IMG/VR virus record: IMGVR_UViG_3300032301_000105
Location: 1 to 36,960 of that record
Length of the DNA: 36,960 nt
Reading direction: 5' to 3' (one strand)
DNA from: a virus
Taxonomy: Duplodnaviria; Caudoviricetes
Shown: positions 1 to 36,960 of the stretch, one piece after another
Layout of the letters: each line of letters starts with the position of its first letter
How positions within the stretch are numbered: the first letter of the stretch is position 1
Translations under genes and position numbers: made by a program
The notes under the pieces: generated by a model
Seen by the model: the letters and a program-made list of their open reading frames with translations, nothing else
The model's database searches: none
What the model was told of the DNA's origin: nothing

Positions 1-2058
1 ACAGCCATAAGTGTCCTCCGTAAATTCTTTTAGCACTTGGTGTGTGTAAGATATGTTTTGACGACCATGTTTACGATCAACATAGTCCTTTCCAATAGTA
101 TTCATTGCTCCTGGACGAACAAGAGCATTTGATGCTGCCAGTTCATTTAGATTTTTGACACCCATCTTAACAAGAAGGTTTGTGTATGGTGCTGCTTCAC
201 ATTGGAATACACCCTTTGTGTATCCGTCTGATAGCATTTGATAAACATTTGCATCATCCATCTTAATCTTAAGAAGGTCAATCTTCTTTCCATCTCGCTC
301 TTTAATAATGTCAATTGTGTTCTTAAGAACAGACAAAGTCTTAAGACCCAAGGCATCAATCTTAATTAAACCAATTCTTTCAGCCTCTTCCATGTCAACG
401 CCTACAACAGGAATTCTTTCATCTGATCCAGTAGAAGACCTTGTTTCAAGTGGTGCGTATCTAAAGATTGGCTCTTTTGCAGTTACAACACCAGCAGCAT
501 GGATTCCTGTGCCACGAATACGACCACGAAGTTGTTCTCCATAAACTTCTACCTCTGGATACTTCTCACGAAACTCTAGTGTTGATTTAGATGTGCAGAA
601 GTCATCCCAAGTGTCTACGGTCTTTAATACTTTATTAACATCTGAAAGCGGTATGTTTAGTACTCGTGCAACATCTCTTACAATTCCTTTTCCAGTAAAC
701 TGTAAGAATGTAGCAATAGAGGCAACATGTCGATACTGTCTAACAAGATAATCTTTAACTTCTTCACGACGAGTATCCTGAATATCTGTATCAATATCTG
801 GAAAGTCGTTACGCTCTGGATTAATAAATCGGAAGAACAAAAGATTGTGTTCAATAGGATCAATATCTGTAATCTTTAATGCATAACAAACAAGAGAACC
901 AGCAGATGATCCACGACCTGGCCCAACCATAATCTCTTCCTTCTTAGCCCAGTTAATCATGTTACTTACAACAAGGAAGTATGGGGCAAACTTCTTGTCC
1001 TTAATAATCTGTAATTCTTCTTCAAGTCTATCAAGGTACTCTTGGTTTTCTGACAAACCTCGCTCTGCCAAACCTTCAAGCGCAACCTTAGCAAGTTCTT
1101 TATCAGGACTCTTGTACTGTACTGGAAGAAGGTTTAGCCCTTCTTGAATGCCATAGTCTCCTACTGTATCTGCTAGTAGTAGTGTGTTTGAGTAAATGTC
1201 TGGTCGATCAATACCCTGCGATTCCATCGCTGCTTTAATCTCTTCGTATGAGAGAAGGTGAATATCAAACTTATTAAATGTTATCTGACGGTCTTCGCCA
1301 TAAAGATAGTCCAGGCGTTCCATCATGTTGCCTTTTTTCTTTGACTTCTCATACGTTGCATCTTTTACAAACTTACCATGTGTATTCATTAGCAACTTAA
1401 ACTCTTGAACTTCTTTTTGTGACGGATCAACATGGTGGCAGTCTGGTGTTACAACAACTTTGATTCCAAACTCATCTGCTAGTTCAATTAAATATTTGTT
1501 TATGTGTGCTTCGTTGTGAGGCATGACTTCGATATAGTAGTCATCTTCAAATCTTTCTTTAAACCACAGAATGTATTTCTTAGCAAGAGCAAACTCTTCT
1601 TCCTCTAATGCCTTTACAAGTACACTACTTGGACAAGCAGAGGTTACTATAATTCCTTCTTTATACTTTTCAAGAATAGTAAAATCAAATCGTGGCTTCT
1701 TAAAGAAACCATCTGTCCAAGATAGTTCACTAATCTTGTTAAGGTTTTCTAGTCCAATTTGATTCTTGGCTAGAAGGATAATGTGATTGTAGACAAGATC
1801 TTGTTGACCTTCTCTTTCAGACTTATCTCGTGTATCAGATATGTCTGCACACATGTATCCTTCTAGACCTAGAATTGGCTTAATGCCCTTTGCTTTTGCA
1901 ATACGGTGCAGTTCCCTATGCCCAGATAAAGTACCGTGGTCAGTGATGGCTATTGCAGGCATCCCTAACTCAACTGCACGGTCAACATATTCTTCTGGAG
2001 TAGCAATCCCATCAAATAAACTAAAATGGGTATGGACATGTAAGCCTACGTAGTTCAT
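1..2058 (-). CDS. dnaE: DNA polymerase III alpha subunit (DnaE-type, family C), 5' part; runs off left edge
   Basis: Manual translation from ATG at 2058 is open to position 1: MNYVGLHVHTHFSLFDG, AITDHG, LGLEGY, TSACP, VTPDCHH (PHP domain), VGPGRGSSAGSLVCY, RFINPERNDFPDIDTD (catalytic Asp pair), GIHAAGVV, GLIKIDALGLKTL, GVFQCE, LVRPG, TYGC. Absent from the ORF track because it has no stop inside the window. Confidence 0.97.
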   Translation of the reverse strand, partial: MNYVGLHVHTHFSLFDGIATPEEYVDRAVELGMPAIAITDHGTLSGHRELHRIAKAKGIKPILGLEGYMCADISDTRDKSEREGQQDLVYNHIILLAKNQIGLENLNKISELSWTDGFFKKPRFDFTILEKYKEGIIVTSACPSSVLVKALEEEEFALAKKYILWFKERFEDDYYIEVMPHNEAHINKYLIELADEFGIKVVVTPDCHHVDPSQKEVQEFKLLMNTHGKFVKDATYEKSKKKGNMMERLDYLYGEDRQITFNKFDIHLLSYEEIKAAMESQGIDRPDIYSNTLLLADTVGDYGIQEGLNLLPVQYKSPDKELAKVALEGLAERGLSENQEYLDRLEEELQIIKDKKFAPYFLVVSNMINWAKKEEIMVGPGRGSSAGSLVCYALKITDIDPIEHNLLFFRFINPERNDFPDIDTDIQDTRREEVKDYLVRQYRHVASIATFLQFTGKGIVRDVARVLNIPLSDVNKVLKTVDTWDDFCTSKSTLEFREKYPEVEVYGEQLRGRIRGTGIHAAGVVTAKEPIFRYAPLETRSSTGSDERIPVVGVDMEEAERIGLIKIDALGLKTLSVLKNTIDIIKERDGKKIDLLKIKMDDANVYQMLSDGYTKGVFQCEAAPYTNLLVKMGVKNLNELAASNALVRPGAMNTIGKDYVDRKHGRQNISYTHQVLKEFTEDTYGC

Positions 2059-2059
2059 A

Positions 2060-2716
2060 TTACCAATCAGCGTTTGTTGCTGAGGTGGTAGATGGACCAT
2101 CAAAGCCCAAATAGAACGCTTCTTGTTCTGCATAAGGAATCTTTTTTAGTGCTGACTCCAATGGATAAGGTTCGATGGCCTTCCAATCGAAAGGCTCCTT
2201 ATCTGGTGCAGATGGAATAAGTGTGTAATTAGTTTCAGTTCCCTGACCATTACGCTTTAACTTCCATAGTACGTTTGAGATGCTTCCTGTTTCAAGAGCA
2301 TACTCACGAATTGTATTGAATGATGACTGCTTGCTGATACCCATTGACCAGATTGCTACATACGGTGCTTCAATTCCATCATCAACTAATACGTTGCAAT
2401 AGAAACGAAGTCGACCACGCCATCCTGCCTTTGGATCCTTGCGGTGCATTTCTTCTGCCCAGTCACGGCCTTCAGACTCCATTGTATCTACAGCCTTACG
2501 CTTGTAGTCCTTTGGATTTACGTGCTCCTTAACAACAAGTGCTAGTCCACGATTTTCATTATAGTTTGCAGAATCCTCATCGAGTTCTTCGATAAATCGG
2601 ATCTTTACAGACTGACCGTCTGCTAGTTTTAGCCACTTTAACTTTGGCCCGTCGTTTTCATACTTTGGCTTGTCGAGCAGGGCATTAATGTTCTTGAGTC
2701 CCTTTACTACGCTCAT
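2060..2716 (-). CDS. single-stranded DNA-binding protein, gp32-like
   Basis: WLKLADGQSVKIRF start, RNGQGTETNYTL, short tail ending DW; lies between primase and DnaE; SD AAAGGAGA upstream. Confidence 0.7.
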   Translation of the reverse strand: MSVVKGLKNINALLDKPKYENDGPKLKWLKLADGQSVKIRFIEELDEDSANYNENRGLALVVKEHVNPKDYKRKAVDTMESEGRDWAEEMHRKDPKAGWRGRLRFYCNVLVDDGIEAPYVAIWSMGISKQSSFNTIREYALETGSISNVLWKLKRNGQGTETNYTLIPSAPDKEPFDWKAIEPYPLESALKKIPYAEQEAFYLGFDGPSTTSATNADW

Positions 2717-2739
2717 ATATTTCTCCTTTGTTTGTTATA

Positions 2740-3684
2740 TTAGTTTAGCATAAGTGATATTGATTTGTCAAACTGGAACTCTAAATTCTTAAGTTCTTCA
2801 TCTGGCATATCTCCAATATCCTTATACTGATTGTTTAGTTTGATAACAGAAACACGAGTAGAAAGTTTTTCAACTATCCTATCTTTCATGTTTCCTCCCG
2901 CCTCATCGTTGTCAGCAATAACAATAATGTTATTGAAATACTTCTGAAGCAATTCTATTTGTGTGCTTGAAACATTTGCACCAAGGGTCGCTACTGCTGG
3001 AAGTCCTACCTGATCAAGCCTAATGGCATCAAATGATGACTCCACTACATATACTCTATCAGATTTTTTAACTCTGTGCAAGTTAAAAAGCGTTTTACTC
3101 TTTGGTAGTCCTGGAGTATTCTTAAAATCTTTTCCCTCAATAGATCTACCAACAAATCCCAAAGGAATTCCATCTGGACTATGAACTGGAACAGTTACCA
3201 TATCTTGTTTTTCTGAATATCCCAATGAGAATTTTATGCAAGAAGGCTTTTGTATTTTCCTGTATGTAAAATAATTTTTTGCTCTTTCTGAAGCAACCAA
3301 ACCATTATGAAGTCTTTTAATAATAAGTTCATCAAAGGTTTTATAGGTTTCCTCTTTTACAAGAACCTTATCAATTTCTGTAGTAAGGTTAGTTAACTTT
3401 TCTTTGCTTTTTATAAACCTTGCAGACTCAAAGTAAGTTCTTCCAGAAGTGTGCATAACTAGTTCTATAAGGTCTGCAGATTTTTGACAAGAAAAACAAA
3501 AGAACATTCCGCTATCTTTTTGCACTTCTCCTGCTGGTGTTCTGTGATTATTGTGAAATGGGCAAAATATCATAAAGTCTGCATCAAGTTCAGACTCTAC
3601 GGTAATACCCGATCCTGTAAGGACTCGCTTGACTTGCTCTGGGGAATAAATATTGGATTGGTTCCGTCTATTCCTGCTATCCAT
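2740..3684 (-). CDS. dnaG: DNA primase (CHC2 zinc finger plus TOPRIM)
   Basis: CPFH...CFSC zinc finger; GFVGR; TOPRIM motifs VVESSFDA and ADNDEAG; KDIGD. Confidence 0.93.
   Translation of the reverse strand: MDSRNRRNQSNIYSPEQVKRVLTGSGITVESELDADFMIFCPFHNNHRTPAGEVQKDSGMFFCFSCQKSADLIELVMHTSGRTYFESARFIKSKEKLTNLTTEIDKVLVKEETYKTFDELIIKRLHNGLVASERAKNYFTYRKIQKPSCIKFSLGYSEKQDMVTVPVHSPDGIPLGFVGRSIEGKDFKNTPGLPKSKTLFNLHRVKKSDRVYVVESSFDAIRLDQVGLPAVATLGANVSSTQIELLQKYFNNIIVIADNDEAGGNMKDRIVEKLSTRVSVIKLNNQYKDIGDMPDEELKNLEFQFDKSISLMLN
2742..2750 (-). promoter_or_regulatory. extended -10 promoter (TGCTAAACT) for SSB-dnaE
   Basis: Matches the TGnTAnAnT motif seen at other gene starts; followed by a short leader with SD AAAGGAGA (2722-2729). 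Confidence 0.5.
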
Positions 3685-3953
3685 TCGCTCTTCCTTTTCC
3701 CTGCGTAGACTGCCTGCACTGATAATTTAAATTCAAAAAAGTTCTTTAATTCATTATACCCTATAGTGAAGTCTGGGTCAAGATCAATTCTTGGCACATA
3801 ACCACTAAGTTTCATTTGTGATATCAATAGTCGAACGTACTCTTCTTTGAGCCTTCCAATCATTGAATCGTCATGAATTATTCCATCAAGATAAAACCTT
3901 TTGATAGGCTTATGATGGTATGACTCACCCGATATATCGTTCTTTTTTGACAT
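3597..3953 (-). CDS. hypothetical protein between helicase and primase
   Basis: 118-aa ORF; TATAAT 5 nt upstream of ATG; overlaps the primase start by 88 nt. Confidence 0.7.
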   Translation of the reverse strand: MSKKNDISGESYHHKPIKRFYLDGIIHDDSMIGRLKEEYVRLLISQMKLSGYVPRIDLDPDFTIGYNELKNFFEFKLSVQAVYAGKRKSEWIAGIDGTNPIFIPQSKSSESLQDRVLP

Positions 3954-3958
3954 ACCAT

Positions 3959-3964
3959 ATTATA
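3959..3964 (-). promoter_or_regulatory. -10 box TATAAT, probable leaderless start of the 118-aa gene
   Basis: TATAAT-atggt-ATG with no SD; lacks the TG extension. Confidence 0.45.
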
Positions 3965-3965
3965 A

Positions 3966-5186
3966 CTACTTATCTTCAAAGTCTTTATATCTATAATATC
4001 CCTTATCAAAGTCACACTGAACTAAGAAGTCTCCCATAAAACCATTACGGTTCTTTCTAAATGCACATTCAATGATGTCACTATTTGTCCCACGGCCCAG
4101 TGCAAGTACCCAGTCAGCATCGTAAGCAATCTGTCTAGACCATGCTGTCTGACCCAGCGTAGGGACCGTAGATAGGTCATTGACATCATCTGGTGTGGCA
4201 GATGAGATAGCAATAATAGGAACCTCTTCGCCAATAGCCATTAGTTTAAGTTCTCTTGAAAGGTTCTTCATTCTTACCGTTTCATTATCTGACTTCTGAT
4301 TAGGAGCCATCAACTGAAGGTAGTCAACGATTACAAAGTCTGGCTTGTACTGATCAATCTTTCCACGAAGCACTGAAGGATTAATTTCTCCACCGCTATC
4401 ATTTGAAATAATGTGAAACTCTGGCTTACCTGCAAGATTCTTTGCATGCCAATCCTTTAGCATATCAATCTCAATCTCACCGTTACTTATCTTTCGGTGT
4501 GACCAGCGACCTTCTCCCATAATTGTAAACACACGATTACGAACTTCAGTCTCAGACATTTCAAGAGAAATTACCATTGGAGACTTGCCCTGCTTCCAAG
4601 CCTGCACTGCAAAGTAGAGTGCAAGCCATGACTTACCAATTCCTGGATAAGCAAGAAACACTCCAAGTTGTCCTGGCATAATTCCAGAAGGTAGGTAATT
4701 GTCAAACCCTGGAAGTCCTGTTTTAATTCCAGACAAACCTAGTGCTTGCTGCTTCTTAACATTTTCAAAGTATGCAATTGCTGACTCAAGATCTGTAACA
4801 TCAATATCACGAATTGCAGCAGTGTTCTTTTTTAGTTCTGAAGTTTTTGTAATTAATTCGTTAAGTGCACCAGTTCCATTATTGTTTTGAATCTCTGATG
4901 CTGCAGATCTAATAATATCCTTAAGGCTATCTGTTAAGTACTCTCCCTGAAGTTCTTCAAGGTGATGCTTTGTTGCACCAACTCCAGCAACTGGTTCAAA
5001 GTCTCTAAACTTTTCAGTTACTAGTTCTGCTGGAGGAAGGACTGAGTTATTCTCAAAATATAGCCTTACAAAATTCCAAATATCTCCGTGGGTTCTTAAG
5101 AGGTTGTCAACATTTGCTTGAAGAAGAACGTGGATCTGCTTATCTTTTAAAACAGCGGTAAGTAGTTTTGCCTCTGTGTTATTCAC
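3966..5186 (-). CDS. dnaB: replicative DNA helicase, DnaB-like (SF4)
   Basis: Walker A AYPGIGKS, ISLEMS, Walker B VIVDYLQLM, IAYDAD, KNRNG; GTG start overlapping the upstream gene end. Confidence 0.95.
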   Translation of the reverse strand: MNNTEAKLLTAVLKDKQIHVLLQANVDNLLRTHGDIWNFVRLYFENNSVLPPAELVTEKFRDFEPVAGVGATKHHLEELQGEYLTDSLKDIIRSAASEIQNNNGTGALNELITKTSELKKNTAAIRDIDVTDLESAIAYFENVKKQQALGLSGIKTGLPGFDNYLPSGIMPGQLGVFLAYPGIGKSWLALYFAVQAWKQGKSPMVISLEMSETEVRNRVFTIMGEGRWSHRKISNGEIEIDMLKDWHAKNLAGKPEFHIISNDSGGEINPSVLRGKIDQYKPDFVIVDYLQLMAPNQKSDNETVRMKNLSRELKLMAIGEEVPIIAISSATPDDVNDLSTVPTLGQTAWSRQIAYDADWVLALGRGTNSDIIECAFRKNRNGFMGDFLVQCDFDKGYYRYKDFEDK

Positions 5187-5487
5187 TTAGCCACTCCTTT
5201 GCCAATCTTCTGCGCTCATTGCGCTCTTCAATATCTTTAACTTTATCTTTTTTTGCTTGCAATATTTTTTCTGCATTATATGCAAAGTAATTCCAAGAAG
5301 GATTTTCTGCAACTGAAAAGTAATACTCAAGTATATCGTAACATCCTGGTAGTGTATATGACTCTACAAGGGCATCAGAGGCCCACTGCTCCACATTTAG
5401 GTTGAGTGATGGCTTTGATTCGTACCTTGCGGTATGATACTTGCTGTATCTTGAAAGCAAAGCCATACGGTCTTTGCGTTCAGCCAT
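5179..5487 (-). CDS. hypothetical protein coupled to helicase (possible loader or replication accessory)
   Basis: 102-aa ORF with TAATG coupling upstream and overlap with the dnaB start; function inferred from position only. Confidence 0.65.
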   Translation of the reverse strand: MAERKDRMALLSRYSKYHTARYESKPSLNLNVEQWASDALVESYTLPGCYDILEYYFSVAENPSWNYFAYNAEKILQAKKDKVKDIEERNERRRLAKEWLSE

Positions 5488-5696
5488 TATGCTTCGGCAG
5501 CCTCTTCTTGTGCCTCTTTAATCTTTTCTGTAAGTTTATCTTCAACAAACTTATATACACGCTCAAAAGCCTGATCTGGGGTTTCTCCATTACGTCTTGC
5601 ATCTACAACTCCAAGATCAAGTCTTAGTGATTGAAAGTTGCCAAGATTAAGTGTGTAACCCAGTGTAACGGATACCTTTGTCTCTTCGTTTTGCAT
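5487..5696 (-). CDS. small hypothetical protein (69 aa)
   Basis: Start moved to ATG 5696 (MQNEETKVSVTLGYTLNLGNFQSLRLD), which follows GAAGGG and avoids overlap with the upstream gene. Confidence 0.7.
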   Translation of the reverse strand: MQNEETKVSVTLGYTLNLGNFQSLRLDLGVVDARRNGETPDQAFERVYKFVEDKLTEKIKEAQEEAAEA

Positions 5697-5709
5697 TTTA
5701 TACCCTTCG

Positions 5710-6252
5710 TTAAATAGACTCGTTCCAGATTGGAACAAATCTCCCATCTTCTGTCTTCCTATATGTAAGTATACCATCGCCCATTCTTCGTGTCAACTCT
5801 TGCTTACTAGGCGTAATATCATTAGTAATTAACTTATCTTTTCTTGGTCGACCAATATGATATGAAGCAAGTATATCACGGATCTCTTTTACTTGGGATT
5901 CTGAATAGTATGATCGTACTTGAAAGCCTCTTGCCCCACCTTTTTGAGATCCAGTAGGGAATGGAATCACTCCTCGTTTCATTAATGATGGCATATATTT
6001 TTTATGACGATTAACTAAATCAGCAGTCTGACCGACAGTGTATGCTCGTTCTCTTTTATTTTTAAACTCACTAATCAAACAACTTTCAATTTGGTCCTTA
6101 TTTATATTATAAATAGACATGATTCCATTTGAGTGATTGTAGTGATGAATTCTTACAAGGTCCTTGTTTAAAAACCAAACTTTTTTGTTGCCTGGTATTA
6201 CAGGTAACTCATTGTACTTTTCGCTCTCGATTGTTCCCTTTTTAGTAACCAT
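5710..6252 (-). CDS. DNA-binding protein with MerR-like/excisionase-type HTH
   Basis: RAYTVGQTADLVNRHKKYMPSLMKRGVIP...RSYYSESQVKEI resembles the MerR winged HTH; SD GGAGG upstream. Confidence 0.7.
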   Translation of the reverse strand: MVTKKGTIESEKYNELPVIPGNKKVWFLNKDLVRIHHYNHSNGIMSIYNINKDQIESCLISEFKNKRERAYTVGQTADLVNRHKKYMPSLMKRGVIPFPTGSQKGGARGFQVRSYYSESQVKEIRDILASYHIGRPRKDKLITNDITPSKQELTRRMGDGILTYRKTEDGRFVPIWNESI

Positions 6253-6389
6253 CGTCCCTCCAAGGTGTGGCTAGGTGGATGAAAAAATACTCTAAACCCA
6301 CAGGTCATGCAATATACCTCTAAATGATTAATTTCTGTATACTGTCTATCTATAAACATTCTACCTTTACATTTTTTACAAGACATCAT
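6198..6389 (-). CDS. small zinc-ribbon protein
   Basis: CKKC...CMTC; TAATG coupling to the upstream tail gene. Confidence 0.7.
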   Translation of the reverse strand: MMSCKKCKGRMFIDRQYTEINHLEVYCMTCGFRVFFHPPSHTLEGRWLLKREQSRAKSTMSYL

Positions 6390-6832
6390 TAATTTGGTAT
6401 TCCTACAATAAGAATATTAATTCCAACAGTTGTGTCTCCACCAGTATTAAATTTAACTATTCCATCTACTCTTGAGGTGGATACACTGTTTATTGTTACC
6501 GTGACATCTCGCCCTGCATCTGTTCCTCCAACATTTACTGCAGTTGCTGTAACTACTGGGACAAATTTAAAGTCTGTTCCAAAAGCATGAAACCAAGGCT
6601 CAGTAGCCCCTGCAATTTTTGATACTCCTGTTGTTACTTGCTTATAAGCACCAATGATTCTAGACTCTGAAATCTTTGCACTTTGTGGTCCGTTGGGCGG
6701 AGTGTCTAATGTCACATACTTATTTGTTGAAGTTGAGACTTGAGAAGATAGATCATTTACAGCCTTAACAATTTGATAGATGTACGTGACATCTAATGGT
6801 TGTCCACGCTCTGGTACGGGTAATATTGCCAT
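6389..6832 (-). CDS. minor tail or fibre-tip-like protein (147 aa)
   Basis: Start moved to ATG 6832, 6 nt after TGGTATAAT; C-terminal beta-rich FGTDFKFVPVVTATAVN pattern typical of small phage fibre/lectin-like domains. Confidence 0.6.
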   Translation of the reverse strand: MAILPVPERGQPLDVTYIYQIVKAVNDLSSQVSTSTNKYVTLDTPPNGPQSAKISESRIIGAYKQVTTGVSKIAGATEPWFHAFGTDFKFVPVVTATAVNVGGTDAGRDVTVTINSVSTSRVDGIVKFNTGGDTTVGINILIVGIPN

Positions 6833-6838
6833 AATACA

Positions 6839-6847
6839 ATTATACCA
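6839..6847 (-). promoter_or_regulatory. extended -10 promoter TGGTATAAT, leaderless
   Basis: TGGTATAAT-tgtatt-ATG; no SD. Confidence 0.65.
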
Positions 6848-7292
6848 GACGCAGACCTGTAATTGCGGATCTGGCTCCAGAATCAAATATCTTAATAGAT
6901 GTACTAATTACTGGCTTTATTGATGCCAGTTGAACTAAAACTTTTAGTGATGTAGGATTTCCAGTTTTTAAAAATGAAAAACTAGTCCCAGTGGTAGTCC
7001 CAACATGAACTGCACTTTCTGTGTCATACTGAACAAAAATATCATACTTTATTTGCTCTGCAGGATTAGATCCGTTAGACCAATTTACTAAAACTGTATT
7101 TCCAATTAAAGATATGTCTCCTGGTAAAACTTGAACTAACTCTCCATTTACAAAAAATATCTGTGACCAAGCAGACTTTCTATTCTTGTCCTCTGCAACT
7201 ATTCTAAATCTTATAACTCTGCCATTTTCAGACGACACTTTTCCTAGAAATTCTTTTTTAACTAAAACATTTTTAATTCCTGCATCTGCCAC
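6840..7292 (-). CDS. putative minor tail protein (beta-rich, FN3/Ig-like)
   Basis: RFRIVAEDKNRKSAWS and VNWS...KYDIFV patterns; GTG start overlapping the upstream TAG. Confidence 0.6.
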   Translation of the reverse strand: MADAGIKNVLVKKEFLGKVSSENGRVIRFRIVAEDKNRKSAWSQIFFVNGELVQVLPGDISLIGNTVLVNWSNGSNPAEQIKYDIFVQYDTESAVHVGTTTGTSFSFLKTGNPTSLKVLVQLASIKPVISTSIKIFDSGARSAITGLRLV

Positions 7293-8671
7293 TATAACAC
7301 ATCCAAACCGAATCTAAATTCAATATAGTTTGTAGTGTTTGCTGATTTAATAATTGGTCTTGCATCTGTAGTTTTTATAACAGAGTATCCCGTTAACCCA
7401 TACACAGAATTTGTTGATGTAACATTTTCAAGTCTAAATCCATCTAAGCAGACATAGAAATCCTCTGTTGGCTCTACGCTTCCACCTTTTACTACAGATG
7501 CATATATTCTTACAGTATTTATTTCTGCCCACGAAAAATCTGAACTTTTTTGCAACTCTTGAAGTTGTTTCTTTACAACAAAATATCTGTTGGTTGAAAA
7601 ATCATTATTTGTATTATTAACAAGTGCTTCAAAAATTGCCCATTTGCCAGTTTTAAAACTTCCAGTAGATGAAAATTCAACAATAATTTTAACTGATTCT
7701 GGTTGTGAAACTGTACTTGTTCCAACCTTTCCGATCTTGTTTACAACAGAAAATGCTAATCTTAACTCGTCTGTAGGAGAGTTTTTACTAAAGTCAACAG
7801 TCGTATCACTTAACTGTATAAAGTTTGATGGTGTGTTTGCAGTTAGGTTGATTGCATTTAAACGGCCATTAGAATCTACAGATATTTTAGAATTGTTTCC
7901 AGATATAGCAAATATGTTATTTAAAAATCTACATCTTTCATGTCTTTCGACTCTATCTGAGTTAGTAAAAATTTTGTTATCTGCATTTGTTTTAAAGACT
8001 GGGTATGCTTGACTAATTATATTTGTCTCTACATCATTAACTAAATATCCTGCTGAAGCAAAAGTTGCTACTACTGCAGTTGAAGAAACAATTGTAAATG
8101 TTGTTGGAGTTGGTACAGTCGCAATATTTACCTTTGATAAATTAAAGGCTGCTGGAGATATTCCAGAAATAGATATCTCAGTTCCAACAGAAAGACCATG
8201 TGATGCATCTGTTGTATATGTCAAAGTTGTTCCAGATGCTGTTGCTTGGGTTATCTTAATAACACGATCATCTAGTGGCCCGTAAATTGATTGGATCTCT
8301 GTTCCCTGAGAAGAATATTTCCATCCTTCTTCATCAGAAAAAGAATATATAACCTTGCTGTCTGTAGATCCTGCAACAGGATTTGATGCTCCAGAAAACA
8401 CGCCAACCTCGGTTATCTCATATCTTTCTTGTGTTGGGAGTTCTGCTGTTAATACAATTTTTGAAACCCCAGACTCATCCACAAAGCCTCTGGAAATAAT
8501 TGGAACACGAAACATTTCAAAATCAAGGGACTGCTTGCCTGAGTAGTCAACAGAAGCGCTGTCTGAAAGCAAGGGTTTTGGTCCACACCCTACAGCAATA
8601 TGAGATGCATAGGATGCAGTCTGCCCAACAAGATACTTTGCAAGAATATTTTTTCCTGTATTTGTTATCAT
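7292..8671 (-). CDS. putative tail/baseplate structural protein
   Basis: MITNTGKNILAKYL...HIAVGCG...ITEVGVFS resembles tail-collar/baseplate N-termini; internal TxxxHGLxxG beta module. Confidence 0.65.
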   Translation of the reverse strand: MITNTGKNILAKYLVGQTASYASHIAVGCGPKPLLSDSASVDYSGKQSLDFEMFRVPIISRGFVDESGVSKIVLTAELPTQERYEITEVGVFSGASNPVAGSTDSKVIYSFSDEEGWKYSSQGTEIQSIYGPLDDRVIKITQATASGTTLTYTTDASHGLSVGTEISISGISPAAFNLSKVNIATVPTPTTFTIVSSTAVVATFASAGYLVNDVETNIISQAYPVFKTNADNKIFTNSDRVERHERCRFLNNIFAISGNNSKISVDSNGRLNAINLTANTPSNFIQLSDTTVDFSKNSPTDELRLAFSVVNKIGKVGTSTVSQPESVKIIVEFSSTGSFKTGKWAIFEALVNNTNNDFSTNRYFVVKKQLQELQKSSDFSWAEINTVRIYASVVKGGSVEPTEDFYVCLDGFRLENVTSTNSVYGLTGYSVIKTTDARPIIKSANTTNYIEFRFGLDVL

Positions 8672-9217
8672 TTAATTTCCTCCATTGTATATTGTAGCAT
8701 CATAAACCTCTCCGCTTGTTAGCATTTGAACTTCTGCTTGCTCTCCCTCTTTAACATTGACAAGATTTATCACCAGATCCCCGCTTATTGGGTCAATATA
8801 GATTGACTTACAATTTGGAACCTTTGTCCATTTTGTTTTATCTGTAACCCCTTCTTTTGGAATAAGGTCGTAGCCATTGCCACAAACTGGAATATGATCC
8901 ATTACTGAGATAGATAAAGATTTAAAGAATGAATCTGATGACTGTAATCTTAAAATATTGTTCGGATTGTATTGCAGGTATAGATCTGTTAGGTTTTTTA
9001 TAGGATTGTAAACCACCTTTTGGCCATTTACTAGGTCATGCCTTGATATTGTTGCAAGTTCTTGGCCACCAATATCTTCAAATATAAGATCAGTCATTAT
9101 CTCAATAGACATGACCTCTTCCCCTTGGATTATTAGGTCTGGGGTTGCAATTTTTATTGCATTAGTATTTGATGATGACTTTGGATCTGGAAGGTTTGCG
9201 GTTGCGCTTGTTGTCAT
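8672..9217 (-). CDS. hypothetical tail-module protein
   Basis: 181-aa ORF translationally coupled (TAATG) within the tail operon. Confidence 0.65.
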   Translation of the reverse strand: MTTSATANLPDPKSSSNTNAIKIATPDLIIQGEEVMSIEIMTDLIFEDIGGQELATISRHDLVNGQKVVYNPIKNLTDLYLQYNPNNILRLQSSDSFFKSLSISVMDHIPVCGNGYDLIPKEGVTDKTKWTKVPNCKSIYIDPISGDLVINLVNVKEGEQAEVQMLTSGEVYDATIYNGGN

Positions 9218-12200
9218 TATACTACCTCACTTAAAAACAATGTCATATCAGGGCCATCAGAACTTTTTGAATAGTCTATATTGTATACTACAAACCTACT
9301 TGATGGGGATGATACCATGTTTATACCATTTTCTTCGTAGTCAAGAGTAACAATATCTCCTAGTTGAATAGTTGGAATTGCGAATATTCTAACACCAATA
9401 GACTTTCTTGGCTTTGTTATTTTCTCAACAAGCCATTTCATAAGGCTGTTTGCTTCATCATAAGACTGAATGTATGGGGTGTTTAATGAAAAATCTTTTT
9501 TACCGTAAGTCATACGGCTTAGTTTTATGTCTTGGTATTCTTGTTTAAACTTGTAAGGGTTTGAAATTAAATTGTCTGCAACAAATTGCGGATTAGATTC
9601 TAATGAATTTTTATTAAAATAATCATCAACACTTAATCTATTATCTGATTGCTGTGTAAATGTTACACCTTGAACTCTTAAATAGTTGCCCGTTGTCTCA
9701 TCTAAACTAATTGCAGTGTCTGTTGAATTAAAAATAATAAACTCTGCTCCATAAGATCCTGCCCTAAATCCTGAAACAACATATCCCTTAATTTTATTAA
9801 ATGTTGGAGATATCTTTGCAGTTAGTGCTGGAAAGGCTTTGTCATACTTAAAATTAAATATTGCGGCCTCTCTCATAATACTTCCAAACTCCTCAAAATA
9901 TATATCATATTTTGGTGCTTCAGAAGTTCCTATACCAGATAGGTATGTATTTTGAATTAGTCCGCTTAGGGCATACTTTCTAAATGACTCGTTAGCATCT
10001 ATGTCTGAATCTCCAAACACAGAGTTAACTGGTGCACCAAGTGAAAAGGCTGTATTCTGTGAGTAGTTATTACATAGGGCATATACATTTTCAAACATTA
10101 TTCTTGACGATCCCCTTGAGAATAGCGCCATACCTGAGTAGACTGGAAGAGGTTCTAAGTCATCAATAGTTTTAATTAGTTTTCCATTTAAATATAAATA
10201 AAATCTTCTTGTGCTTCCAATATCCTGATACTCTGCTGCTAGATCATATACTGTTGGATTTTCTTCTGCAACCATTCTTGCTTGGCCAGTAAATTTTCCA
10301 TCGTCTACAGTAATTTCTCCCAGACCTTCCCAAAGTTTTACTGGAACAGCCTTTCCATTTTCTGACTTAATCTTATAGAAAAATATATTGCTAACACTTT
10401 CTCTTTCATCTTTAGATAAATTTCCTAAACCTAATGCTGCGATTTCAAAATAATAGCCAACATTTGTTGTTGGGTTTACCATAAAAGAAAGCCCTCCAGA
10501 GCCACCAGAGATGTTTATATTTTTGTCTGGTGTACTTCCATTAACAACATGGTAAGTTGAGGATCCGTTTGGTGTTTGTCCTATGTCCAAATTATTTTCT
10601 ATCTTACCAACAATTCTCATTCTGGTTCCAAAGTGTTTATATTTTTTTGCCTCTAAAGATTTATAAACATATGAAATAAAATCTCTTGATTTTTCTTTAG
10701 TACTAAAGTTGGGACCATTTAAGCATAGGGCTGAAGCCTGAAGTGTTCCAGTTTGAATTGGAGTTGCTGTACTAATCTCTCCGATAAAAGAAGTTGACAT
10801 GAAGTTTTTAATAATGCCATTTCTAGAAGATGTTTTTGCTAAAGCATCAGAGGATGTTCCAGAAGCAGTTAGTTTTCCAGCGGAAGCAACGGTTGTTGTA
10901 GGCAAGACTAAGTCTTTTTGAAATAAGTATTCTGAAGACATATAGCATCCATTAACATTATCATCTGATTTCCAGTAGTCTGATACTCCAGCATTATGGG
11001 CTACAACTTGAGTTCCAAACTGCCCTCTTCCATGCTTATTTACTTTACCATTTTTTAACTTTATAGTTCCAGACACTTCTTCATATTTTGGCTCAGAATA
11101 AATTCTAACTAATCCTGTTGGATAAATTTTCCCATTAAATGGTAGTTTTGCAAAATAGTTTTGATAGTCTTCTGTTGCTGTTATCCAAACATTGCCAAGC
11201 CCAGTCACATTATACTGAACTGCATCATATTTAATAATTTCTCCCTGAGAATAAAAGTAACCATTGTACCTAGTTATCCAATAGGCTGCCTCGCCAAGAC
11301 TAAAGGTGTTATTGATTAGAACATTATTTTTTACTTCTGGTACATCTATAGATAGATCTGAGTTGAGAGGTATGGCACTAAGAACATATGCAGACTGATT
11401 TGCAACCTCATTATTTATAGATTTTGTGTTTTGGCTTCCAGAGACTTCCCAAAGTAATGCTGGCTTATAGGTATAGTATCTTTCATTGTCTACAAGGCTT
11501 GCCTGTCTAATTGACCCTATAGATCTTTGTATGTATCTTGTACTATAGTTAATTGATCCATCGTTATATACCGAATTTTCTTGAGTTGATACAGAAATAA
11601 CATTTGCCAACTTTGCTTTACTTGTTTTATTTTTTATTTCCTTATCCTCTATAAAATCTTTTGTTCCGTTAAGTGCAAATGTCGTTGGTCTTTCTGATAC
11701 TGTTGGCATAATATAGTTTTTACTCATCATAACAAAGTTATTATATTCATCAAAAAACATTGCTGTCTGAGTTGAAACAGCAAGATCTTGAAGAACCTGA
11801 GCCACACTGTTATCTGGGCTAACAAAAAAATATGGAATGACTATTTCTTTTTCATTTGCAACCCTCTTAAATGTGTAGTTAGAAAATCCGATGTGGTCTA
11901 AAAGCAAAGATACTGCAGAACTAACAGAAACTTCTGTCATTAATATTTCGGGGGCGGTAATTGATTCAAGATACCAGTACAAATCTCTTAAAGTTATAGA
12001 CACACGCTTTGTCATTAGGTCTTGCTTTGGAAATGAGTCTGAGTACAATGTCTTAATTGGAACATAATAATCCCATCCTGCAACATCAACTATTACCTCA
12101 TAAAACTTAAACTGAACATGTCTAGAAATATACTTTGCGATAATGCTGTTAGCGTTGTTAGTGTTAAAGGCCTGGTCATGATCAAAAAGAGTAATGTTTC

Positions 12201-13602
12201 CGTTTGAGGCTATAAGTTGCCCAACTGGTAATCCAGACAGTCCTAGGTCTGATGCACTCTTGTTGATGGAATAATCAATAGTCTTATCTGAAACATTTAA
12301 AACAAGTCTTGGAGAAATCTCAATAAGGTCAAATGTTGAATCTTTTTTGTTCATTGTTTCTACAACAATTCTTATTCCACTAATATATTCAAACTCTCTA
12401 AACTGTTGCTTGTTGTCTAGTGTACTAATAAACACATCTGGAGATGTTGCATCTGTAACAAAGTTTGTTAGCCTATCAACTGTTTCATCTTGTATGTACC
12501 ATCCATATTTTGGATTAAGCAATACATATTGAAGTCCATCCCAGATATGATACACTCCAGGATCTGTATTGTTTGGCTTAATTAAATATGCATAGCCAAT
12601 AACTGACTGCTCTGGTAGAAGTTCTTTGCTAGTATAGGTTTCTGCTAAAACAAAGTTTGCTCTCCACTCTTCAGGAATAATGAGTCCATAAGCAATTTCA
12701 ACATATCCGTCACTTTTAATTATAGGAGAACCATCTCGTCTTGTAATTGCTGGATTAAAAGACATAGCATCTACCCAATTGTTATCTTTTAAAAATTGAA
12801 TCTTCCACCTACTAGGAGTTTTTTGATTTAGTTCTCCGAAAAAAGGATCTGCATAAGATCCCGTAGAGGAAGAGAATGGTCCTAAATTCTCTGTTCCTAC
12901 ATGAGTTTGCATTTTAACTACAACTCTATTAGTTGGAACTTTTTCTTTGTAGACAACAAATGGCACAGCATCTTCTATTGAGTATTGAGATCCACGCACA
13001 TTAGATGCTATACCATACTCAGAATTTTCTACTACGCCCTTCTTTTCTTTTTTATCTTTATCAATAAATGTTTCATTAAATCCGTAAGCAACGGATGCAT
13101 CATTGTATGTGTACTTGTATCTGCTTTCAGTCCTGTAGGATGTCCAATACTTAAACTTATCATTTTTATCTGGCATATAATATCTTGGTCTGTCTGCCAT
13201 TAACAGGTTTGGGTGGTGTAATTTTCCATTCTCAAAAAATACTGCCTTATTAATTCCAGACCTTGGTCGAAACTGTGCAAAACAATCCTCTAAAGAATAT
13301 AGAGTTTGTAACTTTTCTTTTTTTGTTAATAGAGTTGTTGGATTTTCTGCATTATCAAATGTTCCATCAACGATAGTATCGGCATCAGTTGCTCCAGTAT
13401 AAAAAGTACCAGTATCATTAATATCAAAACTAGTAGGCAAGGATGCATAAGTAGATCCAGCCTGCGTTGGTCTATATCTATAGTTTCCTATATGTTTGAT
13501 ATTAGTTGGAATGTTCATATTCCACTCAGCAGTTATAATAGATTTATTTCTTATTGTTGATGATGTCTCTAAGAAATCTTGTAGTTCCTTATTTTCAAAC
13601 AT
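9217..13602 (-). CDS. large minor tail protein (tail tip/hub-like, 1461 aa)
   Basis: Start moved to ATG 13602 (TAATG overlap with the upstream stop); second gene after TMP; C-terminal PTIQLGDIVTL motif typical of tail-tip proteins. Confidence 0.7.
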   Translation of the reverse strand: MFENKELQDFLETSSTIRNKSIITAEWNMNIPTNIKHIGNYRYRPTQAGSTYASLPTSFDINDTGTFYTGATDADTIVDGTFDNAENPTTLLTKKEKLQTLYSLEDCFAQFRPRSGINKAVFFENGKLHHPNLLMADRPRYYMPDKNDKFKYWTSYRTESRYKYTYNDASVAYGFNETFIDKDKKEKKGVVENSEYGIASNVRGSQYSIEDAVPFVVYKEKVPTNRVVVKMQTHVGTENLGPFSSSTGSYADPFFGELNQKTPSRWKIQFLKDNNWVDAMSFNPAITRRDGSPIIKSDGYVEIAYGLIIPEEWRANFVLAETYTSKELLPEQSVIGYAYLIKPNNTDPGVYHIWDGLQYVLLNPKYGWYIQDETVDRLTNFVTDATSPDVFISTLDNKQQFREFEYISGIRIVVETMNKKDSTFDLIEISPRLVLNVSDKTIDYSINKSASDLGLSGLPVGQLIASNGNITLFDHDQAFNTNNANSIIAKYISRHVQFKFYEVIVDVAGWDYYVPIKTLYSDSFPKQDLMTKRVSITLRDLYWYLESITAPEILMTEVSVSSAVSLLLDHIGFSNYTFKRVANEKEIVIPYFFVSPDNSVAQVLQDLAVSTQTAMFFDEYNNFVMMSKNYIMPTVSERPTTFALNGTKDFIEDKEIKNKTSKAKLANVISVSTQENSVYNDGSINYSTRYIQRSIGSIRQASLVDNERYYTYKPALLWEVSGSQNTKSINNEVANQSAYVLSAIPLNSDLSIDVPEVKNNVLINNTFSLGEAAYWITRYNGYFYSQGEIIKYDAVQYNVTGLGNVWITATEDYQNYFAKLPFNGKIYPTGLVRIYSEPKYEEVSGTIKLKNGKVNKHGRGQFGTQVVAHNAGVSDYWKSDDNVNGCYMSSEYLFQKDLVLPTTTVASAGKLTASGTSSDALAKTSSRNGIIKNFMSTSFIGEISTATPIQTGTLQASALCLNGPNFSTKEKSRDFISYVYKSLEAKKYKHFGTRMRIVGKIENNLDIGQTPNGSSTYHVVNGSTPDKNINISGGSGGLSFMVNPTTNVGYYFEIAALGLGNLSKDERESVSNIFFYKIKSENGKAVPVKLWEGLGEITVDDGKFTGQARMVAEENPTVYDLAAEYQDIGSTRRFYLYLNGKLIKTIDDLEPLPVYSGMALFSRGSSRIMFENVYALCNNYSQNTAFSLGAPVNSVFGDSDIDANESFRKYALSGLIQNTYLSGIGTSEAPKYDIYFEEFGSIMREAAIFNFKYDKAFPALTAKISPTFNKIKGYVVSGFRAGSYGAEFIIFNSTDTAISLDETTGNYLRVQGVTFTQQSDNRLSVDDYFNKNSLESNPQFVADNLISNPYKFKQEYQDIKLSRMTYGKKDFSLNTPYIQSYDEANSLMKWLVEKITKPRKSIGVRIFAIPTIQLGDIVTLDYEENGINMVSSPSSRFVVYNIDYSKSSDGPDMTLFLSEVV

Positions 13603-14234
13603 TATACTTCTTCCAAAGTTACTGAGACATTCCAATAGTCAAAATTGGTTCCTCTTTTTTCTACAGAGTATGAAAAACTTGATATAAACATTTCTACAAG
13701 TTGGTTATACTGCTGCAGGTGATCATATGGGCTTTCTGTTCCTTTAAAAATTCCTTTTCTATCGTATGCAAGAAATACCCAGAAAGAACCTTTATGGCCG
13801 TCATACCATTCAAGCATATCTGCAGCACCTGCTCCGCCATCTGTTGTGTATGACTTGTGAGGAGATATTCCTGTTGTTGGATCAAATCCAGGAATATTTG
13901 CATGTGACCTTGAAGGAATCATTGTCCAACTAGTACTAATCTTCATCTTATCTGCAGTATGGTATGACCTCATACGGCCATTAATCATTCTTTCTCTTTT
14001 TTCAATACGCTCATCTGAAAAATCCAAAGGAGATCTATTGTCATCTGTAAGCATCAAGAACTGGTCTAATAGTTCTGGATCTGCTTCATCGGGAGCATTT
14101 ACACCTACCTCAAAACCATTTGGAACATACAAACCATTTATCAGGGTACCAGAGTTTTCAGACCATAGAATACCGCTAGGCCTGTTATATTTCTTTCGGC
14201 TCTGCATATAGGAAAACCTTTGATCATCTACCAT
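13602..14234 (-). CDS. distal tail protein-like
   Basis: Immediately downstream of TMP; ERMINGRMRSY and terminal WNVSVTLEEV resemble Dit/gpM-like proteins. Confidence 0.6.
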   Translation of the reverse strand: MVDDQRFSYMQSRKKYNRPSGILWSENSGTLINGLYVPNGFEVGVNAPDEADPELLDQFLMLTDDNRSPLDFSDERIEKRERMINGRMRSYHTADKMKISTSWTMIPSRSHANIPGFDPTTGISPHKSYTTDGGAGAADMLEWYDGHKGSFWVFLAYDRKGIFKGTESPYDHLQQYNQLVEMFISSFSYSVEKRGTNFDYWNVSVTLEEV

Positions 14235-17200
14235 TTATAACAACCCCTCTAACTCTTCTATCGTCAACTTCTTTAATTGTTGACATTACTGCCCTTGCAA
14301 TTTCATTTGGATTAGCATCTGTTTTTGCATTAACTGTCAATGTGTATGTATTATTATACACTGCCCCGCCAGTTGTATCTCCATTATTTATCTTCTTAAG
14401 ATTATCTACACCGTAAGAATCTACAGCATACTTGCTCATTACAAACTCTCCTGGAGTTAGCATTGCTGGAACTGTGTCAGTACCTACTGCATACCCTCCT
14501 GCTGCAAAATACTTAGGAACTAGTCCACCCATAGACATTCTGCCTTCAGAAAGTCTAAAGAATCCTCCACCACTAGTTAGCAACTTTGTTGCATTTGCTG
14601 CTGCTGCTTTGGCATCTGCTGCAGCCTGTGCTGCTGCAGCCTGTGCTTTTGCTGCTGCATCTGCTGCTGATTGTTGTGCTGCAGTTCTTCCTTTATCTCC
14701 ATCAAGTAACAGATAGTCTGAACGATCTCCAAGATCAAAACCAAGAGAAGAACTAAGGCCATCATCCTTACCCTTAATTGCCTTGTCTAATGCTGCAATT
14801 GCAGCGTCATCAATTGCCTTCTTTTCTTCAAGAACCTTTTTTTCATCTGCTGTGACTACTGCAGCAACTGCTCCCTTTATTTCTGGATCAGTTGAAGAAT
14901 ACGCTGCAGAGACTATTGGATCATTTCCGCTTGCTAGTTCTGTGTTATATCCGTTAATTAAATTATCTTTAGTACTTAAAGCAAGTTGCATTGATTCTAT
15001 AAACTTTTTACTATTTATCATAGCAAGGTCCACTTGGTTCTTTATTGCTTCCCAAGCATCTCTTGTTTTTCCGAGAACAGTTAGACCTTCAATATCTTTG
15101 TCTAACTGTATTTGTCTTAAACGAACAAACTCTTGTGCTGGTTCAATTCTATCTTCTTCAATTTTAAAGACTTCATCCTGAAGATTTTTAATTTCTTGCT
15201 CAAGTTGCTTTCTAGTTTTAAGTTTTCCGTCAGTCTTATCAAGTCCAGTTGCACCCATTAACTCGTACTCTCTAGACTTTTCTATTGCATCCTTTTGTTT
15301 TGTTACAGCATCGGCAGCCTGCTGCGCCCTCATATCTTGTGCTGCTCTGGCTGCTGCTGCGATGTCTCCAGATGTCAACGCTTCAGCAAGAGTTAGTTGG
15401 CCCTTTTGCTGATTAGAAATAGCAGCATTTGCTTTTTCTACTTCATCTAAAGCCTTAATTCTTTCATCATACTTATCGTTAATTTTTTGTTCTTGATCCT
15501 CGATAGCCTTAAGCGCTGCTTCTTTATCATCAACCTTATACTGAATTAATGCAATCTCTTCTTGTGCTTTTTTCATTACATCTTCTTGTGATTTTGTATC
15601 TAACTTAAACTTTATGTTAAGAGCAGTTTCCTGAACATCAAAAGCCTCCATAGCATTTCCAAAACCTTTATCGAACATATCCTGCATAAACCCAATAGTG
15701 CTCTTTAATTGATTTAGCCTTGTATCAAAGTTGTCAGATATCACCTTTAAATCATCTTGTGCAGTTTTAATATATTCTGGTTTAGATTTTGTGTCTATTA
15801 GTCTTTGTAGTTTTGCTTGTTGCGTAGCCCTAGCATCTTCTAGTGCTCTGAGGTTTTCATCTAACCCAAGTGCAAATGCCGTTGTTGAACTATAATTCTT
15901 TCTAATTCTATCTTCTTGCACTCTATCTTTTTTAAATTGATCTATGTCTGTTGTTACTGCTTTAACCGCTGCCTGTCTTTTTTGTGCTGCTGTTAATATG
16001 TTATAATTTTTTGCTAAAGTTGCAACTGATTTTGAGTTCTTTTCCATAGCAATTGCTTGAGCAAGTCCTGCATTCTCAACCAACTCATAGGCCTCTGCAA
16101 CTGGAACTCCTATAGAGGTTAACTTTTTAAAGGCTATTGCTTGATCTTTAATGACCTCAGTTTCTGCTTCTGTTTTTGAATTAAAGTCTCCCATGGCTAC
16201 TGAGTTTAGCGCTTCTTGAATATTTTTGGCATCCTTCTTTAAAGCAATAATGTTTCCCTTATTATCAAACTTAAATAAAGAATTCTTTTTCTTTTCGTAT
16301 TCTTTTGGATCCATACCGACAATGAGAGATATAAGGTCTTCACTTCCACCTATTTTCCTTATGTCATTTTCTATACCGCTGAAAGCATCAAGTGTCTTGC
16401 TGCCACCAAATAGGCCATCTAAGGCCTTACGAGAGGCACTCCAGCCTTCTGTGACCTTGATCTGGTTCTTTCGTACATCCCTTAGTTTCTTTACTAGGTC
16501 GTCTAGAGGTGAGGACTGTACTTTGGTTCCCGTTCCTGTAGTTGTGGTAGGTGGTGGCTTAGTTGTATCCCCTGAAGTCTCTGTTACAGTCTGAGTTTTG
16601 GCAGTAACATAATCTTGGAAACTTTTTCCAGCATTTGTTTTTCCATCTTCACCCTTTTCTCCTAGCCAATTTTTGTAGGCTAGTTGCATGGCTGGGTCGC
16701 CTTCCATGCTCATCATTACCTTCATGTTTTGTAAATAAACCTTTTGCTGCTCTGCAGGTAATTTGTCAAAGTATTCTTGGTCTGCCTTTAGCAATGCCAT
16801 TTCTTCTGCACCAAAAACTTCTGTTTTTGCTACAATATCTAAAGTTACTTTTCCCTTAAGAGCATCGATTACATCTATTGATTTTTGAAGATCTTTTGCT
16901 GCATCTGGATTTGAATTATAATAATTTAATAGAACATCTTTATCTACTACAGTTGCTGACTGAGATATTCTCTGAAATAGTTCAAGTTCTTTTTGTGCTT
17001 CAGCAGCAGTTTGAGTTTTTATGCGAGCAACAAAATCTGCTGCTTGTTTTTTGTCTTTAAACATGCCAACGATTCCCATCATTTGGTTAGCAAATGCTCC
17101 ACCAAATTGACCAATAATAGTAACTACCGATTCAACAGATGCCTTGTCCTTACCAAAAGTGTCAAAGATTTCAATCATTTGCATAGGATCAATTTGACCA

Positions 17201-20200
17201 CTAGCCATTTGCATTTTTAGTGTGTATTGCATCTCTTTGGATATGCCAGAATCATTTATCTGTGTTTGAGCAAGTGGAACCACATCTTCTAATGCTGTTC
17301 CTTTGTACTGCTTAGTAACTGCTTTATCTGCTCCCGTCATTAATGCATCTTTAGTTGCACCGTCTGATTCTGCATAACTCTTTTGAATGTCACCTACTAG
17401 TGTTGCATTTTCACCGAGCAACCTAAGTTGATCTGCTTCAAAATTTGTTGTTAGTCTTTTTATTTCCGCTGTATCTCCTGCAGCCTCTGCAACTGCAAGT
17501 TCTTTTTGATATTGCAATTCTACAGAATCTGTTAATTCTTGTTGTTGCTGTAAAGCAATTTTCTGCATAGCAACTGATGCACCAGAAGATTCTCCAATTC
17601 TTTTGCTTCTATCTTTTCTGCCAAAGAAGTTTCCTGCTATACCACCGATAGCAGTTCCTGCAAGGGCTCCTACCTTTGCTCCAATAACTGCTCCTGCTAT
17701 AGTTCCCGCTGGACCTACTATAGATCCAATTAGGCCTCCTATACCACCACCAGCAATCGCTCCACCTACTGCACCAATTCCCATACCTGCTGCAGTATAT
17801 CCAGCAGATACACCAGCATCCTTAGCAGTCCAACCTCCAGCCTTTCTTGCTGAGTCTGTAGAAAGATTCATTTTCTTTCTTGTTTCTTGCAAAAGCCTTA
17901 CTTCAAGGTCTACCCCATCCTTTAAAATATTTTCTCCTTTTGGCCCAAGAAGTTTAATAAGTTTTGCATTTACTTCAATTCCAAACGAATAATCTCCAAG
18001 TTCTTTTCCAAGGTTTGCTGCGATGCTTCGTGCTTGTTCGGCAGACAATACTCCAGATGCCACTGCGGTTGAAAGTTGATTTGCAACTTGATCTTTGGCA
18101 ACACCCTTACCACTCATCTTCATGGTTTGTGTAACATTTTTTGCCATGGCTTTTCCACCTTCACCCGCCATGTAAGATTCACCAAATGTTGTTTTCCCTG
18201 TCTTTATTTGGAAGGGAGAAAAAGAGTCTTTTCTTCGCTTGGACATGATCTCTCCTGCGCCAACTGTTGTTGAAAATTCGGATAGTGATTTCATAGCGTT
18301 TGATCCAGAGCCCATTGCTTCTGTAAGTTCCATTGCTGCATCTTGTGCTTTATCAAATGCTATTCTTTGATAAGCATATGCTGCCACTATTGCTCCGACT
18401 CCAACTGCAAGTGCTGCAAATTTATTTTGAAGCATTGGCATAATCATAGCCATACCCATTAGTGGCATCATTATCTTTTGTGAAATTTCCCCAACTTTTC
18501 CTGGAGCCATTGAACCAATCATTGCTACACCAGATGCAACACCCATTGCAGCACCCATACCTTGTCCACCTGGGCCTGATGCTTTTAGTGTTGACATTGT
18601 GTTGCTTTTAAATCTTTGTGCCTTAGTTGTTTCAAATTTTCCATTTGCCATCACTGGGCCAATTGGAGTTTGAGATACGGCAGGCGCTGGTGTAAATTGT
18701 GCTGCTGCCTTTTCACTAATAATTCTTTTTTGATATCCAACAGAGTTTGCAATCTTGCTTCGCTTTTCCATTTGTCTACGTAAAGACTTTGCTTCTGCAT
18801 CTATTGGCCCAACACCGTACAATTTAGTTCTTGATGCTGCAATCTTTGCCTGTGTTTTTGCATCTTCTCTTTGAATCTTTTGCAGTCTTCTTCTTACAGA
18901 TTTTGCTTCAGCATCTACTGGTCCCGCACCATATAGCGCTGTTCTTGATGCTGCTGCTGCTGATTGAGATAGAGTTGTTCCAATTGTACTTCCAACTGCT
19001 TTTGCTTCAGCAATAGATGTTTTTGCTCCAGCAACTACTGCATCTGACAGCCTGACAACTGATCCTGGCATAGAAAGATTTTGTTTTGTAAGGTCAATGT
19101 TAGGAGCATCTGCTTTTCCAATAACTCTTCCTCTGGGGCCTTGACGAACTTGTGAAGCAACACTCTTTGGTGCAACTCTTGTATCTTTAATACTGCCAGA
19201 GTCTGACTTTAATTTACCATTGTTTGGCTTTGTAGATATTGGCTTTATATCGCCCTTCTTATCTTGAAGAACTTCATCTGGCTTTACTAGAATTGAGCGA
19301 TGGAAGTTGTAAACCTTTTTCCAGTCTGCATCCAATCCAGCCTGAAGCCTCTTGTACATATCTTCATAAACTTTCTTGGCTGGATCTCCGTCAGCAAGTT
19401 TAAATCCATCGATAGTCTTTCTTAGTTTTGGAAGAGTTCTATTAATCTCTTCCTTTATCTTTCTCTCGTAATCTTCTGCAGATTGAATATTTTGAGGAAT
19501 ATCTGCAGTTGCATTTCCAAACCAGAAAGGTGATGCATTGGCATTTGCTCCTGGAACACCCTTTAGGTTGTGCATTGCTATGTCTTGCATTGATGGAAGA
19601 CCTGCTGAATATGATCTTGTTCCCGAAGCCTTATCAAATACTCCTGCTGCTCCAACATCTGCTAGAACATTTCCTCCAAGATTACCTTTCTTAAGATCTT
19701 TATCTGCACGAAGGCTTGAAGCAACTAATTGTCTAAAATAATCTCTTTCAGTAAATGTTTTTGGCATTGTGTTAGGGTCAAATCTTGGATCAAATGGAGA
19801 CTCTAATACAATAACCTTTCTTTTCTTATTAACATCTGGCTCATCAATATCCGTAGGATCAATCATTGTTCTAATTGTTTGCTTTGGTGCTGCTAGTCCA
19901 TGAACACTTCTTGCAATTTCTGTTGCTCTTTTTTCTGCTACAGCATCTAATTCGCTTAACATTGGCTTTACAAATACTTTTTTACCGTCTGGCTTTGTAT
20001 AAACGCCTCCGATAGTTGACATGAAATTGCTTCTTCCAGAACTTTGTGTTTCTTGAACACCAAAGTTTGTTGGCTTCTTTGCACCGTACTGTGTTTGGCT
20101 TGCTGCTGTTGCAACTTCTTTTAACTTTTCTTTATGCTCTAATGCTTTTTCAATATCTATTAATTTTGGTGCAACGAGTGGAACTGCAATCTTTGTTTTC

Positions 20201-23109
20201 TTTGCTCCCTTTGTTCCTTGAGAAATTATAGGAGTTGTTCCTGCTCCAAGCCTGTTCATGTTAACAACGGTTCCTTCTGGAACCTGAACTCCGTGGTATG
20301 TACCTGCTGGAAGTGTTACAGTTGATGACCCAGTTACTACTTTACCTTTACTATTAACTCTTTCAACAATGTCAAAGTCTTTAATCAAACCTTGTCTTTT
20401 TGCTTCATCAAGAATTCTTCTGCTTTCTTCTGGTGTTGTTCCAAGACCCTTACCCATATTAAATCTATAGTCTGAAACATAAAGTTGCTGAGACTTTACA
20501 TAACCTGGATCGTTTGGACTTATTACCTTTGGAATTTCTTTTTTATACAGATCATCCATTATTCCATCATTTATGTGTGGGCTTTTAACATCTTGAATCA
20601 CCTTTAAGAAAGCATCGTCTAGGGCTTGTGCCTGTACTGGGCTCATTCCAGATGGTGCCCATTTTGCTGCGCCTAGTTTTACCCACTCATCTATGAATAC
20701 TTGCTTAGGAACTCCGCTTGTGAAACTTGGCATAGCCTTGTTCATCCACTCAGGGAAATTAAACATTAGGCTGTGTTTTGTTGTTGTTACTGGTGGCAAT
20801 CCCTGAGATACAAGAACCTGCTCCATAGTTATAAGTTTTAATTTTTGATCAGCAGACATATTGGGGTTAGATTTAATTATGTCTGATATAAGTCTTGGCT
20901 CACTCTTTCCACCTACGTGGGTTTCATTAATTGGCTGAGCATCTGTTGTTCCACCATTAAACCCTTGAATAGTTCCTCCTGCAACCATGTGTGCAATAAA
21001 TGGTCTGTTTGCTGGGTCCTGTGCTGCCTGCTGAGGAATTACTGCTTCACCTGGTGTCAATACTGATGGAACAGTATCCTTGTTTCCTGTTCCTGGAACC
21101 CTTGTAGTTCCAGTAGAATATTTCTTAGGCCCTGGCATTCTTTTACCAGCAGGTGGACCAGTAAATCCTAACTGTGCTGCGATGGCTCTTCTATACGCAT
21201 TGGCCAGCATGTTAACTGCTGATGCTTCAGATGTAAAGGTTTGCTTAAGTTTGGTGTGTACTTGATCAAGAGATGCTGCTACTGCTGATGCCTCTAGTTG
21301 CTCTTTAGTTAAATAGTTTGTCTGGTCCCCCAAAACTTTGCTGGCAGAGCCAGTTTTATTGTACATGGACTTCATTCCTGCAAATAATTTAATAATGTTG
21401 GCAACTGCGTTTGCAATCAAACCAAATGTCATAAGAAGAACTGGACCAACGCCTGCTACTGCAACTGTAAATATAGTTAAAAACTTCTTGCTACCATCTC
21501 CAAGGTTATTGAACTTGTCAAGAATTTTTCCAACAAACTCAACAATAGGGGTGAGCGCTTTTAGAAATTGCTCTCCTACAGGAGCAATAGCAACCTTTAA
21601 GTCTTCCATAGATTTTTTAAACTTATAGGTTGTTGTGTTTTGAATTCTGCTTAATTCTCTTTCAGACAAAATTGCTAGTTCTTCTGTTGTTGCATTTGCA
21701 AGTTTTAGTACTCTTGCTGCCTGTGTGCCTTCACCTATTACGTTTTGAAATAGTGTTGAAAGTCTTGAGAACTGGAACTTACCAAACAACTGCTCAATAG
21801 CACGAGCACGGTTAAGTGGATCTAGGGTGTCTAGGGCTTGAGCAAAACCAATAACAGTGCTCTTTACATCGCCCTTGTTTGATTCAACAATACCCTTGAT
21901 ATTTATTCCAAGACCCATAAGCATCTTTGATGCTTTTTCTGATGGGTTAATTAGTGATGCAAGTCCAGACTTAAGTGCGTTAGCGCCTTCAGATGCATTA
22001 ATTCCACCTTCCTTCATTGCTGTAAGGAAGAAGGCTAAATCTTCTACATCTCCACCCAACTGCTGAACAACTGGTCCAGCCTTTGGCATTGCGATTGTTA
22101 AATCTTCAATTGATACAACAGTTTGGTTTTCAACTGCGTTCAGGAAGTCAATCTTTTTGGAAAGATCTTCTGTTGCAACACCAAACGCATTTGTTACTGA
22201 AATAGTTGTTTCTAAAGCCTGTGTCTGCTCTACACCACCAAGGACTGCAAGACGAGTTGCTTGTGCAACCTGTGCAGTTAGGTCTGCACCCATCTTACCC
22301 ATTGCTGCTGCATCTGCAGCCATCTTCATTGTATCTTCTACGGCTACGCCATATTTAGTGTATTCTTTTGCAAGCAGTTGAATCTGCTTGACCATTTGAT
22401 CAGTTTCTTCTTGTGTCGTAAAGAGTTCTCCATACACACGCTTGAATCTAATAGCCTGCTCTTCAAGTTTCATGAATGTCTTTGAAGCAGTTGTTCCAAG
22501 CATTGCTAGAGGAACAGTAAAACCAACCATCAACTGACGGCCTGCCCACTGAGTATTCTTACCGAAGTTTAAAAGGTTTGTTGAGCCTTGCTTTAAAAGT
22601 TGATTAAGTAGTTGCTGTCTTTGTGCAGCAATGGCAGTCTGTGTGCCAAGATTTTTCATGTCAAGAGTTAGAGGTCTTACTGCAATTGCCTGTAAGGATC
22701 CATTTGCACCACGACCCAGTTTAATGTACTGGGTCTGTATATCCTTTACACGCTCTCGTGCAACCTTATTGATTGTTTCAAATTCAGTCTTAAATAATCT
22801 ACCGAATGTTTTTGTTGCTGCACCAGTGTATCTAAAATACTCTCTTGATGTTAATTTGTTTCTTTCTAAAGAGTCAGTAAACTGCTCTGTACTTGACGTT
22901 ACTGATCGCATTGATGCCTGGAATTGTCCAGTAGCATTTATGCTGTTCATCAAGTTCTGTGCTTGATTTGCTGCCACCGCAGATGCTGCAGTGCCAGACT
23001 TTGCCATTTGTGTATGGAAGGCTGATATTTGACGTTGTAGAAGTTTTAGACTTGCTAAAGCATCAGACGTATCAATATTTACATGAATATTGGATTCTAC
23101 ATCAGCCAT
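14224..23109 (-). CDS. tape measure protein (2961 aa) with internal cargo domains
   Basis: TP901-type TMP core (about aa 210-450: MGKMGADL...NAFG...AMKEGGINASEGANALKSGL), hydrophobic segments, long coiled-coil C-half, position after chaperones; SD AGAGGTG. Confidence 0.93.
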   Translation of the reverse strand: MADVESNIHVNIDTSDALASLKLLQRQISAFHTQMAKSGTAASAVAANQAQNLMNSINATGQFQASMRSVTSSTEQFTDSLERNKLTSREYFRYTGAATKTFGRLFKTEFETINKVARERVKDIQTQYIKLGRGANGSLQAIAVRPLTLDMKNLGTQTAIAAQRQQLLNQLLKQGSTNLLNFGKNTQWAGRQLMVGFTVPLAMLGTTASKTFMKLEEQAIRFKRVYGELFTTQEETDQMVKQIQLLAKEYTKYGVAVEDTMKMAADAAAMGKMGADLTAQVAQATRLAVLGGVEQTQALETTISVTNAFGVATEDLSKKIDFLNAVENQTVVSIEDLTIAMPKAGPVVQQLGGDVEDLAFFLTAMKEGGINASEGANALKSGLASLINPSEKASKMLMGLGINIKGIVESNKGDVKSTVIGFAQALDTLDPLNRARAIEQLFGKFQFSRLSTLFQNVIGEGTQAARVLKLANATTEELAILSERELSRIQNTTTYKFKKSMEDLKVAIAPVGEQFLKALTPIVEFVGKILDKFNNLGDGSKKFLTIFTVAVAGVGPVLLMTFGLIANAVANIIKLFAGMKSMYNKTGSASKVLGDQTNYLTKEQLEASAVAASLDQVHTKLKQTFTSEASAVNMLANAYRRAIAAQLGFTGPPAGKRMPGPKKYSTGTTRVPGTGNKDTVPSVLTPGEAVIPQQAAQDPANRPFIAHMVAGGTIQGFNGGTTDAQPINETHVGGKSEPRLISDIIKSNPNMSADQKLKLITMEQVLVSQGLPPVTTTKHSLMFNFPEWMNKAMPSFTSGVPKQVFIDEWVKLGAAKWAPSGMSPVQAQALDDAFLKVIQDVKSPHINDGIMDDLYKKEIPKVISPNDPGYVKSQQLYVSDYRFNMGKGLGTTPEESRRILDEAKRQGLIKDFDIVERVNSKGKVVTGSSTVTLPAGTYHGVQVPEGTVVNMNRLGAGTTPIISQGTKGAKKTKIAVPLVAPKLIDIEKALEHKEKLKEVATAASQTQYGAKKPTNFGVQETQSSGRSNFMSTIGGVYTKPDGKKVFVKPMLSELDAVAEKRATEIARSVHGLAAPKQTIRTMIDPTDIDEPDVNKKRKVIVLESPFDPRFDPNTMPKTFTERDYFRQLVASSLRADKDLKKGNLGGNVLADVGAAGVFDKASGTRSYSAGLPSMQDIAMHNLKGVPGANANASPFWFGNATADIPQNIQSAEDYERKIKEEINRTLPKLRKTIDGFKLADGDPAKKVYEDMYKRLQAGLDADWKKVYNFHRSILVKPDEVLQDKKGDIKPISTKPNNGKLKSDSGSIKDTRVAPKSVASQVRQGPRGRVIGKADAPNIDLTKQNLSMPGSVVRLSDAVVAGAKTSIAEAKAVGSTIGTTLSQSAAAASRTALYGAGPVDAEAKSVRRRLQKIQREDAKTQAKIAASRTKLYGVGPIDAEAKSLRRQMEKRSKIANSVGYQKRIISEKAAAQFTPAPAVSQTPIGPVMANGKFETTKAQRFKSNTMSTLKASGPGGQGMGAAMGVASGVAMIGSMAPGKVGEISQKIMMPLMGMAMIMPMLQNKFAALAVGVGAIVAAYAYQRIAFDKAQDAAMELTEAMGSGSNAMKSLSEFSTTVGAGEIMSKRRKDSFSPFQIKTGKTTFGESYMAGEGGKAMAKNVTQTMKMSGKGVAKDQVANQLSTAVASGVLSAEQARSIAANLGKELGDYSFGIEVNAKLIKLLGPKGENILKDGVDLEVRLLQETRKKMNLSTDSARKAGGWTAKDAGVSAGYTAAGMGIGAVGGAIAGGGIGGLIGSIVGPAGTIAGAVIGAKVGALAGTAIGGIAGNFFGRKDRSKRIGESSGASVAMQKIALQQQQELTDSVELQYQKELAVAEAAGDTAEIKRLTTNFEADQLRLLGENATLVGDIQKSYAESDGATKDALMTGADKAVTKQYKGTALEDVVPLAQTQINDSGISKEMQYTLKMQMASGQIDPMQMIEIFDTFGKDKASVESVVTIIGQFGGAFANQMMGIVGMFKDKKQAADFVARIKTQTAAEAQKELELFQRISQSATVVDKDVLLNYYNSNPDAAKDLQKSIDVIDALKGKVTLDIVAKTEVFGAEEMALLKADQEYFDKLPAEQQKVYLQNMKVMMSMEGDPAMQLAYKNWLGEKGEDGKTNAGKSFQDYVTAKTQTVTETSGDTTKPPPTTTTGTGTKVQSSPLDDLVKKLRDVRKNQIKVTEGWSASRKALDGLFGGSKTLDAFSGIENDIRKIGGSEDLISLIVGMDPKEYEKKKNSLFKFDNKGNIIALKKDAKNIQEALNSVAMGDFNSKTEAETEVIKDQAIAFKKLTSIGVPVAEAYELVENAGLAQAIAMEKNSKSVATLAKNYNILTAAQKRQAAVKAVTTDIDQFKKDRVQEDRIRKNYSSTTAFALGLDENLRALEDARATQQAKLQRLIDTKSKPEYIKTAQDDLKVISDNFDTRLNQLKSTIGFMQDMFDKGFGNAMEAFDVQETALNIKFKLDTKSQEDVMKKAQEEIALIQYKVDDKEAALKAIEDQEQKINDKYDERIKALDEVEKANAAISNQQKGQLTLAEALTSGDIAAAARAAQDMRAQQAADAVTKQKDAIEKSREYELMGATGLDKTDGKLKTRKQLEQEIKNLQDEVFKIEEDRIEPAQEFVRLRQIQLDKDIEGLTVLGKTRDAWEAIKNQVDLAMINSKKFIESMQLALSTKDNLINGYNTELASGNDPIVSAAYSSTDPEIKGAVAAVVTADEKKVLEEKKAIDDAAIAALDKAIKGKDDGLSSSLGFDLGDRSDYLLLDGDKGRTAAQQSAADAAAKAQAAAAQAAADAKAAAANATKLLTSGGGFFRLSEGRMSMGGLVPKYFAAGGYAVGTDTVPAMLTPGEFVMSKYAVDSYGVDNLKKINNGDTTGGAVYNNTYTLTVNAKTDANPNEIARAVMSTIKEVDDRRVRGVVINGR
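18769..18954 (-). repeat. imperfect in-frame tandem repeat in TMP, 114-nt period
   Basis: AASRTALYGAGPVDAEAKSVRRRL vs AASRTKLYGVGPIDAEAKSLRRQM. Confidence 0.85.
19280..20060 (-). other. HipA/PI3-4K-like kinase domain embedded in the TMP
   Basis: GGVY..DGKKVFVK (K1048), AVAEKRATEIARSVHGLAAP (E1059), DKDLKKGN (D1138/N1143), LADVG (D1151). Confidence 0.7.
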
Positions 23110-23127
23110 CCATTAACACCTCTTTAT

Positions 23128-23454
23128 TTAGTTATTTGCAAGGCTGCCGATTAGTGATGCGTCAGAAAGTTTAATTCCTGATGCTTCTTCGACAATCTTG
23201 TATACTGTTGGAAGATCTAGATTTTCTTCTAGGGCTTCCTTGTCTTCTGCCAACTCTGGCTTGTATTGTTTCATTGCGATTTGAACACAGTCCATTAGCA
23301 AATCCATAGACTTTTCGTTATCTTCTGCAACCTTTGCAATATCTTCAAACTTCTTCATAAATGGACGAAGTAGTGAGATTTTAAGTGGTCTAACCTTGAT
23401 CTTAGTACCATCAATTAGTGTTACTGTTTTTTCTTCTGTTGTGGCGGTTGCCAT
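23128..23454 (-). CDS. tail assembly chaperone, short form (G-like)
   Basis: Lies between major tail and TMP; SD AAGGAGG; paralog of the N-half of the upstream gene. Confidence 0.75.
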   Translation of the reverse strand: MATATTEEKTVTLIDGTKIKVRPLKISLLRPFMKKFEDIAKVAEDNEKSMDLLMDCVQIAMKQYKPELAEDKEALEENLDLPTVYKIVEEASGIKLSDASLIGSLANN

Positions 23455-23480
23455 TTATTCCTCCTTATAAGGTTTAGTCA

Positions 23481-23489
23481 ATTATACCA
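23481..23489 (-). promoter_or_regulatory. extended -10 promoter TGGTATAAT with SD-containing leader
   Basis: TGGTATAAT-tgactaaaccttat-AAGGAGG-aataa-ATG. Confidence 0.65.
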
Positions 23490-23509
23490 TAGCGGAGGCT
23501 TATTTTTTG

Positions 23510-24190
23510 CTATTCATAAACCTCGTAGGTTAGACCCATACCAATTCCAAACCCTGCTTTTTCGGCGTTTGCACCCTGTAATGCAAGAATATCTCTTCCA
23601 TCTGTTGTTGCTCCATTGCTAAACACTCTGGCCTTCATGTCTTCCCATTCATTACCACTACCAGAGTTTTTATCTAAATCTACACCTTGCATAGCAGCAG
23701 CAAATTTTTTATCGCTATAATCTAATTCTCTTTTTATTTTTAATGTGGCTGTGAGTTCTTGCATTGACATTGATGATTCTAACTGGTCATAGTCTTTCCA
23801 TATACCGATTAAAAAAACCTCTGATTCCAGTTTTGCTAAGTCTAGCGTATCCCAAGTCGATCCACTATCAACTGCTTGATTTTTAACAGTATCTTCTGAC
23901 TTCTCATTAATCTTAATTCCTGCTGCAATATCGATTACTTCGTATATTGTTGGTAGATCAAGGTTGTCTTCTAGATCTTCTATTGTTTTAATTGATGGGC
24001 AGTACTGTTGCATTGCTATTAGGGCACACTGAGCCAGAACTGATATTGATTCATCATCCGTTTTTGCTTCCTTGATTGTTTCAAAGGTTTCTAAGAATTC
24101 TCTTAAATATTTAATTTTTAATGGAGCAGCAACAACAATCCTATCATCCACTAATGATATTTTTTTGGTTTCGTATATTTTTGTTGCCAT
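23510..24190 (-). CDS. tail assembly chaperone, long form (GT-like, 226 aa)
   Basis: Start moved to ATG 24190, 6 nt after TGGTATACT; the N-terminal ~95 aa align with the short chaperone, followed by an in-frame C-terminal extension. Confidence 0.72.
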   Translation of the reverse strand: MATKIYETKKISLVDDRIVVAAPLKIKYLREFLETFETIKEAKTDDESISVLAQCALIAMQQYCPSIKTIEDLEDNLDLPTIYEVIDIAAGIKINEKSEDTVKNQAVDSGSTWDTLDLAKLESEVFLIGIWKDYDQLESSMSMQELTATLKIKRELDYSDKKFAAAMQGVDLDKNSGSGNEWEDMKARVFSNGATTDGRDILALQGANAEKAGFGIGMGLTYEVYE

Positions 24191-24196
24191 TATACA

Positions 24197-24205
24197 AGTA
24201 TACCA
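24197..24205 (-). promoter_or_regulatory. extended -10 promoter TGGTATACT, leaderless
   Basis: TGGTATACT-tgtata-ATG directly after a terminator hairpin; no SD. Confidence 0.65.
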
Positions 24206-24209
24206 AACA

Positions 24210-24241
24210 GAAAGGCCCAACCCCGAAGGATTGAGCCTCTC
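24210..24241 (-). terminator. intrinsic terminator-like hairpin after the major tail gene
   Basis: GAGAGGCTCAATCC-TTCG-GGGTTGGGCCTTTC, 14-bp stem with GU pairs and a cUUCGg tetraloop, followed by TGTTT. Confidence 0.75.
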
Positions 24242-24254
24242 ATATTAAGTTGTA

Positions 24255-24923
24255 TTATGCTAGAGAACGATCTACGATTCTACCGTATGATGCGTCATCG
24301 TTTGGAAGAAGACGGAATGATACTTCAAACATTGAAGCCTCATCACGCTTTGCTGATACTGTTACATTCTCAATTGAGAGTGCACGGTATGCAACATAAA
24401 TTCTTTCCTTTGGATCTGCTGCAGAACCAGAACCTGGTCCTACTGCTACAAGACCACGCTCTAATGGAACGTCGCCAATGTCGCCTGCAGACATCTTGAG
24501 AGTCTGTAGACCTGCTGCTTCTGGAGATAAGTCTCCTTCTTCTCCACCTTTACCTGCAATTGCTACTAGAAGATTTTCTAGTGTTGCCTCTGCAAAAGAT
24601 GTATTTAGATTAACTGTCATACCTTGCTTGAATAAACGAGCAACGTCGAGAAGTTGATCTACTGCTACATCACCAAAGTCTGGCTGGAATGCGAGTTCCA
24701 AACCGTTTGATGTATAACCGATGTTTGTGAATGCATTGTTGTTTGACAATGTATGCTTGTATGATACTTCGCTTGCTGCTAATCCTGTTAGGACTGCGTC
24801 TGCTCCTGCATCAGTAATCTTATTGGTTGCTTCAACGTAACCAATTGGACCTGCATTATGTGTAAAAAGTGCTGCTGCACCCACGATAATGTTACTACTT
24901 GAACCACGACTATAATTAGCCAT
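24255..24923 (-). CDS. major tail (tube) protein (222 aa)
   Basis: Start moved to ATG 24923 (SD AGAGGTG); NIIVGAAALF...IGYTSNGLEL...VDQLLD...FAEATLENL; followed by a terminator and the chaperones. Confidence 0.85.
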   Translation of the reverse strand: MANYSRGSSSNIIVGAAALFTHNAGPIGYVEATNKITDAGADAVLTGLAASEVSYKHTLSNNNAFTNIGYTSNGLELAFQPDFGDVAVDQLLDVARLFKQGMTVNLNTSFAEATLENLLVAIAGKGGEEGDLSPEAAGLQTLKMSAGDIGDVPLERGLVAVGPGSGSAADPKERIYVAYRALSIENVTVSAKRDEASMFEVSFRLLPNDDASYGRIVDRSLA

Positions 24924-24973
24924 ATATCTCACCTCTTTCATTTTTATTAAAAGGGGGTTGTTTCCTCACTCTA

Positions 24974-24979
24974 ATTATA
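24974..24979 (-). promoter_or_regulatory. -10 box TATAAT upstream of the major tail gene
   Basis: TGGTAG-TATAAT in the intergenic gap, about 50 nt before the start. Confidence 0.45.
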
Positions 24980-24987
24980 CTACCATT

Positions 24988-25575
24988 TTATGCAGATATT
25001 TCTGGCCAAACAGCATGCCAGTCGTAGTCGATGATGATCTTATTCCCCGCATAGGTACGGGCTGTGCCAAAGTCTATGATATCTCTGGTTTCCTCTAGTT
25101 GATAGATCTTGAAGTTATGGAAATGTGGCACATAGAATGTTCCGTAGCCTGGTACTGAGGCAACTGGTCTTTTACCTGCATCTTCGACAATGCTAAGATT
25201 TGAACGAATCCATACGTTTATATCCTCTGCTGACTCGTCCCCACGGTCTAAAAGATCTTGAATATTTTGGGTTATTCTGATTAGGTTAGAAACTGCATCC
25301 TCTGTTAAAGCATTAAAATAGTAAAGGAGTTGTTCACATTTTATATGTGGAAAAGGAAGCCTTCTCATTTTAAACATCCTATCATAAATTGCAGCATTTC
25401 CATTAAAACTAAACCTTGTTCCTTCTGTTAAATCTTGTATTGAAAGATTTTCTGATGCAGCAAGCATATCTGTTGGAACTGTTGGAAACATAGGGATAGC
25501 ACCAAAGTCTGGACCTAATTTTTGCTGTAAATAAAAATTAATAAATGATGGTGGATGATCAATAGTTGTAGCCAT
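24988..25575 (-). CDS. tail terminator/completion-like protein (195 aa)
   Basis: Start moved to ATG 25575 (TAATG overlap); position just before major tail; function from synteny. Confidence 0.55.
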   Translation of the reverse strand: MATTIDHPPSFINFYLQQKLGPDFGAIPMFPTVPTDMLAASENLSIQDLTEGTRFSFNGNAAIYDRMFKMRRLPFPHIKCEQLLYYFNALTEDAVSNLIRITQNIQDLLDRGDESAEDINVWIRSNLSIVEDAGKRPVASVPGYGTFYVPHFHNFKIYQLEETRDIIDFGTARTYAGNKIIIDYDWHAVWPEISA

Positions 25576-26249
25576 TACGCACCCATTCCTGCATTGGCAA
25601 TCCAACGATATCCAGTTGATAGTCCCTTTGCTTTACCCATTTTTTTACCTGCTGGCATATTCTTTTTATAAACTTGAGGATTTTCAAGATATTTTGCAAT
25701 ACCGCTTGTTCTTAAAAATGCTTGAGAAAAATATTTATTAAAGAACATGTCAAAGGCTTTTTCAAAACCGCCTTCGGCTTCTGTTCCACCAGGATTTACA
25801 ATCTCTACTGGGCCTCTAGTAAAAACAGTTTCGCCATTGTCGTCAAATGCTAAAACTTGTGCTGCCTTTGGTCTAATTGTAACTGGAATACCATACTCCA
25901 TAATTCTTGCCTTATCATAAAATGGTGTGCGAGACCCATTTTTTATAGAAGTTGATTGGCTAAAAGATGATCTAAAGGACAGACCCAGGTTACTTGTTGT
26001 ATAAGATATATCGTATAGCCTTCCATCTGGGCTTCCAGTCATAGTCCATTCGTAAACGTGACGAAGCATATCTGGATTAACTCTTGCGTTAGAGTCTATA
26101 AACTCTTTCATAACTTCTACTGTTTCCATTCCTAAAGTTTTTAGAAATACGGTCTTTCCTTTTTGAACTCCTTCTAGAAAACCTATAGAGTAGTTAACAA
26201 TGTTGTTCATATCTTTTTTAAATTGCTTTGAATTAAATGTTGTTATCAT
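25575..26249 (-). CDS. neck/tail-completion-like virion protein
   Basis: FYDKARIMEYGIPVTIRPKAAQVLAF resembles the HK97 gp10-like ExGT..I.PK..K.L.F pattern; synteny. Confidence 0.55.
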   Translation of the reverse strand: MITTFNSKQFKKDMNNIVNYSIGFLEGVQKGKTVFLKTLGMETVEVMKEFIDSNARVNPDMLRHVYEWTMTGSPDGRLYDISYTTSNLGLSFRSSFSQSTSIKNGSRTPFYDKARIMEYGIPVTIRPKAAQVLAFDDNGETVFTRGPVEIVNPGGTEAEGGFEKAFDMFFNKYFSQAFLRTSGIAKYLENPQVYKKNMPAGKKMGKAKGLSTGYRWIANAGMGA

Positions 26250-26695
26250 ACATCACCCGACTGATTTTCTGATCTTCTTATTACTAACTTATAGGACTCT
26301 ACAGTTCCAAAAGGTCCAGTAAAAGGTTCAAAGGTCGCTATCTCAAACAAAGTTCCCTTTCCCGATCTAGGGCCAGATGTTTCCATGTATATAAGGTTTC
26401 CCTCTTGATCTCTAATATCAGATATTAAAACATTTGTTAATGCATTTTTGCTATCAAGCGAAGAAATCCTAATGTCTGATTTTGCTCTTCCTACAAGAAT
26501 TGAGTTTTGAGTGATGTTTACGTTTGGCTTTACTTCTTCTTTAAATGCAGAACCACCAGAACTAAAACTACATGCAAATACTCTATCTAAAACCCAATGC
26601 TTTTTAATTGAGCCAAAGTCCCCTTGCTCTACTATTGGATGATATACAGATGCCTGCATTGGAAACATAAAATCTGGTGTCTCACAAACTGTCAT
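26246..26695 (-). CDS. head closure/stopper-like protein
   Basis: 149-aa beta-rich ORF after the adaptor; ATGA and TAATG coupling. Confidence 0.55.
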   Translation of the reverse strand: MTVCETPDFMFPMQASVYHPIVEQGDFGSIKKHWVLDRVFACSFSSGGSAFKEEVKPNVNITQNSILVGRAKSDIRISSLDSKNALTNVLISDIRDQEGNLIYMETSGPRSGKGTLFEIATFEPFTGPFGTVESYKLVIRRSENQSGDV

Positions 26696-27591
26696 TATAA
26701 AACCCCAATTTTTGTAATAGACTTAGCATACTTAGAAAGTATCTTGTCTACGATTATATTTCCTGTTCCTTCGAAAAGACCCTTGTCAAACTGAATTCTA
26801 AACTGATCTGTATTGTAAGAAGAAATAAATCTCTTGTAATAGTCTAACTTTCCACACTCTATATCGTGAACAAGCATCTCTGTTGCTCTAACAATATCTG
26901 ATGGAACTGCTGTGTATCCATGCTCTACTGTAATCCTGTAGTCCCAAGTTCTACCAAACCCTCTATATACAAATTGTGGGTCAAGAGAATCTGATGCTGC
27001 TGCAGGTAAAACTAGTGGTGCTGACTCTGCTCTGTTAATATTATCTGTTGACTTTTCAACAATTGCTGTCTTGTCTGATGTAACTTCGTACTGTCTATCC
27101 TGTACCAACTTATTATTTTCGTATACTTCCAATACCTTTTTTACATCATCCCAGATAGGTAAATAGTCTGACCCAGTTCCTGTAAAATTTAAAACCTTTT
27201 TCTTATAGTAAAATCCTTCTGGGACTACTGAGTCAATAACTGCTCTTGCAATTTCTTCATTTAAAGCGTATGTTGCTATGTCAGATGCTGTATTTGCTTT
27301 TGTAGATGGGTCTACGTATGGCCTTACAATTTCATAAGTTTCGTCTTGAAGAATTATTTCTCCAACTGCCCCAAAATTTTTAACAATTTCAACTCTATAA
27401 GAAGAATCGTAGTTTCCTGGCAAAGATATCTGAAGAACATTTCCTGCTATCTTATTTAAGAAGGTTGATGTTGATACTGAAAGATCCGCCATATCTGTTA
27501 TAGTTACAGTTATAGTTGATGATGTTATTCCCGCAGGAACTACAAAATTAACAGATACATCTGCATATGGCGGAACTCTCAATATTTCCAT
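26695..27591 (-). CDS. head-tail adaptor-like protein
   Basis: C-terminal YRITVEHGYTAVPSDIVRATEMLV matches the adaptor-type GY..VP.DI..A motif; position after capsid. Confidence 0.65.
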   Translation of the reverse strand: MEILRVPPYADVSVNFVVPAGITSSTITVTITDMADLSVSTSTFLNKIAGNVLQISLPGNYDSSYRVEIVKNFGAVGEIILQDETYEIVRPYVDPSTKANTASDIATYALNEEIARAVIDSVVPEGFYYKKKVLNFTGTGSDYLPIWDDVKKVLEVYENNKLVQDRQYEVTSDKTAIVEKSTDNINRAESAPLVLPAAASDSLDPQFVYRGFGRTWDYRITVEHGYTAVPSDIVRATEMLVHDIECGKLDYYKRFISSYNTDQFRIQFDKGLFEGTGNIIVDKILSKYAKSITKIGVL

Positions 27592-27597
27592 ATTAAA

Positions 27598-28032
27598 TTA
27601 CCCTAAAACCTTTTGGACTTCTTCGGGTGTTGCAATGCGAACATGTGAACGAGTTAGCCACTTGTCTGCTTGATCTTTTGTTACAATATTAACGCCCTTG
27701 TATATGGCTCCGTTTGCTTCTTCCCAACGAACATTGCTTGTTGAATAGATGGCAACCTTATCTCCAATTTCTTGGTTTGGCTTAATATCTTTCTTTGGAC
27801 CGTCTGCTGCCATGGATCCAATAGCGCCTGTTTCTGTAAATCCTAATGACTGAACTGGTTCTTCTGCTGCAGGTGCTTCGACTACTGCCTCGACAACTGG
27901 TGCTTCTACAACTGGCTCTGCTACTGGCTCTTCTACATGCTCTACTGGTGTTTCTACCACTGGGGCTTCGACATGGTCATGCTCTTCTGCATTGTCTGCT
28001 GAAAACGGATTATTATAATTGTTATTTTCCAT
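27598..28032 (-). CDS. hypothetical protein with acidic Pro/Val/Glu-rich N-terminus
   Basis: SD AAGGAGG and its own promoter; repeated VEAP/VEEP units, then a small globular C-terminus. Confidence 0.75.
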   Translation of the reverse strand: MENNNYNNPFSADNAEEHDHVEAPVVETPVEHVEEPVAEPVVEAPVVEAVVEAPAAEEPVQSLGFTETGAIGSMAADGPKKDIKPNQEIGDKVAIYSTSNVRWEEANGAIYKGVNIVTKDQADKWLTRSHVRIATPEEVQKVLG

Positions 28033-28051
28033 TTGTATCCTCCTTGTTTGT

Positions 28052-28060
28052 ATTATATCA
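28052..28060 (-). promoter_or_regulatory. extended -10 promoter TGATATAAT
   Basis: Directly after the capsid terminator; TGATATAAT-acaaac-AAGGAGG-atacaa-ATG. Confidence 0.65.
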
Positions 28061-28062
28061 TT

Positions 28063-28102
28063 AAAGTATTAAGGGGGACAGGAGAGTGAACTCCCGCCCC
28101 CC
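28063..28102 (-). terminator. intrinsic terminator after the major capsid gene
   Basis: GGGGGGCGGGAG-TTCACT-CTCCTGTCCCCC (12-bp stem, two GU pairs) followed by TTAATACTTT. Confidence 0.8.
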
Positions 28103-28123
28103 ATTAAAGGTACTGTTTACAGA

Positions 28124-29257
28124 CTATGCGTCTGCTGCAGCGTCAGCGAATGCGATTGCATCCTCTTCTTCCCAGTTGATACCGAAGCGAACGAATACAG
28201 TGTATTCAATTGTATCCTTCTTCGCTACGTACTCACGGTTTACAGTGATGTCTCTTTGGAATCCCCATACACGGTTTGCAGGGAATGTCAAATCGATATA
28301 GCCTGCTGGGTAGTAAGGAACTTCCTGAACTTCAATTCCGAGAACACGAGTTGTACGTGCTCCACCGAATGTCTGTCCGATACCATCAAGGTATGATTGG
28401 CGGTTTGCCTGGGTTGATCCTGGCATCTGGCCTGAGAATGCTTCTGCAACTGCATCAGCGAGTGTACCGTTATTCTTAACGATTCCGCCGAATGCATCTG
28501 TACCTGCGTAGAACTTAAGATTGTTCTTAAGTGCACGGTACTTACGTGGCATTGCATTGATGATGCCCTGCATTACATCAGGTGTCCAAGCATTATCTGC
28601 TACGGTTACTACTGACTCATGTGCATCTCCGTTTGTCTTTACCTTGTTGATAAAGCCTGGCATGATTGACAAGAATGATCCTGTTGCACCATCACCATTG
28701 ATAGCGAGATCTTCGATATCATTTGCGAATGCGTTGGTCATCAAGCGTACTAAGTGATCTTCTAGAGCGTCACCTTCTACACCATCTTCCAATGATTCTG
28801 CTGTTACTTCCCAGTCAAGACGAATCTTCTTGGTAGTAAGTTCGACCTTAGAGAATGTTGCACCTGTGTTTGTGTAGTTACCAACTGCTTGCGCTGCTGC
28901 ACGAATTACACGCTCACCGACGTTTACCTTCTCAAGTTCCATAGAATTAGCCTTCATTGTTACACGACGGCCATCCTTTGCTAATACTGTTGCATCCCAA
29001 ACATAGTCGATAAAACGACGTGCCTGCTCAGGGCGCAAAATTCCAGAAGCCGCTGAACCACTAGGGTTAACAGCATTTGCTCCGCTTGTAGATCCGAGTG
29101 TTGCTGTTGGAATGTTGCCCAGTGTGTCTGCTCCTGGGTTTGATACTCCACCAATTCCACCTGATGCGAAAGCACCTTGACCCTGGTAAAGTCCTGGTGC
29201 TGTTGCACCTAGATCTCCCGCAGCGCCTGGCTGGTTTTTGATTATTTCTTCTGACAT
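28124..29257 (-). CDS. major capsid protein (HK97 fold, 377 aa)
   Basis: Start moved to ATG 29257 (SD AGGAGGTG); GILRPEQARRFIDYV...ELTTKKIRLDWEVTAESLEDGVEG...FANDIEDLAINGD; follows the protease and precedes a terminator. Confidence 0.92.
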   Translation of the reverse strand: MSEEIIKNQPGAAGDLGATAPGLYQGQGAFASGGIGGVSNPGADTLGNIPTATLGSTSGANAVNPSGSAASGILRPEQARRFIDYVWDATVLAKDGRRVTMKANSMELEKVNVGERVIRAAAQAVGNYTNTGATFSKVELTTKKIRLDWEVTAESLEDGVEGDALEDHLVRLMTNAFANDIEDLAINGDGATGSFLSIMPGFINKVKTNGDAHESVVTVADNAWTPDVMQGIINAMPRKYRALKNNLKFYAGTDAFGGIVKNNGTLADAVAEAFSGQMPGSTQANRQSYLDGIGQTFGGARTTRVLGIEVQEVPYYPAGYIDLTFPANRVWGFQRDITVNREYVAKKDTIEYTVFVRFGINWEEEDAIAFADAAADA

Positions 29258-29280
29258 ATTGTCACCTCCTAGTGATTTGT

Positions 29281-29856
29281 TCATTTGAATAGATCGGCTG
29301 TTTTGAGGAAACTACCGCCCCATAGGGATTTTTCAACCATTTCAGGCTGAGACTGCAAGATATCGCCGATATCTCCAGACTTTCGGAATGCGGTTTCTGC
29401 TTCCACGGCGTCTACTCGTTTTCCAAATTCATTAAATTCACCTGAAACTGCTGCAATATCTTTTGCAACTGCTTCGAATGAACTCTTTACTGTGTCAAGG
29501 TCTACCTTTGAAGACTTAAGAAGTTCTACTTCTGCTTGCAAAGATTTTACTGTTGACAATAGATCGCTAAAGGCTGATGTTAGATTATTCTTGATTTCAG
29601 TAATTGCTTCAACTACATCGTCTGACTTAGATACATTTGCGTCTGCGTCTGCTACTTCTTCAACTGTTTCTGCAACTGGTGCTTCTTCAGTTTCTGCTAC
29701 TGCTGCTTCATCTGACTTAACAACATCTGCTGTTTCTGTCTCTTCTGCTTTTGTAACTTCTTCTGTAACTTCTTCAACCACGGCATCTGCCTCTGGAGCG
29801 ACCACAACGTCTTCAACTACATCTGTTTTTTCAACTTGTGTTTTTGATTTTGTCAT
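29281..29856 (-). CDS. nested in-frame scaffolding protein (191 aa)
   Basis: Perfect SD AAGGAGGT (29864-29871) 7 nt before an in-frame ATG at 29856. Confidence 0.65.
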   Translation of the reverse strand: MTKSKTQVEKTDVVEDVVVAPEADAVVEEVTEEVTKAEETETADVVKSDEAAVAETEEAPVAETVEEVADADANVSKSDDVVEAITEIKNNLTSAFSDLLSTVKSLQAEVELLKSSKVDLDTVKSSFEAVAKDIAAVSGEFNEFGKRVDAVEAETAFRKSGDIGDILQSQPEMVEKSLWGGSFLKTADLFK

Positions 29857-30615
29857 AGGTTGTACCTCCTTGTTAATCTTAGAAGTATTAATGCCTTTAG
29901 CACTATCAACTAAGAATTTTATCATTGTTGTTTTTTCATCATCCGTTTTTTCAACGAACCCTATATTTTCCATCTGCTCTCCAGTAACTGGGCTAAGTTC
30001 TGATTCATTTTCAGATGAAATAACAATTCCATTTTCTTTATCATAAAAAACATTTTCTAGTACTGTTGAATCTCCTTTGATAACATCTACGCCATCAACT
30101 TTTTCAACTGATACAATATTTGCAAACTGATTTGCTGGGGAATCTACAAGACTCAACTCAATTAAATCATAATCCTTAATAATTCTAATCTGTGTTTCTG
30201 ACTTCTCATCATAACCATCATCCCACTTATTCATTCTTCCACCAATAGAAAAACCAGTAAGTGTTCCATCGAGCACCTTTTCCCATGTATCTTGTGCACC
30301 CTTTGAAACATATGCTGATACAAATACGCCCTTGTAAAACTTCTTTGATTCTGGATCAAAGTACTTATCTTCTTTAAAGTTAACCATCTTGCCAACTGCT
30401 AATGGCTGATGCATCTCTCTAATGTTACCTCGAAATTTTGCAAAGGCTGACATTGATGCTTCTGAAGTTACAATATCCATCTGTTTGTCAAGATTGTCAA
30501 GAGATGCAAAACCTGAAACTATACGTCGTTCTTTATCAACCTTACTAAAAGGCATAGATAGACGAAGACTTTCCCCATCGGAATTCCAATGGGCTTTAGA
30601 TACATTGCTCACCAT
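29281..30615 (-). CDS. prohead (capsid maturation) protease fused to scaffold domain
   Basis: IREMHQ (His), GFSIGG (Ser), ELSLVDSPAN typical of HK97-family proteases; acidic and coiled-coil C-half. The true start may be GTG at 30612. Confidence 0.88.
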   Translation of the reverse strand: MVSNVSKAHWNSDGESLRLSMPFSKVDKERRIVSGFASLDNLDKQMDIVTSEASMSAFAKFRGNIREMHQPLAVGKMVNFKEDKYFDPESKKFYKGVFVSAYVSKGAQDTWEKVLDGTLTGFSIGGRMNKWDDGYDEKSETQIRIIKDYDLIELSLVDSPANQFANIVSVEKVDGVDVIKGDSTVLENVFYDKENGIVISSENESELSPVTGEQMENIGFVEKTDDEKTTMIKFLVDSAKGINTSKINKEVQPMTKSKTQVEKTDVVEDVVVAPEADAVVEEVTEEVTKAEETETADVVKSDEAAVAETEEAPVAETVEEVADADANVSKSDDVVEAITEIKNNLTSAFSDLLSTVKSLQAEVELLKSSKVDLDTVKSSFEAVAKDIAAVSGEFNEFGKRVDAVEAETAFRKSGDIGDILQSQPEMVEKSLWGGSFLKTADLFK

Positions 30616-30618
30616 TAT

Positions 30619-30624
30619 ATTATA
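30619..30624 (-). promoter_or_regulatory. -10 box TATAAT, probable leaderless start of the protease
   Basis: TATAAT-ataatg-GTG; no SD upstream. Confidence 0.45.
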
Positions 30625-30667
30625 GACCCCATTTTATACATATATCACAATATGGACATATTAGACA

Positions 30668-32260
30668 TTAAGAGGTGCTGCGACCCTCTCCCTTTGGATT
30701 TCTTCCAGCAACTGTTGATGTACTGTCAGAGTTATTATTAGTTCTTTCAGAATCTCTTGCCCTTGTAGTATTTGCTTCGGCTGCGGTAGTTGGCTTAAGG
30801 TCTAGGACTTCATCACCACCATCTCTTTGTGGCATGTCCAAAAGAACTCGTGCTTCGTTAGGAGTCATAATCTGATTCTTAACATATCTTTCAAGAATTT
30901 GAGATTGGGCAATCTCGTCTGTAAGGGTTAATTCATTAAATGAAAAATCAAGAATGTCTGTCTTCTCACGGACAATCTTGTTGATCATTTTTTCAAGTTG
31001 TCTCTGGGCTGGTCTTGCAACCTGTTCCTTAAAGGTGCGATCCTGTGCAAGTGCTGCTGCGATAGATCCAGAATCGCCACCTCCAAGTTTTGACAGTGGC
31101 ACTTGATGTGCTACCAGGATATCATCACGGTTTTGCTTACGATACTCTTTAAAAGAGCCGTCTTGTATTCCGTCTTCGATGGGATCCATTTTAAATTCTA
31201 CTTTATTATTTTCGCTATCCCCTGGCAATGGAATATATAGCGTTCGGTGTGACTGCCCTCTAAGATTTGTCTGCAAGAATCTAAACATCTTATCTTCTGC
31301 GTCGCCAGAGAGTTTTGCACCCTTAAGTGTTACAACGTATCGTGGTACTGCTTTATTTGCAAAGTAGTCAATGTTGTACTGTGAAGCAAGCGAGTCTCCA
31401 TGTAGTGAGTTAATTGCCGACATAATGTCTGGCACTCCGTAAAATGTATTTAGTGGTGAGTACTGCTTGAAATGGATTATTTCATTTGGTCTAGCGTCTG
31501 TTGTTAGTGGGTTTTGATTCTTTGCTCCAAAGTTACGGAAGTAGACGATCTTGTTTCCAATGATCTGAACGTATCCGTCCTTGATTCTTCTAACTCTCAT
31601 TGTTGTTGATGGAATATGTCCTACGTAGCCGATTTCGCCACGAGTGGTTCTACCGATTTCTAAGTATCCGTTTCCAGTTGACTGTAGGTCTGTGTAAACC
31701 TTCTCCATTGTTGCTGTAAATGAATCGTCATCGTTGAGTGATTCAAGCCAGTCACGCATTTCAATCTTTGCTCTTTCAATTCTTTTTCTTGCTTTTTGTG
31801 TTGCACTGTTGTCTTCTGATGATTCAAGCCTCATCATTGTTCGTTGAGAAACTTTAAACTCATAGCCCAATCCAACAATATTTTCCACCTTAGCATCGAT
31901 GGCTGCGTGGTTTGCAAAAGAAGTATCATAATAGTTTGCTAATTCATATAGGTTCCATGGTGGAGTGATTACATCAAACATTCCATAGCCGTTTACATAT
32001 ACTAATCCTGGATTTATCTCTTTTGATTGTGCTCCATCAATACCGCTTTTTCCAGCAAGTGCTGCAGTTGTATACTGAGTAGTTGGCTCAACCATCTTTG
32101 TTGAAGATCTGCTTATGCGTCTTTTAAAATTTGCTTCTAATCCGTCAAGAGATTTTAATGAATCCCAGTTACCATTAAATGGGTCTGACTTTGAAAAACT
32201 GTCATCTTTTTTTATTGCATCATCAATTCTTGCGTGGATTTCGTAATCGTTATCTTCCAT
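30668..32260 (-). CDS. portal protein
   Basis: HAAIDAKVENIVGLGY, TGNGYLEI, NEIIHFK, YGVPD, YFANKAVP, ILVAHQVP, IMTPNEAR: PBSX/HK97-type portal motifs. Confidence 0.93.
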   Translation of the reverse strand: MEDNDYEIHARIDDAIKKDDSFSKSDPFNGNWDSLKSLDGLEANFKRRISRSSTKMVEPTTQYTTAALAGKSGIDGAQSKEINPGLVYVNGYGMFDVITPPWNLYELANYYDTSFANHAAIDAKVENIVGLGYEFKVSQRTMMRLESSEDNSATQKARKRIERAKIEMRDWLESLNDDDSFTATMEKVYTDLQSTGNGYLEIGRTTRGEIGYVGHIPSTTMRVRRIKDGYVQIIGNKIVYFRNFGAKNQNPLTTDARPNEIIHFKQYSPLNTFYGVPDIMSAINSLHGDSLASQYNIDYFANKAVPRYVVTLKGAKLSGDAEDKMFRFLQTNLRGQSHRTLYIPLPGDSENNKVEFKMDPIEDGIQDGSFKEYRKQNRDDILVAHQVPLSKLGGGDSGSIAAALAQDRTFKEQVARPAQRQLEKMINKIVREKTDILDFSFNELTLTDEIAQSQILERYVKNQIMTPNEARVLLDMPQRDGGDEVLDLKPTTAAEANTTRARDSERTNNNSDSTSTVAGRNPKGEGRSTS

Positions 32261-32262
32261 AA

Positions 32263-32649
32263 TTAATCCTCATCTCCGTATTTAGCAATTGTATCTTTTG
32301 CTGCCTGTACTGCTCCAAGATCATTAAGTGATGGAATAAGGCCAGCATTTAGTCTGTCTACCTGCTCAGAATACTCTTCTTCTGAAACTCTTGTTAGACC
32401 TGGAACAAATACGCAGGTACCGTCTCCTGGATCTCCATAGTGCATTGCAGTCTTTTTTAATTCTGCCATTCTAGAAATATCGTTCTTATCTGAAGGGATA
32501 TTAAGTACAGAGCCGTTTCCATCTGTAAACCATTTACCATTTGCTTTTTTATACACATAAAGGCCCCAGTCATAGTTCTTTTCAATGACTTGTCGTCTTA
32601 CATTTTTTACAATCGGTTCACCAGTTTTTGGGTTTATTAAAGAATCCAT
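32263..32649 (-). CDS. hypothetical protein upstream of portal (128 aa)
   Basis: Start moved to ATG 32649, 7 nt after TGGTATACT. Confidence 0.7.
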   Translation of the reverse strand: MDSLINPKTGEPIVKNVRRQVIEKNYDWGLYVYKKANGKWFTDGNGSVLNIPSDKNDISRMAELKKTAMHYGDPGDGTCVFVPGLTRVSEEEYSEQVDRLNAGLIPSLNDLGAVQAAKDTIAKYGDED

Positions 32650-32656
32650 AACCACA

Positions 32657-32665
32657 AGTATACCA
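32657..32665 (-). promoter_or_regulatory. extended -10 promoter TGGTATACT, leaderless
   Basis: The 12-mer TGGTATACTTGT is identical to the one at 24194-24205. Confidence 0.65.
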
Positions 32666-32667
32666 TA

Positions 32668-35600
32668 TTAGGCAGGATCAATGACCAGTTGGCTCCATTC
32701 AACATCTTTATAGGTTGTATACTTATAATTGCCGAAGCGTAAAAGGCTGTCATCCTCTACTATTATCTTATTTGTTCCCGTATAACTCTTGTAAACTTCT
32801 GATGGATTAACCCCATAATAACTTGTTTCTGACAAAACTAGCACTTTGTTCCAGTTAAACGATCCGATATTCCAAAACTTCCAATCTAGGTCTCTAGAGT
32901 TTAAAATCTTAACTCTAAGCCAAGGCCTCTCGGAAACATTCTGAACCTCCTGCAAGTTTGTTGACTGATAGAAAGATATGTTATTAAAAAGTAGTGGCCC
33001 TGTGAGTCTAATGGCTCCCTCAAAATATGAAAAATTTAAACTGTCTAAGAAATTAATGCCAAGAAATCCCCAATCTTGTAGGGTTATAACTGGCTCTTTT
33101 ACAATTTTGCCATTCCAATAAAATCCAATTCCGTTTTGTACTAGTCCAGTTTTTGTATCAATTGCATAAATTTTTGCTCTTCTTCCACTAGGATCACAGG
33201 CAACCATGTAAAATTTTATGTAAGAGCCCCTACTCTCTATTTCAAAAATTTCTGTTGGTGCATATGGAAAATAGTCTCCATCAAACCTAACTGCAAGTTG
33301 CATAGCAATAACCTTGAACCCGTCTGCCCTGCTTGTATTTATAGGAATCATAAGTCCTCTATTGATAAGTGGATCGTAAATTCCTTTTAATTGTATACCG
33401 CTCTTTTTTGTTAAATACAGATATGGAGACGATGCATTATAAATTGAAAAAGGATTATTCTTTTTAAAATCATAATAAATTCCAGACTTTGTATATGGAT
33501 AAATAGGAGTTCCAAATCTTGTGCCGATTGGACTTGCATCTGATTCATTCAATGCTTGAGAAGCATAAGACATATCTTTTATACTAACATTATTAACTGA
33601 TGAATTTTTTACGTTAATGTCTATATGAGTAACTATTGACAAATCATTAAAATCAACACCTGAAGGAGGATAGATTATCATATTGTCAACCACTTCATAC
33701 TTTGTTCTCATCCAGTCAGATCCTGGAATTAAAACACCATTTCTTTCTGGTTTTTCTATTTTAACAAAATATTCGGAAGTTGCATTTGCTCCAAGTTTAG
33801 TATATTGAAATGTAATGTATGTTTTTACTAGTGAGCCTTCTGTATCATATTTATAACTTTTTGCTATTTTATTTTTTAAATCTTCATAATCATTATATCC
33901 AGTAAATAAATAGTTATCTAGTGAATCATAGTTTCTTTGAACTGGTAATCCATATTCATTAGAAAGTTCTGCATATGTCCATTCAACAGGATCTGTCTCT
34001 ATTGCAAGAGTTTTTGAAGGTATTGGATAATTAAAATTAAACTGAATAAAGTCAAGATCAAAATATTGATCCCCTCTTTTATCAAAAACAGACTCTGCAA
34101 AATATGTAAGGGGCAAGTTGTCTTCCCAATATCCATTTGATGATACGGCAAGCGTATATTTTTCAAATAGAATATCTGGAACTAAGGTATAACTGGCTGT
34201 GTGCTCAATTAGATAGTCTTCTTCCATAAGAACAACACCTCCACCATCAACTGCCCCAGGAGATAAGTCTGTAAGTCCTCTGTATGGTGGCTGAGAAACA
34301 GTATCAATTCCACCATCAACATCTACTATTTGGTTATTTTGATAAACATCAAATAGGTTTTCATTAAGTTTTGGAATGCCAAGTTCGTTAAACAAGTTTT
34401 TTATTTTTTGAAAATTATACTTTGTTGCAAATCCAATATTATAAATTTTTCCTGTAAAGGTAAAAGTATTTGTTGATGCGCTACTCTTGTCTCCTCCAAC
34501 ATAAAGCCTTAAGTCTGACAACGAACCAAAGAAACTAGACACAGGGTTTCCAAATATTTCTACAAATCTAGGAATGTTTATACCAACTTCAATAAATTCA
34601 TTTTCATTTAAGTCTTGGGAACTGTAAATAACTTCTGTTTTTCCATTTGCGTAAATGCTATAAACTATTCTATTATTAGAAACTTCTATTTTAAAATAAT
34701 CCAAAGTATTTTCTTTTTCAATTTTAAAAAGCGTTTGTGGCGCTGTTACATTTCCTTTTAGTTTAAAACATCCGTAAAATGCCGATATCGGAGTATTTAA
34801 AATATCAAAGTTTTCAAAAAATAAATATCCTTTAACATTATCCCATGCAGATGATGGCCTAAATGTAAAATAATCTCTTTGATCATATAAAAAGTTTTGT
34901 GTGTTTGATGTTAAGTTGGCAGTTTTATTTTCATTAAACAACTCAGACTCTGTCTTTGAGGATAAGACTGTTTTTGGAAGTGGGTGAGAGATTACAGAAA
35001 GTGCTTTGTTTGTGGTAGATAAATTATCGCTAAATCCTTGATTCCAAGATCCAGTTTTTGGATAAGAATAGTTTGCTGTATAGTTTGCAAAAGAATAATC
35101 AACTGACACAGAGGTCCCGCTATATGATGTATTAATATTTTCTGGTATCTCGACTCCCTGACCAAACACAAACCTTCTTTTTGCAACTGCCGAAGGAACC
35201 AGGTAAGGATAAATTCCAATGCAGTCTATATCTATTGGTGATACATCATCGTATGCATAAAAACCTATCCAGTCTTGATTTTTAGTTCCCGCAAACTCTG
35301 ATGGCAAAACTGCCAAGTCTTGATCATGTGGAATTGATACAACCTCTGTTCCATTAATTAGTAGAGATGCAAGGTCTTTCCCAACCTTCAAATGGATAAG
35401 CATTGGCCTTGTCCATTCTCCAACATAGTTTGTCTTGTATTCGTTGCCAATCTTTAACCCAATTGACGGTCCATCAACATATATTCCATCGGCTGATGCA
35501 ATAGGGCCAATAATTCTTTTCCTATCATTAGTGTATGAGTTTACCCTAAGCCATGTTTCTAAAGTATATTGTTTGAATTGTCCTGATTGATTTAACATTC

Positions 35601-36417
35601 CAACTCCAGGAACTATTAGTGAAGGATTTAGGCCATTTGCAAAAAGCGTTGTATGCCCATCAGTTCCATAAACAAGAGGGATTCCAGAATTTTTTGCTTT
35701 TAACATGTTATCAGATGCAAGATAGTAACCATCTAGTTCTTGAAGTCCGTAACATTTAGCAGGAACACCTTTTTGTGGTGATATAGAAATTGTTGATGGA
35801 ATATCTACTAGCGATGTCCCAAGAGATGTAGAAGAAAACTCTTCTGACCATTGGCCCAAAGTTATTCCGTTAACCCTAAACACATGCTTTGCTAAAGGAT
35901 CTCCTACAAACTTAATCTTGAAAACAAGTTTAATTGCTGTATCTTCTGGAGGTGTATCAAATGTTTCTGATATAAAAATCCAGTTATTATTTACTACTAC
36001 GTCAAAATCTTTAACATGTCTAATATCAGTACCGCTAGTTTTATCTCTATATTCATATCCAATTGAAAATCCTGATATGTAAGAACTTTCAGAATAAAAA
36101 TACCCACCTACTGAAAAAGTTCTAAGATATGTATTCAAACTTTTTAGGTTAATAATTTCAGGACTAACTGCAGTTATAGATGCTTCTTTATCTATGTTAG
36201 GGGTTGCAACAATTCTATAAACAGAACTATTCTGGAAAGGCTCTCCAGTTGATTCTGGATATTTAGATGAAGTTCCTCCACTTACATTCCAGACCGACAA
36301 ATCTCTTTGTGACTCGGAAATCAAAGAAATATAGTCTGCGTTATCATCAAGTGCCCACAAACCTGTAGGGTGTTCTGAAAACACCTTTTCGGCATATAGG
36401 TTTGATGAAGTAGACAT
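32668..36417 (-). CDS. large beta-rich protein, probable virion protein with LamG/ConA-like domains
   Basis: N-terminal YAEKVFSEHPTGLWALDD, YTLETWLR and FTGKIYNIGF resemble LamG-like phage proteins. Confidence 0.55.
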   Translation of the reverse strand: MSTSSNLYAEKVFSEHPTGLWALDDNADYISLISESQRDLSVWNVSGGTSSKYPESTGEPFQNSSVYRIVATPNIDKEASITAVSPEIINLKSLNTYLRTFSVGGYFYSESSYISGFSIGYEYRDKTSGTDIRHVKDFDVVVNNNWIFISETFDTPPEDTAIKLVFKIKFVGDPLAKHVFRVNGITLGQWSEEFSSTSLGTSLVDIPSTISISPQKGVPAKCYGLQELDGYYLASDNMLKAKNSGIPLVYGTDGHTTLFANGLNPSLIVPGVGMLNQSGQFKQYTLETWLRVNSYTNDRKRIIGPIASADGIYVDGPSIGLKIGNEYKTNYVGEWTRPMLIHLKVGKDLASLLINGTEVVSIPHDQDLAVLPSEFAGTKNQDWIGFYAYDDVSPIDIDCIGIYPYLVPSAVAKRRFVFGQGVEIPENINTSYSGTSVSVDYSFANYTANYSYPKTGSWNQGFSDNLSTTNKALSVISHPLPKTVLSSKTESELFNENKTANLTSNTQNFLYDQRDYFTFRPSSAWDNVKGYLFFENFDILNTPISAFYGCFKLKGNVTAPQTLFKIEKENTLDYFKIEVSNNRIVYSIYANGKTEVIYSSQDLNENEFIEVGINIPRFVEIFGNPVSSFFGSLSDLRLYVGGDKSSASTNTFTFTGKIYNIGFATKYNFQKIKNLFNELGIPKLNENLFDVYQNNQIVDVDGGIDTVSQPPYRGLTDLSPGAVDGGGVVLMEEDYLIEHTASYTLVPDILFEKYTLAVSSNGYWEDNLPLTYFAESVFDKRGDQYFDLDFIQFNFNYPIPSKTLAIETDPVEWTYAELSNEYGLPVQRNYDSLDNYLFTGYNDYEDLKNKIAKSYKYDTEGSLVKTYITFQYTKLGANATSEYFVKIEKPERNGVLIPGSDWMRTKYEVVDNMIIYPPSGVDFNDLSIVTHIDINVKNSSVNNVSIKDMSYASQALNESDASPIGTRFGTPIYPYTKSGIYYDFKKNNPFSIYNASSPYLYLTKKSGIQLKGIYDPLINRGLMIPINTSRADGFKVIAMQLAVRFDGDYFPYAPTEIFEIESRGSYIKFYMVACDPSGRRAKIYAIDTKTGLVQNGIGFYWNGKIVKEPVITLQDWGFLGINFLDSLNFSYFEGAIRLTGPLLFNNISFYQSTNLQEVQNVSERPWLRVKILNSRDLDWKFWNIGSFNWNKVLVLSETSYYGVNPSEVYKSYTGTNKIIVEDDSLLRFGNYKYTTYKDVEWSQLVIDPA

Positions 36418-36426
36418 TATAGGTCT

Positions 36427-36435
36427 ATTTTATCA
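36427..36435 (-). promoter_or_regulatory. extended -10 promoter TGATAAAAT
   Basis: 9 nt upstream of ATG 36417, inside a 20-nt intergenic gap with no SD. Confidence 0.5.
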
Positions 36436-36437
36436 TA

Positions 36438-36960
36438 CTAAGATACTTTTATTTCACAGTAATCTGTAGTGCAATAAGCCTCACCTTGAGCCTCAAGATT
36501 GTCTACACCGTCGTAAATTGCACCAAAATCAATATGCTTCAACTTGCCAATATATGACTCATACTCTTCTTCAGTAATTTGAGTGTATGGCTGCTGTGGA
36601 TAAACAGTATTTCCCATTGGAAGGAATGAGACTGCCTTTAGTTGTCCTTCGTACATATGCAGTGCTGGAACCACATGCTTTGATTCTGTTTCTTTATCAA
36701 ATGATAATGTTACAGAAACACCATTGTCAGACCAATACTTTTGAGCAGTTGCAGCAAGAGCAATCTTTTCAAACAAGGTTACATCCTTTTCAGATCTTGG
36801 ATGACCTGACTTGATTGGGAAGTAAACTACTGATGTATTTGCTGATACTACGTCATCTTCAATTGTGTACCCTGCTGCTTTGAACAAATGCATCATTGGA
36901 TCTGTATTTCCAAATCGAACTGCACGAAGGAAGAAGTTTCCTCCAGGTCCCCAGTGAACT
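36438..36960 (-). CDS. nrdJ: class II (adenosylcobalamin-dependent) ribonucleotide reductase, C-terminal part; 5' truncated by window
   Basis: The frame extends to the right edge (VHWGPGGNFFLRAVRF); QKYWSDNGVSVTLSF, LKAVSFLP, YPQQPYTQIT and terminal CTTDYC (CX4C redox pair) typical of monomeric RTPR-like enzymes. Confidence 0.88.
   Translation of the reverse strand, partial: VHWGPGGNFFLRAVRFGNTDPMMHLFKAAGYTIEDDVVSANTSVVYFPIKSGHPRSEKDVTLFEKIALAATAQKYWSDNGVSVTLSFDKETESKHVVPALHMYEGQLKAVSFLPMGNTVYPQQPYTQITEEEYESYIGKLKHIDFGAIYDGVDNLEAQGEAYCTTDYCEIKVS

What the first reader, a model, noticed from the sequence alone, without database searches (positions are those of the whole stretch)
19280..20060. 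Kinase domain embedded in the tape measure protein: candidate virion-injected effector
Seen: TMP residues ~1020-1275 are not helical TMP-like. They carry the core kinase motifs in correct order: SSGRSN...GGVY..DGKKVFVK (beta3 Lys1048), AVAEKRATEIARSVHGLAAP (alphaC Glu1059 in an E..A..IA...GL..P pattern), catalytic loop DKDLKKGN (Asp1138, Asn1143), Mg-binding LADVG (Asp1151) and a final helix MYKRL. Established: this layout characterises HipA-like/PI3-4K-like kinases; TMPs are ejected into the host at infection; the TMP enzyme domains I know of are mostly peptidoglycan hydrolases; phage kinases such as T7 gp0.7 are made after infection. Inference: the phage delivers a ready-made kinase with its DNA, to phosphorylate host defence or translation proteins (or a lipid or small molecule) before phage gene expression. 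Caveat: the Asn-to-Asp spacing (8 aa) is shorter than usual.
Basis: partly seen in the sequence, partly recalled or inferred. Interest (0 to 1): 0.88.

Follow-up and report, generated by a model that had tools for sequence, protein, structure and literature searches.

The report
Kinase cassette inside phage tape measure
The giant tail 'ruler' protein of this uncultured phage, which likely infects actinobacteria, carries an optional 270-residue module predicted to fold as an atypical kinase with its catalytic residues conserved, so the virus would likely deliver a kinase into the cell along with its DNA, although neither activity nor delivery has been tested.

Summary
Observation confirmed; interpretation partly supported. 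Residues ~1010-1280 of the 2961-aa tape measure protein (TMP; window 19270-20082, minus strand) fold confidently (pLDDT 92.6). The best structural matches are CotH (Z 11.9), PI4K-II, CtkA, MavQ, Fam20C and HipA, and all 50 listed hits are kinase-like folds. K1048/E1059/D1138/N1143/D1151 are intact in 130 of 131 relatives at 23-56% identity; dN/dS is 0.05-0.09. The short Asn-Asp spacing is a family constant (131 of 131). The domain is an optional cassette: 43 of 99 backbone-selected TMPs have it, always in one variable slot (171 of 171) where relatives also carry HAD phosphatases and HIGH-type transferases. It is not HipA or PI3K proper, because their catalytic-loop His/Arg is missing. 'Ready-made' is doubtful: it would have to travel unfolded in the tail and refold. 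Most likely it is ejected with the TMP and phosphorylates host proteins at the inner membrane face. Activity, substrate, packaging and possible cleavage are untested. Ten paper searches found no description of it. This scan has already noted the same cassette on at least six other genomes.

The parts
14224..23109 (-). Tape measure protein, 2961 aa
   Evidence: PF10145, PHROG TMP families, TIGR01760
19270..20082 (-). Atypical kinase-fold cassette, aa 1010-1280
   Evidence: AF2 pLDDT 92.6, pTM 0.91; VIA CotH Z 11.9 rmsd 4.2 over 217 aligned; conservation
19999..20037 (-). Gly-rich loop region G1025-x-S1027...G1035-x-Y1037
   Evidence: G 131, S 130, G 131, Y 127 of 131; role inferred
19933..19968 (-). 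beta3 Lys1048 and alphaC Glu1059
   Evidence: 131 of 131 each; strand E35-41 and helix H44-61 of the model; align with a HipA_2 N-lobe, HHalign E 0.0022
19651..19704 (-). Catalytic loop D1136-x-D1138-L-x-x-x-N1143, minimal hairpin, D1151-V-G
20215..20931 (-). Second, swappable globular cargo domain, aa ~727-965, fold not identified
   Evidence: AF2 pLDDT 83.9; best VIA Z 5.2, no BFVD hit at E<=0.001; 72 BLAST rows, the query's own included
20950..21126 (-). Junction module copy 1 (G..D.VP..L.PGE.V), aa 662-720, upstream border of the cargo slot; candidate processing site
   Evidence: weak match to lambda gpH 729-798 (E 0.008)
18562..19269 (-). Basic linker aa ~1281-1516 (net charge +25 over 1280-1520) between kinase and hydrophobic block
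21373..21492 (-). Hydrophobic segment A, aa 540-579 (possible membrane hairpin)
   Evidence: Kyte-Doolittle scan; topology inferred
18355..18561 (-). Hydrophobic block B, aa 1517-1585 (downstream border of slot)
17632..17793 (-). Gly-rich hydrophobic block C, aa 1773-1826
   Evidence: sub-threshold DUF6861 match
14365..14526 (-). Junction module copy 2 near the C-terminus, aa ~2862-2915
23128..24941 (-). Upstream tail genes: Ig-domain major tail protein (24255-24941) and two chaperone-like ORFs (23510-24220, 23128-23454)
   Evidence: phrog_2175, phrog_10504; same order as Streptomyces phage Karimac gp57-60

Best explanation
Residues 1010-1280 of the tape measure protein are a conserved, optional cassette predicted to fold as an atypical kinase, which is likely packed unfolded in the tail, ejected into the host with the tape measure protein, and would then refold on the cytoplasmic side of the membrane to phosphorylate host proteins at the start of infection. 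Shown here: conserved catalytic residues, purifying selection, a modular position in a variable slot, and a siphophage-type tail gene order. Predicted: the fold. Inferred: packaging, ejection, cytoplasmic topology (basic linker before the hydrophobic block; ATP is needed), protein substrate, and an anti-defence or takeover role like T7 kinase.
For: Fold: all 50 listed VIA hits are kinase-like folds, led by CotH Z 11.9, PI4KIIa 10.4, MavQ 9.9, CtkA 9.4, HipT 8.5 and HipA 8.0 (similar in 105); Foldseek's best is CtkA, E 1.7e-3. The neighbouring TMP insert run through the same pipeline gave no such match (best Z 5.2). Catalytic set intact in 269 of the 270 domains that cover all five sites, with 16 partial domains set aside; dN/dS 0.048-0.09 in 4 comparisons, two of them identical values. 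Always fused: 457 hits among 1628-5182-aa proteins; the 6 hits at near-domain length all lie on contigs under 2.8 kb; 122 of 150 representatives match the query's TMP backbone. Modular: 43 of 99 backbone-selected TMPs carry it, in the slot in 171 of 171, with at least 5 gains or losses on a backbone tree of 91. Relatives' TMPs also carry HAD domains (10 of 344 proteins, most with DxD) and HIGH-type transferase domains (15 of 344), in the slot wherever a slot could be defined; the transferases are nucleotide-using enzymes, which fits a cytoplasmic destination. No hydrophobic segment lies in the slot (223 of 223), and the 200 aa before block B are net basic in 218 of 223. Related kinase folds occur in other long phage proteins annotated as ADP-ribosyltransferase or portal. 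TMP ejection and TMP-borne enzymes are established (PMC12617516 and 10.1101/2022.09.20.507954, passages). The loop D-L-x-x-x-N lacks the Arg seen after the Asp in the PI3_PI4 and HipA_2 consensus.
Against: No activity, substrate, virion proteomics or cultured carrier: no kinase match among 50,697 INPHARED records (in one search the listed hits cover only the junction module). Structural matches have rmsd 4.2-5.5 and 8-16% identity, and Z values within about 1 are tied, so protein kinases (CotH, CtkA, Fam20C, HipA) and lipid kinases (PI4K-II, MavQ, Vps34) cannot be separated. No Foldseek PDB hit reaches E<=0.001. HHalign probability to HipA_2 is only 13%, and PI3_PI4, HipA and CotH are at or near control level. 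The +2 Lys typical of Ser/Thr kinases (recalled) is present in only 9 of 131. The top hit, CotH, acts outside the cytoplasm (recalled). Topology rests on hydropathy and charge only. The junction module may mark cleavage, and lambda may lose half of its cleaved pieces, so the cassette could be absent from virions. 56 of 99 related TMPs do without it.
Confidence: 0.45

Rival explanations
1. An ejected, membrane-tethered lipid or small-molecule kinase: it phosphorylates phosphatidylinositol or another headgroup or metabolite at the entry site, changing the membrane around the DNA channel.
For: PI4K-II alpha/beta, MavQ and Vps34 score Z 9.3-10.4, close to or tied with the top hit. The ESM Atlas's nearest named clusters are LepB_N (0.93) and PI3_PI4_kinase (0.92). 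The domain sits beside a basic linker and hydrophobic segments. Actinobacteria have phosphatidylinositol (recalled; one search gave only listings). Co-resident HAD and HIGH domains suggest small-molecule chemistry.
Against: The Arg after the catalytic Asp is absent (Leu in 129 of 131). HHalign to actinobacterial PI3_PI4-family proteins gives E 0.56, no better than the reversed control. HAD co-occurrence (10 of 10) is not above the 83% base rate of this kinase-enriched set.
Confidence: 0.2
2. The kinase acts on the phage's own proteins or in the producer cell. It autophosphorylates the TMP or modifies tail parts during assembly, or it is cut out at the junction modules and works late in infection (for example superinfection exclusion), and is never injected.
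For: The junction-module HMM matches lambda gpH 729-798 (E 0.008, Z=1000), just downstream of the estimated gpH*/gpHC cut whose exact site is unknown. In 36+16 of the relatives' architectures the kinase starts within 100 aa of module 1 and 2-3 further copies follow it. Late-gene HipA-family kinases of Gratiaviridae were proposed to act against superinfection (PMC8008677 passages).
Against: In lambda and T5 the cleaved TMP pieces stay at least partly in the virion. In this protein the only other module copy is about 1600 aa downstream, so a cut would leave the kinase attached to the membrane and rod part. A producer-cell function would not need fusion to the TMP, yet no clearly stand-alone form was seen.
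Confidence: 0.2
3. It acts outside the cytoplasm, CotH-like, on envelope proteins or glycans, or on eukaryotic grazers that eat infected cells (Trojan-horse idea).
For: CotH is the top structural hit (Z 11.9). The Trojan-horse idea was proposed for ADP-ribosyltransferases of freshwater phages (PMC6802176 passages).
Against: HHalign to CotH gives E 0.78, at control level. The CotH consensus loop is D-w-P-x-N, unlike D-L-x-x-x-N. Charge bias favours the inside, and ATP is scarce outside the cell (general knowledge).
Confidence: 0.1
4. A pseudokinase or nucleotide-binding structural domain, or a non-kinase chemistry on the kinase fold (ATPase, AMPylation).
For: Unusually short beta7-beta8 hairpin; variable +2 position; no sequence-level kinase family hit.
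Against: The full K/E/D/N/D set is the most conserved feature of the domain, as expected for Mg-ATP catalysis.
Confidence: 0.05

Closest known systems
CotH spore-coat kinase (PDB 5jda/5jd9; PF08757)
   Same: Best structural match: Z 11.9, rmsd 4.2, 217 aligned over model residues 1-258.
   Different: 9% identity; no Pfam or HHalign support; different catalytic loop. The phage CotH domains described so far are fused to C-type lectins, not TMPs (PMC8008677 passage).
HipA / HipA_2 / HipT / CtkA kinases (PF07804, PF20613)
   Same: Same fold clade (CtkA Z 9.4-10.4, HipT 8.5, HipA 8.0-8.3). The N-lobe AE...A..L.GL..P pattern aligns with HipA_2 (E 0.0022 against 0.91 reversed). N/D-x-D...N loop register.
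   Different: Lacks HipA's +2 His and HipA_2's +1 Arg; shorter Asn-Asp spacing; embedded in a virion protein. An antitoxin partner was not looked for.
PI4K type II / MavQ / LepB-N / Vps34 lipid kinases
   Same: Z 9.3-10.4; LepB_N is the nearest named ESM cluster.
   Different: No Arg after the catalytic Asp; profile comparison at control level.
Polyvalent proteins and MuF/portal-fused virion effectors, T4 Alt (Iyer et al. 2017, PMC5512222)
   Same: The same concept: enzymes, kinases among them, fused to virion proteins and proposed to be injected, with cassette shuffling (passages).
   Different: Their kinase lacks the C-terminal subdomain and occurs mainly in Verrucomicrobia-Chlamydia and Bacteroidetes (pro)phages. 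Ours keeps a full helical C-lobe and sits in a TMP. 'Tape measure' occurs 0 times in the main text; the FTP supplements were not seen.
T7 kinase gp0.7 and JSS1_004 anti-defence kinases
   Same: Phage kinases that disarm host defences (PMC13645617 and PMC12345140: abstract starts and passages).
   Different: Stand-alone genes expressed after entry, of a different kinase family (PMC8008677 passage). Ours would arrive as protein.
TMP-borne enzymes (T5 pb2C metallopeptidase; TMP peptidoglycan hydrolases) and TMP cleavage (lambda gpH*/gpHC)
   Same: Enzyme domains inside TMPs, ejected at infection, some cleaved off (passages). Weak module match to lambda gpH.
   Different: The known examples act on the cell wall and need no ATP; in T5 the enzyme is at the C-terminus. 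This one is an ATP-dependent fold at residue ~1000 between hydrophobic segments.

Membership tests
Protein-kinase-like superfamily | Bilobed kinase fold over the whole domain | tested here: met
   Predicted model: 50 of 50 listed VIA hits are kinase-like folds, 18 chains at Z>=8; similar
Protein-kinase-like superfamily | beta3 Lys, alphaC Glu, catalytic Asp, Mg-binding Asn and Asp, in order and conserved | tested here: met
   130 of 131; 269 of 270 domains covering all five sites; secondary-structure placement
Protein-kinase-like superfamily | Five residues meet in one active site | tested here: inconclusive
Protein-kinase-like superfamily | ATP-dependent phosphotransfer | not testable with these tools
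   needs an assay
HipA (PF07804) | Catalytic loop N-x-D-x-H-x-K-N | tested here: not met
   HipA consensus from 6 loci is gNGDaHaKNfS; ours has His at +2 in 4 of 131
HipA (PF07804) | Profile match to HipA_C | tested here: not met
   None in the 25 families shown for 49 members (6 further families not shown); HHalign E 0.092
HipA (PF07804) | Cognate HipB/HipS antitoxin | not tested
   not searched for
HipA_2 (PF20613) | N-lobe pattern K...AE...LA..LGL..P | tested here: met
   HHalign E 0.0022 over 64 columns, probability 13%; controls E 0.91 and 0.15
HipA_2 (PF20613) | N-V-D-R loop and Pfam score above cut-off | tested here: not met
   +1 is Leu in 129 of 131; no Pfam hit
PI3/PI4 kinase (PF00454), LepB_N | D-R-(H/x) catalytic loop | tested here: not met
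   Actinobacterial PF00454 consensus NNADRK.GH versus DKDL...N; the eukaryotic DRH motif is recalled
PI3/PI4 kinase (PF00454), LepB_N | Fold similarity | tested here: met
   PI4KII Z 10.4, MavQ 9.9, Vps34 9.3
CotH (PF08757) | Fold similarity | tested here: met
   Z 11.9
CotH (PF08757) | Sequence profile and loop motif | tested here: not met
   HHalign E 0.78 against 0.74 reversed, on a thin 5-sequence profile; no Pfam hit
Polyvalent-protein kinase (Iyer 2017) | Loss of the C-terminal subdomain; His before the catalytic Asp | tested here: not met
   The model has six C-lobe helices after D1151 and no His in the loop; definition from a passage
Virion-injected effector | Fused to a virion protein known to be ejected | tested here: met
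   TMP identity; ejection from the literature
Virion-injected effector | Present in mature virions and reaches the cytoplasm | not testable with these tools
   No cultured carrier found

The most novel reading that the evidence does not exclude
A large family of ~118-kb actinobacterial siphophages uses its tape measure protein as a modular injection vehicle: a variable slot between membrane segments delivers intracellular enzymes (this new kinase family, HAD phosphatases, HIGH-type transferases, unidentified folds). The kinase would be the first virion-delivered phage kinase, rewiring host protein or phosphoinositide phosphorylation before any phage gene is expressed.
Probability: 0.4. Interest if true: 0.9.

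Novelty: new variant of a known kind. Interest (0 to 1): 0.7.

Why it matters
Known phage kinases are made after DNA entry, and the known TMP enzymes attack the cell wall. A kinase carried in the TMP would act at time zero, ahead of restriction or abortive-infection systems. It would show that a long non-contractile tail can deliver ATP-dependent enzymes into the cytoplasm, as MuF, portal and T4 Alt fusions are thought to from the head. The family is large (171 clusters at 50% identity), invisible to Pfam, NCBIfam and PADLOC, and defines a new branch of atypical kinases with a minimal beta7-beta8 hairpin. The domain is small and well bounded, so it can be tested directly against a D1138A control.

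Tried and rejected
Sequence-level family scans found no kinase family: Pfam, PHROGs, PADLOC (103), NCBIfam, PDB sequences by phmmer and by profile (10, 26; the protein kinase C rows match the N-terminal 140-190-aa constructs at E>=0.2 and are taken as chance). INPHARED tblastn: no kinase match; P0343's 15 listed hits of 161 cover only the junction module. Karimac TMP and lambda gpH lack the domain. HHalign in global mode gave nothing. GTDB genomes: 2 loci, in MAGs labelled Bifidobacterium and Acidimicrobiaceae, probably binned phage contigs, so weak host evidence only. Sequencing runs: no RNA holder listed. One freshwater-labelled run holds short contigs of the region, and the run spanning it whole may be its source, so habitat is not established. 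Misassembly is rejected because the arrangement recurs in 80+ independent viral contigs. Divergent kinases hidden in the 56 kinase-less TMPs: best score 7.3 bits with the wider profile. Second cargo domain aa 715-990: ESM Atlas 0.78 only and no fold identified; a His...Asn nuclease-like pattern (recalled) was not supported. A functional link between kinase, HAD and HIGH domains is not shown, because co-occurrence matches the base rate. The tree is the quick IQ-TREE run, with 9 of the 99 proteins left out as partial or redundant. Complex prediction was not used, as no binding is claimed. Literature: ten searches listed no paper describing a kinase domain in a TMP; the library lacks most subscription papers. 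Supplements of PMC5512222 and PMC6802176 were not read and could list such architectures.
Full report
Setting. The window is the whole record G000, a linear virus contig of 36,960 bases estimated 34% complete. Its long ORFs are almost all on the minus strand: portal, head protease, capsid, Ig-domain major tail protein, chaperone-like ORFs, the 2961-aa TMP at 14224..23109, minor tail proteins, DnaB, primase and SSB. The TMP's N-terminal 650 aa are closest to Streptomyces phage TMPs at 28-31% identity. The one record opened, Karimac (Stanwilliamsviridae), has the same tail gene order. WhiB is present in 3 of 5 related records, and in 3 of 3 complete ones of ~118 kb; among 14 control genomes only Corynebacterium has it. 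An actinobacterial host and a long non-contractile tail are therefore inferred.

Observation. The segment is widespread: 457 hits among long proteins, 28 and then 80 kept viral loci, and 171 clusters at 50% identity. In the 120 closest proteins the five residues are invariant, but so are about 26 other positions, so I calibrated on the more distant set. Among 131 near-full-length representatives (23-56% identity; 19 partial ones of 150 dropped), only G1025, G1035, K1048, E1059, P1075, Q1127, N1143 and D1151 are invariant; D1138 is kept in 130. Across all fetched proteins, 269 domains have the five residues, 1 has D1138V and 16 are partial. Simple dN/dS against four close loci is 0.048-0.09. 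The 8-residue Asn-to-Asp spacing is fixed in 131 of 131.

Fold. AlphaFold2 on a 71-row alignment gave pLDDT 92.6 and pTM 0.91. The model has a beta-rich N-lobe, one long helix carrying E1059, a catalytic loop, a hairpin of two 2-residue strands before D1151, and a helical C-lobe. VIA-align over 48,161 chains ranks CotH (Z 11.9, rmsd 4.2, 217 aligned), PI4K-II alpha (10.4), MavQ (9.9), CtkA (9.4), Vps34 (9.3), Fam20C (9.2), ATM, actin-fragmin kinase, HipT (8.5) and HipA (8.0). All 50 listed rows are kinase-like folds (similar). Foldseek's best PDB hit is CtkA at E 1.7e-3, with none at 0.001 or better. In BFVD, 7 hits reach E<=0.001; they include long phage proteins annotated ADP-ribosyltransferase or portal, and a PI3/4-kinase-domain protein. 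The ESM Atlas's nearest named clusters are LepB_N, HipA_2 and PI3_PI4_kinase at 0.92-0.93. As a control, the neighbouring insert (aa 715-990) also folds well (pLDDT 83.9) but matches nothing (best Z 5.2). Distances between the five residues could not be measured.

Which kinase family. No Pfam, PHROG, NCBIfam, PADLOC or PDB sequence search names a kinase. I built small profiles from actinobacterial members of four families and compared them with HHalign. HipA_2 aligns over the N-lobe (E 0.0022, probability 13%; reversed control 0.91). HipA gives E 0.092, and PI3_PI4 (0.56) and CotH (0.78) are at control level. The loops are in register: HipA_2 N-V-D-R, HipA N-G-D-a-H-a-K-N, PI3_PI4 N-A-D-R-K-x-G-H, CotH D-w-P-x-N, ours D-K-D-L-x-x-x-N. 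Ours has Leu at +1 in 129 of 131, and a variable +2 (S 54, Q 28, G 22, A 12, K 9, H 4). It therefore works like these atypical kinases but is a member of none; it is a separate family, so far seen only in TMPs or in fragments and long proteins that could not be classified. Of 150 representatives, 122 match the query's TMP backbone. Of the other 28, 17 were scanned with Pfam: one has OmpA, one a DUF1269 match, and the rest no family.

Modularity. Selecting TMPs by the backbone segment aa 1560-2060, 43 of 99 carry the kinase, and the other 56 score at most 7.3 bits with the wider profile. In 223 full-length TMPs I defined a slot from a junction module at aa ~660-720 to the hydrophobic block at ~1520. 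The kinase is inside it in 171 of 171 carriers, and the slot's median length is 793 aa with the kinase and 440 without. A quick tree of the N-terminal backbone (91 rows) needs at least 5 gains or losses; in the query's clade 36 of 37 keep it. Identities are mosaic: P0131 is 98% identical in the N-terminus but 49% in the kinase, and P0003 is 94% in the kinase but 15% in the mid-backbone. Other slot cargo includes several unrelated globular modules, HAD domains mostly with an intact DxD (10 of 344 proteins) and HIGH-type transferase domains (15 of 344).

How it would work. In lambda the TMP fills the tube as six extended chains, is ejected before the DNA, and is proposed to form a trans-envelope channel of 3-4 nm lumen. 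It is cleaved near its C-terminus at an unknown site, and the piece stays at least partly in the virion (PMC12617516, passages). T5 pb2 is cleaved between its hydrophobic stretch and a muralytic motif, and a refolding step after ejection is considered (10.1101/2022.09.20.507954, passages). Several folded 270-aa domains would not fit in such a tube (general knowledge), so 'ready-made' should read 'pre-synthesised, refolds on ejection'. The slot holds no hydrophobic segment (223 of 223) and ends in a basic stretch before block B (net positive in 218 of 223; +25 here). By the positive-inside rule (recalled) and the need for ATP, I place it in the cytoplasm; this is weak inference. The junction module occurs twice here and 2-5 times in 252 of 255 full-length relatives. 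Its profile weakly matches lambda gpH 729-798 (E 0.008) and Karimac's TMP, so it may mark processing sites; an earlier scan note (e1-6040648) makes the same link. A cut at module 1 would leave this kinase on the membrane-and-rod fragment. I commit to an ejected, membrane-tethered protein kinase acting on host proteins (0.45), ahead of a lipid or small-molecule kinase (0.2), action on self or in the producer cell (0.2), action outside the cytoplasm (0.1) and a pseudokinase (0.05).

Comparison and novelty. Virion-fused injected enzymes are a known kind. Iyer et al. 2017 (PMC5512222, passages) describe polyvalent and MuF/portal-fused effectors, including a kinase that lacks the C-lobe; 'tape measure' does not occur in the main text, and the supplements were not seen. 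Benler et al. (PMC8008677, passages) list T7-type, 933W, lectin-fused CotH and stand-alone late HipA-family phage kinases. T7 kinase and JSS1_004 are anti-defence precedents (abstract starts and passages). Kavagutti et al. (PMC6802176, passages) report ADP-ribosyltransferases in 24 freshwater phages, with 'kinase' at 0 occurrences in the main text. PMC7824862, PMC8718954 and PMC12363180 were seen as passages and added no TMP kinase. Ten searches listed no paper on a kinase in a TMP; the library lacks most subscription journals. The scan's own notes record the same cassette on six other genomes; they agree with my results but are not independent evidence.

Verdict. The feature is real, conserved, modular and apparently undescribed in the searched literature. 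The kinase fold is about 95% likely, an active enzyme about 90%, and delivery into the host about 65%; the substrate is open. New variant of a known kind; interest 0.7.

Noticed in passing
window 20215-20931 (-), TMP aa ~727-965: A second swappable globular cargo domain, confidently modelled (pLDDT 83.9) with no fold match (best Z 5.2). It has near-invariant H731-V-G and N790; the His...Asn pattern recalls beta-beta-alpha nucleases (from memory) but was not supported by the fold search.
   Followed up: partly
P0196, P0215, P0226, P0237, P0240, P0250, P0272, P0276, P0341, P0343: HAD phosphatase domains (PF03767-like, most with DxD intact) in TMP-type proteins, downstream of the kinase in all 10.
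   Followed up: partly
P0041, P0099, P0114, P0140, P0192, P0225, P0248, P0285 and others: HIGH-type nucleotidyltransferase-like domains (PF01467) in 15 of 344 proteins, often directly after the junction module.
   Followed up: partly
window 20950-21126 and 14365-14526 (-): Two copies of a G..D.VP..L.PGE.V module; 2-5 copies in most relatives; weak match to lambda gpH 729-798 near its cleavage region.
   Followed up: partly
P0026 (3824 aa): Carries the C-terminal-type module at 2861 and again at 3740, suggesting a ~900-aa extension or duplication of the TMP end.
   Followed up: no
P0333, P0246, P0235, P0117: Other enzymatic or binding domains in kinase-bearing long proteins outside or beyond the slot: peptidase M23, CHAP plus LysM, OmpA, pentapeptide repeats.
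   Followed up: no
window 32668-36417 (-): A 1249-aa ORF of low GC (31-37%) upstream of the portal gene, with no Pfam, PHROG or NCBIfam match; its sequence looks beta-rich, like a tail or receptor-binding protein placed away from the tail module.
   Followed up: no
window 23128-23454 and 23510-24220 (-): Two adjacent ORFs both match phrog_10504, suggesting duplicated tail-assembly-chaperone domains; frameshifting was not examined.
   Followed up: no
BFVD A0A6B9L6W7 (Mycobacterium phage Onyinye), A0A4D6E245 (Gordonia phage GodonK), A0A5Q2F0H9 (Gordonia phage Sixama): Cultured actinophages have long proteins with a similar predicted kinase fold (E 7e-5 to 4e-3); these could be tractable models for virion-borne kinases.
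   Followed up: no
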